Notes: generated by a model not told the origin, from the letters alone. 64,000 nt of DNA from an uncultured delta proteobacterium (GCA_963760795.1 CAVXEP010000034.1:1-64000), one strand, 5' to 3'; shown: positions 1 through 64,000, counted from the first letter of the stretch. Translations and numbers: made by a program.

Positions 1-189
1 CAGGACAGAATGGCAGCGGGATAACGTTGCGGCCCAGCGGCAAAAGACATCGAGACGATTCGAATGAGCTTGCGACGCCAGGATTCCTGAAGATAAAAGG
101 AGTTCATGCACATAGACAGGACTTGTTCTTGACCGCTGTTTTGTCGCCCACCGGGCTCGCTCCAGGCAAATTATTGCCAGGGGGAATCG

Positions 190-381
190 GTGATTATTTC
201 CGGCACCACCGGCGGCAGCGCCTACGACACCTGCGTGCGATTGTTCGCCAAGCACCTGGGCAAATATCTTCCGGGAAATCCCAGCATGGCGGTGCAATAC
301 AGGGCGGGCGGCGGTTCGATCATCGCGCGAACTATCACCGGTGGCTTGAACCTAGCGGCGCTTGTGGTTGAATCAAAGTGA
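190..381 (+). pseudogene. Fragment of a Bug/TctC tripartite tricarboxylate transporter substrate-binding protein
   Basis: IISGTTGGSAYDTCVRLFAKHLGKYLPGNPSMAVQYRAGGGSIIA matches the Bug N-terminal pattern (GGxYDxxxR..HLGK..PGNP....N.PG.G). The ORF stops after 63 aa versus about 330 expected. Confidence 0.6.
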
Positions 382-414
382 TCGACAGTTCGCGAAAACG
401 GGGAGGATGGCGCC

Positions 415-603
415 ATGCAAATGATTACGATATATCAGGGGGTATCGGGCAGCGGTAAAGAGTTGGCCGGCGCAGTGGCTCGCGCGTCGGGCTACGGTCA
501 CATCGCTAACCATATTGACAGTATTCCCGGAGCAAAAAATGTCCGCGCGGATCTGACCAGTCTCCCGCCCAACCTCGGATTCGACGTCCGGGTGGTAGTG
601 TAA
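415..603 (+). pseudogene. Short remnant: cytidylate-kinase-like P-loop N-terminus joined to a BON-like C-terminal segment
   Basis: MITIYQGVSGSGKELAGAVARASGY resembles the N-terminus of cytidylate kinase-like proteins; the tail IDSIPGAKNVRADL resembles a BON domain end. GGAGG lies upstream. Only 62 aa. Confidence 0.35.
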
Positions 604-641
604 ATGAGCCACTGCGAGCGCAAACTTCTCGGAGGTTTTCC

Positions 642-1502
642 ATGCTATCGAACAAAGTCAGTGAGATTATGACGACCGATCTGGTATCGGCTTCCGCCTC
701 AAGCACGGTTCATGAAGTCATCGAGCAGATGGTCGCCCGCGATGTCGGACGGATCATCATTATTCGCGACGATCTCCCGGTGGGGATTTTTACCGAACGG
801 CATGTGCTCAAACATGTCGCCAATAACAAACTCGATCCGCAGCGCACCTCGGTCGACAAGGTCATGACCTCGCCGTTTCGCGCGGTTGCTCAAGACACCC
901 GTATCGTCGATGCATTGGGCGAGATGATCAAAGGAAAAATTCGCCACCTTCAGGTGCTCGGAACGAGGGATAACATTGTCGGGATTATTTCCATGCGGCG
1001 AATTCTCGAAATCGCCGTGGAGCTCGGTCATGATCTGGGCGAAACCAAAACCATTGGCAACATCATCACACAAGCACCATTGTCGATGGAGGAATCACAA
1101 TCGGTCTGGGACGCCGTCGAGCTCATGAATCGACGAGCCGCGGGCGCCGTCGTCGTGACCTCGGCGCTGAAACCAGTCGGCCTCTTTACCGAACGCGATG
1201 TTTTGAATCGGGTTGTCGCCAAGCAGCTTGACGGGACAAAGACGCTGCTGAAACAGGTCATGACCTCACCCTTGATCGCCATGCCGGTCACGGCCCTGGT
1301 CGGACAAGTCCTCGGGGAAATGTATCGCCGGGATATTCGCAATATGCCGATCATCGGTGAAACGGATCAATTGGCCGGCTTGGTTTCGATGCCAGACGTC
1401 TTGCAGTACGCGCGCGCCTTCGATATCGACGAAGAAGTTCGGCGCACATGGAAGGAAATCCGCAATTTCTACGACTCGCAGGATAATTATACGCCGGGAT
1501 AA
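642..1502 (+). CDS. CBS-domain protein (two CBS pairs)
   Basis: Repeated CBS signatures VGIFTERH/VGLFTERD, VMTSP twice, IRHL/IRNMP. RBS GGAGG upstream. Confidence 0.9.
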   Translation: MLSNKVSEIMTTDLVSASASSTVHEVIEQMVARDVGRIIIIRDDLPVGIFTERHVLKHVANNKLDPQRTSVDKVMTSPFRAVAQDTRIVDALGEMIKGKIRHLQVLGTRDNIVGIISMRRILEIAVELGHDLGETKTIGNIITQAPLSMEESQSVWDAVELMNRRAAGAVVVTSALKPVGLFTERDVLNRVVAKQLDGTKTLLKQVMTSPLIAMPVTALVGQVLGEMYRRDIRNMPIIGETDQLAGLVSMPDVLQYARAFDIDEEVRRTWKEIRNFYDSQDNYTPG

Positions 1503-1602
1503 GCGCCAGGGACGCTCGTGTAACAGCGGGAGCGTCGTGAGACTGAATTCTTGAGATTTCATCAGCGACGCAGAGTTGTTGGGTCAGACAGCCAAGCCGC
1601 GA

Positions 1603-2595
1603 TCAATCGCGGAAATGCGGGATGACGCTTTTGGCGAAAGCGTCAACCGTTTCATTGTAGACGGTGCGCGCCGGGGTGAGCATCAAATGTTCGACACCGG
1701 CGGCCTTTAGTTCTTCGATGCGCTCGATGCATTCCTTTGGGCTTCCCGCGATGGAGAAGCGCTGAATCAGATAGTCGTTCACTAGATCTGGGTCGACGCG
1801 GTCTTCCATCGGCTTCATGACATCGAAGCCGGCCATGAACTGCTTGATGCCGTCGAGTTCTTCCGGTGGTACGGTTTCGTAGGTGAAGCGAAAATTATGG
1901 TGGGCGCGGTTGGCCAGGCGGTTGCGGACGATCTTGCGCGCTTTGTTGCCGTCTTCGTCGACGCAGAGCATGCCGGCGGCGATGACTTTGATTTCTCCCT
2001 CTTGCCGTGCCGCTTCTTCGGCGCCTTCGCGGATCTTCTGTTTCGCCCAATTATAGACGCGCAGATCGAAGCCGGTGCCGAGGATCACACCGTCGGCGCT
2101 GCGGCCGGCGAGCTGCAAGCCTTTGGGGCCTTCGGCGGAAACATAAATCGGCGCCGGCTGGTTGATCTTGAAGCCGATACCGACTTTGCCGGTGGAAAAG
2201 GTTTCGGCATTGCCGCGCACCAGATTCCGAATGGTCTTGATGCCGACTTCAAAATCTTTCATCGGCATGGCTTTCAAGCCTTGCGTGTAGACCGGGCCAT
2301 CGCCGGTGCCGAGACCCATGATGGCGCGGCCTTTGGAAATCTCATTCAGTGACGCGGCCGCGCCGGCGATCACGGTGGGGTGGCGGAACACGATATTGGT
2401 GACGGCGATGCCGAGTAGCACACGCTTGGTGAGCATGGCGCAGCTCGCCAGAGTCTGAAAAGAGTCGATGGAACTCAGATGGCTCTCGCCGAGAAAGATG
2501 CCGTCCCAGCCCAGCTCCTCGGCGCGCACGGCGCGCTTATGGATTTCGTCGATATTCTTAACGCCGCCGTGCAGGCTGTGAATGCTGAATTTCAT
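1603..2595 (-). CDS. LLM-class flavin/F420-dependent oxidoreductase
   Basis: AEELGWDGIFLGESH, LGIAVTN..RHP, SKGRAIMGLGTG, PIYVSAEGPK..LAGRSADG are Mer/luciferase-like motifs. Confidence 0.9.
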   Translation of the reverse strand: MKFSIHSLHGGVKNIDEIHKRAVRAEELGWDGIFLGESHLSSIDSFQTLASCAMLTKRVLLGIAVTNIVFRHPTVIAGAAASLNEISKGRAIMGLGTGDGPVYTQGLKAMPMKDFEVGIKTIRNLVRGNAETFSTGKVGIGFKINQPAPIYVSAEGPKGLQLAGRSADGVILGTGFDLRVYNWAKQKIREGAEEAARQEGEIKVIAAGMLCVDEDGNKARKIVRNRLANRAHHNFRFTYETVPPEELDGIKQFMAGFDVMKPMEDRVDPDLVNDYLIQRFSIAGSPKECIERIEELKAAGVEHLMLTPARTVYNETVDAFAKSVIPHFRD

Positions 2596-2692
2596 GTCGG
2601 TCGCTCCGGAGCTTTAACCGCAAACTGCCCAGCATGGCGGAGCCGCAAAAGGGCGTAAAAAAGCGCAGCTTGCTTTGCTGGGTTCGCATCAT

Positions 2693-3508
2693 TCATTGGG
2701 AGAATTGCACCAGAGCGCATCCCGTTGCCCAGGGTGCAACCGGCTCGTAGGCGATCAATTCGGCTTTCCAGCTTTGCACCGCGCCGGCCAGGGCGATCCA
2801 GGTTCTGATTTCGTGGCCGCCGGAGCCGGCTTCGCTGTTGATCTCTTCGTGGCTGTAGGCGGTCAATTGATGGTGATCGCCGGTGATTAAATTATCCAGG
2901 AACTTTTTGTCGAAAGGTATATTGATCCGGCCATGCTGCGCTTCGCCGGGCCAGTGGGATAGGCCGCCGGTGGCGATCAGCGCGATTCTTTTTTCACTTT
3001 GCTGCAGAACCTTGCCGAGGAATTCGCCGAAGGCGAAGCAGCGTTTTGCCGTTGGCATCGGTGGTGTCAGGGCGTTGATGATCACCGGCACCACCGGCAG
3101 CGCCATGTGGGGATTCAAAAAATGCAGCGGCAAAAACGTCGCATGGTCGAACAGGAGTTCGTCGGAAAACAGCGGATCGAAGCCGCTGTCGAGGCAGGCG
3201 TCGATCAATTCCGCCGAGAGTTTGGCATCGCCGGGGACGCGGGCTTTGGGGATGCGCAGCCACTCTTCAATCGGCCCGTCGTAGTGGTCGGCGCGACCGA
3301 TGCAGAAGGTCGGCATGCTGTTGAGAAAAAAATTAGCCCAATGCTCGACCGTGAGCGCGACGATAGCGTCCGGCTTCGAAGACGCCAGCCGTTCGCCCAG
3401 CCGGCGGTAGCTGCCGAGAAAGTTTTCCGACTGTTCCTTGGGCGCGGCTTCGGTCCAGGCGGTCATGCCTGGGGCGTGGCTGGCGGCGCAGGCAAATACG
3501 ATAGGCAT
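2693..3508 (-). CDS. Class III extradiol ring-cleavage dioxygenase, LigB-like subunit
   Basis: SHAP, EH, FDH, TGGLSHWPG, FD and HEIRTW motifs of the LigB family. Confidence 0.9.
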   Translation of the reverse strand: MPIVFACAASHAPGMTAWTEAAPKEQSENFLGSYRRLGERLASSKPDAIVALTVEHWANFFLNSMPTFCIGRADHYDGPIEEWLRIPKARVPGDAKLSAELIDACLDSGFDPLFSDELLFDHATFLPLHFLNPHMALPVVPVIINALTPPMPTAKRCFAFGEFLGKVLQQSEKRIALIATGGLSHWPGEAQHGRINIPFDKKFLDNLITGDHHQLTAYSHEEINSEAGSGGHEIRTWIALAGAVQSWKAELIAYEPVAPWATGCALVQFSQ

Positions 3509-3511
3509 GGC

Positions 3512-3766
3512 TCAGACCAATCCTTTCAACGCTTTGGCATAGTCTTCATTGGAGACTTTGTTGAGCAGAGTAAACGGCCGCAGCAGTAGCGAGTGGACGC
3601 CCATGGTGTAAAGGGCACGCACGTCGACGTTGAGTATCGCCGCGCGCTCCAATTCGCTCAGATCGTACTTCTTGACGAAGGCGCCGGCGTCTTGGCGATA
3701 ATGCTCGCGCCGCTCGGCATCGCGATTGACATGATAGATCAGCTTTTGCAGTTGGTAGAGGCTCAT
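3512..3766 (-). CDS. Aromatic ring-opening dioxygenase LigA-like small subunit (84 aa)
   Basis: MSLYQLQKLIYHVNRD...YDLSELERAAILNVDVRALYTMGVHSLLL, directly upstream of ligB. Appears fused to the hydrolase in the ORF track only because of the hydrolase frameshift. Confidence 0.8.
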   Translation of the reverse strand: MSLYQLQKLIYHVNRDAERREHYRQDAGAFVKKYDLSELERAAILNVDVRALYTMGVHSLLLRPFTLLNKVSNEDYAKALKGLV

Positions 3767-3771
3767 AGGGT

Positions 3772-4864
3772 TCAATCCAGTTTCAGGTGCAGCCAGTCGA
3801 CGACGGTTTTCAAGATATTGGGAATCGCGCCCATGTGGCCGCCGGGGAAGAGACGAATGGTCTTCGGGCTGCCGTGTTCGAGCAATAAATAAAAATCTTC
3901 CAGCGGCACCTGCTTGTCTTCCTTGCCGTTGACGATCAGCAGCGGCGCGCAGGGTTGGTCGAGCAGGCCGGGATCTTTGAGCGACAACGCCGGCATCACC
4001 GCGCACAGCTCGTCGAAAGTTTTTTTGCCGAACAAGATTGGCGCGGGCTTCGATCAGATCGAACAGATAGGAGTCGGCATGGCGCGAGCGTTCCTGCCAC
4101 TCGGGTTGAAAGAAATAATGAATGCCGCCGCCCCAGTTGACCGCGGCGCGCAGTTTGTCCGGCGCCAGATGGGCGAGCTTGGTCGACCAGTGGCCGCCGA
4201 AGCTGGCGCCGACGGCGGCGATCTTGTCGGCGTCGACTTCGGGCCGTTTGAGCAGATACTCGAGCACGGCCAAGTGTACTTGATGGGCGTCCGGTCCGGC
4301 GAGCATGGGACATTCGCCGGTGCCGGGGCTATCGATGATGAAACAGCCCCAGCCTTGCTTGACGAAATTCTCGCCGAAGGAGTGGCGCTCTTCTTTCCAG
4401 TTGTCGATGCCGCCCCAGTGCATGATCATCGGCGCCGGCAGTTGTTTCGGCAGGCGCAGATGGCCGACGATGGCTTTGCCCTGGAAGGGGATCGCCACTT
4501 TTTCCACCGGGATGTCGAAATATTTCGACGCGGCGAGAAACATCTCGCGGGTCTTCAAATAGCCGTGGTGCTTCCCCGGCGTGCTCGGAAAGGGATGGCG
4601 CGCGATGCCGTAGTAGCCGTAGGATTTCAAATAGGCCGACTTGGCTTCGGCAGCGTTGCCGGCTTTCTCGGCGGCCATGGCTTGTTCTTGCCATTTTGCC
4701 CCAAGCTCGTTCCACGCCGCCGCCCAGGTCTCGCCTTCGAAGTCGGTCATCCTGGCCAGCGCTTGTTCCGACTCGGCTTTATCGGCGTGGAGAAACGGCG
4801 CCCGGTGGCCGACCCGATCGCGGATATCGTTTTTTACTTCTTCAATGGTTCTCGGTGCGCTCAT
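3772..4864 (-). CDS. Alpha/beta hydrolase, FrsA / 2,6-dihydroxypseudooxynicotine hydrolase-like (one frameshift near 4030)
   Basis: GGIDNWKE, DSPGTGE, nucleophile motif GASFGG. The C-terminal NGKEDKQVP...GGHMG lies in the alternate frame (ORF 3772..4035). Confidence 0.8.
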
Positions 4865-5099
4865 AAAACATCCTTTGACTCTATCTAATGCGCAAACCGG
4901 TTCAGGTCAATCGCCTTGGTCGATCCGGCGCTGCGCAGTCTCCTATCTCGAGCCATAACTTTGTATGAGCATCTCCCGGTAAAATCGTCCGTCTTGCTGT
5001 TGACCTTTCCAATTCTCCATGTCATCCAAATGTTCAGTTGGTCTTTTACTGGGTTTTTCATTTCGATATAGTTTCCGCAGAGATCGCGGGGTCCATTCC

Positions 5100-5960
5100 A
5101 TGGCGACTATCATCGACGGCAAAGCCGTCGCCAAAGAAGTTCAGAAACAAATCAAAGAAGAGGTCGACGGCTTGGAGCGGCGCTGGAATTTGGCGCCGGG
5201 ATTGGCGGTGGTGCTGGTGGGCGACGATCCGGCGTCGCATATTTATGTGCGCAATAAGGAAAAGGCTTGCAAGGAAGTCGGCATTAAATCCTTCGAGCAT
5301 TTTCTCCCGGCGACGATTTCCGAGAAAGAACTGCTGGCGTTGGTGTATCAGCTGAACAAAGACAAACATGTCCATGGCATTCTGGTACAATTGCCGCTGC
5401 CGCCGCATATTCATTCGGAGAAGATTCTCAATGCGGTTTCGCCCTACAAAGATGTCGACGGCTTCCATCCGGTCAATCAAGGTAATTTGCTCGTCGGCGC
5501 GGACGGCTACCGGCCTTGCACGCCGCTCGGCGTGATGAAGCTTCTCGAATCGGTGCACTGCGATCCCAAAGGAAAAAACGCCGTGGTCGTCGGCCGCAGC
5601 AATATCGTCGGCAAGCCGGTGGCGCTCATGCTGCTCGAGAAACACGCCACGGTGACGATCTGTCATTCGCGCACCGCTAGCCTGCGCGACGAAGTCGCCC
5701 GCGGCGACATCGTCGTGGTCGCCATCGGCAAGGCCGGCATCGTGCGCGGCGATTGGATCAAGCCCGGCGCGGTGGTGATCGATGTCGGCATCAACCGCTT
5801 GCCGAGCGGCAAGCTGTGCGGCGATGTCGAGTTCGATGCCGCCAAGGAACGCGCCTCGGCGATTACGCCGGTGCCCGGCGGCGTCGGGCCGATGACGATT
5901 TGCATGTTGCTCTACAATACTTTGAAGGCCGCGAAAGACTCGCTCCAGCGTGAACGCTAA
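5100..5960 (+). CDS. folD: Methylenetetrahydrofolate dehydrogenase/cyclohydrolase
   Basis: [51 protein letters not shown]. Confidence 0.97.
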
Positions 5961-5987
5961 ACGGATGAATTCGATGTCCCGGCGGCG

Positions 5988-7081
5988 GTGGTCGTGGCGT
6001 TAAAAAGAACGCCGCTCTACGCCGCGCACCGTCGTGCCGGCGCGAAGATGGTCGAGTTCGCCGGCTGGGAAATGCCGGTGCATTACCGCGGTGTCATCGA
6101 AGAGCATCTGGCGGTGCGCGGCAAAGCCGGCCTGTTCGACGTCAGCCATATGGGCGAGATCGAAGTGCGCGGCGCCGGCGCGCTGGAGTTTTGCCAGCGG
6201 CTGACCGCCAACGATGTGGCGCGCATGAAGCCGTTTCAGGCGCAGTACAGTTTCTTGCTCAACGAGCGGGCGGCGTCGTCGACGATGTGATTATTTATCG
6301 GGTCAAGGCCCGAGCCTTTTTCATCTGCGTCAACGCTTCGAACATCGACAAGGATTTCGCCTGGCTGTCGAGCCAAGCCGGCGCCGATGTCGAGGTGGAA
6401 AATCAAAGCGCCATGTACGCCCAGTTGGCGCTGCAGGGGCCGGCGGCGGAGGAGATTCTCCAACCGCTGCTGGCTCAGCCGTTGGCGGCGATCAAGTCAT
6501 TTCAGTTTGTGTTCGCCGATGTCGCGTCGATTCGCTGCATGGTGGCGCGCACCGGTTATACCGGAGAGGTCGGATTTGAGCTTTATTGCCACAGCGACGC
6601 CGCGCTGGAATTGTGGGATGCGCTTAATCGACCGCCGGTGAGTCGCACGGATTGGTTGCCGTGGGGTTGGGTGCGCGCGATACGTTGCGGTTGGAAAAGG
6701 CCTATCCGCTTTACGGCCATGAGTTGGATGACACCACGACGCCGTTGGAAGCGGGCTTGGAGTGGGTGTTAAAGTTTTCCAAACCGGCGTTTTCTGGCCG
6801 CGATCGGTTGCTCAAACAAAGACAGCAGGGCGTGAAGCGCAAGTTGGTCGGGATGGAAGTGCTGGAGCCCGGCATTCCGCGCGGCGGTTATAGCGTGTTC
6901 AAAGACGGCGTCAAGATCGGCGCGATCACCAGCGGGACGAAGTCGCCATCGCTCGGCAAGGCGATTGCGTTGGCCTATGTCGCCAGCGCCGAGGCATCGG
7001 ATCGATAATCGCCTCGATGTCGAAATTCGCGGCCGGCAGATTCCGGTAAAAATAGTTTCATTGCCATTTTATCGCCGTTAG
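5988..7081 (+). CDS. gcvT: Glycine cleavage aminomethyltransferase T (frameshifts near 6270, 6630 and 7000)
   Basis: [55 protein letters not shown] and terminal LPFYRR* spread over consecutive frames. Confidence 0.92.
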
Positions 7082-7116
7082 CGGCACAGCCATAATGATC
7101 ACGAAGGAGGTTTGCG

Positions 7117-7576
7117 ATGGAGTTTCCCGAAGGACTAAAATATTCCAAAGAACATGAATGGGTGCTGGTCGAAGGCACCAGTGCGACGATCGGTATCACC
7201 GAGTATGCCCAAGAAGAGCTGGGCGATATTGTTTACGTCGAGTTGCCCGAGGTGGGCGAGAAGATCGTCAAGGACGATCCCTTCGGCGCGGTGGAGTCGG
7301 TCAAGGCTGTGTCCGATATTTACGCGCCGGTGAGCGGCGCGGTGCTGGAGATCAACGATATCTTGCCGGATAACCCCGAGACCATCAACGACGATCCCTA
7401 CGGCGATGGCTGGATGATTCGCGTTGAGCTGTCCGATATCGACGATCTCAAGGATCTGATGGACGCCGACGAGTATGCCGAGTATGTCGAGCAGCAAAAA
7501 GAGAGACGACGACGAAGAAGACGACGACGAGAATGAGGACGATAACGAAGAAGACGACGATGACAAAGACAAGTAG
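7117..7576 (+). CDS. gcvH: Glycine cleavage H protein with acidic tail (frameshift near 7503)
   Basis: [22 protein letters not shown], lipoyl site [18 protein letters not shown]. After the frame change the tail reads [23 protein letters not shown] with TAG at 7574-7576. Confidence 0.92.
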
Positions 7577-7585
7577 CCCAGGCTG

Positions 7586-8935
7586 ATGCGCTATACTCCC
7601 CATACTGTCACCGACCAAGAGCGCATGCTGCGGGAAATCGGCTGTGCCTCGGTCGAAGATCTCTATCGGCATGTGCCGCAGTCGTTGCGCGAGCACGCGG
7701 CGATCGACCTTCCCGCCGGGTTGACCGAGCTGGAAGTGCGCCGGCGCATGGCCGCTCTGGCGGCGCGCAATGACTCGGCGGCCGACTGGAGTTTTTTTCT
7801 CGGCGGCGGCATCTACCATCATTTCATTCCCAGCGCGGTGGATGCGATCATCTCTCGTGCGGAATTTTCGACCTCGTACACGCCGTATCAGCCCGAGGTC
7901 AGCCAGGGCACGCTGCAGGCGCTGTTCGAGTACCAGACGCTGATCTGCCAACTCACCGGCATGGAAGTCTCCAACGCGGCGGTTTACGACGGCGCTTCCG
8001 CGGTCGCCGAGGCGGTGCTGATGTCGCGGCGCATTCAGCCGGCCAAAAAGCGCCGCGTGCTGATGTCGCGGGCGCTGCACCCGCAGTACCGTGCCGTGGT
8101 GGCGACCTATCTGAAAAATCTCGACGACGTTCGCCTCGAAGAGGTTCCTTTCGACGCTGGCCGCGGCACCACGGACTTTGACCAACTCAAGCGACTGCTC
8201 GATGACCAAACCATGTGCGTGCTCTTCGGCTATCCGAATTTTTTCGGCGTGATCGAAGAGCCGGCGCCGATCCGAGCGGCATGCGACAGCGTCGGCGCCC
8301 ACCTGGTCACCGTCACTAGCGAGCCCTTGTCGCTGGCGCTGTTAAAGCCGCCGGGCGAGTTCGGCGCCGATATCGCCGTCGGCGAGGGACAGAGTTTGGG
8401 CGTGCCGATGAGTCTCGGTGGGCCGGCTTTCGGATTTTTCGCCTGCCAGAAAAAATTCGTCAGAAATATCCCGGGGCGGTTGGTCGGCGAGACCGTTGAC
8501 AGCGACGGACAGCGCGGTTTTGTCTTGACCCTCGCTACCCGCGAGCAACATATCCGGCGCGAGAAGGCGACTTCGAATATTTGCACCAGCCAGACCCTAT
8601 GCGCTCTTGCCGCTACCGTGTACATGGCACTGCTGGGGAAGTCGGGATTGCGGCGCATCGCCGAGATCAACGTCGCCCGCGCCCATGACGCCTGTGCGCG
8701 GTTAGTCGCGCAGCGCGGATTTACCCCGAGATTTTCCGCGCCGTTCTTCAACGAATTCGTTCTGCAGTCGGCGAATCTGTCGCAGCTTTTCGCCGACTGC
8801 GCGGCGCAGAAAATGGTGCCGGGCATCCCGTTGGCGCAATGGTATCCCGAGCTGAAAGACAGCTTCCTCGTGTGCGTCACCGAAATGAACGAGCGAGAGG
8901 AGATCGATCGACTTGTCCGAACCAGCGCAGGATAA
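7586..8935 (+). CDS. gcvPA: Glycine dehydrogenase subunit 1
   Basis: FLGGGIY, SYTPYQPEVSQGTLQALFEYQ, TLATREQHIRREKATSNICT. Confidence 0.96.
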   Translation: MRYTPHTVTDQERMLREIGCASVEDLYRHVPQSLREHAAIDLPAGLTELEVRRRMAALAARNDSAADWSFFLGGGIYHHFIPSAVDAIISRAEFSTSYTPYQPEVSQGTLQALFEYQTLICQLTGMEVSNAAVYDGASAVAEAVLMSRRIQPAKKRRVLMSRALHPQYRAVVATYLKNLDDVRLEEVPFDAGRGTTDFDQLKRLLDDQTMCVLFGYPNFFGVIEEPAPIRAACDSVGAHLVTVTSEPLSLALLKPPGEFGADIAVGEGQSLGVPMSLGGPAFGFFACQKKFVRNIPGRLVGETVDSDGQRGFVLTLATREQHIRREKATSNICTSQTLCALAATVYMALLGKSGLRRIAEINVARAHDACARLVAQRGFTPRFSAPFFNEFVLQSANLSQLFADCAAQKMVPGIPLAQWYPELKDSFLVCVTEMNEREEIDRLVRTSAG

Positions 8936-10419
8936 GAAGCGTTCCCAGTTGGCGCCGCCCAAGCTGCTCTTCGAGAGCGGCTCGCCTGGGCGCAGCGCCA
9001 TCGAGTGGGCCGGAGAGGGCGGTAAGGTCGAAGAGTCGATTCCGTCACATTTGCTGCGCCGGGACATCGACGGCTTCCCAGAGCTGGGTGAGCTTGAAGT
9101 GCTGCGTCATTTCACCGGGCTGTCGCAACGCAACTTCTCCATCGAGAGCCAGTTCTACCCGTTGGGCTCTTGCACGATGAAGTACAATCCCAAGATCAAC
9201 GAAGTCGTGGCGCGTCTGCCCGGCTTCGCGCAGCTCCATCCAATGGCGTCGCCCGAACATTTGCAGGGCGCGTTGGCGCTGCTCTTCGAGCTCGAGCAGA
9301 TGCTCGCCGAAGTGAGCGGCATGGAGCATGTGAGCTTGCAGCCTTCCGCGGGCGCGCAGGGCGAGCTCACCGGTTTGATGCTGATTCGCGCCTGCCTGAG
9401 CGAACGCGGCGATCCGCGCAAGAATATCATCGTTCCCGACACCGCCCATGGCACCAACCCGGCGAGCTCAACTTTATGCGGCTACGACGTGATCCAGATT
9501 TCTTCCAACGACAAAGGCGTTATCGACGCCGCCGCGGTGGAGAAAGTCATGGATCGAGACGTCGCGGCGATCATGATCACCAATCCCAATACCCTCGGCC
9601 TGTTCGAGAGCAATATCGAAGCGATCGCCCAAATAGTCCACGCCAAAGGCGGTATGGTTTACTTGGACGGCGCGAACTTAAACGCGCTTATGGGCGTGGC
9701 CAAGCCGGGCCATATGGGCGTCGACGTTTTGCACATGAATCTGCACAAGACCTTCTCCACGCCCCACGGCGGCGGCGGTCCTGGGGCGGGGCCGGTGGGG
9801 GTCAAAGCGCAATTGCGCGACTATCTGCCGGTGCCGCGGATCGTCCAGGCCGGCGACAAATTTGTATTGGACGAGAATCGAGCCCAAGTCGGTGGGCCGG
9901 GTGCGCTCGTTTCTCGGCAACTTCGGCGTGCTCTTGCGCGCTTACACCTATATTCTTTCACTCGGCGGCGACGGCCTTGCAGAGGCGAGCCGCATGGCGT
10001 TGCTCAATGCCAACTACATCCGCAAGAAACTCGAAAAGAGCTACCAACTGGCTTACAACGAGCCGTGCATGCACGAGTGCATTCTGACCGATCGTATACA
10101 GCACAAAAATGGCGTGAGCACTCTCGATATCGCCAAGCGGCTGCTCGACTACGGCTATCATCCGCCGACGATTTATTTCCCGCTGGTGGTTTCCGGCGCC
10201 TTGATGATCGAGCCGACCGAAACCGAATCGCCGGAAACCTTGGATGGATTTTGCGACGCGATGCTGGCCATCGCCCAGGAAGCCAAGGACGATCCCGAGC
10301 TGGTCAAGAGCGCGCCCCATTCCACTCCCGTGCGCCGGCTCGACGAGGCGCGCGCGGCGCGAAAGCCGGTGCTGCGCTGGGAGAGCAGTCGGGCGAAGAG
10401 CAGGTCGACAGACCCATAG
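8913..10419 (+). CDS. gcvPB: Glycine dehydrogenase subunit 2 (frameshift near 9885)
   Basis: [23 protein letters not shown] lysine in [17 protein letters not shown]-terminal [28 protein letters not shown] in ORF 9862..10419. Confidence 0.95.
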
Positions 10420-10448
10420 TCTAGCGAAGATCGAGCCTTGGCTTGGGC

Positions 10449-11300
10449 TCAACGGGTGGAGGGGTAATTAAGTCGACTGTCGTGGTACTCCATCGTGGCC
10501 GAAATCGGCAGCGGAATGCTCTTGATCCACGACGGAATCGGTGCGAACGGCGCAGCCGCTTTGATCGCGCGCAGCGCTTCGTCGTCGAGCAACTGGGAGC
10601 CGGAAGATCGCACGAGTCGCAACTGTTCAAGTTGACCGTTGGCGCCCACGGCGAACTCTAAAAACAGCGTTCCTTGCAGACCGTAACGTTTCGCAAGCTC
10701 GGGATATTCCCAATTCTGGTTGATCGCTTGCTTGATCCGATTGAAATAATTCATGTAGGCAGGATCATGGCTGTTCAAACTGACCGGTGCGCTGCTTCGC
10801 CCGCCCGTGCTTGAATACGTGATCGGCGGTAAGAGCTCTTTGACCGTCGGCAGCCGGCGCTCGGCAACCACGCTCTTTTCGATGGGCAGCTCGCGTTGCG
10901 TGTCAGCCGATGTCGGCACTGGCAGTCCGGCCACCTGTTCGTCGCGGTTGCGTTCGGCTAGCGAGGTCTTTTCAATCGCGACGGCGGTTTTCTCAGCGGT
11001 AGTAGTGCGGGCGCGCTCTCGGGCTCGGTTGGCTTGTGGCCGCAATTCTTTCCTGTTGGCGATCGGTGAATCCTTTTTGGCGACGGGTGCCGGTGGTTTG
11101 ACGATCTTGGTCGCCGCGGGCGGCGCGGTCGCGGCCAAATCTTTCTCGCCGGGCGGCAGTAGCGAAACCGGGATCGCCGGCGGCTCGGCGCGTGTCTTCC
11201 ACGCCAATTTTTGCATCAGGATGAAGTAGCAGAATACCGCGGCATGAATCGCCAGTGAAAGCCCGAAGAAGCGCGTCAGCGTGATGTTCAATCGTGCCAC
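10449..11300 (-). CDS. TonB-family energy transducer
   Basis: N-terminal TM with SLAIH, Pro-rich linker, C-terminal WEYPELAKRYGLQG...SSGSQLLDDEALRAIKAAAPF. Confidence 0.88.
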   Translation of the reverse strand: MARLNITLTRFFGLSLAIHAAVFCYFILMQKLAWKTRAEPPAIPVSLLPPGEKDLAATAPPAATKIVKPPAPVAKKDSPIANRKELRPQANRARERARTTTAEKTAVAIEKTSLAERNRDEQVAGLPVPTSADTQRELPIEKSVVAERRLPTVKELLPPITYSSTGGRSSAPVSLNSHDPAYMNYFNRIKQAINQNWEYPELAKRYGLQGTLFLEFAVGANGQLEQLRLVRSSGSQLLDDEALRAIKAAAPFAPIPSWIKSIPLPISATMEYHDSRLNYPSTR

Positions 11301-11391
11301 GATGGTATAATCTAGATAAAATCGCCAAGGAAGATTCGTCGATGATTAATTCTTGCCATGGCGCAATTGCCGCTAGGCGTCTGGAGGACCG

Positions 11392-11577
11392 ATGTTTGGG
11401 TTTGGCATAGGCGAATTACTAGTGGTGCTGGTTATCGTTCTGGTGCTGTTCAGCAACCGGCTGCCGGACCTCGGTGAGGGTATCGGCAAGAGCATTCGCA
11501 AGTTTCGCAAAGCGGTCAACCAAGCCGATGAGGTCGATATTACTCCGAAAAAAAAAGATTCAGACGAATCGCCCTGA
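11392..11577 (+). CDS. tatA: Twin-arginine translocase TatA/E
   Basis: MFGFGIGELLVVLVIVLVLF..RLPDLGEGIGKSIRKFRKA. RBS GGAGG. Confidence 0.9.
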   Translation: MFGFGIGELLVVLVIVLVLFSNRLPDLGEGIGKSIRKFRKAVNQADEVDITPKKKDSDESP

Positions 11578-11588
11578 TATCGGATCCA

Positions 11589-12637
11589 TCAAATTTCACC
11601 GTCGGCGAGCACGACTTCCAAGCTGAAGTCTTTGACCTGCTTGGCCGGTTTCAAGAATACCATGGTAAAAGCTATCGAATCCCCCGGCGGCAGCTCGAAA
11701 CTCTTGAGCGGTTTCAAATCCTGCAAGTGGGGAATGTCTTCCGCGGTCATACCGCGGATGATCTTGGGTGAGATCGTATTGCCGATCCAGATGGTTTGCT
11801 TCTCGAGCTCTTTGCCTTCGAGATTGAAGACTTTGCCGGTGACTTTTACTTCCCGAATCACCACCGGATTCTGATTGAAGGCGACGCCGGTGAGCACCAA
11901 CACCTCACGGTCTCCGTGAATATTCTGGTAGCCCGTGCGCAGGGATTGCAGCAGGACCCCATCTTTCAAGTGATTATTTTTTAGCACCGTGGCGCCGACG
12001 AAGGGGATCTTTTCGACCAGGTTCTCCATCGCCGCCGGCTTGGCATGGGTCATCGCCGCCAGCAGCGAAAAGCCGATTAGTAAAAGTCCAAACAAGCTCA
12101 AATACGGACGGATCGAGGCGCGTTGATCGACATAGGAGGACATCGCCAGGATGTTGGCAGGATTGTCCTGTTCTTCTTTTAGCTGTGGCGCGGCGAATGC
12201 GCGTTCGTTCTCGTCAAAGTTGTTGGGTATGTCGACGATCTTTTCCTGCTCGCGGTTCGCCGTAGTCGCCAGCTTGGTGAACGGTGGTTCGGGTAAGGTG
12301 TTGGACGGTTCAGGATTCAACAACCATCGATCCGGCGCGGGACTACCCGGTGTTTCCGCCGAGGTGGATTCACTGACCCAGTCGCGGCGGGGGGGAACTT
12401 GTCGGTTTTGGCAGCCGGTGGCGGGGAAAAGCTGAAGGTCAGTTCTCGGTCCTGAGGCTCTGGGGCTACTGCGGCCTCGCTCGGCACAGGTTTCTCCGGC
12501 GTGGCTGGGGCTGTTTCGGCGCCTTCGAGTTCGAAGTTATGCTTGCAGCGTGAGCAACGAAATGCCGGTGCGGCGCCTTTGACGACTTCGTCAGCGACCC
12601 TATAGGTGGTACGGCAACTCGGACATTGAACTAGCAT
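11589..12637 (-). CDS. Zinc-ribbon (MJ0042-type) / DUF3426-like membrane protein (frameshift in 12320-12430)
   Basis: MLVQCPSCRTTY...FRCSRCKHNF zinc ribbon, Pro-rich linker, TM segment and beta-rich C-terminal domain in the next ORF. Confidence 0.72.
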
Positions 12638-12754
12638 GGAAAATCCTTTAGTGAATTCGGCACCGATCGAACCAGAAACGAAGGGAACTGGCGCAATTCT
12701 AGGGGAATTGACGAAAAGTGCAAGGATTTATGTTAGTGAGTCGTTTTAATAGCT

Positions 12755-12781
12755 GAATAATCGTTTTCTGGCGGCGTCTAA
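12755..12781 (+). promoter_or_regulatory. Putative ECF-sigma autoregulatory promoter
   Basis: GAATAA-N16-TCTAA follows the sigmaE-type GAACTT-N16-TCTRA layout, 15 nt upstream of the sigma gene start. Confidence 0.4.
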
Positions 12782-12796
12782 GAGGGCAGGATCGTT

Positions 12797-13351
12797 GTGG
12801 AGTTGAGCGATTGGCAACTGGTTGAGAAGTGTCAAGCGGGCGATGCGAATGCGTTCCAGGAACTCGTCTCGCGCTATCATCAAAAGGTTTTCATGGTAAT
12901 CCTCGGGCTGATGCGCAACCGCGAGGATGCCTTGGAAGTGGCCCAGGAAACTTTTTTTCGGGCGTTTCGCAAAATCAAAAGCTTTCAGGGCGGCTCGTCG
13001 TTCTATACGTGGATTTATCGGATCGCGGTGAACAACGCGATCGACGCCCAACGCAAGCAGAAACGCAATCCGTTGGACTTCCACGAGACCATGGATGGGG
13101 TGTTCGAAGCGCGCAACGAGGTAGCCAAGGATCCGTTCGCCGATGTTCATGACCGCGAGCTGCGTGAGAACATGGCCAAGGCGATCAACGAATTGACACC
13201 GGAGCACAAAGCCGTCATCGTCTTGCGAACGATTGAAGGCCTGTCCTACAAGGATATTGGCGAGATTCTTGGCTGTTCCGAGGGCACGGTGATGAGCCGG
13301 TTGCACTACGCAAGAAAAAAATTGCAGGATAAGTTGAAAGCCTTTTTATGA
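12797..13351 (+). CDS. ECF RNA polymerase sigma factor (RpoE-like)
   Basis: GDANAFQELV.RY, DALEVAQETF, SSFYTWIYRIAVN, GLSYKDIGEILGCSEGTVMSRLHYAR. Confidence 0.95.
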   Translation: MELSDWQLVEKCQAGDANAFQELVSRYHQKVFMVILGLMRNREDALEVAQETFFRAFRKIKSFQGGSSFYTWIYRIAVNNAIDAQRKQKRNPLDFHETMDGVFEARNEVAKDPFADVHDRELRENMAKAINELTPEHKAVIVLRTIEGLSYKDIGEILGCSEGTVMSRLHYARKKLQDKLKAFL

Positions 13352-13878
13352 GCCAGTGTGAATCTTTGCAAGAATCTATCGGTCGTTGGCTGGACGGCGA
13401 GTTGCCACCGGCGGACAGCGAAGCGGTGCGTAGCCATGTGGCCAGTTGCGCCGACTGCGGTGCGGCGCGCCAGCGCTTGGAAAAAATCCAGCTCACCCTC
13501 GGCACTATGCTTACGGCAGAAGCGGCGCGGCTCGAATTCGCGCCTTTCTGGCGTGAAGTGCAGCACCGTATCGAAACGAAACGGCCCTGGCATGAGGAGC
13601 TGATCGAGGCGGTTCAGTCGTTATTTAGCGTGCCGCGTCTCGCCTGGGCGGTGCCGGCGGCGATCATGCTGGTGCTGGGTTTCTTATCGCTAGCCAAATG
13701 GCCGGCTGGCGTCGAGGCAAACAACTACGCATCGGTGGAGTCGATCGACGCCCATGGCCGCAACGTCGCGCTCTTACGCGAGGACGAAACCAAGACGACG
13801 ATCATTTGGCTTTATCAAGATCCCGAAGGTGAAGACGAGAATGTCGAAGAAACTGCGAAATCCGGTCCTGCTTTTTAG
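13348..13878 (+). CDS. Anti-sigma factor with zf-HC2 (ZAS) domain
   Basis: C...WLDGEL...HVASCADC (HxxxCxxC), one TM helix, ATGA overlap with the sigma gene. Confidence 0.88.
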   Translation: MSQCESLQESIGRWLDGELPPADSEAVRSHVASCADCGAARQRLEKIQLTLGTMLTAEAARLEFAPFWREVQHRIETKRPWHEELIEAVQSLFSVPRLAWAVPAAIMLVLGFLSLAKWPAGVEANNYASVESIDAHGRNVALLREDETKTTIIWLYQDPEGEDENVEETAKSGPAF

Positions 13879-14302
13879 CCTGGCTTTTCTAGCTGTCGCC
13901 GGCTGGCTGCATGCCGCGGATAACACTCCTCAGTCCGTACAAGTGACGATCCGATCGATATTGGCAGGCGATAAGAGCGATGAGTTCGATCCTAAGCTCA
14001 AAGGCATGGAGCAGCAGCTCAAACCTCTGAAGCACCGTTCCTACCGCGCGCTAAAGGACGAGACCCAGACCATTCCTTGGCACGGCAGCAAGGCGTTTGA
14101 AATTCCCGGCGGCCGCTCACTTACGATCGCGCCCCAGGAGTTTCAAGATAATCGGATCGGTCTAAAAATTCGTTTGACTCAGGGCGACAAGCCGCTGATC
14201 GACACCACGGTCAAGATTGCCAATAAGGGAAATATTATTCTCGGCGGACCGGCCCATGAAGGCGGCTCGTTGGTTTTGTCGATCTCCGCTGCGGCGCAGT
14301 AA
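13841..14302 (+). CDS. Secreted hypothetical protein co-transcribed with sigma/anti-sigma
   Basis: Signal peptide MSKKLRNPVLLFSLAFLAVAGWLHA, beta-rich body, overlaps the anti-sigma gene. Confidence 0.7.
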   Translation: MSKKLRNPVLLFSLAFLAVAGWLHAADNTPQSVQVTIRSILAGDKSDEFDPKLKGMEQQLKPLKHRSYRALKDETQTIPWHGSKAFEIPGGRSLTIAPQEFQDNRIGLKIRLTQGDKPLIDTTVKIANKGNIILGGPAHEGGSLVLSISAAAQ

Positions 14303-14310
14303 AACATCGA

Positions 14311-14574
14311 TCAGTCGATTACGTTTTTCTCAATCGGCTCGACGGCGACGCCTTTACCTTTGAGCCAACTGATCGCCTTCGCGACTTCGATCTCTTTCCC
14401 GTCAATTTCCAACGCCAACAGCGCCAGATCCGCGGTGACCGTGGAGCTGCGGATGTTGAAAATCACGTCGAACTGTTTTGCTAACAGGCTCAAAACCGGT
14501 TCTTTGATCAGGTCTTTGGGGAAGGTGAGATAGACGCGCTCGCGCACGGCATCGGTTTTTGCTTTTGTTGCCAT
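14311..14574 (-). CDS. NIL-domain protein
   Basis: VYLTFPKDLIKEPVL..LAKQFDVIFNIRSS...LALEIDG...AISWL..KGVAVEPIE. Confidence 0.85.
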   Translation of the reverse strand: MATKAKTDAVRERVYLTFPKDLIKEPVLSLLAKQFDVIFNIRSSTVTADLALLALEIDGKEIEVAKAISWLKGKGVAVEPIEKNVID

Positions 14575-14578
14575 CGGG

Positions 14579-15592
14579 TCAAATCGAAAATTTAAGGTTG
14601 CCGACCGCGGCGCGGTCGCGCCAGCCGACCCATAGATTAGTCGTCAGGTATTTGTCGCCAAAGTCGGGAAAGATCGTGACCACGGTGCCAGAGCGAAGTT
14701 TGCGCGCGACTTGCAGCGCGGCGAACAGCGCGGCGCCGGAGGATTGGCCCACCAGCACTCCTTCTTCCTGGCTCAAGCGATAGACCATCGCATAGGCGTC
14801 CTCGGTGGATACCGGGATTTTGCCGTCGAGCTCTTCCTCGTGATAGATTCCCGGGACGATGGAACTGGCCATATGTTTCAGCCCTTCGAGCCCGTGCAAT
14901 GCATCGTCCGGCTCGACGGCGATCACCTGGATCGATCGATTAACTTCTTTCAAATAGCGACCGGTGCCCATGATCGTGCCGCCGGTACCGATGCCGGCGA
15001 CGAAATGGCTGATGGCTTGATTGGTTTGGCGGTAAATCTCCGGTCCGGTGTTTTCGTAATGGGCCTGGGAATTCATCGGATTGAAGTATTGGTCCGGTTT
15101 AAAATATTTCTCCGGATCGGCTTCGAGAAGTTTGCGGCACAGACGGATGGCGCCATCGGAGCCCTCCATCGGATCGCTAAAAATCATTTTGGCGCCATAG
15201 GCGTTGATGATTTGTTTGCGTTCGACGCTGACATTGGCGGGAATCGCCAACTCCACCGGATAGCCCAGGACGGCGCCGATCATCGCCAAGGCGATGCCGG
15301 TATTTCCCGAGGTCGAGTCGACGATGGTTTTCCCCGGTCTGAGCTTCTGCGTACGCAACCCTTCCTGAATCATGCGCCATGCCGGACGGTCTTTGACTGA
15401 GCCGCCCGGATTGAAGCCTTCCAGTTTGGCGAAAACTTTGACGCCCTTGGGTAAGCCTGCGCCGATCCGCTGAATTTCCAAGAGCGGGGTATTACCGATC
15501 AGATCGAGGGTCGATTCGACCTTACTCGGCGCGTCGGGGTTCGCGGGAACCAGGCGCAAGTTGGACGAGGTTTGGACCATTTTCGCTACCAA
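14579..15592 (-). CDS. cysM: PLP-dependent cysteine synthase family (CysM-like)
   Basis: IGNTPL, KLEGFNPGGSVKDR, TSGNTG, DQYFNP, GIGTGGT, GQSSGA, FPDFGDKYL. Confidence 0.9.
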   Translation of the reverse strand: MVAKMVQTSSNLRLVPANPDAPSKVESTLDLIGNTPLLEIQRIGAGLPKGVKVFAKLEGFNPGGSVKDRPAWRMIQEGLRTQKLRPGKTIVDSTSGNTGIALAMIGAVLGYPVELAIPANVSVERKQIINAYGAKMIFSDPMEGSDGAIRLCRKLLEADPEKYFKPDQYFNPMNSQAHYENTGPEIYRQTNQAISHFVAGIGTGGTIMGTGRYLKEVNRSIQVIAVEPDDALHGLEGLKHMASSIVPGIYHEEELDGKIPVSTEDAYAMVYRLSQEEGVLVGQSSGAALFAALQVARKLRSGTVVTIFPDFGDKYLTTNLWVGWRDRAAVGNLKFSI

Positions 15593-15882
15593 AGTTCGAT
15601 CGTCTCACGCCCACCAGCGATCGCGGGCACGATGGAAATGTTATCGCCTTCCTTGAGCGCCGTCTCGAGATTTTGCAAAAAGCGAATGTCGTCGCCGTTC
15701 ACATAGACGTTGACGAAGCGGCGCACCTTGCCGGTTTCGTCGCAGATGCGCTCTTTTATACCGGGATGGTTTTTTTCCAGATCGTCGACGAGGGACTTGA
15801 CGTTGCCGCCTTCAGCACTCACTTCGTCGGCCCCCTGCGTATACTTACGAAGCGGGGTGGGAACACGAACTCGCACAGACAT
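15586..15882 (-). CDS. MoaD/ThiS/CysO-family sulfur carrier with C-terminal extension after GG
   Basis: VRVPTPLR, RRFVNVYVNGDDIRFL, IVPAIAGG followed by RETIELW*. RBS AGGAGG. Confidence 0.9.
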   Translation of the reverse strand: MSVRVRVPTPLRKYTQGADEVSAEGGNVKSLVDDLEKNHPGIKERICDETGKVRRFVNVYVNGDDIRFLQNLETALKEGDNISIVPAIAGGRETIELW

Positions 15883-15908
15883 AACGAACCTCCTGAAAAT
15901 TTCCAAGT

Positions 15909-15957
15909 AAAATTGACTGGGTGAATTGAGAATAATCCTTCACTCTGCGCCTTGCAA
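15909..15957 (-). promoter_or_regulatory. Sigma70 promoter with overlapping Rrf2 (IscR/CymR)-like operator upstream of the sulfur carrier
   Basis: Minus strand TTGCAA-N17-TATTCT (15957-15929). Plus-strand AAAATTGACTGGGTGAATTGAGAAT (15909-15933) resembles IscR type-1 sites. Confidence 0.5.
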
Positions 15958-15984
15958 GGTGAGGAGTTGCAACTTTCCAGCGGC

Positions 15985-16318
15985 TTAGGCACCAGCCATA
16001 CCGGCTCGGCTAGCTGGATTCAGCGCCAGAGATAGCTCGTCGAACTGTGCCAACTCGGCGGCGATGCCATGGGGCTTGTTGATACTGCCCGCCACCGCTT
16101 CCAGGCTTTTATAACCGTTGCCGGTGATGCTGATGACAATGGACTCGTCGCGCGGGATGCGGCCTTGGTCGATGAGTTTCTTGGTCACGGCCACTTCGGT
16201 GCCGCCCGCCGGTTCAGTAAATATTCCCTCGGTGCGGGCGCCGAATAGATTTTACACCCGGCTGGTTGGCATAGGGTTGCTTACACTCGCGACATTCAAG
16301 GCCTTGGACGAAACTCAT
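15985..16318 (-). pseudogene. thrC: Threonine-synthase-family gene with large internal deletion
   Basis: N-terminus MSFVQGLECRECKQPYANQP is joined directly, out of frame, to C-terminal ARTEGIFTEPAGG...VISITGNGYK. The PLP-lysine region is absent. Confidence 0.8.
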
Positions 16319-16340
16319 GGCGATGATTTTCTCGATGGCA

Positions 16341-17129
16341 CTAGAATTGTGTGGTCGCGGTTGTGCCGGCGCCGGTGCCGCAGGCGGCGCATTGCGGATC
16401 GCGTCTGACTTCGACCTCGCGGAAGCGCATGTTCTTGGCGTCGTAGACCAAGAGACGGTCGGTGAGCAGACCATCCTCGAAGCCGGCCAAATATTTCACC
16501 GCCTCGGTGGCCTGAATAGTGCCGATGGTGCCGGCCACAGCGCCGAGGATGCCGGACGCTTGGCAGTTCAAGATCTCTTCTGGCGGCGGTGGGACATTGA
16601 ACAGGCAGCGGTAGCATGCGCTTTTGCGCGGCACCACGGTCATGACTTGACCCTGCAAGCGGACGATGCCGGCGTGGGAGAAAGCGATGCCCAAATTCAC
16701 CGCCAAGTCGTTGATGAGAAACTTCGTGTCGAAGTTGTCGCTGCCGTCGACGATGAAGTCGAACCCCGTGGCGATTTGTTCGGCATTGCTCTCATCGAAG
16801 CGGACTGGATGGACGATCACTTCGACATCAGGGTTGAGTGCGGTCAAGGTCGTTTTCGCAGACTCGACCTTAGGCCGGCCGATATCCGCGGTGGCGTGAA
16901 GGATTTGGCGTTGTAAATTCGACAGTTCCACTTTGTCCGCATCGACGATTCCCAGTGTGCCGATGCCGGCTGCGGCTAAATAAAGTGCCGCCGGCGAGCC
17001 CAAGCCGCCGGCGCCGATGACCAGCACGCGCGATTGGCACAGGCGCATCTGCGCTTTGCCGCCGAGATCGGGGACCATGATTTGGCGGCTGTAGCGTTCG
17101 ATTTGCTCGCTGGTCAGACGTTCGGCCAT
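16341..17129 (-). CDS. moeB: ThiF/MoeB-family adenylyltransferase
   Basis: ERYSRQ, VIGAGGLG, DADKVELSNLQRQ, DGSDNF, CYRC, GILGAVAG, CAAC. No rhodanese domain. Confidence 0.92.
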   Translation of the reverse strand: MAERLTSEQIERYSRQIMVPDLGGKAQMRLCQSRVLVIGAGGLGSPAALYLAAAGIGTLGIVDADKVELSNLQRQILHATADIGRPKVESAKTTLTALNPDVEVIVHPVRFDESNAEQIATGFDFIVDGSDNFDTKFLINDLAVNLGIAFSHAGIVRLQGQVMTVVPRKSACYRCLFNVPPPPEEILNCQASGILGAVAGTIGTIQATEAVKYLAGFEDGLLTDRLLVYDAKNMRFREVEVRRDPQCAACGTGAGTTATTQF

Positions 17130-17156
17130 GTTGCGTGCGCACTCGCTCAAAAAATC

Positions 17157-17220
17157 TCTTTTGACAAACTTGGATGTGAAGTTAGTTGGCAGGCTAACGT
17201 ACCGCCGCCGCCGAAGTCAA
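17157..17220 (-). promoter_or_regulatory. Sigma70 promoter plus second Rrf2-like operator upstream of moeB
   Basis: Minus strand TTGACT-N18-TAGCCT (17220-17191). Plus-strand TCTTTTGACAAACTTGGATGTGAAG (17157-17181) shares TTGAC-N10-GNGAA with the 15909 site. Confidence 0.45.
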
Positions 17221-17256
17221 CGGCGAGTCCTGCAATCCGGATAACGTTCAAGACGG

Positions 17257-18465
17257 CTAGTTCTCAGCTTGCACGCGAAAGCCGTCGCGGCTTAAGCCGG
17301 CGCGCAGCCGCTGGATATGGTCGGAACCGGTGGTCTCGAGCACGAGTTCGACCTCGGTCTCACCGATGGCGACGCGGCCGAATCCGCGCCTCTGACCGAT
17401 CTGTAGTATATTTGCGCCCAAGTCGGCGATGCGTTGAGTGAGGCGGGCGAGATTGCCAGGGCGGTCGGTGACGATCACATTCAATCGGCACTGGCGTCCA
17501 TCCTGAATCATACCGGTTTCGATGATGCGAGAGATCAGATTCATGTCGATATTGCCGCCGGAGACGATGAGGCCGATGTTTTTGCCAGTGAGCGAGATTT
17601 TCTCGGTCATCAATGCCGCCAAGGGCACTGCGGCGGCGCCTTCGGCAACGGTCTTTTCGATTTCCAGGAGCAGCAGCACCGCGTTGGCGATTTCGCCTTC
17701 GCTGACGGTGACGATTTCATCGACGAATTCTTTGACCAGGGCGAACGGCGTCTCACCGACGCGACGCACGGCGATGCCGTCGGCGATGGTGGTGGCGGGC
17801 GGCAGCCGAACCGGCGCGCCGCCGGTCAAGGCGGTTTTCATCGATGGCACGGCCTCGGCCTGGACGCCGATGATGGTGATTTTGGGATTCAATGTTTTCA
17901 GCACCAAGGCGATGCCGGCGATCAAGCCGCCGCCGCCCACCGGCACGACCACCGCATCGAGATCGGGATTTTGCTCGTACAGTTCGAGGCCGATGGTGCC
18001 TTGACCGGCAACGATCCAGGGATCGTTGAACGCCGAGATGAACGTCAGGCCTCGTTCTTGGCTCAGCCGCTGGGCTTCGGCGAGAGCGGTGTCGTAGTCG
18101 TTGCCATGGAGCACGCTTTGCGCGCCGTATTGGCGCACCCGTGAGATTTTAATCAGCGGCGCGAATAGCGGCATGACGATGGTGGCGGCGATGTTTAATC
18201 TGTGGCTGTGAAACGCCAGAGCCATGCCGTGATTGCCGGCGCTGGCGGCGATCACGCCGCGTTGCGCTTCTTCAGCGGACAGCGTGAGCAAGCGGTTGAG
18301 CGCGCCGCGCTCTTTGAAGGAACCGGTCATTTGCAAGTTTTCCAACTTGAAAAAAATCCGGTTGCCGGTCAGCCGGCTGATGGTCTCAGAGTAGGGAAAC
18401 GGCGACAGATAGATTTGTTCTTTGATGCGCTCACGCGCTTCTTCGACGTCGACGAAGGTAACCAT
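17257..18465 (-). CDS. ilvA: Threonine ammonia-lyase with C-terminal ACT domain
   Basis: KLENLQMTGSFKERGA, ASAGNH, GQGTIGLE, VGGGGL, TIADGIAV, SGGNID, DRPG. Confidence 0.93.
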   Translation of the reverse strand: MVTFVDVEEARERIKEQIYLSPFPYSETISRLTGNRIFFKLENLQMTGSFKERGALNRLLTLSAEEAQRGVIAASAGNHGMALAFHSHRLNIAATIVMPLFAPLIKISRVRQYGAQSVLHGNDYDTALAEAQRLSQERGLTFISAFNDPWIVAGQGTIGLELYEQNPDLDAVVVPVGGGGLIAGIALVLKTLNPKITIIGVQAEAVPSMKTALTGGAPVRLPPATTIADGIAVRRVGETPFALVKEFVDEIVTVSEGEIANAVLLLLEIEKTVAEGAAAVPLAALMTEKISLTGKNIGLIVSGGNIDMNLISRIIETGMIQDGRQCRLNVIVTDRPGNLARLTQRIADLGANILQIGQRRGFGRVAIGETEVELVLETTGSDHIQRLRAGLSRDGFRVQAEN

Positions 18466-18567
18466 GTTAGGGCAACGTTAGAATGAAAAGACTGGCGCAT
18501 GCAAGGTCGATGGGGTAGAAAGGGAAAGGTAAAATTCAAAAATTTTAAGGCAAGAACTTTTCGTTCT

Positions 18568-19698
18568 ATGGCTGAATCTCACACAGATCCGACTCCCGCG
18601 GATGTCGTCCGTTACGGGCAGAATTATTTGATCGAGATGGACGGCATCGAACTCTATCGCGCTCTAGCGGCAGCGGAGAAGGACGATAAGCGCGCGGAGA
18701 TTTTTCGCAAAATTCTGCGTGCCGAAGAACGCCATGCGCAGCGCTGGGTGCGATTGATTCAAACCGGCGGTGGCGTGCTGCCGACTTACCGCCGCAGTCT
18801 GCGCGTCCGTCTCCTCGGTTGGCTGGCGCGGCGCTTCGGCACCGATCGTGTGGTGCCGATCGTCAGCGCGCTCGAAGCGCGCGATGAGCCGGGCTACATG
18901 ACTCAAAGCGAAGCCCAAGGGTTGCCAGCCGAGGAGCGCGCGCATAGCCGGGTGCTGCGTGAAATGGATGAAGGGCCGGCGTCGCATGGCGATATCGTCG
19001 GACGCGAGGCCTGGCATATGGCATCGCGCGCCGGTGGTTTGCGCGCCGCGGTGTTTGGCATCAATGACGGGCTGGTGTCGAATTTCAGTTTGGTGATGGG
19101 CTTTGCCGGCGCCGAGGCGAAACCGGAATATATTCTCCTCGCCGGCTGTGCCGGATTGTTGGCCGGCTCGTTCTCCATGGCCGCCGGCGAATATGTTTCG
19201 GTGCGGGCGCAGCGCGAGCTCTTCGAGCAGCAGATCGCCATGGAGCAACAAGAACTGGAAATGTCGCCCAAGGAAGAAGAAGAGGAGCTCGCGCTGATTT
19301 ACCAAGCCAAAGGCATCGCCGAAGCGGACGCGCGCATGATGGCGCGCCGTATCGTCGAGAACCCGCGCACCGCCATCGACACCTTGGCGCGCGAAGAGTT
19401 GGGACTCGATCCGTCGCAGCTCGGCTCGCCGTGGGTGGCCGCTGGCAGTTCGTTTGTGGCGTTTATTCTCGGTGCGATCGTGCCGGTGATTCCTTATATC
19501 TTGACCCGCGGCGGGAAGGCGTTCCTGACCAGCGCAATCTTAAGTTGTTTGGCGTTATTCGGTGTCGGCGCGCTGCTGTCGATCTTTTCTGCGCGCGGTG
19601 CAATGTTCAGCGGCGCGCGCATGCTCGCTATCGGCTTGTGCGCGTCGGCGATTACGTATGTCGTTGGTTGGCTACTGGGCGTTTCGGTCGCTGGTTAG
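18568..19698 (+). CDS. VIT1/CCC1 transporter with N-terminal ferritin/rubrerythrin-like domain
   Basis: E..Y..LA..E...EERHA and EERAH ferritin-like motifs; AVFGINDGLVSN and SMAAGEYVSV VIT1 motifs. Confidence 0.9.
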   Translation: MAESHTDPTPADVVRYGQNYLIEMDGIELYRALAAAEKDDKRAEIFRKILRAEERHAQRWVRLIQTGGGVLPTYRRSLRVRLLGWLARRFGTDRVVPIVSALEARDEPGYMTQSEAQGLPAEERAHSRVLREMDEGPASHGDIVGREAWHMASRAGGLRAAVFGINDGLVSNFSLVMGFAGAEAKPEYILLAGCAGLLAGSFSMAAGEYVSVRAQRELFEQQIAMEQQELEMSPKEEEEELALIYQAKGIAEADARMMARRIVENPRTAIDTLAREELGLDPSQLGSPWVAAGSSFVAFILGAIVPVIPYILTRGGKAFLTSAILSCLALFGVGALLSIFSARGAMFSGARMLAIGLCASAITYVVGWLLGVSVAG

Positions 19699-19717
19699 CT
19701 GAGCGCGCTTCTAACCG

Positions 19718-21133
19718 CTACTCGTGTTTCTTGCCTTCCATCAGGGCTTTTAATTTCTTGCCAAAGTCGGCGTTGTCGTAATAGCCTTTAAAGCGCTCGG
19801 CGCCGACGCCAAGCGCCGCAACTAAGACTGGAACATTGGAATGGGCGGTATTCTGCCAGTATATCTGGGTGTTGTTCGCGACCATCATGCCCAGAGCGTT
19901 GGCCACCGGTTCGGCGAAGATCGTCCGCGACATGAATTGGCTGTCGACGATCTTCTCTCTAAATTCCGGCGCCAGAATAAACCCTGGGAAGTGTTCGGCC
20001 ATGAGTTTGTCTACGGCATCGCTCTTGGGGGCGGTGCCGAGCAGTTTGGCGGCCTTTTGCAACGAAATGTCGATCCCTTGGATTTTTTTGAAATCACGGA
20101 GGCTCCCCGCGACCTGGTTATTGCCTTTGCTGCTTGACAGATCTTTTAGCGCCAGAGTCATGCCGAGCCCGCCGGATTCATGATCGGAGGCGACGATGAT
20201 CAGAGTCTCGCGCGGGTATTTGCGATAAAATTCATACGCCAGTCCGACCGCCCGGTCGAACTCACGGTAATCGTGAATCACCGAGGCGATGTCGCTGGAA
20301 TGGGAGGCGCGATCGATATTTTCCGATTCGATAAAGGCGAAAAAGCCGCGCGGGCTATGCAGCAGGCGAATCGCTGCCTGGGTGAGATCGTAGACCGACG
20401 GCTCATTTTGCTTGTCTCGATCGATCTCGAAACTCATCTCGGAAAGACCGAACAGCCCAAGAACCTTGCCGCTGCTGGCTCGTTGTAACTGGGGCAAATT
20501 GGTCACCGACTGATAACCGACTTTGGTGAATTCGGCCACTGCGTCGCTGTCATCGGTGCGTTGGCTGCCGGGTTGACCCTTGGGCAGGAATTGATCCAGT
20601 CCGCCGCCCATTAGTACATCCGGCGCCATTTCCAGGTAGCGCTGCAATATCGACGAGTAGTCTTTGCGGTTGGGCACATGGCAGAGAAACGCCGCCGGGC
20701 TGGCGTCGTAGATCGTTGAATTGGTGGCGAGCCCAAGTTTCATGCCGCGCCGGCGCGCGATCTCCATGGCGCTCACGGTGACGGTATCATCGGCGCAGAC
20801 TCCGAGGGCGCCGATCCTGGCTTTGCAGCCGATGGCCATCGCTGTGGCCGCAGCCGCGGAATCCGTCGACAGCGAATTGGCGGCGTGGGTGGTCATCACG
20901 CCGACGCTGCCTTCCTTCATGATTTTATCGACGATCACCATGCCTTCGTTGTGGATGTGCTGGCGATATTGCCGGGCGATCTCCAAGTGTGCCGGGCCGG
21001 CACCGTCGGAGAGAAAAAGAAAAACATACTTAGGCGCGCCGTTGGCAATGAGGCTAGTTTGGCTCGGCGCAGGTGAAGGAAACAAAGCGCAGATGATGGA
21101 GATGGCTAGGAGGCTTAACAGCAGTTTTTTCAC
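19718..21133 (-). CDS. Alkaline phosphatase
   Basis: Signal peptide, FLSDGAG, TDSAAAATA, DASPAAF, E..NIDRASH, ASDHESGG, AHS. Confidence 0.9.
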   Translation of the reverse strand: MKKLLLSLLAISIICALFPSPAPSQTSLIANGAPKYVFLFLSDGAGPAHLEIARQYRQHIHNEGMVIVDKIMKEGSVGVMTTHAANSLSTDSAAAATAMAIGCKARIGALGVCADDTVTVSAMEIARRRGMKLGLATNSTIYDASPAAFLCHVPNRKDYSSILQRYLEMAPDVLMGGGLDQFLPKGQPGSQRTDDSDAVAEFTKVGYQSVTNLPQLQRASSGKVLGLFGLSEMSFEIDRDKQNEPSVYDLTQAAIRLLHSPRGFFAFIESENIDRASHSSDIASVIHDYREFDRAVGLAYEFYRKYPRETLIIVASDHESGGLGMTLALKDLSSSKGNNQVAGSLRDFKKIQGIDISLQKAAKLLGTAPKSDAVDKLMAEHFPGFILAPEFREKIVDSQFMSRTIFAEPVANALGMMVANNTQIYWQNTAHSNVPVLVAALGVGAERFKGYYDNADFGKKLKALMEGKKHE

Positions 21134-21153
21134 AGGTTCTCCAATCTTTAGTG

Positions 21154-21864
21154 CTAAATTTGCGGGTTATTCAAGGCCAAGATACGGCGCAGATCAAGCC
21201 ACAACGACAACATCGTATAATAGGCGGGAAATATTAGCGAGACCAACAAAAGCCACTGTGGCGGATCCGGCACTCGGTAGATGAGATACAGTATCGCGGC
21301 GCCCCAGAGGGCACCTGCGATATTTGTCGAATAAGCAAAGCGCGGCGCGCGGCTGGGATAGATAAAGCGTATTGGCACGAAGACCATGATCGACAGAGCG
21401 AGGATCGCAAAGGCGTTGATCCAGAGCGCGGTTTTGAGCGCATACAGATAGAAGACAACAATATTCCAGTAAGACGGGAAGCCGAGAAAGAAATGATCGG
21501 CAGTCTTGGCGTCCCGTCGGCAGAAACCATAGGCGCTCGACAGCACCGGTAGGGCGGCAAGCCAAAGCGCGTCTTGTGGCGGCAGCAGAGCGGCGCGCAG
21601 CAAAAACAGGCAGGGTACAATTACATAGTTCAGATAGTCGACGAGGTTGTCGAGCAGGGCGCCGTCGAACCAGGGTATGACTTGTTTCACCCGCGCCGCC
21701 CGCGCCAGGGCGCCGTCGGTGGCGTCGATGATGACGGTGACGGCCATCAGGAAAAAGGCCAAACGAAAATTTGACTCGTCGATGGCGAGAATTGAGTAAA
21801 GCCCGACAACGGCGCCCAGGGCGGTATAAAGGTGAACCAGCCAGGCGAAGATCAGGTTCGCCAT
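21154..21864 (-). CDS. pcs: Phosphatidylcholine synthase (CDP-alcohol phosphatidyltransferase)
   Basis: VHLYTALG, DATDGALAR, FDGALLDNLVDYLNY, FLGFPSYWN, PIRFIYP. Confidence 0.82.
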   Translation of the reverse strand: MANLIFAWLVHLYTALGAVVGLYSILAIDESNFRLAFFLMAVTVIIDATDGALARAARVKQVIPWFDGALLDNLVDYLNYVIVPCLFLLRAALLPPQDALWLAALPVLSSAYGFCRRDAKTADHFFLGFPSYWNIVVFYLYALKTALWINAFAILALSIMVFVPIRFIYPSRAPRFAYSTNIAGALWGAAILYLIYRVPDPPQWLLLVSLIFPAYYTMLSLWLDLRRILALNNPQI

Positions 21865-21951
21865 AGCAACTCTACGACTCGGGAAAACTGCGGTATCGAA
21901 GATGGTGTGCGGCCATCTTCAATGCTCCATGGTTGAATCTCGGCGCGCGAG

Positions 21952-22560
21952 CTATTGCGCCGAAGCGGCGAAACTTGGACGGGTTTTCAAACGGGCGATC
22001 CAGGCGACGGTGCTCTTATACTTGACCGGATCGACAGGAATGCCGAAGCGGTCGAGCAGTTCGATGTTAGCCATGAAGGCAACGTCCGCCAGGCTGAACG
22101 CGCCGGCGAGGTAGTCCTTGCCTTTAAGTTCTACTTCGGTGCGATCGAAGGCCTTGGTGATCTCGGCTTTGGCATTGTCGATCCGCTGCGCATCGCGCTC
22201 GGCTTCGGGCTTGCGGCTCTCCTGGATGATATGAACGAAGTAAGGATTGAAATGCGAGTCGCGAAAGTCTTCCATCATGCGCGCCCGCGCCCGCCCTTCC
22301 GAATCCCTCGGCATGAGCGGTGGATAGGGATACTCATCGTCGAGATATTCATTGATGACCGTCGAATCATAAACCACGAAACCTTCGTCATCTAACGCTG
22401 GGATTTGACCGAAAGGATGAACTTTGAGGTAGTCTGGGTTCTTTTGTTCCCGTTTGCTGAGGTCGACGTTGATCCGCTCGAATTCGAGGCCCTTCTCTAG
22501 CAGTGCAATTCTAACCTTGCGCGAGTTGGTCGACGGCGGAAACGTGTACAGCTTGATCAT
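21952..22560 (-). CDS. Glutathione S-transferase
   Basis: STNSRKVRIAL.EKG, HPFGQIPAL, YDSTVINEYL, YLAGAFSLAD. RBS AAGGAGG. Confidence 0.92.
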   Translation of the reverse strand: MIKLYTFPPSTNSRKVRIALLEKGLEFERINVDLSKREQKNPDYLKVHPFGQIPALDDEGFVVYDSTVINEYLDDEYPYPPLMPRDSEGRARARMMEDFRDSHFNPYFVHIIQESRKPEAERDAQRIDNAKAEITKAFDRTEVELKGKDYLAGAFSLADVAFMANIELLDRFGIPVDPVKYKSTVAWIARLKTRPSFAASAQ

Positions 22561-22698
22561 TGACAGCAACCTCCTTAAACTTCACAACAAGCGATATATT
22601 AGCACAACGTTGTAATAAGTGGAGCGTTTTTTTCATTTTCTCGGGTAAAATACAACTTATTTTCGAGATAACCGGGTTCTCACTTCCCAGAGATAGCG

Positions 22699-24557
22699 CT
22701 AGCGCCGGGAACCTAGGGTAGTTTTGAGCGCGCTGGTTGCATTACTTCTTCGAACGATGATGGTGACTTGATCGGCAGGTTTATACGCGCCGAGTGTGTC
22801 GGTGAGATCCTCAATATTGCTGATTTTTTTATCGGCTAGTTGAATGATTATATCACCTTCAAGTAAACCTGCCGCCGCGGCTGGGCTGCCAGGCGCGACG
22901 CCTGCGAGCAGCACGCCATCGATACTGTGGCTGTATTCGGGAATGACTCCCAGATAAACGCTGCCAACCCGCCGCTCGCCGCTCGCAGTTGATGGCGGTC
23001 GCCCCGGCAGGCTGGCGAAGGCCGGGGATTCCGGCAATGCCGCAATCGCCAAGGCCGAGCCGAGTACGAGGTCGCCAATGCGCGCCATGCCGGCGTAGTT
23101 AAGTTTGTCCCAAGTATCTCCCGGGCGATGGTAGTCCGTGTGGCTGCCGGTAAAGAAATGCAGCACGGGAATCTGTTTGTTGTAAAACGACAGGTGATCG
23201 CTGGGGCCGACGCCGTCAGGCTGGTTGGTTTGTAATCCCAGCTGCTTGGCGCCGGCGCCGACGATGGCGTCAAATGGCGGCGACGAGCGGATGCCGAATA
23301 CGGTGACGCGGTCTTCGCGCAGCCGGCCGACCATGTCCAAGTTAATCATGGATTTTATCGCACCGATCTGCGGCCACTTGGCAACAAAGTGGCGCGAGCC
23401 ATGCAGCCCCAATTCCTCGGCCGAAAAAGCGACGAAGACGATGCCACGCGTCGGCTTGGGCTCGATCTGGCTTAGCCGGCGCGCCAGCTGGAGCAGCACT
23501 GCCGTGCCGGATGCGTTGTCGTCGGCACCGTGATGGATCAGCCCGGCGGTGCTTTGATCGCGGGTGCCGTAATGGCCGAGACCAAGGTGATCGTAGTGGG
23601 CGCCGATGACGATGTACTCGTTGTGAACGTTCGGGTCTTTGCCGGCAAGGATCGCGACGACGTTTTCGGCGCGCGCTCGGTCCTCTTCGAGGCTTACCTG
23701 TAGCGACAGTTTAGCTCCCGGCAGGGCCAGCGAAGCCGGCCGCTCGTCACGGTCGATTTTTTCCTTTAGATCTTTGAGTGAAAGTCCCAGAGCCGCGAAC
23801 CACTTGTCGGCGACTTGCCGTTTGACTTGCCCCGCCACCAGGCTGTTGCCGCTGCGCCACAGGCTGCTGCGCAGCGACATTAACTCCGTCTTGCCCTCGT
23901 TCCGGTTGTCCATGTCAACGAGTATCATGCCCGCGGCGCCATGTTCGCGGGCGTTGTTGGCCTTGGTGCGGAGCGCTGCGTGGATCGAGAAATCGGGAGA
24001 TTTTCTAAATGGGCTTTGACTATTTTTTGGCGGCGGCTCATAGCGCAGCACGACGACGATCTTGCCCTGCACGTCGATACCGGCGTAGTCGTCGTAGCCG
24101 TAATCTTTCGCGGTAATGCCGTAGCCGGCGAAGACCGCTTCACCTTCGACTTGGGCGGATGAAGAAAGCCCTAGGGGCAGCCAATCCTCGTGCAACCGTA
24201 GCGTAGGCTCCCGGCCGAGCGCCAAACTGCTAGGCTCTTTTACCTGCACGCCAACGGCGACGTCGAAGCTTTGCAGATAACTGTTGTTGTCCCCACCGGG
24301 AAGCAGTCCATACTTCGCAAATTCCGCCGCGATGTAATCCCGCGCCGTGGCGATGCCTGGTGTGCCAACGCCACGGCCGCTAAGGTCCGGTGCCGCCAAA
24401 AACTTGCCATGGGCCAGCAGCTCGTCCGCCGCCGTCGGTTCCTGGCCCGACAGCAGCCAAGGACGCGCGGCGAGGCTGACAAGCGCGCTAAAAAGACTAC
24501 GGCTATGACGATGATGATCGCGCGGCGGCGGGATAGGGACTGGCGACGGAAACGCAT
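22699..24557 (-). CDS. M28 family peptidase with PA and PDZ domains (frameshift in 24400-24470)
   Basis: GAHYDH, GADDNASG, SAEELG, NLDMVG, SDH, DYH, YLGVIP..GSPAAAAG. Signal-peptide-like N-terminus is in ORF 24240..24557. Confidence 0.88.
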
Positions 24558-24683
24558 AGGACTAATTCAAGCTAACATGTTTGCGGCGGGTTTGTCGCTA
24601 GTCTGGTCTCGAATTCGGAACTTTTGCGGCGGCAAATCCTGAAGTGTTATAAAAGTATTATCTATTGCTGGAGGAGATTGAAG

Positions 24684-24917
24684 ATGGCCAAGTCCGTTGT
24701 TGTCTATACTCTACCTGGCTGAGGCCCCTGTCACGCCGAGGTAGAGTTTCTATCTCAAAAGGGAGTCGAGTTCGTCGAGAAAAATCTCCGCGCCGACAAA
24801 GCAACGTTGAAGGAGTTCCTTGACTTAGGCTTTCAAAGTGCGCCGGTGACGATTATAGACGGCCAGTCTGTGGTGGGTTTCGACCAAGAAAAGATCATGG
24901 AGCTGCTCGGATTGTAA
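24684..24917 (+). CDS. Glutaredoxin/NrdH-like selenoprotein (UxxC; in-frame TGA at 24720-24722)
   Basis: GGAGGAG RBS, then ATG...MAKSVVVYTLPG-U-GPCHAEVEFLSQKGVEFVEKNLRADKATLKEFLDLGFQSAPVTIIDGQSVVGFDQEKIMELLGL*. TGA sits exactly at the first Cys of the CxxC. Absent from the ORF track. Confidence 0.85.
24725..24763 (+). promoter_or_regulatory. Putative bacterial SECIS element
   Basis: Stem GAGGTAGA/TCTATCTC (24738-24756) with G-led apical loop GTT starting 23 nt after the UGA; lower pairing CCCT/AGGG. Confidence 0.65.
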
Positions 24918-25017
24918 ATAATTAGACCGATCGAATGGCGGCGCAATTTGGGTGGGATTGTCGCGGCCTGTCGATGGCCGTATTAATATGAATCATCCAA
25001 CGAAAAAGTTGAAAAGT

Positions 25018-25719
25018 TTATCTTACCTGCGACTTCCACCCGGAGGAGCTGAGCATTTTGCCGGTGACATTCTTGGCTTCGTCTGAAGCCAAGTAGACGA
25101 ATACGTCGGTTACCGATTCCGGTTTGCTGCCGTTGAAACCGGTGAGTTTCGTCGCCACGTAACCGGGCTCTACAGAATTGACCCGAATATTCGACGAGCG
25201 CGCTTCGGCAGCCAGGGTCTGCGAGAACCCTTCCAAACCCCACTTGGAAGTAGCGTAGGCGAGGAAATTGGCGTAGGCGCCGCGGCCGATCATCGACGAG
25301 ACATTGATGATGGATCCAGCCTTTTGTCGCATCATGATCGGCAGCACCGCTTGGGTGATCAGAAACGGCCCGCGCAAATTGACCGCGATGGTGTAGTCCC
25401 ATTTTCTTATGTCGAGCTCGATCATCGGCGCCGGCCGGGTCATGACGCCGGCGTTATTGACCAGCACGTCGATGCGGGCGAATCTCTTGAGCGCATTAGC
25501 AATGAAATCTTTGGCCGGCTCTTCCAGCGACACGTCGCAGCTCCAGCCTTCAGCGTCGACATTCATGGCGCGTAATTCTTTGACGGTTTGATCGAGCTCG
25601 GCGCCGGTGCGGGCGCACAGCGCGAGTTTGGCGCCCTCGCGGCCATAGTGCATGGCGATGGCTTTGCCGATGCCGCGGCCGCCGCCGGTGATCAGTGCGA
25701 CTTTGTCTTTGAGTTTCAT
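25018..25719 (-). CDS. Short-chain dehydrogenase/reductase
   Basis: TGGGRGIG, DVS, NNAG, NVSS, YATSK, IRVNSVEPG. Confidence 0.93.
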   Translation of the reverse strand: MKLKDKVALITGGGRGIGKAIAMHYGREGAKLALCARTGAELDQTVKELRAMNVDAEGWSCDVSLEEPAKDFIANALKRFARIDVLVNNAGVMTRPAPMIELDIRKWDYTIAVNLRGPFLITQAVLPIMMRQKAGSIINVSSMIGRGAYANFLAYATSKWGLEGFSQTLAAEARSSNIRVNSVEPGYVATKLTGFNGSKPESVTDVFVYLASDEAKNVTGKMLSSSGWKSQVR

Positions 25720-25730
25720 TGAGGAGCCTC

Positions 25731-25765
25731 GGAGTAATGGGGCAATGGAGTATTGGAGTAATGGA
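25731..25765. repeat. 8-nt-period intergenic repeat (GGAGTAAT)n
   Basis: ggagtaat ggggcaat ggagtatt ggagtaat gga. A related array lies at 54077-54112. Confidence 0.6.
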
Positions 25766-25867
25766 AAATCAGAATCTACATCGAAATAAAATGGAAGCCA
25801 ACCGTTTTGCGCTTGAGCAATTGGCCGGGAGGCGATAGGAAGAGAGCCGCGTAGGGAGGTGCGAATC

Positions 25868-26746
25868 ATGGACGTTCTCAGTATCACCGGTTACAACCGC
25901 AGGCCGCCGCAATTGGTGGCGGAGTACAAAGGATTTTTCGCCAAGGAGAATCTCGAAGTGCGCTTTCACGAGACCACCTACGCGCCGGATCACAACAAAG
26001 GCATGGCGGAAGGGAAGTGGGATTTTACCCTCAGCAGCGCCGACACGATGATCGCGCGCACGACCACCGATGGCACCGACTATATGCTGTTCATGCAGGC
26101 CGAAGAGGGATTGAGCGCCTACTTGATCGGCCAACCGGGTTACGAATCCTTCGACAAGCTGCGCGGCAAACTGCTGGCCGGCGATCCGGGCGACTCCAAT
26201 CTTGACCTGATCCGCAAGAAAATTCTCCGCAAGCATGGCATCGATGACACGGAATATGACATAGAAATCATTGGCAGCTCGCCGGTGCGCTTGGAGGCGT
26301 TTCTTCAACGCCGGGTGGTTGCGGCTATGCTGACGCCGCCGGCTTCCGATAAAGCCTTGGCCGCCGGTGGGGTTCTGCTCGCCAGCGGCGACGATTACGT
26401 GCCGGGCTGGCCGCTTACTTGTGGGTGGACGCTGCGGCCGTGGTTGTTGGATCATCGCACGCTGGTCGTGCGCTTCATTCGCGCTTGGGCGGCGGCGACG
26501 GATTGGTTGTTGCAAGCGGAGCATCGCGATGAAACCTTGCAGTTGTCGATGGACAAGGAAAAGCTTAATCGCGCCGCCGCCGAAATCGCCTATTCTAAAG
26601 TTGTCCCGCAGGCGCGCATCAATCCGGCGGCGATCCAAACCGTCATCGAGCTGCGCAAAGAAATGGGCGTCTATCAGCCGCCGTTCGATCCGCCGGCGCG
26701 ATTTTACGACGATAGCTACTGGCGCGAAGCGACGGGAACGCGGTAG
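25868..26746 (+). CDS. SsuA/THI5(NMT1)-like substrate-binding-fold protein, no signal peptide
   Basis: VAEYKGFFAKENLEV, LRGK.L, AAMLTPP, RFIRAW. RBS GGAGGT. Confidence 0.8.
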   Translation: MDVLSITGYNRRPPQLVAEYKGFFAKENLEVRFHETTYAPDHNKGMAEGKWDFTLSSADTMIARTTTDGTDYMLFMQAEEGLSAYLIGQPGYESFDKLRGKLLAGDPGDSNLDLIRKKILRKHGIDDTEYDIEIIGSSPVRLEAFLQRRVVAAMLTPPASDKALAAGGVLLASGDDYVPGWPLTCGWTLRPWLLDHRTLVVRFIRAWAAATDWLLQAEHRDETLQLSMDKEKLNRAAAEIAYSKVVPQARINPAAIQTVIELRKEMGVYQPPFDPPARFYDDSYWREATGTR

Positions 26747-26772
26747 CTGCAACCAAGGAAGGGACGCCGGTA

Positions 26773-26855
26773 TTCACCAGGGCACGAGGAGCACGAAGTT
26801 CGGAATAATAACTATCCGAAACCTTCGTGACCTTCGTGATCTCCTTTGTGGTGAG
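26773..26855. repeat. Intergenic imperfect palindrome (CACGAAG/CTTCGTG type)
   Basis: TTCACCA..CACGAGGAGCACGAAG..TTCGGA...TCCGAA..CTTCGTGACCTTCGTG..TGGTGAG between convergent genes. Confidence 0.6.
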
Positions 26856-26885
26856 AGGGAATTTGTCGATGCGCTGTTATTTCCA

Positions 26886-27224
26886 CTAGGTCAACAGCGA
26901 GCGCAGGATCATGCCGACGAAGCTCATGACGATGGCGCCGAAAAACGCCGACCAGAAACTGGCGACGGCAAAGCCGGGGACCAGGTAGGCGGCGAACATG
27001 AGCATGAGAGCATTGATGACCAGTAAGAATATTCCCAGTGACAGGATCGTTATCGGGAAGGTTACGATTTTAAGGATAAAGCCGACGGTGGCGTTCACCA
27101 GGCCGATGACCAGCGGCGCGATCAACGCCGGGCCCAGGCCGTCGACGTGGATTCCCGGTATCAGATAGGCGACAACGACCAGACTGATAGCGCTGATCGC
27201 CCAATGCACTAGTAAGTTCCACAT
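26886..27224 (-). CDS. YvlD / 4-TMS 'phage holin' family membrane protein
   Basis: GLVNAT..ILK..TFPITILSLG.F.LVINA, VPGF.V.SFW.AFFGA. Confidence 0.85.
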   Translation of the reverse strand: MWNLLVHWAISAISLVVVAYLIPGIHVDGLGPALIAPLVIGLVNATVGFILKIVTFPITILSLGIFLLVINALMLMFAAYLVPGFAVASFWSAFFGAIVMSFVGMILRSLLT

Positions 27225-27357
27225 AGTGACTCCTTGCCCGAGGGCATAACAAAAATAAGGTTATTTCTCAATGAAGCTTCGCGCCATGTCCTTGCGGCAG
27301 ACACTCGACAATGTAAAATGGTTATAATTTTAAAGATGATAAGGAGGCTTGAACGCC

Positions 27358-28377
27358 ATGTCAAAGCAGGAACTTGAAAGCGTAGCTCAAGCGATGGTCG
27401 CCAAGGGTAAGGGTATTCTTGCCGCCGACGAGAGCATGGGCACGATCAAAAGAAGGTTCGATAGCATCAAGATCGACTCCAACGAGAACAACCGCCGGGC
27501 TTACCGTGAGATGCTTTTCACCACCAAGGGTCTTGAGGAAGCGGTCAGCGGCGTGATCCTGTTCGACGAAACTCTGCGTACCGCGGCCAGCGATGGCACA
27601 CAGTTTTCCCAAGTTTTGTCGAAGAAGGGCATCATGCCGGGCATCAAGGTCGACAAAGGGCCGGTGGACATTCCCGGTTTTCCCGGCGAGACCGTTACCG
27701 AAGGCCTCGACGGCCTGCGCGCCCGGGTCAAAGAATATCGTGAGCTTGGCGCCAAGTTCGCCAAATGGCGCGCCGTGATTACCATCGGCGACGGCATCCC
27801 CACCTACACTTGCTTGCAGGCCAATGCCCACGCGTTGGCGCGCTACGCAGCGCTGTGCCAGGAAGGCGGCATCGTGCCGATCGTCGAGCCGGAAGTGTTG
27901 CTCGACGGCGGCCATACCATCGAGCGTTGCGAGGAAGTGACCCAGGAGACTTTGCGCATCACCTTCTCGGCGCTGTTGGAACAGCGGGTGCATCTGGAAG
28001 GCATGATTCTCAAGCCGAGCATGGTGGTATCCGGCAAAGACAACTCGCGCCAAGCCGGTGTCGACGAGGTCGCCGAGCGGACGATTCGTTGTCTCAAGCG
28101 CACCGTTCCCGGCGCCGTGCCGGGCATCGCTTTTCTCTCGGGCGGGCAAAGCGCCGTGAGCGCCACCGAACACCTGAACAAAATGAACCAGCTCGGCCCC
28201 CATCCTTGGCAGGTGAGTTTTTCCTACGCCAGGGCGCTGCAAGATCCGGCGCTCAAAGCTTGGCAAGGCGAGCCGGGCAATGTCGCGGCGGCGCAGAAGA
28301 TTTTTTACCATCGCGCCAAGATGAACAGCGCGGCGCGCACCGGCAGCTATACCAAGAAAATGGAAGAAGCAGCTTAG
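27358..28377 (+). CDS. fba: Class I fructose-bisphosphate aldolase
   Basis: KGILAADES, GIKVDKG, FAKWR, VPIVEPE, LKPSMV, FLSGGQS, SFSYARALQ. Confidence 0.96.
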   Translation: MSKQELESVAQAMVAKGKGILAADESMGTIKRRFDSIKIDSNENNRRAYREMLFTTKGLEEAVSGVILFDETLRTAASDGTQFSQVLSKKGIMPGIKVDKGPVDIPGFPGETVTEGLDGLRARVKEYRELGAKFAKWRAVITIGDGIPTYTCLQANAHALARYAALCQEGGIVPIVEPEVLLDGGHTIERCEEVTQETLRITFSALLEQRVHLEGMILKPSMVVSGKDNSRQAGVDEVAERTIRCLKRTVPGAVPGIAFLSGGQSAVSATEHLNKMNQLGPHPWQVSFSYARALQDPALKAWQGEPGNVAAAQKIFYHRAKMNSAARTGSYTKKMEEAA

Positions 28378-28420
28378 TTCCGATTCACGATTCCCCGTTT
28401 AGATCCGTTCCTTATTAATT

Positions 28421-28465
28421 CGGTTATCTCACTGGCGTGTCACTCGCGGCGAGATAACCGTTTTT
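28421..28465 (+). terminator. Intrinsic terminator after fba
   Basis: CGGTTATCTC-N20-GAGATAACCG followed by TTTTT. Confidence 0.7.
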
Positions 28466-28549
28466 ATATAGTCGGTGCGGTGGCGCTATTCATGACGGCG
28501 ATGTCGTGTCCCGGCGAAGTAAACCCGCTAAGATAAGTTGGAGCCAAGC

Positions 28550-30796
28550 ATGTCCGAACCCGTACGTCGACTGATCATCGTGTCCAACCGTTTGCCTTTT
28601 AACGCAAGCGTTGAGGGCGGTGAGCTGGTTTTTCACGGGAGCGCAGGCGGCCTGGTCAGCGGTCTCGCCTCTTATCTTCATCCGCCCTCGCAAACCGCGA
28701 CTCCAGCCGGCGAATATCTCTGGGTCGGGTGGCCGGGGATCAGCGTCGACGATGCGCTCAAAGAACCGTTGACGAAAAAGGCGCACGAGGAATTTTCGTC
28801 CCATCCGGTTTTTCTCACCGAAGAACAGATGGAGCGGTTCTACCTGGGATTTTGCAATGCGACGATCTGGCCTCTGTTTCACTATTTTCCTACCTACACG
28901 TTGTACGAGCCGGCCTATTGGGAGCAGTACAAGCAAATCAATCAGTGTTTTTGCGACGCTCTGGAGAGCGTTCTCCGACCGGACGACGTGGTCTGGGTGC
29001 ACGACTATCATTTGATGTTGCTGCCGCGATTGCTGAAAGCGCGGCGTCCCAGGCTATCGGTTGGCTTTTTCCTGCACATTCCTTTTCCTTCACACGAGGT
29101 ATTTCGCCTTTTGCCGGTCGAGTGGCGCCGAGAAATCCTCGAAGGGCTGCTCGGCGCCGATCTAATCGGCTTTCACACCTATGAATATACCCGGCATTTC
29201 CAGCAGTCGGTTCTGAGAATATTGGGATACGAGCACCATTTCAGCCAAATTCTCACGTCGGACCACCCGGTCAAAGTCGACACGTTTCCCATGGGCATCG
29301 ATTTCGAGAAATTTTCGGCTGCGGCGGTGGACGGCGAAATTCAACGCGAACGTAAAGAGATGGAAAGCACGCTGTCCGGCTTCAAAGTCGTGTTGTCGGT
29401 GGATCGCTTGGATTATTCGAAGGGAATCTCGCACCGTCTCGAAGGCTTTGAGAGTTTTCTGGAGGCCTATCCTGAATACCACGGCAAAGTCGTCCTACTG
29501 ATGATCGTTGTGCCGTCGCGCATCGGCGTGCGTCAGTACGAGCGGATGAAACGGCAAATCGAAGAGCTGGTGGGCAAGATCAACGGGCGCTTCGGCGGAG
29601 TCGGCTGGACCCCGATCGTCTATCAGTACCGCAACGTGCCGTTTCCGTCTCTGGTCGCGCTTTATACGGCCTCGGACATTTGTCTGGTGACGCCTCTGCG
29701 CGACGGCATGAATCTGGTCGCGAAAGAATACGTCGCCACGCGGACCGACGGCAGCGGCGTCTTGGTGCTGAGTGAAATGGCCGGCTCGGCAAGTGAGCTG
29801 CCCGAAGCCATCGTCATCAATCCGAATAACCGGTACGAGATCGCTCAGGCGTTGAAGGATGCGCTGGAAACGCCGCTTGAAGAGCAGAAAAGACGCAACC
29901 GGATCATGCAAAACCGTCTGCGCCGCTACAACGTCACGCGCTGGGCGGGCGATTTTCTCGGCGCTCTGGCGGGCGCGCGCGAGATGCAGGATCGCATCGA
30001 GGCGAAACTACTACCGTTCGACGAACGGAACGAAATCATTGACGGCTATAAACTCAGTCGGCGCCGGGCGCTATTTCTCGACTACGATGGCACGCTGAGC
30101 CCATTGGTGCGGTTTCCTTTTATGGCGCGGCCGGACGAAAGCAAGATCAAGCTGCTCAGTTTCCTCGCGTCTGAACCGGGAAATCATGTCGTTATCATCA
30201 GTGGGCGCGACCGGCAGACTCTCGACAGCTGGTTCGGTTCTTTGTCCATCGGTCTGGTCGCCGAGCATGGGGCGTGGATCAAACAAGCGGGCCAGTCTTG
30301 GCAGCTCGTCAAGCCGCTCGCCAATGAATGGAAGGAGAAGCTCCTACCGATACTGGAAATCTACACCGACCGGCTGCCCGGCGCCTTTGTCGAAGACAAG
30401 GAAAATTCCGTGGCATGGCACTACCGGCCGGCCGATCCAGAACAGGGGGGAATCCTGGCCTCCGAGCTTGTCGATAATCTCGATAGCATGACTGCCAAGA
30501 CCGATCTCCAGGTGATTCAGGGCAGCAAAGTGGTCGAGATTCGGCATGCCGGCGTCGACAAAGGCAGCGCGGCGCTGCAATGGCTGGCAAAAAACGATTA
30601 CGATTTCATTCTTGCTGTCGGCGACGATGCGACGGACGAGGATTTGTTTCGCGCCATGCCCGCGTCCGCGGTGACTCTGCGAGTCGGTATCGCTGGCACA
30701 GACGCGCGTTATAATCTGCGCAACAGCGCGGAGGTCATTGGCTTGTTGCAAGCCTTCGCCGATGGCTCCAGTTTTCCCGCCGGCACCGCGCAATAA
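28550..30796 (+). CDS. otsAB: Bifunctional trehalose-6-phosphate synthase/phosphatase (OtsA-OtsB fusion)
   Basis: [43 protein letters not shown]; HAD domain [18 protein letters not shown]. Confidence 0.95.
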
Positions 30797-30824
30797 GGGA
30801 CGAAATTCGTACGGACGGCAATTA

Positions 30825-31191
30825 ACTCAAACATTACGGCGGGTGCCACTGTGGCAAGGTGAGATTCGAAGTCCTGGCACCCACCGAGATCGAAGCGAGC
30901 GAGTGCAACGGCTCGATCTGCGGCAAGACCAGCATTCCCCTTTTCATCATCCCGACAGTCGCCATTCGGTTTGCTTCACGGGTCCGAGTTTCTAACCGGT
31001 TACACGTTTCGCTGCCGTTGTCGCTCAGCTTCTGTTCTGCCAAGTTTCCAGCATCAAGTCGTTGCTACGTGCCGCGCTCGAAGCGACGGTTAAGCGTCAA
31101 GGCGCTGTTCGACGCGACGGTAACCGGCATTAAAATCAAGTTGTGGCCGGATGATGTGGCAGAGCTTGCGCATCGTTCACGCGATGAGTAA
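30825..31191 (+). pseudogene. Degenerate GFA/CENP-V family gene
   Basis: LKHYGGCHCGKVRFEVLAPTEIEASECNGSICGKT...FC..YVPRS. GGCHCG is intact but CNCSIC has become CNGSIC, later Cys residues are lost and there is no clear start. Confidence 0.65.
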
Positions 31192-31236
31192 TTTGGCGTG
31201 GTTCAATATTCCACCTAATTCTCAGGAGTACCAGCC

Positions 31237-31452
31237 ATGGGGATAGAAGGCATCGGCTTTGTCATCGGCTTGATCGGCGCGATCTGGATGAAGAGCTCGA
31301 TCAATTTGATGCGCGAGGGTCGAGAACAGCCTGAGCTAAAAATGATCGGCCGCGAACCGGAGAACCCGGCGCTCAAGGCATTTATCCGCGGGCTATCGTT
31401 GATACTGCTGGGCTTTGGGCTAGAGACTTACGCGCGCCTGTTCTTGAATTGA
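31237..31452 (+). CDS. Small two-TM hypothetical protein
   Basis: AGGAG RBS, ATG, two hydrophobic segments. Confidence 0.6.
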   Translation: MGIEGIGFVIGLIGAIWMKSSINLMREGREQPELKMIGREPENPALKAFIRGLSLILLGFGLETYARLFLN

Positions 31453-31620
31453 AATCGTTTGAGCCGGTAAAAAACGCTCAATCGGTTTAAATTGGCTTCT
31501 CGAATATCGTTGGAGTTACTTCCCGGCAATTTTTGCGGCGCGGCGGCGGCTGGTAGAACTGACAGGTCAGCGGTACAGCCTATAGTTCGTCGGCAAAAAA
31601 AAGGCAAAAAGCAGCTTAGT

Positions 31621-31670
31621 TCGTTTATCTCGGTGGTGTGACATACGCACCGAGATAAACGATTTTTTTT
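31621..31670 (+). terminator. Strong hairpin with T8, homologous to the fba terminator
   Basis: 15-bp perfect inverted repeat TCGTTTATCTCGGTG/CACCGAGATAAACGA followed by TTTTTTTT. Confidence 0.75.
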
Positions 31671-32046
31671 GCAACGGGTGCGGTGGCTGTCCTTGTATGC
31701 CTTGCGCTCGTTAAAGCATGCCGAACCCGCGAAGCTGGATCTCCGTTCGCACGACATCACCGGGCTGAATTGCTTCAGAGTTTCCTTTGATCCACGCGGA
31801 ACCGCCGCCGGCTCATTACTCAAGCCCATCGCCCAATCCAGGCAACCTGAATGAGACTCCCATGGGCAGGACAAATTGCTTAAATTGCGCCATATTTATA
31901 GCGATTTCAATAACTTATGGATCGTACGACCGGCGCCAAGGTAATTATTTCATCAACCAGCGGATACTAAGGTCTAGCGGATCGTATCAATAGGCATGAT
32001 CAGCCGTAATGCGAATTTACCGGCCCGAATAACCAGGAGGAGTAAC

Positions 32047-33021
32047 GTGAAAACTAATATTTTAGATCGGATCGTGATGGCGATTGTGGTCGCCACTCTA
32101 TCATCGGCAGGGGTCAGTATCGCCGCGGATGGCGATCGAGGACCGCGGGAAGAACAAAGGCGTGACCAGCGGGTGGCGCAACAAGATGAAAGACCGCGAC
32201 AGCAACAAAAAGCGCCAAGCGCTCAGCAAGAACAGAAGCAAGACCAGCAGCAGCGCGAGCGCGCGCAGCAAAAATCGGATCAGGACCAGAAAGAACAGCG
32301 AATGCGGCAACAGCAGCAGCAAGAACGGGTTGAGCGTCAATCGGAGCTGATGGAAAAACAACGGCGGGCGCAGCAAGCGCAGAGGCAAGAGCGAATTCAG
32401 GAACAGAGACAACAGCAGCGTTTGTCGCAGCAGCGGCAACAAGAGCTGATTCGGCAACAGCAACAACGTGTCGAACAGTATCGTCGACATCTCGAACAGC
32501 AGGAGCGCCTCGCACGAGAGCGTGCAGCGCTGCTGGAGCGGCAAAAGCGTATGGCGCAGTATCGATTCCAGCAGGAGTATTTAGAGCGTGTCCGGCAGCA
32601 GCAAATCTATCTCCGCGACCATCGCTTCGATTACGATCATGACCCGTACTTCTACACGGCGCCGATCTATCGCTATAACCGTGGCGGCAGCTACCGCGAA
32701 ATAAATGAATACGGTGCGAAGACGCTTCGGCAGGCGGTGAACTACGGCTATGAGGAAGGCTTTCGCGCCGGAAGGGCGGACCGGGACGACCGTTGGGGTG
32801 CCAACTACGAAGACTCTTATGCCTATAGGGACGCAAACTACGGCTACAGTGGCTATTACGTAGACCGGGACGACTACAATTACTACTTTCGCGAGGGCTT
32901 CCGGCGCGGTTATGAAGATGGCTACAATAGTCGCTATCGCTATGGTCGCTTCGCTGATGGAAACTCGTCGATCTTGGAAACCATCTTGACCCAAATCCTC
33001 AACTTCCAGTCGATTGGCTGA
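32047..33021 (+). CDS. Secreted Gln/Arg-rich coiled-coil protein with Tyr/Gly-rich C-terminal domain
   Basis: AGGAGG RBS and GTG start, signal peptide, long Q/R/E low-complexity stretch, repeated GY.EG / F/YREGFRRGYEDGY motifs. Confidence 0.75.
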   Translation: MKTNILDRIVMAIVVATLSSAGVSIAADGDRGPREEQRRDQRVAQQDERPRQQQKAPSAQQEQKQDQQQRERAQQKSDQDQKEQRMRQQQQQERVERQSELMEKQRRAQQAQRQERIQEQRQQQRLSQQRQQELIRQQQQRVEQYRRHLEQQERLARERAALLERQKRMAQYRFQQEYLERVRQQQIYLRDHRFDYDHDPYFYTAPIYRYNRGGSYREINEYGAKTLRQAVNYGYEEGFRAGRADRDDRWGANYEDSYAYRDANYGYSGYYVDRDDYNYYFREGFRRGYEDGYNSRYRYGRFADGNSSILETILTQILNFQSIG

Positions 33022-33044
33022 CAGGCGAAAGTCTCTCGCTAAAC

Positions 33045-33089
33045 CAGCGCCCGGCCACTTACGAGAAAAGTGAGTGGATCCGGGCGCTG
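33045..33089. terminator. Hairpin between convergent genes (possible bidirectional terminator)
   Basis: CAGCGCCCGG/CCGGGCGCTG plus inner CCACTTAC/GTGAGTGG. Confidence 0.6.
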
Positions 33090-33104
33090 CTTTATTGGGG
33101 TTGC

Positions 33105-33545
33105 CTATTGCCAGCCGATTGGATCGTAGTTTTTCTCGCGCAAACAGCGATTGACGAAAGTCTTGTAAGCCGGACTCGGGCTTTGCTTGCGCGTCAGGCC
33201 GTGAATTACGCCGCGCGTGACACCGGCAGCTCCGCCGCCGGCAGCGCCCACCGCGGCGCCCGTCCCGGCGCGACCCACTACCGCGCCACCGGCTGCTCCG
33301 GCGGCGGCGCCTATGGCCGCTCCCGTGCCGCCACCCACCGCCGCCTGATCCAATGCTGTTCTGCCGGCAGCCGAGGAAACATATTCCTCGGCTCGTTGCA
33401 TGCATTCATTGATGTCCTGATCGGCCGCGCTGTTACCGACCCGCTGCAAGTGCTGATTGGGATAAAGTATCGGGCGCTGCGCTGCGCAGGCGATCAGAAT
33501 TAAGGAAAAAATCGCGGCGGCAAGAAAAGTTTTTATTGGTATCAT
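33105..33545 (-). CDS. Glycine-zipper lipoprotein
   Basis: Lipobox LIAC, GAAIGAAAGAAGGAV..GAAVGAAGG zipper, paired Cys (DINEC, FVNRCLREK.Y). Confidence 0.8.
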   Translation of the reverse strand: MIPIKTFLAAAIFSLILIACAAQRPILYPNQHLQRVGNSAADQDINECMQRAEEYVSSAAGRTALDQAAVGGGTGAAIGAAAGAAGGAVVGRAGTGAAVGAAGGGAAGVTRGVIHGLTRKQSPSPAYKTFVNRCLREKNYDPIGWQ

Positions 33546-33787
33546 GACGCAGTTTAGCTTTTGCAACCATAATCATGTCGCTCTCTTCTGCGCAATAAGA
33601 ACGTTTCGCCGGCATCTGCCGCCATGCGGCAAGGCCCCGTGGGCCGACTTTAGGCGATGGCAAATTGGCACTTCTTTATTGGTTTGAAAAACGCAATTGT
33701 GACTGGCGCTGAGGAACTTGAGGATGCTTCCAACGGATAAATTTACCGGCTGTACCAGCAGAATCGCTCATGCGCGAGCTCAACCGG

Positions 33788-33816
33788 TTGACCGCCTCCT
33801 TGTCATTTCGTATGTT
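33788..33816 (+). promoter_or_regulatory. Putative sigma70 promoter of the amidohydrolase operon
   Basis: TTGACC-N17-TATGTT about 80 nt upstream of the ATG at 33896. Confidence 0.4.
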
Positions 33817-33895
33817 ACGCAGAGTAATAGGCTATTATTGGCAAAAGGCGAATTGACAAAATCCTTAACTCTCCAACTCAACAGGAGGTTTTCTT

Positions 33896-35593
33896 ATGGC
33901 TTATGATCTCGTGATACGCGGTGGACGGGTGGTTGACGGTTCCGGCTTGCCGTCCTACGTGGCCGATGTCGGTGTCAAGGACGGTAAGGTCGTCGAAGTG
34001 GGCAAGCTTAAAGACGGCGCCGCGAAAACCATCGACGCCGCCGGGTTGGCAGTGTCGCCCGGTTTCATCGATCATCATACCCATCTCGACGCGCAGATGC
34101 TCTGGGATCCCTATGGCACCTGTGAGCCGCAGCATGGCGTGACCTCGGTGGTGATGGGCAACTGCGGCTTGTCCCTGGCACCGGTCAGGCCGGGCATCGA
34201 AGACGCCATCGTCAAAAGTTTCGTGCGCGTCGAAGCGATCCCGCGCATTGCTCTTGAGCAGGGCGTGAAATGGAACTGGCATAGCTACGGCGAGTATCTC
34301 GACAACTTCGAAGGCAAGGTCGGTATCAATGTCGGCGGTCTGGTCGGCCACATCGCCGTGCGCCATCACGCCATGGGCGAAGAAGCCGTAGAACGCAAGG
34401 CTACCGGCACGGAAGTGCAAAAGATGAAAGGCCTCGTGCTTGATGCCATGGAAGGCGGCGCCCTGGGCATGTCGACCAACCGCAACGACCGCCATATGCG
34501 CGAGGACGGCAAGCCGGTGTCGAGCCGCTTGGCCGACGACGACGAATTTTTCGCGCTTTGCGATGTCTTGGGCGAGCGCAATGCCGGGGTGATCGAAACC
34601 ATTTTGGGCCGCAACAAGGTCGAACATTTCGAGTGGTACCATGAATTGGCCAAACGGACTCAAAGACCGATCCTGTGGCAGAGCCTGCAACATCGCTGGT
34701 CCGAACCCAATCTCTGGCGCGAGCAGTTGGCCGCCGTCGAGCCGATCTTCAAAGCCGGCTATCAAGCCTACGGCTTGACCCATACGGTGCCGCTGGTGCG
34801 CCACTTCACGTTGAAAGATTGCCAGATTTTCGACGAGTTCCCGACTTGGAAAAATTTGATGTTTCTGCCGGTGGAAGTGCGCAAACAGGCGTTCGCCGAC
34901 GCCGACACCCGGACCAAGCTGCAGTATGAGATCGATAACATGCGCTTGACCAATTATCACAAGCGTTGGGATATCCCCAAAGTCGAGAAATGCTTCAAAC
35001 CGGAAAATCAAAAATATGTCGGCAAGACCATCGCCGAGATGGCGGCCATGCGCAATCAAAAGCCAATTGACGCTTTCCTCGATCTCGCTCTCGATGAAAA
35101 TCTCGAGACGATTTTCTGGAACGCCAACAACGGCGGCGACTGGAACGCCATGGGCGAAATCTTGCGCAGCCCCTATGTGCTGATCGGCACTTCGGACGCC
35201 GGCGCCCATGTGCTGTTCGGCGCGGACTTCGGTTACGGCACGATTCTTTTGGGCCTGTGGGTGCGTGAGCGCCAAGTGATGTCGTTGGAACAGGCGATTC
35301 ACAAACTGACCTTCCATCCGGCGTCGATCTTTGGCTTGCAGGGGCGCGGTTTATTGCGGCCGGGCTATGCCGCCGATTTCGCGATCTTCGATCCCGCAAC
35401 AGTTAACGCCGAGGAGCCTACGTGGGCCAATGATTTCCCGGCCAACACCAAACGCATGGTGCAGCAATCGGTCGGCATGCACTACACCATCGTCAACGGC
35501 ACTGTGATCAACGATCACGGGCGCATGACCGGCGATCTGCCCGGCCAAGTGATGCGCGGGCCGCTGTACCGTCAACATAAGGCGGCTGCGTAA
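33896..35593 (+). CDS. Amidohydrolase, N-acyl-D-amino-acid deacylase family
   Basis: DLVIRGGRVVDGSG, PGFIDHHTHLD, MGNCG, SDAGAH, RGLLRPGYAAD. Confidence 0.9.
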   Translation: MAYDLVIRGGRVVDGSGLPSYVADVGVKDGKVVEVGKLKDGAAKTIDAAGLAVSPGFIDHHTHLDAQMLWDPYGTCEPQHGVTSVVMGNCGLSLAPVRPGIEDAIVKSFVRVEAIPRIALEQGVKWNWHSYGEYLDNFEGKVGINVGGLVGHIAVRHHAMGEEAVERKATGTEVQKMKGLVLDAMEGGALGMSTNRNDRHMREDGKPVSSRLADDDEFFALCDVLGERNAGVIETILGRNKVEHFEWYHELAKRTQRPILWQSLQHRWSEPNLWREQLAAVEPIFKAGYQAYGLTHTVPLVRHFTLKDCQIFDEFPTWKNLMFLPVEVRKQAFADADTRTKLQYEIDNMRLTNYHKRWDIPKVEKCFKPENQKYVGKTIAEMAAMRNQKPIDAFLDLALDENLETIFWNANNGGDWNAMGEILRSPYVLIGTSDAGAHVLFGADFGYGTILLGLWVRERQVMSLEQAIHKLTFHPASIFGLQGRGLLRPGYAADFAIFDPATVNAEEPTWANDFPANTKRMVQQSVGMHYTIVNGTVINDHGRMTGDLPGQVMRGPLYRQHKAAA

Positions 35594-35594
35594 T

Positions 35595-35924
35595 ATGGGA
35601 GTGAGTTATATTCCAGTTGCCCGCATCGGTGAGCTCACTCCCGGTGCCATGAAAGAGGTCGACCTCGGCGGACGCCAAGTGCTCTTGGCGTTCGCCGAGG
35701 GCAAGTATTATGCGTTCGCGCGCCAGTGTCCCCATGAAGAAGCGGATTTGAAAGAGGCCGGGCAGCTGTTCAATGTCAATGGCACGCAGATTCGCTGCAA
35801 CAATCATAGCTACTGTTTCGATCTCAAAACCGGCGACTGCACGCTGCCCAAAGGCGGCGCGCCGCTGACCGTGCTGCCTACCGAAGAACGCGGCGAAGAA
35901 GTTTGCATTCGCCTCGAGTGGTGA
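35595..35924 (+). CDS. Rieske [2Fe-2S] ferredoxin
   Basis: CPHE...CNNH (CxH / CxxH), FDLKTG. Confidence 0.85.
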   Translation: MGVSYIPVARIGELTPGAMKEVDLGGRQVLLAFAEGKYYAFARQCPHEEADLKEAGQLFNVNGTQIRCNNHSYCFDLKTGDCTLPKGGAPLTVLPTEERGEEVCIRLEW

Positions 35925-35992
35925 AGCTTCCGTGGATTGCCGGCGCGACCCTCACTTGTCGCTCATTGCCGGCTGCAACTGCAAGGAAACCG

Positions 35993-36892
35993 ATGCGATA
36001 TAATCGCCTGCTATCGATCGCGCACCCGCTAGCGCTCGCGCTGGTTTGTGCCGCGTTGAGCGGGCAATTCGACAAGCTTTCGGCGCAGGAGAAAAGTTTT
36101 CTCTGGAAGGCGCAGGGGAGTGAAAACACGGTTTACATTCTCGGTTCGATTCATTTGCTCAAACGCGAGAGCGCGGCGTTGAAACCGCTCGTTCAGGAGG
36201 TTTTCGGCAAAAGCAAACGTTTGGTGTTCGAAATCGATCTGCTCAAGGAGGGTCCGGATAAAGTTCAACAACTGTTGATGCAGAAAGGCGTCAATCTCGA
36301 CGGTAAGATGTTGCCGCAGCAGTTGTCGCCGGAGACTTACGAATTGGCCAGGCAGAAGGCCGGCGAGCTGGGCATCGATATCAAGCTTTTAGCGCCGCTC
36401 AAACCTTGGGTGGTCGCGCTGACGATGGTGGTGATGCAGCTACAGAAGCTCGGTTATGATCCGAGCCTGGGGATCGATCACCAACTGGCGCAGCGCGCCA
36501 AGCAAGAGAACAAGCCGGTGTCCGGTTTGGAAACCGCCGAGTTCCAAATGGATATTTTCAACGAATTGACGGCGCCGCAGCAGGATATGTTCCTGCGCCA
36601 GTCGTTGCAGGAAATGGACCAATTGGAGAAAGCTGTCGACGATATGGTCGGCGCGTGGAACAGCGGGGATGTCGCTCGCGGCGAGCGGCTATTTTTGGAT
36701 AGCATACGCGCTTACCCTGAGCTGAAAGACAAAGTTCTCGACGCGCGCAACCGCCGCTGGATACCGCAGATCGAACAGCTCTTGAAACAAAACCAGGATG
36801 TTCTCGTGGTGGTCGGTACGGCGCATTTGGTCGGCAAATCCGGCGTTATCGAGTTACTCAAAGATCGCGGCTACAGATTGGAGCAGATGTAA
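35993..36892 (+). CDS. TraB/GumN family protein
   Basis: FLWK, YILGSIH, GID, GLET.EFQ, RNRRW, VVVGTAHLVG. Confidence 0.9.
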   Translation: MRYNRLLSIAHPLALALVCAALSGQFDKLSAQEKSFLWKAQGSENTVYILGSIHLLKRESAALKPLVQEVFGKSKRLVFEIDLLKEGPDKVQQLLMQKGVNLDGKMLPQQLSPETYELARQKAGELGIDIKLLAPLKPWVVALTMVVMQLQKLGYDPSLGIDHQLAQRAKQENKPVSGLETAEFQMDIFNELTAPQQDMFLRQSLQEMDQLEKAVDDMVGAWNSGDVARGERLFLDSIRAYPELKDKVLDARNRRWIPQIEQLLKQNQDVLVVVGTAHLVGKSGVIELLKDRGYRLEQM

Positions 36893-37387
36893 ATGGCGGG
36901 ACAAAATCTTGAGTTCAAATCGATCCGGGTGGCGGACTGGATGACCGAGAACGTGTTGGCCGTGGAGACTTACGACAGCATCGCCATCGCCCGGCAGGTC
37001 ATGGCCAAACATCGGGTCAATCAGCTGCCGGTGCTCGACAACGATAATTTAGTCGGTATCGTCACCGACCGGGATCTGCGCGATGCCTATCCGACCAGCA
37101 TGATGATCGATCAGACCAAAGCGATCGACAGCTTTGCCGAAAAGGTTACCGTCGAAGAAGTTATGACGCACGATATCTTGATCGTCCGTCCGGAAATGCC
37201 GCTGGCGACGGCGGTGGCGTTGTTGCGGAAACACCGCATTGGCTCTTTGCCAGTGGTGAGAAACAAGAGTCTCGTCGGCATCATCACGCGTAGTGATATT
37301 CTCGATTTCGTGCTGGATGGTGGGCCGAAGCGTAAGCGACTGATCGCGAAAGCGCCGATTCGAAAGGCCAAGAAAAAGCGTAAATAG
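36893..37387 (+). CDS. CBS-domain protein (AcuB-like)
   Basis: VADWMT, LPVLD..LVGIVTDRDL, IGSLPVV..LVGIITRSDI. Confidence 0.88.
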   Translation: MAGQNLEFKSIRVADWMTENVLAVETYDSIAIARQVMAKHRVNQLPVLDNDNLVGIVTDRDLRDAYPTSMMIDQTKAIDSFAEKVTVEEVMTHDILIVRPEMPLATAVALLRKHRIGSLPVVRNKSLVGIITRSDILDFVLDGGPKRKRLIAKAPIRKAKKKRK

Positions 37388-37430
37388 TTGCGCCATTCGC
37401 GCTGCTGAAGTTATCCAAGGGGAGAGGGAT

Positions 37431-37925
37431 ATGCCGTCATTCGACATCGTCAGCCGCATCGATATGCAGGAGGTCGACAATGCGGTCAACATTACCAGTA
37501 AAACGATTTTGACCCGCTACGATTTCCGTGGCTCGAAGACTGAAATCTCGCTTGACAAGAAGGAAAAGAAACTCCTCGTCACCACCGAAGACGACATGAA
37601 AATGCGGGCGATCCAGGACACGTTGATCGAGAACCTGGTCAAGCGCAAAGTCGACCGCCGCTGTCTGGACCCCAAAACTACCGAGCCAGCGGCCTATGGC
37701 ATGATCAAACGTGAAATCGCGATCAAGGATGGCGTCGACTCGGACAACGCCCGAGCCATCGTGAAACTGATCAAGGACAAGAAACTCAAAGTGCAAGCCG
37801 CCATGCAGGATAACCAGGTGCGCGTGACGGGTAAGAAGATCGATGATTTGCAGGAAGTGATGCAGATGCTGCGCGGTTCGGATATTCCCATCCCACTGCA
37901 GTTCGTCAATATGCAGAGCCGCTGA
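37431..37925 (+). CDS. yajQ: YajQ family nucleotide/c-di-GMP-binding protein
   Basis: MPSFDIVS, EVDNA, RYDFRGS, KLKVQA, RVTGKKIDDLQ, PLQFVN. Confidence 0.95.
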   Translation: MPSFDIVSRIDMQEVDNAVNITSKTILTRYDFRGSKTEISLDKKEKKLLVTTEDDMKMRAIQDTLIENLVKRKVDRRCLDPKTTEPAAYGMIKREIAIKDGVDSDNARAIVKLIKDKKLKVQAAMQDNQVRVTGKKIDDLQEVMQMLRGSDIPIPLQFVNMQSR

Positions 37926-37952
37926 GAAATATTAATTGAACAGGAGCCGGAC

Positions 37953-38348
37953 ATGGAGAAAATCAAAAAGAACGATGATGAGTGGAAAAAGCAGTTGAGC
38001 GACGAGCAATTCGAGGTCGCGCGCAAGAAGGGCACCGAGCGCGCCTTCACCGGCGCCTATTGGGACAATCACGAGAAAGGCACATACCGGTGCATTTGCT
38101 GCGGCAACGAGCTATTCAGCTCGGACACCAAGTTCGATTCCGGCACCGGTTGGCCGAGCTTCTATGCTCCAGTGGCGGCGGACAATGTCGAAACCGAGAC
38201 TGACAACAGCTACGGCATGCGCCGGGTCGAAGCGCTGTGCAGCAAGTGCGACGCCCACTTGGGCCATGTCTTCGACGACGGGCCCAAGCCGACCCAGCTG
38301 CGTTATTGCATTAATTCGGCATCGCTCAAGTTCGAAAAAGATAAATAG
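37953..38348 (+). CDS. msrB: Methionine-R-sulfoxide reductase (Cys form)
   Basis: [45 protein letters not shown]. Confidence 0.97.
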
Positions 38349-38349
38349 C

Positions 38350-38805
38350 GTGAGCGCGATCGCCTTTCAGGACCAAGGGTCGGTGCATCACTGCCATGGC
38401 TGCGGGTCGGCAAATGAAAAGGGGCTGCAGCTTAAGAGTTTCTGGAACGGCGACGAGGCGGTTGCCACCTGGCGCGCCCAGCCGCATCATTGCGGCGGCA
38501 CGCGGGAGAATTTAAACGGCGGCATCATCGCGTCACTGATCGATTGCCACAGTTTAAACCTTGCCATTGCCCACGCCTACCGCGCCGAGGCGCGCGCCAT
38601 TGGTAGCGCGCCGCGTATCGGCTATGTGACGGCGAATCTGAATGTTTCATACCGCAAGCCGACGCCGCTGCAAGAATCCATCGAGCTGCACGCGCGGATT
38701 CGCCAGCTTGAAGGACGCAAGGCCTGGGTCGATTGCACGTTGAGCGCCGCGGGTGTCATTTGCGCCACCGGAGAAGTGCTCGGCGTGCGGGTGGAGTGGA
38801 ATTGA
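38350..38805 (+). CDS. PaaI-family hotdog thioesterase
   Basis: CHGCG..NEKGL, LNGGIIASLIDCH, VTANLNVSYRKPTP. Confidence 0.85.
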   Translation: MSAIAFQDQGSVHHCHGCGSANEKGLQLKSFWNGDEAVATWRAQPHHCGGTRENLNGGIIASLIDCHSLNLAIAHAYRAEARAIGSAPRIGYVTANLNVSYRKPTPLQESIELHARIRQLEGRKAWVDCTLSAAGVICATGEVLGVRVEWN

Positions 38806-38813
38806 ATGGGAAG

Positions 38814-38906
38814 GGTTCAAGCCGTTCAATAAGTTCAAGTCGTTCAAGACGTCTCGGAGGCTATCTGTCGATTTGAAAGGCTTTAACGATTTGAACGTTT
38901 TGAACC
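38814..38906. repeat. Inverted array of 4+4 GTTCAA/TTGAAC units with 9-nt period
   Basis: GTTCAA at 38815, 38824, 38833, 38842; TTGAAA/TTTAAC/TTGAAC/TTGAAC at 38873, 38882, 38891, 38900. Confidence 0.75.
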
Positions 38907-38918
38907 TCTAGGAAGACT

Positions 38919-39863
38919 ATGGAATACACCACACTCGGTAAAACCGGATTGAAAGTCAGCGTCGCCGGGCTCGGCTGCGGCGGGCCGAGCCGGCTTGGCA
39001 TGCGCGGCGATGCCGGTGCGGAAGCTCATGCGGTTCGCCTGATCAAGCAGGCGCTCGATCTCGGTGTCAATTTTCTCGATACGGCGCAGAATTACGGCAC
39101 CGAGGGGGTGGTCGGCACAGCGATCGCCGGCACGCCGCGCGACCGCGTGGTGATATCGACGAAAAAAACTTTGCCAACGCCTGACGAGGCAAATCCGGAA
39201 GCGGCGATCATCGAAGGCGTGGAGAAGAGTTTAAAACTTCTTGGCACCGACTACATCGACATCTATCATCTGCACGGCGTCGAGCCGAAGGACTATGAAT
39301 TTGCGCAAAACCGCCTGATCGCGCCGATGCGGCGGCTGAAAGAGCAGGGCAAGATTCGCTTCATCGGGGTCACTGAAGGGTTTGTCGTCGACACCACGCA
39401 TACGATGTTGGCGGACAGCCTTAACAAAAACCTCTGGGACGTGGTGATGGTCGGCTTCAGCTTGCTCAATCCGTCGGCGCGCAAGAACGTCTTCCCGCTG
39501 ACCCTGAAGAGCGGCGTCGGCGTGCTCGATATGTTCGCGGTGCGGCGCGCTCTTAGCCAGCCCCAGCGGCTAAAAGAAATGTGTGCCGAGCTGGTCGAGA
39601 AACGCGCCATCGCGAAGGACGCGCTGGATCTCGACGCTCCGCTTGGTTTCCTGCTCAAAGAAACCGACGCCGCGACTTTGCCGGAAGCGGCGTACCGTTT
39701 TTGCCGCCACGAGCGCGGTGTCGACGTCGTTCTCACCGGCACCGGCAACTCCGATCACCTGAAAGAGAACATCGCCGCAATCTTGAAACCGCCGCTACCG
39801 CAAGCGTCGCTCGAGAAACTTGAGAAATTGTTCGGTGGCTTGGATTCTCTAACCGGCAATTAG
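38919..39863 (+). CDS. Aldo/keto reductase
   Basis: LGKTGLKVS..GLG, GVNFLDTAQNYG, STK, SLKLLGTDYIDIYHLH, GKIRFIGV. Confidence 0.93.
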   Translation: MEYTTLGKTGLKVSVAGLGCGGPSRLGMRGDAGAEAHAVRLIKQALDLGVNFLDTAQNYGTEGVVGTAIAGTPRDRVVISTKKTLPTPDEANPEAAIIEGVEKSLKLLGTDYIDIYHLHGVEPKDYEFAQNRLIAPMRRLKEQGKIRFIGVTEGFVVDTTHTMLADSLNKNLWDVVMVGFSLLNPSARKNVFPLTLKSGVGVLDMFAVRRALSQPQRLKEMCAELVEKRAIAKDALDLDAPLGFLLKETDAATLPEAAYRFCRHERGVDVVLTGTGNSDHLKENIAAILKPPLPQASLEKLEKLFGGLDSLTGN

Positions 39864-39963
39864 TTATCGCATTCCGCGTTGAGTCATCGGCCCTTGCCCT
39901 CTCCCGCTGCTGCGGGAGCGGGCAACCTGAAGAAAGGTTACGAATTAGAATAGACGCACGACG

Positions 39964-41073
39964 TTAGTTCGTCTGGAATAACTTCGAATACTGTTCCCAG
40001 GGTGCCGGGGCGAGGCGCGCTGTCTGCAAATTTTCCTCGACATGTTTCTGCTGTTTCATGCCGACTAGCGCCGTGGTGACGCCTGGCGTCGAGCGGACAA
40101 ATTGCAACGCGCGCTGAGCGTCAGTGTCGAGACCGGTAAAAGTCTCAGCTATGATCGGCGGCAGATCGTGGCTGAGCTGGCCTTGGAGGACCGAAGCGCT
40201 GCACATCACCGTGATGCCTAGATCCTGGGCGACTTCGAGCACGTTATGGCGATGGCCATGGGCCGGCTGATTGGCATTGGATAACGCTTCGCTCATGCCG
40301 AGATTGAGCGGCAGTTGAATGACTTTGAAATGATGATTCTTGCCGCCGGCTTTTTCGGCTAACTCGATGACACGAGTCAGGGACAGATAATCTCTAGCGT
40401 CGGCATCGTTGCGAAAGCAGTTCCAGGTCGCCATGCCGTACATGTGGATTTTGCCGCTATCGACGGCGCTTTCCAAAGCTTCGAATGCTTCGACAACCCG
40501 ATGCTCGAACACCTCGGTGCTCACTTTGCCGAGTTGGGTTTCCGGATTGTGCAGGTAGTAGATATCGATGGTTTCGACGTCGAGATTGCGCAAACTGGAG
40601 TCCAGTTGGTTGAGCAAATATTTCGGCGTCATGCAGTGGCAACCGCTGACGATGTCGGCGGAACTAGCAAGGCCGGTACTGATGAATGTCTTCTCGATGT
40701 ATTCGCGCGGATCCTTGGGTGGCGTGCCGTCGTAGGGGATGAAGCCGGCTTTGCTGGCGACGACGATTTCGTCGCGATTGTAACCGCGGCTGGACAACTC
40801 TTTTAGCGCCGTGCCAATGGACCGTTCGCTGCGCTGGAGGCGGTAATTGATGGCGCTGTCGACGACGTTGCAACCGGCGCCGACCGCCGTGACCACCGCC
40901 TGGTGATATTCTTGGTCGGTGGCGTCGTCATAGTTGCCGAGATAGGTTCCCAGGCCGATGGACGAAAGCCAGAGTTTTTGTGACTGGCGAAAATGCGCCT
41001 CGGGTAACTTGCCGGCGAAACGCTTGCGGTAGCGGTCGGTGCCGTCGAGAGTCGCAGATCCGGGGAGTTTCAT
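39964..41073 (-). CDS. Aldo/keto reductase
   Basis: SSIGLGTY, DSAINYR, SK.G, SLRNL..ETIDIYYLHNP, GKI..YG. Confidence 0.9.
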   Translation of the reverse strand: MKLPGSATLDGTDRYRKRFAGKLPEAHFRQSQKLWLSSIGLGTYLGNYDDATDQEYHQAVVTAVGAGCNVVDSAINYRLQRSERSIGTALKELSSRGYNRDEIVVASKAGFIPYDGTPPKDPREYIEKTFISTGLASSADIVSGCHCMTPKYLLNQLDSSLRNLDVETIDIYYLHNPETQLGKVSTEVFEHRVVEAFEALESAVDSGKIHMYGMATWNCFRNDADARDYLSLTRVIELAEKAGGKNHHFKVIQLPLNLGMSEALSNANQPAHGHRHNVLEVAQDLGITVMCSASVLQGQLSHDLPPIIAETFTGLDTDAQRALQFVRSTPGVTTALVGMKQQKHVEENLQTARLAPAPWEQYSKLFQTN

Positions 41074-41552
41074 TTTGTGTTTTTCCCTTTCGTGCCGCCG
41101 CCGCGAAATAGTAAGCCGTCGAGACCGAGGGTGCGGCCGGGACCGGCCAGGACGAAAATCGCCAACGCGATGATGAAGGTCTGTTGTTGGGCCAACATCG
41201 CGCCGCCGCGTGCTGTGCCAGGGCCGAGATAATAGTTGGAGAGCATGAACAGCCCGACCAACGCGCTCAAGCGGGTGAACAATCCCAATAGCAGGCAGAC
41301 TCCCACGGCGATCTCACCGACCATGACTAGATAGCCGAATAGTTCGCTATGCGGTACCACGTAGTTTTGCAAGAAAGTTTTGTACCAAGGGTAAAGATCG
41401 AGACTGGCGATGTCGCCGATCTGCCGGCCGATCCAATCGCCCTTGGGAAAGTTGCGGTGAAATTTTCCGATCCCCTGAAAGAACAGATAGTAACCGACGT
41501 AGATGCGTAGGACGGAGAGATACCAGAGGTAAGTTCGTTCTTTGAGATTCAT
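41070..41552 (-). CDS. DoxX family membrane protein
   Basis: LRIYVG..F..GIGK, GEIAVG.CLLLGLFTR, GPGRTLGLD. Confidence 0.87.
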   Translation of the reverse strand: MNLKERTYLWYLSVLRIYVGYYLFFQGIGKFHRNFPKGDWIGRQIGDIASLDLYPWYKTFLQNYVVPHSELFGYLVMVGEIAVGVCLLLGLFTRLSALVGLFMLSNYYLGPGTARGGAMLAQQQTFIIALAIFVLAGPGRTLGLDGLLFRGGGTKGKNTK

Positions 41553-41800
41553 CGCGTCCCTTCAAACTCAATCTTGAGCCTTGTAGGCAGGGAAACTTCG
41601 CCGTCACGCGCAGTCCGCGCAGCTCACGATTGAGTGGGGCTAAGATAGCGTCGATGGCAAAGTGGATCAAGGCGGGAGATTGCCGCGCTGACATCCAAAT
41701 TTGGTGGAATCTGGTAAAGTTGATTTGACGGGAAAGCTTCGCGGCTATTGTGAATTGTCGCCGCTCATCCACGATGTTTCGCATGCGGGGAGGTCCGTCG

Positions 41801-43865
41801 ATGGTAAAACAACAGCGTAGATCAACGGCTCACTTAACCATATTGCTGCTCGGAACGTGGCTTTCCTTACCAGCGTCAGTCGACGCGCAAAACGCACCCG
41901 GACTCAAAGCGGAGATTAAAGGGATAAAGCTCAGCGCCGACCGTCGGCTCGTAGTTACGTTGAAGCTTAGCGACGGCCAAGGAAAGTCGGTGGAGCTGAC
42001 TGAGCTTGAACGCAACAGCATCAAATTCACCCTCGCGTCGATCAAAGAAGAAAAAAACGGCGCGACCAGCTACCACAATTACATTCTCACCAAAGTGAGT
42101 GGCAAAGAGTACGTCTTCAATGGCGAAGACTAAAAAACCCGCGCTCGTCGAAACGCTTCAGCCTGACTACGATCAAGGCGGCACACTCAAACAAGTTCGC
42201 CCCGGCGTACTCACCTATAATTTCAAAACGCCTTTACCGGTGAACTATGACCGCAGCGCCACTCATGTCGTCGTCGGCGAGATTAGCCGTGAGAACGGTA
42301 AATTCGTCGCCAATCCAATTTTTGAATTCGTCCCTAGCGGTGCAAAAGTTAAAGTTCAACGCGCGGTCGTCGAGACCGCTAGCTGCAACACCTGCCATGA
42401 TCCGCTCAAAGCTCATGGCGGCACAGCGCCGCGACGTGGGCGCTTGTGCGCTTTGCCACACCTCACAGTTAACTGATCCGGAAAGCGGCGAGAGTCTCGA
42501 CTTCAAAGTTTTCGTCCATAAAATTCACCGCGGCAAACTCTTACCCAGCGTGATAGAGGGCAAGCCTTTCTTCACGATTTCGCTGAATCAGCGGGTCAGA
42601 GATTTTTCGAAGATTATAATACCCCCAGGCCATGCTTCGGACGGCAGCTATTAAGGAACTGAGAAACTGCCAGGCCTGCCACGCCAACCCACAGAAAGAT
42701 TACTGGAAAACCAGTTGCCGAGTCGATCGCCGTCTGTACGTCCTGTCACAACAATGTCGATCTCGTCACCGGCAAAAATCATTCCACCAGACTCGGCGCC
42801 TTGCCCGACGGTACCTGCGTCGGTTGCCACCAACCTGAAGGCCCGGAGTTCGGACCGTCGGTGGTGGGGGCGCACACCGCTCCGGGGTTCTCCGCGCAAC
42901 TACCCGGCTTGGTCTTCGAGATTTGAAGATCGATGGCGGCAAGCCCGGCGAGAACCCAACCGTGGCGACCTTCAGCATAAGGACCAAAAAGGGCGAACCA
43001 TTGGATGCCGGCAAGATGGAGCAATCTGAGATTGGTCGTCGCATGGCCAACGTCAGACTATAAAGTCGATGTCGATGAAGACGTGCGGAAGGCTCGAACC
43101 CGCGGGCAACGGAGTTCACACATACAAATTCCTTTACATGATTCCTCCCGACGCCTCCGGTTCCGGCGCCATCGGTATTCAAGGGGTTCGGCGAATACGA
43201 TTTGCGGAAGTCCAACGGCGACGTCGATCAAGGGGCAGCGGGACGTCGGGGACAACATGGTTCGATATTTCCCGATCACCGACAAGGACGCCGAGCCGCG
43301 TCGACAAGCGGTCAAGGTAGAAAACTGCAATGTCTGCCACCTGAAGCTAGCGACCCACGGCGAAGCGCGGCGCAAGACAGAGTACTGCGTCATGTGCCAC
43401 AACGCAGCGCAGACGGACCAAGACAAGCGCAAAGTCGCCAACGGGCCGATGCCGCCGGAAAACGATTCACTACAAACGGCTGATTCATCGGATTCACACC
43501 GGCGCGGCGGCGGACGAGTCCTTAATCATCTATGGCGGCCCCCCGGTCAAACCCGGTCCCGATCGAAATGGGCGATGTCCGTTTTCCCGGCGACCTGCGC
43601 AATTGCGTCAAATGCCATGTGCCGGGTGCCAACCAGCCACCTTTACCGGTTGGCCTGTTACCAACTTTGATTCCGCAAACAGATGGCGGCGTCAAAGCGA
43701 TCCAACCGATCACTAGCGCCTGCATTTCGTGTCACACCAAAGAGCCGGCGAAAGATTCACATGGACACTATGACGACGACAAACGGCCAAGAAGCCTGCG
43801 TGGTGTGCCATGGCAGCGGTAGAGAGTTTGCCGTTGATAAGGTGCACCGCAAGGGCAGGGAGTGA
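41801..43865 (+). CDS. Decaheme c-type cytochrome, OmcA/MtrC-like (many frameshifts; may be a pseudogene)
   Basis: GGGGAGG RBS, signal peptide. Ten CxxCH motifs at 42384, 42445, 42668, 42735, 42816, 43326, 43386, 43604, 43721 and 43797 in two groups of five; HGG..R, HKIH/HRIH and RRQAV motifs. Confidence 0.82.
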
Positions 43866-43949
43866 AGCATTGAGAATGGAGAATAGCGAGGTGAGTTTGA
43901 TCGGCAAAGCTTACGCTGATGGTAAGCGCCGGCCACGGATTAAGGATTT

Positions 43950-44717
43950 CTAGAACGCGTCTTTCATTTTTCGCACCGCGGCGAAAATCGATACCGGGTC
44001 GGCGCGGTTGCCGGAAGCGGCGGCTTTCACGCTGGCTTGGATCTCTTTGCTATCCCAGCGCAAAAACGGATTGGTCAGCTTTTCCTCTTCCATGGTCGAC
44101 GGCACCGTCGACGTGCCGCGCGCGCGCAGTCCTTGGACGCGCTCGTAACGCGCCGCCACCTTTGGATTGTTCCCCTCCACCGTCATGGCGAAGCGCAGAT
44201 TGCTTTCGGTATATTCATGGCCGCAATACACTTGGGTGTTGTCGGGGAGCGACATGAGTTTTATCAGGGAGCTGTGCATCTGCTCAGGAGTGCCTTCGAA
44301 GAGCCGGCCGCAACCCGCGGTGAACAGGGTGTCGCCGCAAAATAGATTATTTTCAAAAAGATAGGCGACATGACCGGTGGTGTGGCCGGGGATGAAGAAA
44401 ACGCTTCCCTTGAGCTCGCCGATCTGGATCGTGGCGCCTTCGTCGACGCCGTCGCTCATGCCATAAATTCGCTCCTGATCGCTTTTGTGGCCGTAAACTT
44501 TTAGCTTGTGGATCGCCAGCAGGCCTTGGTTGCCGCCAGTGTGGTCGCGATGATGGTGCGTGTTCAGGATCGCCACCGGCTCAACTCGTTCTTGTTCGAT
44601 GCGGCGCAAAACCGGGTCGGCTTCCGACGGGTCGACGATGGCGGCTTGCTTGGTTTTCTCACAGACGACTAGATAGCCGTAGTTGTCACGCAGAAGCGGA
44701 ATTTGATGTATCTTCAT
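43950..44717 (-). CDS. gloB: Hydroxyacylglutathione hydrolase (glyoxalase II)
   Basis: DNYGY, THHHRDH, PGHT.GH, FCGDTLFTAGCGRLFEG, CGHEYT, NPFLR. Confidence 0.95.
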   Translation of the reverse strand: MKIHQIPLLRDNYGYLVVCEKTKQAAIVDPSEADPVLRRIEQERVEPVAILNTHHHRDHTGGNQGLLAIHKLKVYGHKSDQERIYGMSDGVDEGATIQIGELKGSVFFIPGHTTGHVAYLFENNLFCGDTLFTAGCGRLFEGTPEQMHSSLIKLMSLPDNTQVYCGHEYTESNLRFAMTVEGNNPKVAARYERVQGLRARGTSTVPSTMEEEKLTNPFLRWDSKEIQASVKAAASGNRADPVSIFAAVRKMKDAF

Positions 44718-44926
44718 TAGTTTTCCTAAAAAGTGAGCACGAGCGGGGAAGGCTTTTTTATAAGGTTTAGTCGGAATTTGAGCTCTTTTCAAACCCCCTG
44801 TGTCCTCTTGTCTTTGTCCGGCGCTAATCGAGCCCAGATCGACACAAATGTTTCGTCAAAGTAACTGATGTTCAAAATAGTCTGATCCGAACCACTCTGG
44901 TTTGCTCAAGTCGTTTCCAATCTCGC

Positions 44927-44980
44927 TAACCCGTTGAATTATAACGGCTGACAATCGCTCCGGCTGGCATATGTTTCGCT
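44927..44980 (+). promoter_or_regulatory. Putative sigma54 promoter with upstream IHF-like site
   Basis: TGGCATATGTTTCGCT (GG 44966-67, N10, GC 44978-79). TAACCCGTTGAAT at 44927 is close to the IHF consensus. Confidence 0.5.
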
Positions 44981-45120
44981 TTTATAGCGAACCTGGATCA
45001 TTCCGAGCAGTTGCTCTGATTGAGCGCTTTGTGGGCGGGTGTTGCCAACTCTCTGGGCAAACCACAACCAGGACCGATAAATAGTTTTGTCCAGTTACCC
45101 AATGGAAGGGATGTTCAACT

Positions 45121-45579
45121 ATGAATGTTGCAGCTTCACCAAAGGTCATCGAGGTCTTGTTGGTTGAGGATAATATCGGCGACGTGCGGCTTACTCAGGA
45201 GGCACTTAAAGAGGGCCGTTTGCTGGTGAATCTCACGGTCGCCAGAGACGGCATCGAAGCGATGGATGTATTGCAACAAAAAAACTCTTATGCCGGCGCG
45301 ATCCGCCCTGATCTGGTCTTGCTCGATCTCAATCTGCCGCGCAAAGACGGCCGCGAAGTGCTGCGGGAAATAAAAGCCGATCCCGCGCTCAAAACCATTC
45401 CCGTAGTCATTCTCACCACTTCCGAGGCGGAGGCCGATATCAGGGTCACTTACGGCGCCCATGCGAATTGTTACATCACTAAACCCGTCGACATGGACCG
45501 TTTTTTCGAGATCGTCAAGATGCTCGAAGAGTTTTGGTTCACGATCGTCAAATTACCCGATCATGAGCGCGCCTTGTGA
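45121..45579 (+). CDS. Single-domain response regulator, Rcp1-like
   Basis: LLVEDN.GD, PDLVLLDLNLPRKDG, LTTS...DI, HANCYITKPVD, FWFTIVKLP. Confidence 0.93.
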   Translation: MNVAASPKVIEVLLVEDNIGDVRLTQEALKEGRLLVNLTVARDGIEAMDVLQQKNSYAGAIRPDLVLLDLNLPRKDGREVLREIKADPALKTIPVVILTTSEAEADIRVTYGAHANCYITKPVDMDRFFEIVKMLEEFWFTIVKLPDHERAL

Positions 45580-45692
45580 TGAGCGCTCTACGTTATTGCA
45601 CGGATACGATGCCGAGCATCGACGCTCACTTACACGCTTTCGAAACTCTTCGGCGAATCCGATTCCGCGTATTGGAAAGATAGGGGTTGAAA

Positions 45693-47778
45693 ATGGACGA
45701 TAGGTTGTCAACACCGGTTTCTCTTGCCGCACGCATCAGGAGTCTCTCGAGTTTCCTACCATCAGGCGGTTCGCTGCCGGAGGAGGTGTGGTCCGCGCGC
45801 CATCGTTTTCTTGTCGGGCTTACTTGGCTTCATGCTTTGGTGATTGCTCTCATTGGACCGATTTTTGGGTATAGCTGGGAGCTTAGCATTGGCGCCATTT
45901 TTCAGGATGACACGGTGCTCCACACCGTTGGAGAGGGGCTGATCGTGGCCCTCTTTGCCCTCCTGGGAGGTTGGCGCGTGGGTAGCCGGAAGCTTAGGGC
46001 GACTCTCGTCGGCTTTGGTTTGATGAGTTCGTCGGCGATATTCGTGCATCTCTCGGGTGGCTACATCGAGTTCCACTTTCATTTCTTCGTCATGCTAGTC
46101 TTCATCGCGCTTTACCAAGACTGGGTTCCTTACCTGCTCTCGGTCGTCTATGTAGCCCTCCATCACGGCGTGGTGGGAGTCCTGTGGCCTGAAGGAGTGT
46201 ATAACCACCCCGCGGCTATAAATGCCCCTTGGACTTGGGCCGGGATCCACGCATTTTTTGTGCTCTGGTCTTGCGTTGGCAGCGCTATCGCCTGGCGCTT
46301 CAATGAGATCGCCTTCGCACGGACTAAGCTGATTCTCGACTGTGCTGGAGAAGGCATCTTCGGTTTGGACCAGGAAGGGAAGGTCACCTTCATCAACCCG
46401 GCAGCGGAAAGTATGCTCCGCCTCGGTCCGAGCGCCAGCATCGGCAAACACCTGGGCCAGATCCTTCGGCACAACAGCGCTGATAGCGCCGACATTGCGG
46501 CGGAAGCGGACCCGATTCTGGCGCCGCTCAGAGATGGAAATTCTCGTACCAGCAGCGACGAGTTCTTTTGGCGCAATGATGGCACATAGCTTCCCGGTCG
46601 ATTACACCAGCACCGCTATGATCGAACGCGAGGAGCTGACCGGCGTGGTGACAACCTTTAGAGATGTCACCGAGCGCCATCGTAGGGAGCGGGACCTGCA
46701 ATTTAGCGAGGCGAAATTTCGCGCTTTGGCTGAGACCGCAAACGACGCGATCATTTCCGCCGACGGTGAGGGAAACATCATCTATTTCAACAAAGCGGCC
46801 GAACGGGCATTCGGGTATACGGAGACCGACGTTGCCGGAAAGCCGATAACTCTGCTGATGCCGAGGCGGTCTCAGGAGGCGTGCCGGCACGGGCTCAAAC
46901 GGTTTCTCTCTTCAGGCAAGTCCAGCGTGATCGGCAAGACCGTGGATTTGACCGCAATGCGAAAGGATGGAAGTGAGTTTGCCATCGAGATGTCGCTCGC
47001 GAGCTGGAAAGCAAATCGGCAAACGTTCTTTACATCAATTATCCGCGACGTTACGGAGCGCAAACAAGCGCAGGATGCCTTGACCAAGAAAGCAGCGGAG
47101 CTGGCGTTCTCAAACAAAGAGCTAGAGCAGTTTGCCTATGTGGCCTCCCATGATCTTCAGGAGCCGCTCAGGATGGTGGCGAGCTACACCACACTCTTAG
47201 CGAAACGCTACAAAGGAAAGCTCGACACGGATGCCGACGAATTCATCGGCTTCGCGGTGGATGGCGCCAAACGGATGCAAGGATTGATTCAGGACCTGCT
47301 CGCCTATTCGCGCGTCGGAACGAGAGGAAAGGATCTGGCACCGACGGATTGCGAAGCTGTTTTAGCCAATAGTTTGCAGGTTCTTCAGTTTGCGATTCAA
47401 GATGCATCTGCGACAGTCACCCATGATAAATTGCCCACCATGGTGGCTGATGAAACGCAACTCGGCCAATTGTTCCAAAACCTAATCGGCAACGCACTCA
47501 AATATCGTAATAGCAAGGCGCCGGTGATTCATTTCGGCGCCCGGCGCGACCGCGAGTCGTGGATTTTCTCGGTGCATGACAACGGTATCGGCATCGACTT
47601 GCAATACGCCGAGAGAATTTTTGTTATCTTTCAGCGTCTGCACACTCGAGAAGAATATCCCGGCACCGGTATCGGTTTAGCAGTGTGTAAGAAAATCGTC
47701 GAGCGCCATGGCGGCAAGATTTGGCTCGATTCGGAGTTGGGCAAGGGATCGACATTTTATTTTTCAATTCCGATGTAA
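45693..47778 (+). CDS. Membrane sensor-PAS-PAS histidine kinase (frameshift near 46585)
   Basis: Multi-TM N-terminus (IEFHFHFF, YQDW, LHH), two PAS domains, LEQFAYVASHDLQEPLR, QNLIGNALKY, DNGIG, GTGIGL. Confidence 0.88.
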
Positions 47779-47793
47779 TGGAGACATTGCAGC

Positions 47794-49449
47794 ATGGAAT
47801 CAGCCAAGAAAGTGCTATTAGTCGAAGACAACCCGGGCGACGCGCGCCTGCTCAAAGAAGCATTGATCGAGGTTCAACCGGCGCCGTTTGCTTTGGTCCA
47901 TGTCGACCGGTTCATCGCCGCCATCGAGTCGCTCAAACGCGAAACCTTTAGCGCGGTGTTGTTGGATCTCAGCTTACCCGACGCCAAGGGCCTGGACACG
48001 ATGGTGCGCATGCAGCGCGAAGCCGATGCCGTGCCGATCGTCGTGCTCACCGGCTTGGATGACGATTCGACGGCTTTGGAGGCCATGCGCGCCGGTGCTC
48101 AGGATTACCTGATCAAAGGGGAGATCGACGGCAAGCTACTGGTGCGCTCCTTGAGCTACGCGATAGAACGCAAACGGCTTCAGGAGACCACCGTGAAGCA
48201 GCTCAACCATATCGTCGTTCTCAAAGACATCAACGCCGCGCTGACCTCGACATTGGAGCTGTCTGAAGTCTTGGACACACTGCTGGAAAAGGTCACGGGT
48301 GTCATGCCGCAAGTCGCCGCCACGATTCGTTTGCGCGACAAAGAAAGCGGGCTATTGGAGCCGGTGGCCTGCCGCAATATCGACGAACCCGCATGGAGAG
48401 CCGCGATGCTACGCTGGCAGAGTAGCGGTATCATGTCCGACGCCGAGATGGCGCAGAAAGGCTTGCTGCTGATTAACGATCTAGCCAATGATCCGAGGAC
48501 GGGCGATCCTGAATTCTGCCGGTTGCACGGTTTCACCGCCTACCTCAGCATTCCCTTCATGGTCAATGACCAAATGCTGGGATTGCTCGCTCTTTATGCC
48601 AGGGAGCAGTGCCCTTTTAGCGACGATGAGTTCCAGTTTCTCAGCGCGCTTGCCGGTCAGGCGTCCGTGGCAATCCACAATTCGCAGGCGCACGGCGAGA
48701 TCATCAAGCTCGCCAAGGATCTGGAGCGCGCCAATCACGTTAAAGACGAGTTTTTGGGCGTTATGTCGCATGAGTTGCGCACGCCGCTCAATGTTGCCCG
48801 CGGTTACTTGGAGATGTTGCAGAGCGGTTTCTTCGGCGAGGTTTGCGCCGAACAGCGTGGGCCGCTCGACAAGATCGCCGCCCAACATCGCGTGCAGCTG
48901 GGCATGGTCAATAACATCCTGAATGCAATTGCTATGGAGTCGGAAGTCGCCGCGGCGCATTATGAACTGGTCGTGCTCAGCGATTTTTTCGGTGAATTAC
49001 AAAACGTTTATCCCCAGCCATTGGACGGCAAAGTGGAATTTTGCTGGGATTGCCCGCACGACCTGCCGATGGTCAAAAGCGATAAGACCAAACTCCAGTA
49101 CATCATGCAGAATCTTATCAATAACGCCATCAAGTTCACGCCGGAAGGTTCGATCACGGTTTCGGCCAAAGTCGAGGGGCTCGATGGCCTCGCCGCGCCG
49201 CCGGCGGCGAAGTGCAACTTGGTGATGTCGGTGACCGATACCGGTGCCGGCATCGCCGACGAGTTTCAGTCGGTGATTTTTGAGAAGTTTAGCCAGGTCG
49301 ACAGTTCGAATACTCGGGTGCATGACGGTATCGGTTTGGGTCTGCATATCGTCAAGCGCTGTACGGCGTTGTTGCAAGGAAAGATCAAAGTCGAAAGCGA
49401 GCTCGGCAAAGGCACGGTTTTTACGGTGTGTGTGCCCTGTGAGGTTTGA
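47794..49449 (+). CDS. REC-GAF-histidine kinase
   Basis: N-terminal LLVEDNPGD/LLDLSLPD receiver, GAF, MSHELRTPL, NLINNAIKFT, DTGAG, GIGLGL. Confidence 0.92.
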   Translation: MESAKKVLLVEDNPGDARLLKEALIEVQPAPFALVHVDRFIAAIESLKRETFSAVLLDLSLPDAKGLDTMVRMQREADAVPIVVLTGLDDDSTALEAMRAGAQDYLIKGEIDGKLLVRSLSYAIERKRLQETTVKQLNHIVVLKDINAALTSTLELSEVLDTLLEKVTGVMPQVAATIRLRDKESGLLEPVACRNIDEPAWRAAMLRWQSSGIMSDAEMAQKGLLLINDLANDPRTGDPEFCRLHGFTAYLSIPFMVNDQMLGLLALYAREQCPFSDDEFQFLSALAGQASVAIHNSQAHGEIIKLAKDLERANHVKDEFLGVMSHELRTPLNVARGYLEMLQSGFFGEVCAEQRGPLDKIAAQHRVQLGMVNNILNAIAMESEVAAAHYELVVLSDFFGELQNVYPQPLDGKVEFCWDCPHDLPMVKSDKTKLQYIMQNLINNAIKFTPEGSITVSAKVEGLDGLAAPPAAKCNLVMSVTDTGAGIADEFQSVIFEKFSQVDSSNTRVHDGIGLGLHIVKRCTALLQGKIKVESELGKGTVFTVCVPCEV

Positions 49450-49485
49450 GGCAAGAATGACGGACAGGATCGCAATGGGAACACG

Positions 49486-49592
49486 TGATGCAACGGATTA
49501 TCAAGGACGCGCTGCCGCAACCGGCGAGGCGCGTCGGCATCAGCCAGCCAGGTTGGCAAAGGCTTGACCTTCCGCATCAGATTTCCCTGCGC
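49486..49592 (+). pseudogene. Remnant of a HATPase_c C-terminus
   Basis: Fragments VMQRIIKD and SQVGKGLTFRIRFP resemble kinase C-terminal strands; no intact ORF. Confidence 0.3.
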
Positions 49593-49679
49593 CCTCATGA
49601 CGGAATACCCAGGCGCCAAGAGCTCGACTGACAAATCCACTTGACCCCGCGCGCTTAGGTTCTCTATAGTGCCGGCATT

Positions 49680-50858
49680 ATGATACGCGCCGGAGTCGGA
49701 CAATCGAGTAACTCTTCTACTGCACAAGCGGTTAGCGAAGCGGCCCAGCAAGCGATGGCGCAGGCGGGCATCGGCCGGGCCGACGGTGGAATAATATTTT
49801 TCACCGCCGATCACGCGGCTCATGGCCAAGAACTTGTCGCCACCCTTGCGCGGGTCATCGACACCGATTGCGTCACGGGATCGAGCGGCGCCGGAGTCTT
49901 GACCGGCGCCGGCGAGATCGAAGGCGACCATGGCGTTGCCGTGATGGTGTTTGCCACCGATCGTTTTTTTGCCCGGCCATTTATCTTCGAACCGCTGCGC
50001 GGCAATGAAGCGAAGCTAGGCGAAACCTTTGGCGGCTTTCTCGCCAAGGCGCAGGATGAAAAATCGCTGATGCTGCTGTTTCCCGACACCTACAACGGTA
50101 ACGCGCAAGAACTTTTGCAGGCGATCGAGGCACGCGCCGGGTTTCATCCAATCGCCGGCGCCGGCGCTTCTGAGAACGGCGCAGCTGGGGCAACCTATCA
50201 GCTATGCGGCGACAAGCTTGGCACCAATGCGCTAGCCGGTATGTATATTTCCGGCGCCCTCGAGACCCACATCGACATCACTCAAGGCTGCCAGCCGATC
50301 ACCCAGCCGATGACCATCACCAAGGCGAAAAACAATTTGATCCTTGAGATCGACAATCAGCCGGCGTTGGCCGTGTTCGCCAAGCTGCTCAAGGGGCCGT
50401 TGGCCGAAGATCTGCGGCGCGCGTTGACGGTCATATTCGTCGGCTTGCCGGCGGATCGCAGCGAAAACAGCGTTGCCCCGGGAAAATATCTGGTGCGAAA
50501 TATTATCGGCTTGGATCCGGACGCGGGCATCGTCGCGGTGGCCGACCAAGTGAGTGAAGGACAGTCGATGATTTTCACCATGCGCGACGGCCAGCGCGCC
50601 CGCGACGACTTGCAAGAGATGTTACAGCGCCAATCAGCGCGCTTGAACGGCAAAAAGCCCGCCTTCGGTTGCTACTTCAACTGCTGTGCCCGCGGCAGCT
50701 CGCTGTACGGCATCTCCGGCATCGACGCCGCTTACATCAAACAGGTGTTAGGCGACTTCCCGTTGATCGGCATGTTCGGTGGTTACGAGCTTGCGCCGCT
50801 AGGGCGGGCCAATCACCTATTCGCTTACACTGGGGTGCTCGTTTTGGTGACGGAATAA
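49680..50858 (+). CDS. Stand-alone FIST (NosP-like) domain protein
   Basis: GSSGAGVL..GEIE, GAGAS, TQGCQPI, N.ILEIDNQPA, YLVRNIIGLD, FNCCARG, GMFGGYE. Confidence 0.88.
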   Translation: MIRAGVGQSSNSSTAQAVSEAAQQAMAQAGIGRADGGIIFFTADHAAHGQELVATLARVIDTDCVTGSSGAGVLTGAGEIEGDHGVAVMVFATDRFFARPFIFEPLRGNEAKLGETFGGFLAKAQDEKSLMLLFPDTYNGNAQELLQAIEARAGFHPIAGAGASENGAAGATYQLCGDKLGTNALAGMYISGALETHIDITQGCQPITQPMTITKAKNNLILEIDNQPALAVFAKLLKGPLAEDLRRALTVIFVGLPADRSENSVAPGKYLVRNIIGLDPDAGIVAVADQVSEGQSMIFTMRDGQRARDDLQEMLQRQSARLNGKKPAFGCYFNCCARGSSLYGISGIDAAYIKQVLGDFPLIGMFGGYELAPLGRANHLFAYTGVLVLVTE

Positions 50859-50865
50859 TGACTCC

Positions 50866-50893
50866 GTTCAAGGTTCAAGCGTTCAAGGTTCAA
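50866..50893. repeat. GTTCAA x4 intergenic array
   Basis: GTTCAA at 50866, 50873, 50881 and 50888. Confidence 0.6.
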
Positions 50894-50983
50894 TGACAGA
50901 GGGGCTGCGATTGCAGCTCTCAACTCGTTAGCGGTTTGGAATTTGCTGTCTGAAATTTGCGATTCGATAATCGCGCTTCGCGA

Positions 50984-52810
50984 TTACCGGCCGACGCGCT
51001 TTTTCTTGTTGTTGAGATAATCGACCATGATGTAGTTGCCCATCTGGTCGGGCGTCGTGTAGAAGACCCGTCCGATGTTCAAGCGCGATAGCTGGTCGAC
51101 GAATCCCTGGCGGTAGTAATCGGCGCCGAGCATGAAGGTGTTGATCTTGATGCCGCTCTGGGTGCAGCGTTTCACTTCTTTCAAGGTTTCGTGCACGATC
51201 CGGCCGTGCAGCATCGCCGAGCCCCAGCCGCTATGCAGCCGGCCACCGCGGTCGAGGGTTGCCGCTGTCGGCTCGCCGTCGGTGATCAATATTATCTGCC
51301 GGTTGGCGCTGCGATTCGATCCCAACAGCTGGCGCGCGTAGCGCAAGGCTTCTTTGATATCCGTGCCATGCTCCATGAAGTAGGTGAGCGAAACGATGGA
51401 CGGCAGATCTTCGGCTTGAATCAACTTGGCATTGGAACGAAATGCCACCAGGTGGAGCGTGTCCTGGGGATATTTCGTCTGGATCAGGCGATGCAGCGCC
51501 AGGGCGACTTTCTTGCCAGCGTGGAGCGCGTCGTTCATCAGCATCGAGTAGCTCACGTCGATCAACAAAGCGGTCTCGGCGACAGTCGAATACTCGACCC
51601 GGTGCACTGAGAAATCTTCCGGGTGAATTCTCAGCGGCTCGCCTTGCTTGCGTCTCTCTAACGCGTTGAGCACCGTCTCGCTGATATTGATGTTCATCGG
51701 GTCGCCATACTCGTAGAGCTTGGTTTCTTCCATGTGCTCGCCCTGGGAGCCGCGCGCGGAAGTGTCATGATTGCCCCAGCGGCTTTTGTTGAGCATCTGA
51801 AAGATTTCGCGGAGCGCCTTATCGCCGATCTTACGCATGCCTTTGGCGGTCAGCTTTAGGCCGTGGCTGCCGCGAACGATAAAGCCTTCCTCTTCGAGCA
51901 TCTGCTCGACATTCTGCAAATATTTTAGATTCTCGTAAGCTTCTTCGCCGAGGATCTCGCGCAGCTCGTCTAGATTCAAATCCGATGGATCGCCCATGCC
52001 GCGCTGGCCCCAGCGCAGAAAGCGTTCCAGGCCGCGCAACTGGCTCAACACCTGCCCGGCCTCGCCCATGCCCATGCGCTGGGAGCCCTGGAACGGGAAC
52101 TGGTTCATCAACTGTTCCAACTGCTGCATCTGATTCATCATGTCGCTCATCTGCTGCAGCTGTTCCTCGGTCATGTTGCTCATGTTTTCCAACATGCTTT
52201 CGAGGTTGTTGATGGCGTTGTCCATCATGCTCGGCAAGTTTTTGAGGAAGTCCTCGTTGTTCAATAGCTCGCTCATGCGGTCGAGCATGTCCATCAGCGA
52301 CTGCGGGTTCTGCTCGCCGCTCATGTTCGGCTTGCCTTGCATGCCGCGTTCTTGGATCTGCTGCTTCAAGCGTTGCTGCAGCTCCTGGTAGCGCTGGTAG
52401 GCCTCCGACATTTTCTGACCGAGTTCGTCCATGCGGTCGGCGAACTTGCCGGACATGCGCTCCATGAAGTTGCGCATCTGCTCATTGTAGGCTTCCATCT
52501 TGTCGGCGAGGTTGCCAAGCTTTTCACTGAGCTTTTGCTGCTCTTCAGGGGTCAGTTTGAAAGAGTCGGGGGAGTATTTATTGAGCAGCTCGCGGCGCTT
52601 CTCATCGGCCTGGCGCAGGAAATCGCGCATGCCTTTGACCGAGCGCTGGCCGTCTTCGGAGGTAAAGCCCCGCCGCATCATGTCGCGCAAGGCGCGGCGC
52701 ACGCCCTCTTCCTCTAGCAGATGGTCGGAGAGCTGGTTGATGATGTCGTCGGTAGTGGGAAAGAGAATTTCCTGCGTGCCATCCCACTGGGTGTAACGAT
52801 GGATTCTCAT
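50984..52810 (-). CDS. VWA-domain protein with Met/Gln-rich helical insertion
   Basis: RYTQWDG N-terminus, LTAKGMRKIG..AL, YEYGD, MIDAS DVSYSM, T, ITDGEP, INTFML. Confidence 0.87.
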   Translation of the reverse strand: MRIHRYTQWDGTQEILFPTTDDIINQLSDHLLEEEGVRRALRDMMRRGFTSEDGQRSVKGMRDFLRQADEKRRELLNKYSPDSFKLTPEEQQKLSEKLGNLADKMEAYNEQMRNFMERMSGKFADRMDELGQKMSEAYQRYQELQQRLKQQIQERGMQGKPNMSGEQNPQSLMDMLDRMSELLNNEDFLKNLPSMMDNAINNLESMLENMSNMTEEQLQQMSDMMNQMQQLEQLMNQFPFQGSQRMGMGEAGQVLSQLRGLERFLRWGQRGMGDPSDLNLDELREILGEEAYENLKYLQNVEQMLEEEGFIVRGSHGLKLTAKGMRKIGDKALREIFQMLNKSRWGNHDTSARGSQGEHMEETKLYEYGDPMNINISETVLNALERRKQGEPLRIHPEDFSVHRVEYSTVAETALLIDVSYSMLMNDALHAGKKVALALHRLIQTKYPQDTLHLVAFRSNAKLIQAEDLPSIVSLTYFMEHGTDIKEALRYARQLLGSNRSANRQIILITDGEPTAATLDRGGRLHSGWGSAMLHGRIVHETLKEVKRCTQSGIKINTFMLGADYYRQGFVDQLSRLNIGRVFYTTPDQMGNYIMVDYLNNKKKRVGR

Positions 52811-52957
52811 TTGCGTTGGACTATAGCGCAGTTCCTGCTCGTTTCAAACCCAAAATATTGCCGTCGCCTTGGACCCCGAGGAGGCCGCGAAAACTCCGAC
52901 CTAACCCTTTGGAAATGGCGCGGACTTCGTATAGAAATTAGAGAGCGATCAATTACC

Positions 52958-54083
52958 ATGAAACATTTTGCTTACGTCATTGTCGGCGCCGGTTTCGCCG
53001 GCGCCGCCACCGCTTACCATTTGGCTCGCCAGGGGGTTGCCGATGTCCTGGTTTTGGAACAGGAAAGCATCCCGGGATTTCACGCTTCAGGACGCAATGC
53101 GGCGATGCTGCGCCAGTGTATCGCCGAGCCCGACCTGACTAAGCTGGCGCTCGATGGCGCGGCGTTTATCCGCAACCTGCCGGCGGATTGGCCGGAGCCG
53201 GTGCTATTCAAGAACAACGGCTCGTTGTTACTCGGCAGCGGTGCCGGCTGGGAAAAGCTAAAACGGGATGGCGAGATTGGCCGGAGTGTCGGCGTTCCCG
53301 GTATCGCCGAGTGGTCGCCGGAACAGAGCGATCGGCCATGTGCCGGTGCTCAAAGAGGCTGAGTTCGACGGCGCGCTGTGGTGCGCCAGCGACGGCGTCG
53401 TCGACATTCATGCGCTCTTGTCAGGTTATCTAAAGTTCGCCGCCAGCCGGGGCGCGCAGATTCGCTACAGTGCCGGGCTTCGGGCCGTGCGCGCGCGTCA
53501 GGGCGCGGATATCGAGTTGGATACCGCCGAGGGCGTCGTGAGTTGCAAGGTCTTAGTCAATGCCAGCGGCGCCTGGGCGAACGTCGTTGCTGAGTTGGCC
53601 GGCGCACGGCCACTGCCGTTGCGCGCCTGCCGGCGCCACTTGTTTGTCTCGCCGCCGCTGGCGTGGATCGATCGCAGTTGGCCGTTTGTCTGGGACGTCA
53701 CCCATGATATCTATTTTCGCCCGGAGGGTGACGGCTTGCTGCTCTGTGCTTGCGACCAGACCGAATTAGCGCCGGGCGATCCGCCGGTGGATGAATGCGT
53801 TAAAGAAATGCTCGCCGAGAAAATCCAGCGCCATATGCCGGGCCTATCCGAAGTGTCCATCAGCCGCGGCTGGGCCGGATTGCGCACGCTGACCCCGGAC
53901 GGCCGCTTCGTCATAGGTTGGGACAAGAAAGTCGATGGGCTGTTCTGGGTCGCCGGCCTCGGCGGTCATGGCATGACGACCAGCGCGGCGGTGGGTGAGT
54001 TGGCGGCGGCGTTGCTGGTTGGCGGGCCGGGCCAGCGCTCGGCGCCGTTTGCGCCGGAGCGATTCGATGAAGAATTGGTGTAA
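52958..54083 (+). CDS. FAD-dependent oxidoreductase, DAO/sarcosine oxidase beta-like (frameshift near 53330)
   Basis: VIVGAGFAG, ASGRNAAM, VNASGAWA, WAGLR..TPDGRFVIG, GLGGHG. Confidence 0.87.
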
Positions 54084-54098
54084 TGGAGTTGTGCGTTA

Positions 54099-55049
54099 AT
54101 GGAGTACTGGAGAAGATCAAGTCATCAGTGGATCATTGTCCTGGTGGCGCTGCTTGCCGCCGTTTCGCTGGGTGATGCGGCGCAACCGACCAAAGTGCGC
54201 ATGTCCTACTCGAGCCGGAGTAACTCGAACACGCCGTTTGTCATCGCCTATCGCAAGGGCTTCTTTGCCGAGGAGGGGATGGACGTGGAGATGATCCAAG
54301 TCAATCCGCGGCTGGGCGCCACCGCGTTGCTAAACGGCGATATCGATTTTACCGCAACCTTCGGCAGCACGTTGCGCGGCATTGTCGGCGGCTTTCCGAT
54401 CAAGTTTGTCGCCGTGTCGGTGAAAAAGTCCGAACACTTCTTAATCGTCAGGCCGGAGATCAAAGAAATTCGCGATCTCAACGGCAAGAAACTCGGCGTC
54501 GCGACGCTGTTCGGTTCGGATCAAAAGGCCGCCGAAGAAATGATCCGCGCCAAAGGTTTTTCCCCGAACATGATCAAGCCGATCACGCTCGGCGAAGCGC
54601 CGGTGCGGGCGCAGGCGCTGCGCTCGGGGTTGGTCGATGCGATCTCGGTTTCCTCGCCCTTCGATTTGAGCCTGCAAACCGAGGGCTTTCGCGCCTTGGC
54701 CGGGCCCAAGGATATCGAAATTGCCTTGCCGACTTCCGGCATCGCGGTGGCCACCCGCTTGCTGCAACAGAATCCCCAGCATGTAAAACGAGTGGTGCGG
54801 GCGTTGATGAAGGCGCACCGTTTCGTTTTCGACAATCGCAAAGAAGTGGTGCCGCAGATGATCCGTTATCTGGAGCAGAGCCCTGAGGTGGCCGAACGGT
54901 CCTACGACCTGATAGTTAACTCGCTCAGCCGCAACGGCGAGATCACCGATCATGAGTGGGAAGTGCTGACCGAGAAAAAGAAGACGGCGGATGAGGTGCG
55001 CGATTTCACGCTGCTGCGCGAAGTGCAGAAAGAATTGAAGATTCGATGA
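54099..55049 (+). CDS. SsuA/THI5-like substrate-binding protein
   Basis: Signal peptide, KGFFAEEGMDVE, ALLNGDIDF, DLNGKKLGV, ALRSGLVDA, DFTLLREV. Confidence 0.85.
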   Translation: MEYWRRSSHQWIIVLVALLAAVSLGDAAQPTKVRMSYSSRSNSNTPFVIAYRKGFFAEEGMDVEMIQVNPRLGATALLNGDIDFTATFGSTLRGIVGGFPIKFVAVSVKKSEHFLIVRPEIKEIRDLNGKKLGVATLFGSDQKAAEEMIRAKGFSPNMIKPITLGEAPVRAQALRSGLVDAISVSSPFDLSLQTEGFRALAGPKDIEIALPTSGIAVATRLLQQNPQHVKRVVRALMKAHRFVFDNRKEVVPQMIRYLEQSPEVAERSYDLIVNSLSRNGEITDHEWEVLTEKKKTADEVRDFTLLREVQKELKIR

Positions 55050-55159
55050 CGGAGCACTAAGCGTTGGGACGTCTCCCAGCGTCAGCCTGGACAGGACGCC
55101 ACCTGACGCAATATTTCCGATGTTTTTGCCAGACGTACCGACCAGTCGCGAGGTGACAC

Positions 55160-55936
55160 ATGAACATTGCTATCGAACGAGGAAAAAAATATTCCTCACA
55201 GGAAGCCAAGGCGATCGTCGATGGACTCTATGCCAAAGTGCGCGAGCGCTGGGAGGCGCGGGTCAATCAAAAGCCGTTCATGCAGCAGTTGATGGCCGGC
55301 AGGCTGCCGCATAAAACCTTGCAGCTGTTTTTTCGCAACTGGGGCGCGTACACCATCGAGATCAACACGCTGACCGCTTGCACCTACCATCGCAATATCA
55401 CCTTTCTCAAGGTGAATCGCGATCTGATGGGGCCGATTGGCGAGAAGATCGCCGACGAGTTTATTCATCCCAAACCGCCGGGCCATTTTCTCGTCATGAT
55501 GGAAACGGCGAAAGCGCTGGGTCTCAGCGAAGACGAAGTTTTCACCTCCTCGATGCTGTCGGAATTTCGCGGCAAGATCGATTTCATGCGCACCATCGTT
55601 TACGAGGGTTCGGCGGCGGAGTGGTACTCGGCGGTGACCACCGAGGAGCAGATCGGCCACTGGTCGGCGGCCTGTTACCAAGCGCTAACCACGCATTATG
55701 GTTTTGACCGCGCCAAAGCCACTTATTTCGCCACTCATGTCGAAGCGGACTTGGAAGAGCATGAAGAGGGCATCATGGGCCACGCGAGTTTCAATCGCAT
55801 GGCGTTGCAGCGGCTGCTCGAAACCGGCATGGCTGAAGAGCGGCCGACCTATGGTTTGGAATACTGCGCCATGACTTCGGTGGACCTGCACGGCGCGATG
55901 CTGCGCTCGGCCATGGATGAAGCGGAGCGGGGGTAG
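55160..55936 (+). CDS. Heme-oxygenase-like diiron protein (TenA/PqqC/CADD-like), HDO-1
   Basis: All-helical. PFMQQLMAG.L, ADEF..H...GH, ALGL, TEE, YF.THVEADLEEH. Confidence 0.75.
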   Translation: MNIAIERGKKYSSQEAKAIVDGLYAKVRERWEARVNQKPFMQQLMAGRLPHKTLQLFFRNWGAYTIEINTLTACTYHRNITFLKVNRDLMGPIGEKIADEFIHPKPPGHFLVMMETAKALGLSEDEVFTSSMLSEFRGKIDFMRTIVYEGSAAEWYSAVTTEEQIGHWSAACYQALTTHYGFDRAKATYFATHVEADLEEHEEGIMGHASFNRMALQRLLETGMAEERPTYGLEYCAMTSVDLHGAMLRSAMDEAERG

Positions 55937-56045
55937 AAAGATTCACCACGGAGGGCACAGAAATCACAGAGTGAAGATTCGGATTCGTAATGTTGGCCGC
56001 AAAGAACGCAAAAGGCGCAAATGAAGAATACTTTCGGAGGTTTCT

Positions 56046-56970
56046 ATGAAAGAAGTTAGAGGCATGGTGTTACCGAGTCCGACGGTGTTTCGCGAGGATG
56101 GCAGGGTCGACGAGCCGCTCATGCGCGAGCTGACCGAATGGTTTGTCGCCAGCGGCGTACAGGCGTTTTTTATTCTGGGCTCCTACGGCCAGGGGGCGGC
56201 GATGCATCCGGAGGAGCGCAAAAACGTCGCCGAGATCGTGGTCCAACAAGTGAAGCATCGGGTGCCGGTGGTGGTGCATATCGGCGCGGTCGATCCCTTA
56301 TACCGCCATCGACCTCGGCCAGCATGCCAAGGCGATCGGTGCCGAGGCCATCGGCCATGTCGGGCCTTACTATTACGCTGACCGCTCGGAGTACGAGATT
56401 ATCGAGCATATTAAAATGGTCGACCGTGCCGTTGGCATGCCCATGCTCATCTACAACAACCCGCGCTATTCCGGCTATAACATTCAGCCCAACTTCATGG
56501 CGCGTCTGGTCGAAGCCGTGCCGAATATTTTCGGCGCCAAGCTGGCGATGGGCAGCGTCGATGAAGCGATGGCTTACATGAAGGCGGTCAAGGCACCTTT
56601 CGCGCCCTACGCGTTGGCGAGCAACTTGGTTGCAGCGATGTCGGTGGGCGTCGCCGGGACGATTAGTCCGCCCTTGGCGGTGACCCCGGAGATCGGCGTC
56701 GAGTTGGTCCGCGCCATCGACGCCGGCGACGCTGTGCGCGCCCTGGCGTTGCAGAAAGACGTGATCCGCATTCACGATATTTTCCTGCGTTTGGCCGGTC
56801 CATTTGGCCGGACTATCTATCGCGAAGCGATGCGGCTGCGCGGTTTCGACGTGAAAATGTATCCGCGTTGGCCGTCCAAGCCGCTCAGCCGCGAGGCCTA
56901 CGACGAGCTGCGCGACTTGCTCACCGAACTGAAAATTATCGCCGTGGCCGGTCAAGTGAGGAGTGCCTAG
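56046..56970 (+). CDS. DapA/NanA-family class I aldolase/lyase (frameshift near 56297)
   Basis: FREDGRVD, LGSYGQG, EER, RVPVVVHIG, GPYYY, LIYNNP, Schiff-base Lys in FGAKL. Confidence 0.82.
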
Positions 56971-56975
56971 GCGGC

Positions 56976-57921
56976 ATGAAGATAAACCGTCTGCTTGGGA
57001 TCGTTACTATCTTAAGTTTCGGCTCGCTTGCCGGCTCCGCGGCCCGCGCCGAAGAGCGTGTGCGGGTCGCGTTGTCGGTGCGCAACGTGGTCTTTCTGCC
57101 TTTTTACTACGCCAAAGCGCTGCGCATTTACGATAAGCATGGGCTCAACGTCGAGCTGATTCAGATGCGCAGCGATTTGCAGTTGGCGGGCTTGGTGTCT
57201 GGTGAAATCGACTTACACGCCATCGGTGGGCCCGGCGGGAACGGCCATCGCCAACTCGCTGCCGATCAAGGCGCTGGCAATACTCTACCGGGCACCGCTG
57301 TTTTCTCTCGTCAGCCCGGCGGGCACCGCCAACGCGAAAGAGTTGGAGGGTAAGAAAGTCGCGGTGTCGCGCATCGGCTCGGAAAGCCATCGTTATGGTT
57401 CGCTAATGATCGAGAGTGCCGGCGCCGACCCGAAGAAGGTGACCTTCATCCAGACCGGCAGCACGACGATCAGCCTGGCGGCGATTCAACAGGGAACCGT
57501 CAACGCGGCGGTATTGAGCCCGCCGTTTACCGGTATGATGGCGGAAAAAGGTTATAAAATTCTTGCTCGAAGCCGGTCGTTGGCCGAAGCGCCCTGGCTC
57601 GGTCTGGTCGCCAATCGCCAGAAGATAGACAAACAGCCGGAGCAGGTGCGCAACATGCTGCGCTCCATGCGCGATGTGGTGGCGGTGATGCGGCGCGACC
57701 GCGCCGGCGTGATTAGCTATATCGAGAAGGATTTCAAAGTGAGCACGGCCAACGCCACCGAATCCTACGAGGACATCATGGGCGTGACCATGGATAATTT
57801 AACCCTGCGCGACGAGCAGATCCAAAAATATCTCGACAATTCCTTGGCCCGCGGCGAAATCGGCAAACGGCTTATGGTCAATGAAATGTTCGATTTTTCG
57901 TTGCTGCGCAGTTTGAAATAG
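56976..57921 (+). CDS. SsuA/THI5-like substrate-binding protein (frameshift near 57212)
   Basis: Signal peptide, HGLNVELIQM, LVSGEID, LEGKKVAVS, AAVLSPP, FDFSLL. Confidence 0.82.
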
Positions 57922-57952
57922 GTTTTTGCTGAATACCGCCAAAGGAAGAAGC

Positions 57953-58930
57953 ATGTCTGACAAACCGACTCTATCGCTTGCCGCCGGTTACCATTTGCGC
58001 GCCAAGGCGCTGTGCGATGGCCGGGTCGGGCTCAAGAGCTTCGACCTGCGCGCCATCGCTTACGAAAACGATGGCTTGGGCCACGACGAGTTCATGGCCG
58101 GCAAGTTCGACGCCGGCGAGTTCTCCCTGGCGATGTATCTGGCGCTCAAGAGCCGCGCCGCGCCGTATATGGCGATCCCGGTTTTCCCCAATCGCAAATT
58201 TCGCCAGTCCTATATTTTCGTGCCCGAGGGTTCGCCGCTGACCGAGGCGAAGCAGCTCAAGGGCAAGAAGGTTGGCATTCCCAGTTGGCTCAACACCGCC
58301 GGGCTTTGGGCGCGTGGTATCTTGAGCGACGAGTACGGCGTCAAGCCGGCGGATATTCACTGGGTAATGCCGCGCAAAAACAAAGTTGATGTGACGTTGC
58401 CGGCGGGGACGCGGCTCGATGTTGTGGCCAGCGGCGAATCCTTGGCGGCGCGCATGCTCAAAGGCGAATTCGACGCGATCATCGTACCGGACTTTCCCGA
58501 GGAGCGAGGTTGGCGTCGTTTGCTCGCCGATTCCAAAGCCGTGGAACAGGATTTCTTTCGCCGTACGGCCATCTTTCCGACCAGCCATGCGATCACTTTT
58601 CACGCGGCCTATCTGGAGAAACACCCCGGCGCGGCGCAAGAAATGTTCGAGGCTTGTGTCGCGGCCAAGAATCTGGCGCTGCGCGACGACGCCGATGCGA
58701 CCTATTCGAACTTCGTCTGGAATCGCCAGGTGTGGGAAGAGCAGCGCGCGGTAATGGGGGCCGATCCCTGGAAGTTTGGTATCAAGCATAACGAGAAGGT
58801 GTTGAGCACCATGGTCCGCTACGCCGGGGAACAAGGGTTGTTGGCGCAGTCGGTGACGATCGATGATTTGTTTATTTCGTATCAACGAGGCCGATTGAAA
58901 GAAAAGGCATTGAGTACCTTCTCATCCTAA
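57953..58930 (+). CDS. 4,5-dihydroxyphthalate decarboxylase-like / SBP-fold protein
   Basis: L.DGRV, FDAGEFSL, AIPVFP.R.FR, LKGKKVGIP, TAGLWARGIL..EYGV, IFP.SH, DPW.FG, EQGL. No signal peptide. Confidence 0.78.
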   Translation: MSDKPTLSLAAGYHLRAKALCDGRVGLKSFDLRAIAYENDGLGHDEFMAGKFDAGEFSLAMYLALKSRAAPYMAIPVFPNRKFRQSYIFVPEGSPLTEAKQLKGKKVGIPSWLNTAGLWARGILSDEYGVKPADIHWVMPRKNKVDVTLPAGTRLDVVASGESLAARMLKGEFDAIIVPDFPEERGWRRLLADSKAVEQDFFRRTAIFPTSHAITFHAAYLEKHPGAAQEMFEACVAAKNLALRDDADATYSNFVWNRQVWEEQRAVMGADPWKFGIKHNEKVLSTMVRYAGEQGLLAQSVTIDDLFISYQRGRLKEKALSTFSS

Positions 58931-58957
58931 CCTTCTCCCGCGAGGGGAGAAGGGACA
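58917..58957. repeat. CCTTCTCCC...GGGAGAAGG palindromic repeat (related copy at 39891-39925)
   Basis: ccttctcatcctaaccttctccc-gcgag-gggagaagg; compare ccttgccctctcccgc-tgct-gcgggagcgggcaa. Confidence 0.55.
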
Positions 58958-59018
58958 AGACGTCGGAATGGTCGGTTCAATGGCTAAAGTTTTTTCTAGA
59001 ATTCAAACTGTAAATTTC

Positions 59019-60488
59019 ATGGCGATCACGACACATGAGCATGGCGGCCACGGCGATCATGGGCATGATCATGAGGGCGCGGTGGGGCCGCATACCCATT
59101 TGACCAGCGTCGGCATCGATATCGGCTCGTCGACCTCGCACCTGATGTTCTCACAATTGCTGATCGGTTACCCGTCGGTGTTGCAGCGCAAACCGTTGGT
59201 GCTGGAGCGCAAGGTGATCGCGCGCTCGCCGATCCTGCTGACGCCATTTTCCGGCGACTGGAACATCGAGGCTGGACCGCTTAGAGAATTGATTGAGGAA
59301 ACCTTTGCCGCGGCGGGACTCAGTCGGAACGATATCGATACCGGCGCGGTGATTATCACCGGCGAGGCCGCGCGGCGTGATAATGCGGCGAAGATCGCCG
59401 AGTTGTTCGCCGATGAAACCGGTAAGTTCGTCTGCGCCACCGCGGGACCGGCGTTGGAAACCATCATGGCGGCCCATGGTTCGGGGGCGGTGCAGCAGAG
59501 CCGCGACCAGGGACTGACGCTGCTCAATATCGATGTCGGCGGCGGCACGACCAAGATCAGCGTCATCGAGGCAGGGCGGATTCGCGGTACCACAGCGGTC
59601 AATATCGGCGCGCGCTTGGTGGCGCACAACGGTGCAGATGAAATCGTCCGCTTGGAGAAAGGCGGCAGGCGCTTTCTTGCTGACCTCGGTGAAAACCTCG
59701 ACTACGGCGCGAGAGCACCTGTCGAACTGCGCGCGCGCTTGGCAAACCGGATGGCGCGAGCTTTGTTCGATGCAATCGCCAGCGGCGCGCAGCCTTGGGA
59801 TGACTTTTACGTTACCGCGGGATTGGGCGTGCTGCCGAAGATCGATGGCATTCTCTTCTCCGGCGGTGTGTCCGAATATATCTATGCGCGTGAAAGCGCT
59901 TCCTTCGGCGATCTCGGGCCGTTTCTCGGGCGCGCGATTCGCGGCGAAGCGGAAGCCCGCGGGTTCGATATTCTCGACGCCGGTGAAGGCATCCGCGCCA
60001 CGGTTATCGGCGCTTCGCAATACACGGTACAGTTGAGCGGCGAGACGATCTTCGTTCCTGACAGTCTCCATCTGCCGGTGCGTAACCTGCGCGTGTTTGT
60101 CGTGCATTGCGATTGGTCGACGCCGGTGACGGAGCGGATTGAAAAGGCGGTTGTGCAACTGCTCGGCGCGCGCGACCCGGAAGTGCGCGGCTCGCCTTTC
60201 GCTCTGGCATTTTCGACGCCGCCGTTCGTCGGCTACGGCGCGGCGCAAGATATGGCCAAGGGCATCGATGCGGCGTTGGCGCGCTTAGCCGCTGACGACC
60301 GTCCGGTCGCCTTGGTCTTCGGCCAAAACGTCGGCCAGGTGATCGGCGGCATGCTATCGGCCAAATGGAACATGCCGTGCATCGACGAAGTGGCGCTGTC
60401 CGAGTTGGATTTCATCGATGTCGGCGCAGTGGTGCCGGAAGAGGGTTTCGTGCCGGTGGTGATCAAGAGTTTGGCGTTCGGTGTGTAA
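59019..60488 (+). CDS. eutA: EutA-like ASKHA ATPase (reactivase family) with His-rich N-terminus
   Basis: SVGIDIGSST, IITGEAARRDNA, ATAGP.LE, NIDVGGGTT, SGGV.EY, IRATVIGAS, DEV..DFIDVG, VPVVIKSL. N-terminus THEHGGHGDHGHDHE. Confidence 0.85.
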   Translation: MAITTHEHGGHGDHGHDHEGAVGPHTHLTSVGIDIGSSTSHLMFSQLLIGYPSVLQRKPLVLERKVIARSPILLTPFSGDWNIEAGPLRELIEETFAAAGLSRNDIDTGAVIITGEAARRDNAAKIAELFADETGKFVCATAGPALETIMAAHGSGAVQQSRDQGLTLLNIDVGGGTTKISVIEAGRIRGTTAVNIGARLVAHNGADEIVRLEKGGRRFLADLGENLDYGARAPVELRARLANRMARALFDAIASGAQPWDDFYVTAGLGVLPKIDGILFSGGVSEYIYARESASFGDLGPFLGRAIRGEAEARGFDILDAGEGIRATVIGASQYTVQLSGETIFVPDSLHLPVRNLRVFVVHCDWSTPVTERIEKAVVQLLGARDPEVRGSPFALAFSTPPFVGYGAAQDMAKGIDAALARLAADDRPVALVFGQNVGQVIGGMLSAKWNMPCIDEVALSELDFIDVGAVVPEEGFVPVVIKSLAFGV

Positions 60489-60660
60489 GTTCGCTTGGAC
60501 GAGCGGGTGTAATACTTGGCGCATAAGAGCCCATTGGAAGAGGTCAACCGCTTATTGGAGCGCAAACTTGCATGTGTTAAAAATTGACGGGGAGTTGTCG
60601 GACCCGGATCAACTGGCCGCAAAGTACGCAAAGGGCTCAACTAAGAATCGGGAGTCAAAA

Positions 60661-61377
60661 ATGTCCGCGGGAGCGAATGGCTTGGATAATTTGTGGCGGG
60701 AGCTGGTGCGGCTGTGCAACGAGCAGTTCCAGTCCCAGCCGTTCAAGCGTCTGCTGAATAGTAAGATTACCAAACTGCGGGCCCAGCATTACTCGATCCA
60801 GATGGCTTACTATGTGCAGAATCGGCGTGACTGCTGGGGCTATGTGCAGGGTTCGTCGCCCTTGCCGGTCAAACAAATCGTCTGGCGCCATGAAGAGGAC
60901 GAGTTGGTCGGCCAGAAGGCCCAGGGCAAAGTGGATCACATCACCCTGGCAATCAAAGAAGGCGAAGTGTTCGGCCTGAACGCCGAGGCCTTCGAGAAGA
61001 CCGCGCGCTTGGATGGCGGCGAAGTTTGTTTTAGCGCCTGGATTCAGTTGGCGCAGAAATCTTGGCTCGAAGCGATCGCGGCCTCGGCGATCCTGGAAAT
61101 GCGCAATTCCGGCGAGCTTATCGAAGGCGGTTCGTTGTCGCGCCGCATCGCCGCGATCTTTGAGCGCGATCTTGGCATACCGATGAAAAAACAAATCAAC
61201 AATGCCGAGCATGTGGTGATGGACGTCGAGCATGCCCATCTGTTGATGCAGGTGGCCAAGCAGTACGCGACTACGCCGTCGGCGCAAGAGGCGATCCTGT
61301 GCGGCGCGCGTGAAAGCCTGATGATCGACCGCGTCTATCGCGGCCACTTGGCCGACATGTTGGATAGTCTGGACTAA
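60661..61377 (+). CDS. Heme-oxygenase-like diiron protein (CADD/PqqC-like), HDO-2
   Basis: GGAG RBS. WRHEEDEL, DH, LEMRN, HVVMDVEH (H-x3-D-x2-H). Confidence 0.78.
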   Translation: MSAGANGLDNLWRELVRLCNEQFQSQPFKRLLNSKITKLRAQHYSIQMAYYVQNRRDCWGYVQGSSPLPVKQIVWRHEEDELVGQKAQGKVDHITLAIKEGEVFGLNAEAFEKTARLDGGEVCFSAWIQLAQKSWLEAIAASAILEMRNSGELIEGGSLSRRIAAIFERDLGIPMKKQINNAEHVVMDVEHAHLLMQVAKQYATTPSAQEAILCGARESLMIDRVYRGHLADMLDSLD

Positions 61378-61409
61378 CGATTCTGCAGCAGCATTCAGAC
61401 GGAGGAACG

Positions 61410-62114
61410 ATGAATCTAGTGAAGGATCTTTGTGCCGAGCTCGACCAAATGGTCAACGACCAGTTCGACAGTGTCGAGTTCAAGGCGTTACTCAACCTGC
61501 CGCTGACCATGGAGCGGGCGCGTTTTTACGTCGTCCAAAACGCTTTATACACAAGCAACCGGCGCGACTGCTGGGGCTACGTTCAAGGCGCTGCGCCTTT
61601 GGACGTGAAACGGGTGATTTGGGAGCATGAGAGCGATGAATTGATCAACGATCCGCGCGCCGGCATGGATCACTACAACCTGACCGTGAAGCAAGGCGAG
61701 GTCATCGGCCTCAAGCGCGAGGATTTTGACAACGCGCAGGTGCCGGCGATGGTGCAGGCGTGCTTTCATGCCTGGCATCATATCGCCATGCGCAGCCACT
61801 GGCTGACGGCGTATACCGCTTCGCATATGCTCGAGCGCCGCAACAACGGTAAGATCGTCAAAGGCGGCGGCATGTCGTTTCGCGTCGGCAAGAAGTTCGA
61901 GAATGAGTTGGGCATCAATCTCAAGCGCATGATCTCAATGGATGTCCATGTCGCTGCCGATATGGAGCACTCCGAAAATATTTCGGAAATGTTCGAGAAA
62001 TATGCGAAGACGCCGGCGGATTGCGAACGCGTGCTCGAAGGCGCTCGCGAGTCGATGGCCATCGACCGGGCTTACCGCGGCGCTCTGGGTTTTTACATGG
62101 AGCGGATCAATTAA
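61410..62114 (+). CDS. Heme-oxygenase-like diiron protein (CADD/PqqC-like), HDO-3
   Basis: GGAGG RBS. WEHESDEL, DH, LERRN, HVAADMEH (H-x3-D-x2-H); paralog of HDO-2. Confidence 0.8.
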   Translation: MNLVKDLCAELDQMVNDQFDSVEFKALLNLPLTMERARFYVVQNALYTSNRRDCWGYVQGAAPLDVKRVIWEHESDELINDPRAGMDHYNLTVKQGEVIGLKREDFDNAQVPAMVQACFHAWHHIAMRSHWLTAYTASHMLERRNNGKIVKGGGMSFRVGKKFENELGINLKRMISMDVHVAADMEHSENISEMFEKYAKTPADCERVLEGARESMAIDRAYRGALGFYMERIN

Positions 62115-62148
62115 TTTTCGGTTGGCGGACTGTTAAGGAGAAGCAACG

Positions 62149-63241
62149 ATGAAGAACCTAAATTTGAACGAAGCTTCGGCATATTCGGTGAAGAGTCCCT
62201 ACGAGATTTATCAAGAGTGGGAAGGGATTCCGGTTCACAAGGGTTTCATCGTGCCGGATTTGTTAGCGTTGGAGTTGGGCGACTGGCAGCGTAGCGGCGG
62301 CAAGGCGGCATTCGTCAATCAAGACGGCGCCGGCGGCATGTGCGACACGGTGGTCGAAGAGATTGCTCGCCGGCGGACAACTTAAACCACAGCGTCATAT
62401 GTACGAAAAGGCGGTTTTTATCCTCCAGGGCCAGGGAGCGACGACGATCTGGAATGAAGGCGGCAAGAAACATACCCTCGAATGGCAAAAGGGCAGTCTG
62501 TTCTCGACGCCGATCAACACCTGGCACCAGCATTTCAACGCCCAGGGGAGCGAGCCGGTGCGGCTGATTTCCCTGACCGATGCGCCGGTGGTGATCAATC
62601 GTTACCGCAATCTCGATTATATATTTAATAACAGCTTCACCTTTACCGATCGTTACGAAGGCGGCGCCGATGCTTGGAGCGGCGCTGGCGGGCGCTATCT
62701 GGGGCCGGAGATCAAGCGCGGCCGGGTGTGGGAGTCGAACTTTATCTCCGATCTATGGGCCTTCGAGCCCAAGGATTACAAAGAGCGCGGCGGCGACAAT
62801 CGCACGACGCTGTTCGAGTTCGTCGATAACACCATGAGCGCTCATGTGTCGGAATTTCCCATCGGCAAATATAAAAAAGCCCATCGCCATGGCGCCGGCG
62901 CGCATATCGTTATGCTCACTGGCTCGGGTTATTCGTTCCTCTGGCCGGAAGGTGAGTATGGCGCCAAGCGGCGCGTCGAGTGGGGTAGAATGAGCATGTT
63001 CACGCCGCCGATGCAGTGGTGGCACCAGCACTTCAATGCCGGTGGCGAACCTGCGCGCTATCTGGCGCTCAAACCCTGGGGCTTCAAATTCAAAGTCGAA
63101 GAATTGAAGGATACCGGCGAGGACGTGAAAAACGGCGGCGCTCAGATCGAATACCAAGATCAGAATCCGGAGATCCATCAAGTGTTTCTCGCCGAGTGTA
63201 AAAAGTCCGGCGCCGAGCCCCGTATGCCGATGTTCGGCTAG
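62149..63241 (+). CDS. Bicupin protein, gentisate-1,2-dioxygenase-like (frameshift near 62365)
   Basis: Two cupin motifs: PQRHMYE..FILQGQG...PINTWHQHFN and KAHRHG..IVMLTGSG...PPMQWWHQHFN. Confidence 0.82.
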
Positions 63242-63381
63242 TGAATTTTCGGCGCGAGAAGTTAGCTAAGGGCAATCGAAGGATTCGTAAAGCGGCGCAC
63301 GCTCTTGGCATTGGTGATATTTTCTCGACAAGTTCAAGCCTGTGTAGTAAAATCCAGTGAAATTCGATTTAGTCGCCACTC

Positions 63382-63769
63382 ATGTTGAAGCATAAATCTC
63401 CCGCCCCATCGGCCTCGTGCCGGCAACGCCGGTTTCACTCTATTGGAACTGCTGGTTGTCATCGCCGTGTTGGGAATTTTAGCGGCCATCGCGATCCAGA
63501 ATTTAGCCACTCATCGGGCGCGTGCCGTCGACGCTTCGATGCGCTCCGATCTGCGCAACGCGGCCTTGGCGATGGAGAGCTATTACGGTGAGTTTCTCGC
63601 CTATCCTACCACCAGTAATGCGCTTTTATTGATAGGTTATCGTAAGACCAATCTTGTCACGCTGACGATTGGTCTGACAACACCGTCGACTTACACATTG
63701 ACGGCCGAACGTCCTGCCGGCAGCAAGCCAAGCTTCACCTTCGACAGCAGCACGGGATTGATCAACTGA
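63382..63769 (+). CDS. Type IV pilin-like protein (start uncertain; likely frameshift in the leader)
   Basis: Prepilin cleavage motif AG|FTLLELLVVIAVLGILAAIAI, then SDLRNAALAMESYY. Confidence 0.85.
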
Positions 63770-64000
63770 TCGGCCCGACCCCTCGACTTCGAGGACTTTC
63801 TTCTCAGACCTTCTCATGGGCCGGCAGCCGGCAAGCGATAGTTTGCCGGCTGCGGTTGAAATGAATTTTTGTGACCGCACAGTTGCGGCGGCGTCACTGC
63901 TCCGCTCTTATTGATTGGCTTGATGCTTTTCGATCGAGAAATTCGCCTTAAGCCGCACGGTCATCGCCGTGCTGTACGGTCGGTCTCGATGCCGTTACTT

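Follow-up and report, generated by a model that had tools for sequence, protein, structure and literature searches.

Does the in-frame UGA codon at 24,720 of this DNA end a peptide of twelve residues, or does it specify selenocysteine (Sec) in a small redox protein that gene annotation overlooks? The question arises within a 64,000-nucleotide stretch (the window) from an uncultured delta proteobacterium (GCA_963760795.1 CAVXEP010000034.1:1-64000), which is contig C34 of a 6.58-Mb, 35-contig genome that is 88.9% complete. A sequence-only reading of the window had proposed a hidden selenoprotein of the glutaredoxin/NrdH type at this place, with UGA at the catalytic position and a SECIS-like hairpin just downstream. 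Based upon comparisons among related genomes, we consider it very probable that positions 24684-24917 are a functional gene for a 77-residue selenoprotein glutaredoxin, hereafter Sec-Grx, in which the UGA would be read as Sec.

A glutaredoxin reading frame interrupted by UGA

The layout first described for the locus holds in both sequence and translation: the Shine-Dalgarno (SD) motif GGAGGAG precedes an ATG at 24684, the TGA at 24720-24722 comes after 12 sense codons, and a further 64 lead to the TAA at 24915-24917 (Table 1). When TGA is translated as U, the 77-residue product reads MAKSVVVYTLPG-U-GPCHAEVEFLSQKG...SAPV...VVGFD..., with the active site PG-U-GPC. The gap that had been noticed in the ORF track is also real, in that the ORF list of the window (table 11) contains no ORF of at least 40 aa in the frame of this gene.

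Table 1. Features of the Sec-Grx gene and of its neighbours, in window positions
Feature	Position	Strand	Basis or remark
Alkaline phosphatase		-	Upstream
Glutathione S-transferase	21952-22569	-	Upstream, 2 kb away
M28 peptidase with PDZ domain	22699-24399	-	Upstream of Sec-Grx gene
Shine-Dalgarno motif GGAGGAG	24670..24676	+	7 nt upstream of start codon; read from sequence
Predicted selenoprotein glutaredoxin CDS, 77 codons + TAA, UGA13 = Sec	24684..24917	+	Translation with TGA = U; PF00462; PDB 7c10
Predicted Sec codon UGA, residue 13, putative nucleophile of U-G-P-C	24720..24722	+	Column conserved among orthologues
Predicted resolving cysteine codon, Cys16, TGT	24729..24731	+	Cys in 50/50 orthologues; equivalent of cGrx1 C16
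Putative in-ORF bacterial SECIS hairpin	24738..24756	+	8-bp stem 24738-24745 / 24749-24756, loop GUU 24746-24748
S-A-P-V, residues 52-55, presumed cis-proline loop of thioredoxin fold	24837..24848	+	Orthologue conservation; 7c10 alignment
Short-chain dehydrogenase (SDR)	25018-25887		Downstream, convergent

Sequence comparison bears out the proposal of a glutaredoxin fold with UGA at the catalytic position. The protein matches Pfam PF00462 (Glutaredoxin) over profile positions 1-60 of 60 (E 1.7e-11; 44.6 bits against a cut-off of 22.9), and its best PDB match by sequence, 7c10 ('Glutaredoxin'; E 1.4e-18), aligns without a gap from residues 1-77 to 1-77, with roughly 40 of 77 residues identical by a hand count of the identity line. 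Residues 52-55 are S-[TA]-P-V in 50/50 orthologues and align to A-V-P-V of 7c10; from what is known of the fold, we take the proline of S-A-P-V to be the cis-proline. The [ST]-x3-C-x2-C feature described for small redoxins (PMC3720550) is likewise present, with T or S at residue 9 in 50/50 orthologues. After 7c10, the next structural relatives in the PDB sequence search are BC3987 (3zij, a C-P-P-C thioredoxin-like protein) and NrdH redoxins.

The subfamily of Sec-Grx is not pinned down by these comparisons, because every NCBIfam match falls below its curated cut-off. The best is TIGR02196 (YruB/Cp9), at 61.4 bits against 88.55, while TIGR02194 (NrdH) reaches 48.8 against 85.75. Four Uxx-star selenoprotein models are matched over most of each profile, again below cut-off (NF041212, 39.7/66; NF041211, 28.3/100; NF041114, 18.4/72; NF047338, 23.5/97). 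The label 'glutaredoxin/NrdH-like' stands in its first part, and the second can be refined: the protein is closer to Clostridium oremlandii glutaredoxin-1 (cGrx1) than to NrdH proper, since the NrdH model stays below its cut-off and both the CVQC motif and an nrd operon are absent.

The entry 7C10 belongs to an IUCrJ paper on cGrx1 (PMC7642778), a native selenoprotein with the motif U(or C)PXC that was crystallised with Sec changed to Cys and was proposed as the reductant of a selenoprotein MsrA. Mutants of cGrx1 are numbered U13C/C16S (PMC4479559), the same residue numbers as in the Sec-Grx ORF. The cGrx1 of Clostridium oremlandii / Alkaliphilus oremlandii OhILAs (7c10, 7c12, 7c13) therefore resembles the window protein in several ways: length class and gapless alignment, Sec13 and resolving Cys16 (PMC4479559) as U-x-x-C in a PF00462 fold, an EFLS that follows the active site, and VVGFD close to the C-terminus. 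A clostridial relative close to cGrx1, L093 from Natronincola, has TGA and the hairpin in the same columns as the window gene. The two proteins differ in their motifs, which are U-P-H-C in cGrx1, U-G-P-C with a thioredoxin-like dipeptide here, and U-P-P-C in family f3; they also differ in their hosts, an anaerobic clostridium in one case and an uncultured Binatia-type soil bacterium in the other.

The neighbourhood of the gene (Table 1) includes no ribonucleotide reductase, peroxiredoxin, MsrA or thioredoxin reductase gene near Sec-Grx, and a scan of 24380-25100 for promoter and terminator consensus sequences returned none of either.

Conservation of the UGA codon and of the downstream hairpin

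The simplest objection to a Sec codon is that the TGA is a miscall of TGC or TGT, or a recent nonsense mutation, so that the locus would be a Cys-glutaredoxin or a pseudogene. Assembly errors or strain differences do exist, among them an extra A in selD, a 1-nt difference from three other assemblies in an A-run at 24634, and two 1-nt deletions in the copy of a congener (G027). However, the errors seen are homopolymer indels and not substitutions, as the sequence-only reading had argued against a miscall, and the damaged congener copy still has its TGA. Logan contigs from two DNA runs and two RNA-library runs, belonging to four studies, have no other letter at 24720-24722; these contigs, which approximate a check of the reads and have neither TGC nor TGT at the codon, come from related samples and speak to presence, not to transcription level or to absence of variants. 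One RNA-library contig matches 24673-24845 with no difference, and another, from a relative, reads GGC TGA GGG CCT TGT.

The codon was followed through 61 genomes (own, genus, family and order) by a six-frame search, which gave a match in 59. All 53 genomes with a full-length best match have exactly one TGA in it (51/51 without the unpublished genomes G004 and G035). From these 53, 50 loci were read, with G050, G058 and G059 left out, and they cover 11 genera in three families. Codon 13 is TGA in 50/50 (48/48 without the unpublished genomes, whose loci are L037 from G004 and L045 from G035), the active-site motif is G-U-GPC in 34 and G-U-PPC in 16, and the codon of the resolving Cys16 is TGT in 39 and TGC in 11; the Sec codon is retained in orthologues down to 57% identity. 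Elsewhere in the sample, the six-frame search found no match in G001 (65% complete) or G023 (97% complete) and a distant paralogue only in G016, G022 and G024, while G032 has a fragment at a contig end, TGA included, and the copy in G020 is masked by N across the Sec codon. With 50 of 50 genomes, each assembled independently, and four additional run assemblies all agreeing on TGA at this codon, a miscall or fresh nonsense mutation is scarcely credible.

Beyond the order, a scan of species-representative genomes recovered nine Sec forms of other lineages with TGA in the same column, and such forms occur in five further phyla. Sec forms are labelled as MAGs of Binatia, Rubrobacteraceae, Herpetosiphonaceae, 'Bacillati ANGP1', Armatimonadetes, Planctomycetaceae and Clostridiaceae, and as Natronincola peptidivorans. 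Six Cys forms have TGC or TGT at the column (L094, L096 and L098-L101), and their hosts are two archaeal MAGs, a Bacillota MAG, Anabaena and two Pseudomonadota. UGA is thus paired with Cys across homologues, the pattern that had been looked to as a check on the Sec reading. Two metagenomic proteins (P0010 and P0011), which are 73-74% identical to the query, also have Cys at residue 13, and a 67-row tree places both inside the genus-level Sec clade (support 99/93), sister to L029 at 93/90. Because this tree has 77 columns and an arbitrary midpoint root, the placement suggests, and does no more than suggest, a replacement of Sec by Cys. In the same 77-column, midpoint-rooted tree, the Binatia radiation encloses the Sec forms labelled Rubrobacteraceae, Herpetosiphonaceae and Planctomycetaceae, two of which have a 19-nt hairpin identical to that of the window.

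A second objection takes the UGA at face value: it would terminate, and the product would be either a 12-residue peptide or a short downstream ORF of 58 aa ('glutaredoxin 3'). This is how databases generally present the family, since 108 of the 120 homologues among the matches listed are such calls of 58-63 aa, covering 74-75% of the query. The same count supports the expectation that standard annotation misses or truncates the gene. In the window, however, codon 20 is GTA, which is not a start, and the first in-frame start after the TGA is the TTG at codon 42, in keeping with the empty ORF track. Among the orthologues, codon 20 is GTG in 7/50 (hand count, A1) and AAA or AAG in 26/50, and a product beginning at residue 20 would lack strand beta-1 and both active-site residues. 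The region ahead of the UGA is, moreover, conserved in the way of a coding sequence. An SD core (GGAG, GAGG or AGGA) lies 7-16 nt upstream of the start codon in 45/50 orthologous loci, in flanks that are otherwise divergent, and codons 2-12 keep their amino acids while using 2-5 synonymous codons per position across the 50 orthologues. Translation therefore appears to begin 5' of the UGA, and termination there as the normal outcome seems highly improbable.

If the UGA is instead decoded as Sec, a SECIS element should be sought close behind it, and the hairpin proposed for this role is exactly as it was described. It consists of GAGGTAGA (24738-24745), GTT (24746-24748) and TCTATCTC (24749-24756), its stem starts 15 nt after the UGA and its G-led loop 23 nt after it, and it also encodes E-V-E-F-L-S-Q within the reading frame. 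The published bSECIS model gives an apical loop of 3-9 nt, an upper stem of 4-16 bp, 16-37 nt from UGA to loop and an MFE of at most -7.5 kcal/mol, with G in the first two loop positions, mostly then G or U (PMC13188914). The window hairpin lies within all of these limits, with the 3-nt loop GUU, an 8-bp stem, G-U in the loop, a distance of 23 nt and -8.7 kcal/mol, the energy being that of the identical hairpin from L088 folded alone. Folding energy in its genomic setting is unremarkable: the 56-nt segment has an energy of -15.6 kcal/mol (z = -0.91), a value matched by 36/200 shuffles, so that the energy is not significant and the significance of the hairpin rests on comparative data.

These data point to a conserved structure. 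RNAalifold, applied to the 50 orthologues, gives as its consensus precisely the hairpin 24738-24756. Standard pairs fill 99.7% of the 360 cells in alignment A1 (45 distinct rows), a value that 0/500 shuffles reach, and slid registers give 36-78%. Pair 23-33 is swapped on both sides, with U-A in 24 rows and A-U in 21, and pairs 22-34 and 24-32 are Watson-Crick in some rows and G-U in others. The observed covariation score is reached by 0/500 shuffles, in sequences that are related and with events that are few. At the level of codons, Val20 (GTA/GTG) changes to Lys (AAA/AAG), and the Leu23 codon follows with a synonymous third-base change (CTA 24, CTT 26) in 50/50. The dividing line of this main compensatory swap runs between the genus and all other rows, so that few evolutionary events lie behind it, perhaps two if the 77-column tree is right. 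Synonymous sites of the stem are otherwise frozen (GAG in 50/50 at both codons 19 and 21, TCT in 50/50 at the six-fold Ser24, CAA in 49/50 and TTT in 33/34); nearly all other degenerate codons of the gene vary among the 50 orthologues, with two to six codons each.

The hairpin extends beyond the order as well. In a multi-phylum set of 28 sequences, pairing holds in 94.2% of cells, and both-sided changes occur at two pairs, 20-36 (A-U 23, C-G 1, U-A 1) and 23-33 (A-U 19, U-A 7, U-G 1), so that the stem covariation named earlier as a check is indeed found at both pairs. The unpaired cells number three per pair, which fits register-shifted stems in L090, L091 and L097; folded alone, these three form hairpins of -15.7, -13.7 and -8.0 kcal/mol. 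All nine of the non-Binatia or distant Sec forms have a local hairpin at the same offset (-8.0 to -15.7 kcal/mol). Five of six Cys forms fold only to -4.6 to -6.1 kcal/mol, and the sixth (-14.1) folds elsewhere. The Cys form L096 retains 6 of the 8 hairpin pairs, however, and part of the palindrome may therefore follow from the peptide KEFLSQ.

Two further comparisons concern the outline of the element. Bacterial SECIS elements are poorly covered by Rfam, so that a permissive Rfam scan of 24600-25000, which gave 0 matches up to E = 10, is uninformative either way. A longer lower stem, suggested by MFE pairs between about 24723-24729 and 24760-24767, was set aside, as its columns vary without matching changes in A1 when judged by eye. 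The hairpin resembles the SECIS of E. coli fdhF/fdnG type in lying within the ORF just 3' of the UGA, in having G-U in the apical loop and in its fixed distance. The apical loop of the E. coli elements is far larger than that of the window hairpin, which has 3 nt, or 5 with its closing A-U pair opened, and the bulged U of E. coli has no evident counterpart.

Selenocysteine machinery of the genome

The sequence-only reading inferred that this organism decodes Sec, and the required genes are all present in the genome, with selD frameshifted in the assembly. The tRNA-Sec scores 76.7 bits against a gathering score of 47, and ARAGORN calls it tRNA-SeC with anticodon tca. A selA-selB-selD cluster lies on C11, with matches of 612, 410 and 379 bits, all above curated cut-offs. 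SelD has a TGA of its own, at G-U-AAKLGP; among 21 sampled genomes of the order, 19/19 full-length SelD matches have one TGA, and of the remaining two genomes one gives a partial match and the other, 60% complete, none. On C10, the gene for an FdnG-type formate dehydrogenase alpha subunit has one in-frame TGA and scores 898.5 bits together with neighbouring pieces. Another candidate TGA gene, with 272 codons past the TGA (4906 to 2696, minus strand), was rejected; it is a hydrolase-LigA fusion beside an adjacent LigB.

These genes bear on whether UGA might be read as a standard amino acid (Trp, Gly or Cys), through a reassigned code or near-cognate suppression. Gene callers do print W or G at the Sec position in 8 of the 12 full-length database entries fetched, which have W in seven, G in one, R in one, L in one and Cys in two. 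Yet TGA is otherwise an ordinary stop in the window, where it ends 13 of 39 stop-to-stop frames of at least 300 codons, about as many as TAA (14) or TAG (12). The position is, in addition, that of the catalytic Cys/Sec of the fold, at which Trp or Gly would be inactive, and the Sec system is complete and conserved, with a SECIS-type hairpin in this gene and two other classical selenoprotein genes in the genome. Decoding as a standard amino acid is thus very improbable.

A different possibility is that Sec-Grx is a true Sec gene of the lineage that this strain does not express as a selenoprotein, owing to a frameshift in selD, with the Sec trait at an early stage of loss. In selD, five codons ahead of its Sec codon, the window genome has AAAA where L113, with the same codons, has AAA; the frame is broken, and 'VRLTQSVK' and 'AAG-U-AAKLGP' fall into different frames. 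Were the extra A real, the strain could not make selenophosphate. On the other hand, only one homopolymer base is at issue, in a metagenome assembly of 35 contigs whose A-run at 24634 differs similarly, and selA, selB, tRNA-Sec, Grx and FdhA look intact. Eight relatives (one from the unpublished G004) read through selD in one frame, and in the closest congener (G003) the selD match runs unbroken through model positions 1-310. We read the extra A as a homopolymer assembly error, though this is not proven, and regard a strain that is losing Sec as very unlikely.

Predicted mechanism, relatives and significance

Based upon the bacterial Sec pathway, in which SelB acts with Sec-tRNA(Sec) on a hairpin (PMC13188914), we infer the following route to Sec13. 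Translation would start at ATG 24684, and SelB, tethered to the hairpin 24738-24756, would deliver Sec-tRNA(Sec) at UGA 24720, giving Sec13 in place of termination. The product would be a small thioredoxin-fold oxidoreductase of the Grx/NrdH type with the active site T9-x3-U13-G-P-C16. By analogy with cGrx1 and with general Grx/Trx chemistry (PMC7642778, PMC4479559), the selenolate of Sec13 could attack a substrate disulfide or sulfenic acid, after which Cys16 could resolve the mixed selenenylsulfide. The oxidised Se-S form might then be re-reduced by glutathione, as proposed for cGrx1, or by an enzyme of the thioredoxin reductase type.

Either reductant is conceivable. Glutathione (GSH) is the one proposed in the cGrx1 literature, and it is plausibly available in the host, because the genome encodes gshB (400.9 bits) and a GCS2-type glutamate-cysteine ligase (228.8 bits) and a glutathione S-transferase gene lies 2 kb from Sec-Grx; availability is permissive for GSH-dependent turnover and no proof of it. 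The nearest non-Sec relatives, BC3987, Cp9/YruB and NrdH, are clients of thioredoxin-reductase-type enzymes (PMC3720550). These redoxins (PDB 4fiw, 1r7h and 3zij) share with the window protein a Grx-like fold of about 9 kDa and a G-F motif near the C-terminus, and the C-P-P-C of BC3987 has its selenium analogue in the U-P-P-C of family f3. They use Cys, not Sec, however; the window protein lacks the C-[VM]-Q-C motif, and its gene has neither nrdHIEF nor a peroxiredoxin/TrxR operon beside it. As to substrates, the documented partner of cGrx1 is a Sec-containing MsrA, whereas the four PF01625 matches in the window genome, at three MsrA loci, include none with an in-frame stop, so the 'tandem Sec use' of C. 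oremlandii does not apply here.

G-P is the active-site dipeptide of thioredoxin. That a 9-kDa Grx fold here bears U-G-P-C or U-P-P-C as its active site has led us to consider, tentatively, that the clade is a selenium version of a Trx/NrdH-type redoxin, recycled by a TrxR-like enzyme and not dependent on GSH. Joined to this is the notion of a self-contained gene, carrying its own SECIS, that moves between phyla of aerobic soil bacteria, for which the ground is the nesting of other-phylum Sec forms within the Binatia radiation, two of them with the identical 19-nt hairpin. We think this combined reading possible but rather unlikely; if it were true, few selenoproteins of soil metagenomes would be so widespread and at the same time so systematically mis-annotated.

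Whatever its reductant, Sec-Grx is a further member of an already established family. Sec-containing glutaredoxin (PF00462, UxxC) is listed as a prokaryotic selenoprotein family (PMC1794560, PMC13188914, PMC9312934) and was reported in 2006 from Geobacter sulfurreducens, Alkaliphilus and Moorella (PMC1794560). The catalogued proteins share with the window gene PF00462, UxxC, the position of Sec and the architecture, the likeness to those of Geobacter and Moorella being drawn from survey descriptions and not from sequence. What differs here is the occurrence, in 53 of 61 sampled genomes of one order and in MAGs of five other phyla, and this lineage and breadth may be the new aspect. In the literature that was searched, no paper linked Binatota/Binatia with selenocysteine, and the one paper on Binatota among the results names selenocysteine in its reference list only; the large supplementary tables of selenoproteome surveys may list such genomes.

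The locus leaves the understanding of Sec decoding and of glutaredoxins unchanged. It does correct a systematic error: in the protein collection that was searched, most relatives appear either as 58-aa fragments without an active site or with the Sec residue given as W or G. It also offers a case of dual coding, in which seven codons encode helix residues and at the same time form a putative SelB-binding hairpin. For the organism, it adds to the picture of an uncultured soil lineage, known from MAGs labelled Candidatus Binatia or 'delta proteobacterium', that has at least three selenoprotein genes, for Grx, SelD and FdhA. Because this lineage very probably uses selenocysteine, the supply of selenium may matter for attempts to cultivate it.

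Further genes containing TGA

The source genome carries an FdnG-type formate dehydrogenase alpha subunit gene whose 1069-aa open frame contains one in-frame TGA (combined score 898.5 bits), making it a further selenoprotein gene. A second, distant glutaredoxin-like match (29-38% identity) occurs in many congeners, each with one TGA within an open frame of 258-299 aa that is far longer than the match itself, and it may represent a fused selenoprotein with a glutaredoxin domain. No such second gene was found in the source genome at E <= 1e-5.

Within the window, TGA read-through was considered for the frame running from an FrsA-like hydrolase-LigA fusion into LigB and was rejected: the LigB gene directly follows the TGA that ends the fusion, with the frame unchanged, and these are two adjacent genes. 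Elsewhere in the window, trehalose-6-phosphate synthase (Glyco_transf_20) and trehalose-phosphatase domains are joined in one ORF, which adjoins a class I aldolase gene.

Features of the window, its source genome (G000) and congeners (other G-numbers; C, contig; L, extracted locus)
Feature	Position	Strand	Remark
FrsA-like alpha/beta-hydrolase-LigA fusion, then LigB catalytic subunit gene	window 2696-4906	minus	
A-run length difference	window 24634		intergenic, upstream of Sec-Grx; compared with four independent run assemblies
Class I fructose-bisphosphate aldolase	window 27349-28377		neighbour of the 752-aa trehalose ORF
Trehalose-6-phosphate synthase (Glyco_transf_20) + trehalose-phosphatase, one 752-aa ORF	window 28538-30796	plus	domain content
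FdnG-type formate dehydrogenase alpha subunit	G000 C10, about 54203-57157 (L124, L125)		one in-frame TGA
selD A-run difference	G000 C11, L016 about 2385-2400	minus	just 5' of the selD Sec codon
Distant Grx-like match with TGA, examples	G003:C6:335176-335394; G014:C6:281895-282119; G025:C36:93566-93784		
Sec-Grx copy of congener G027	L128, G027:C43:6560-7000	minus	same contig as locus L095

Sec-Grx copies in MAGs labelled as other phyla and in a congener

In the tree, the selenoprotein glutaredoxins (Sec-Grx) of L088, L089 and L092, from MAGs labelled Rubrobacteraceae, Herpetosiphonaceae and Planctomycetaceae, respectively, fall inside the Binatia radiation (supports 90/93, 86/83 and 95/81). 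The 19-nt hairpin of the window is identical in L088 and L089, despite protein identity of just 55-59%. Horizontal transfer, a binning error or strong constraint could each explain this nesting and the shared hairpin. The copy in congener G027 keeps both the TGA and the hairpin and differs from other copies by two 1-nt deletions; either this copy is decaying or the deletions are errors of its assembly.

Homopolymer runs and the selD frame

The selenophosphate synthetase gene, selD, reads AAAA in the source genome, whereas a congener with the same codons reads AAA. The extra A (locus L016) shifts the frame five codons ahead of G-U-AAKLGP and probably arose when the homopolymer was misassembled. 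Upstream of Sec-Grx, an A-run is one A shorter in three of the four independent run assemblies; either the strains differ at this site or the window assembly carries a further error in a homopolymer. If the selD frameshift is real, the selenophosphate synthetase of this strain would be broken.
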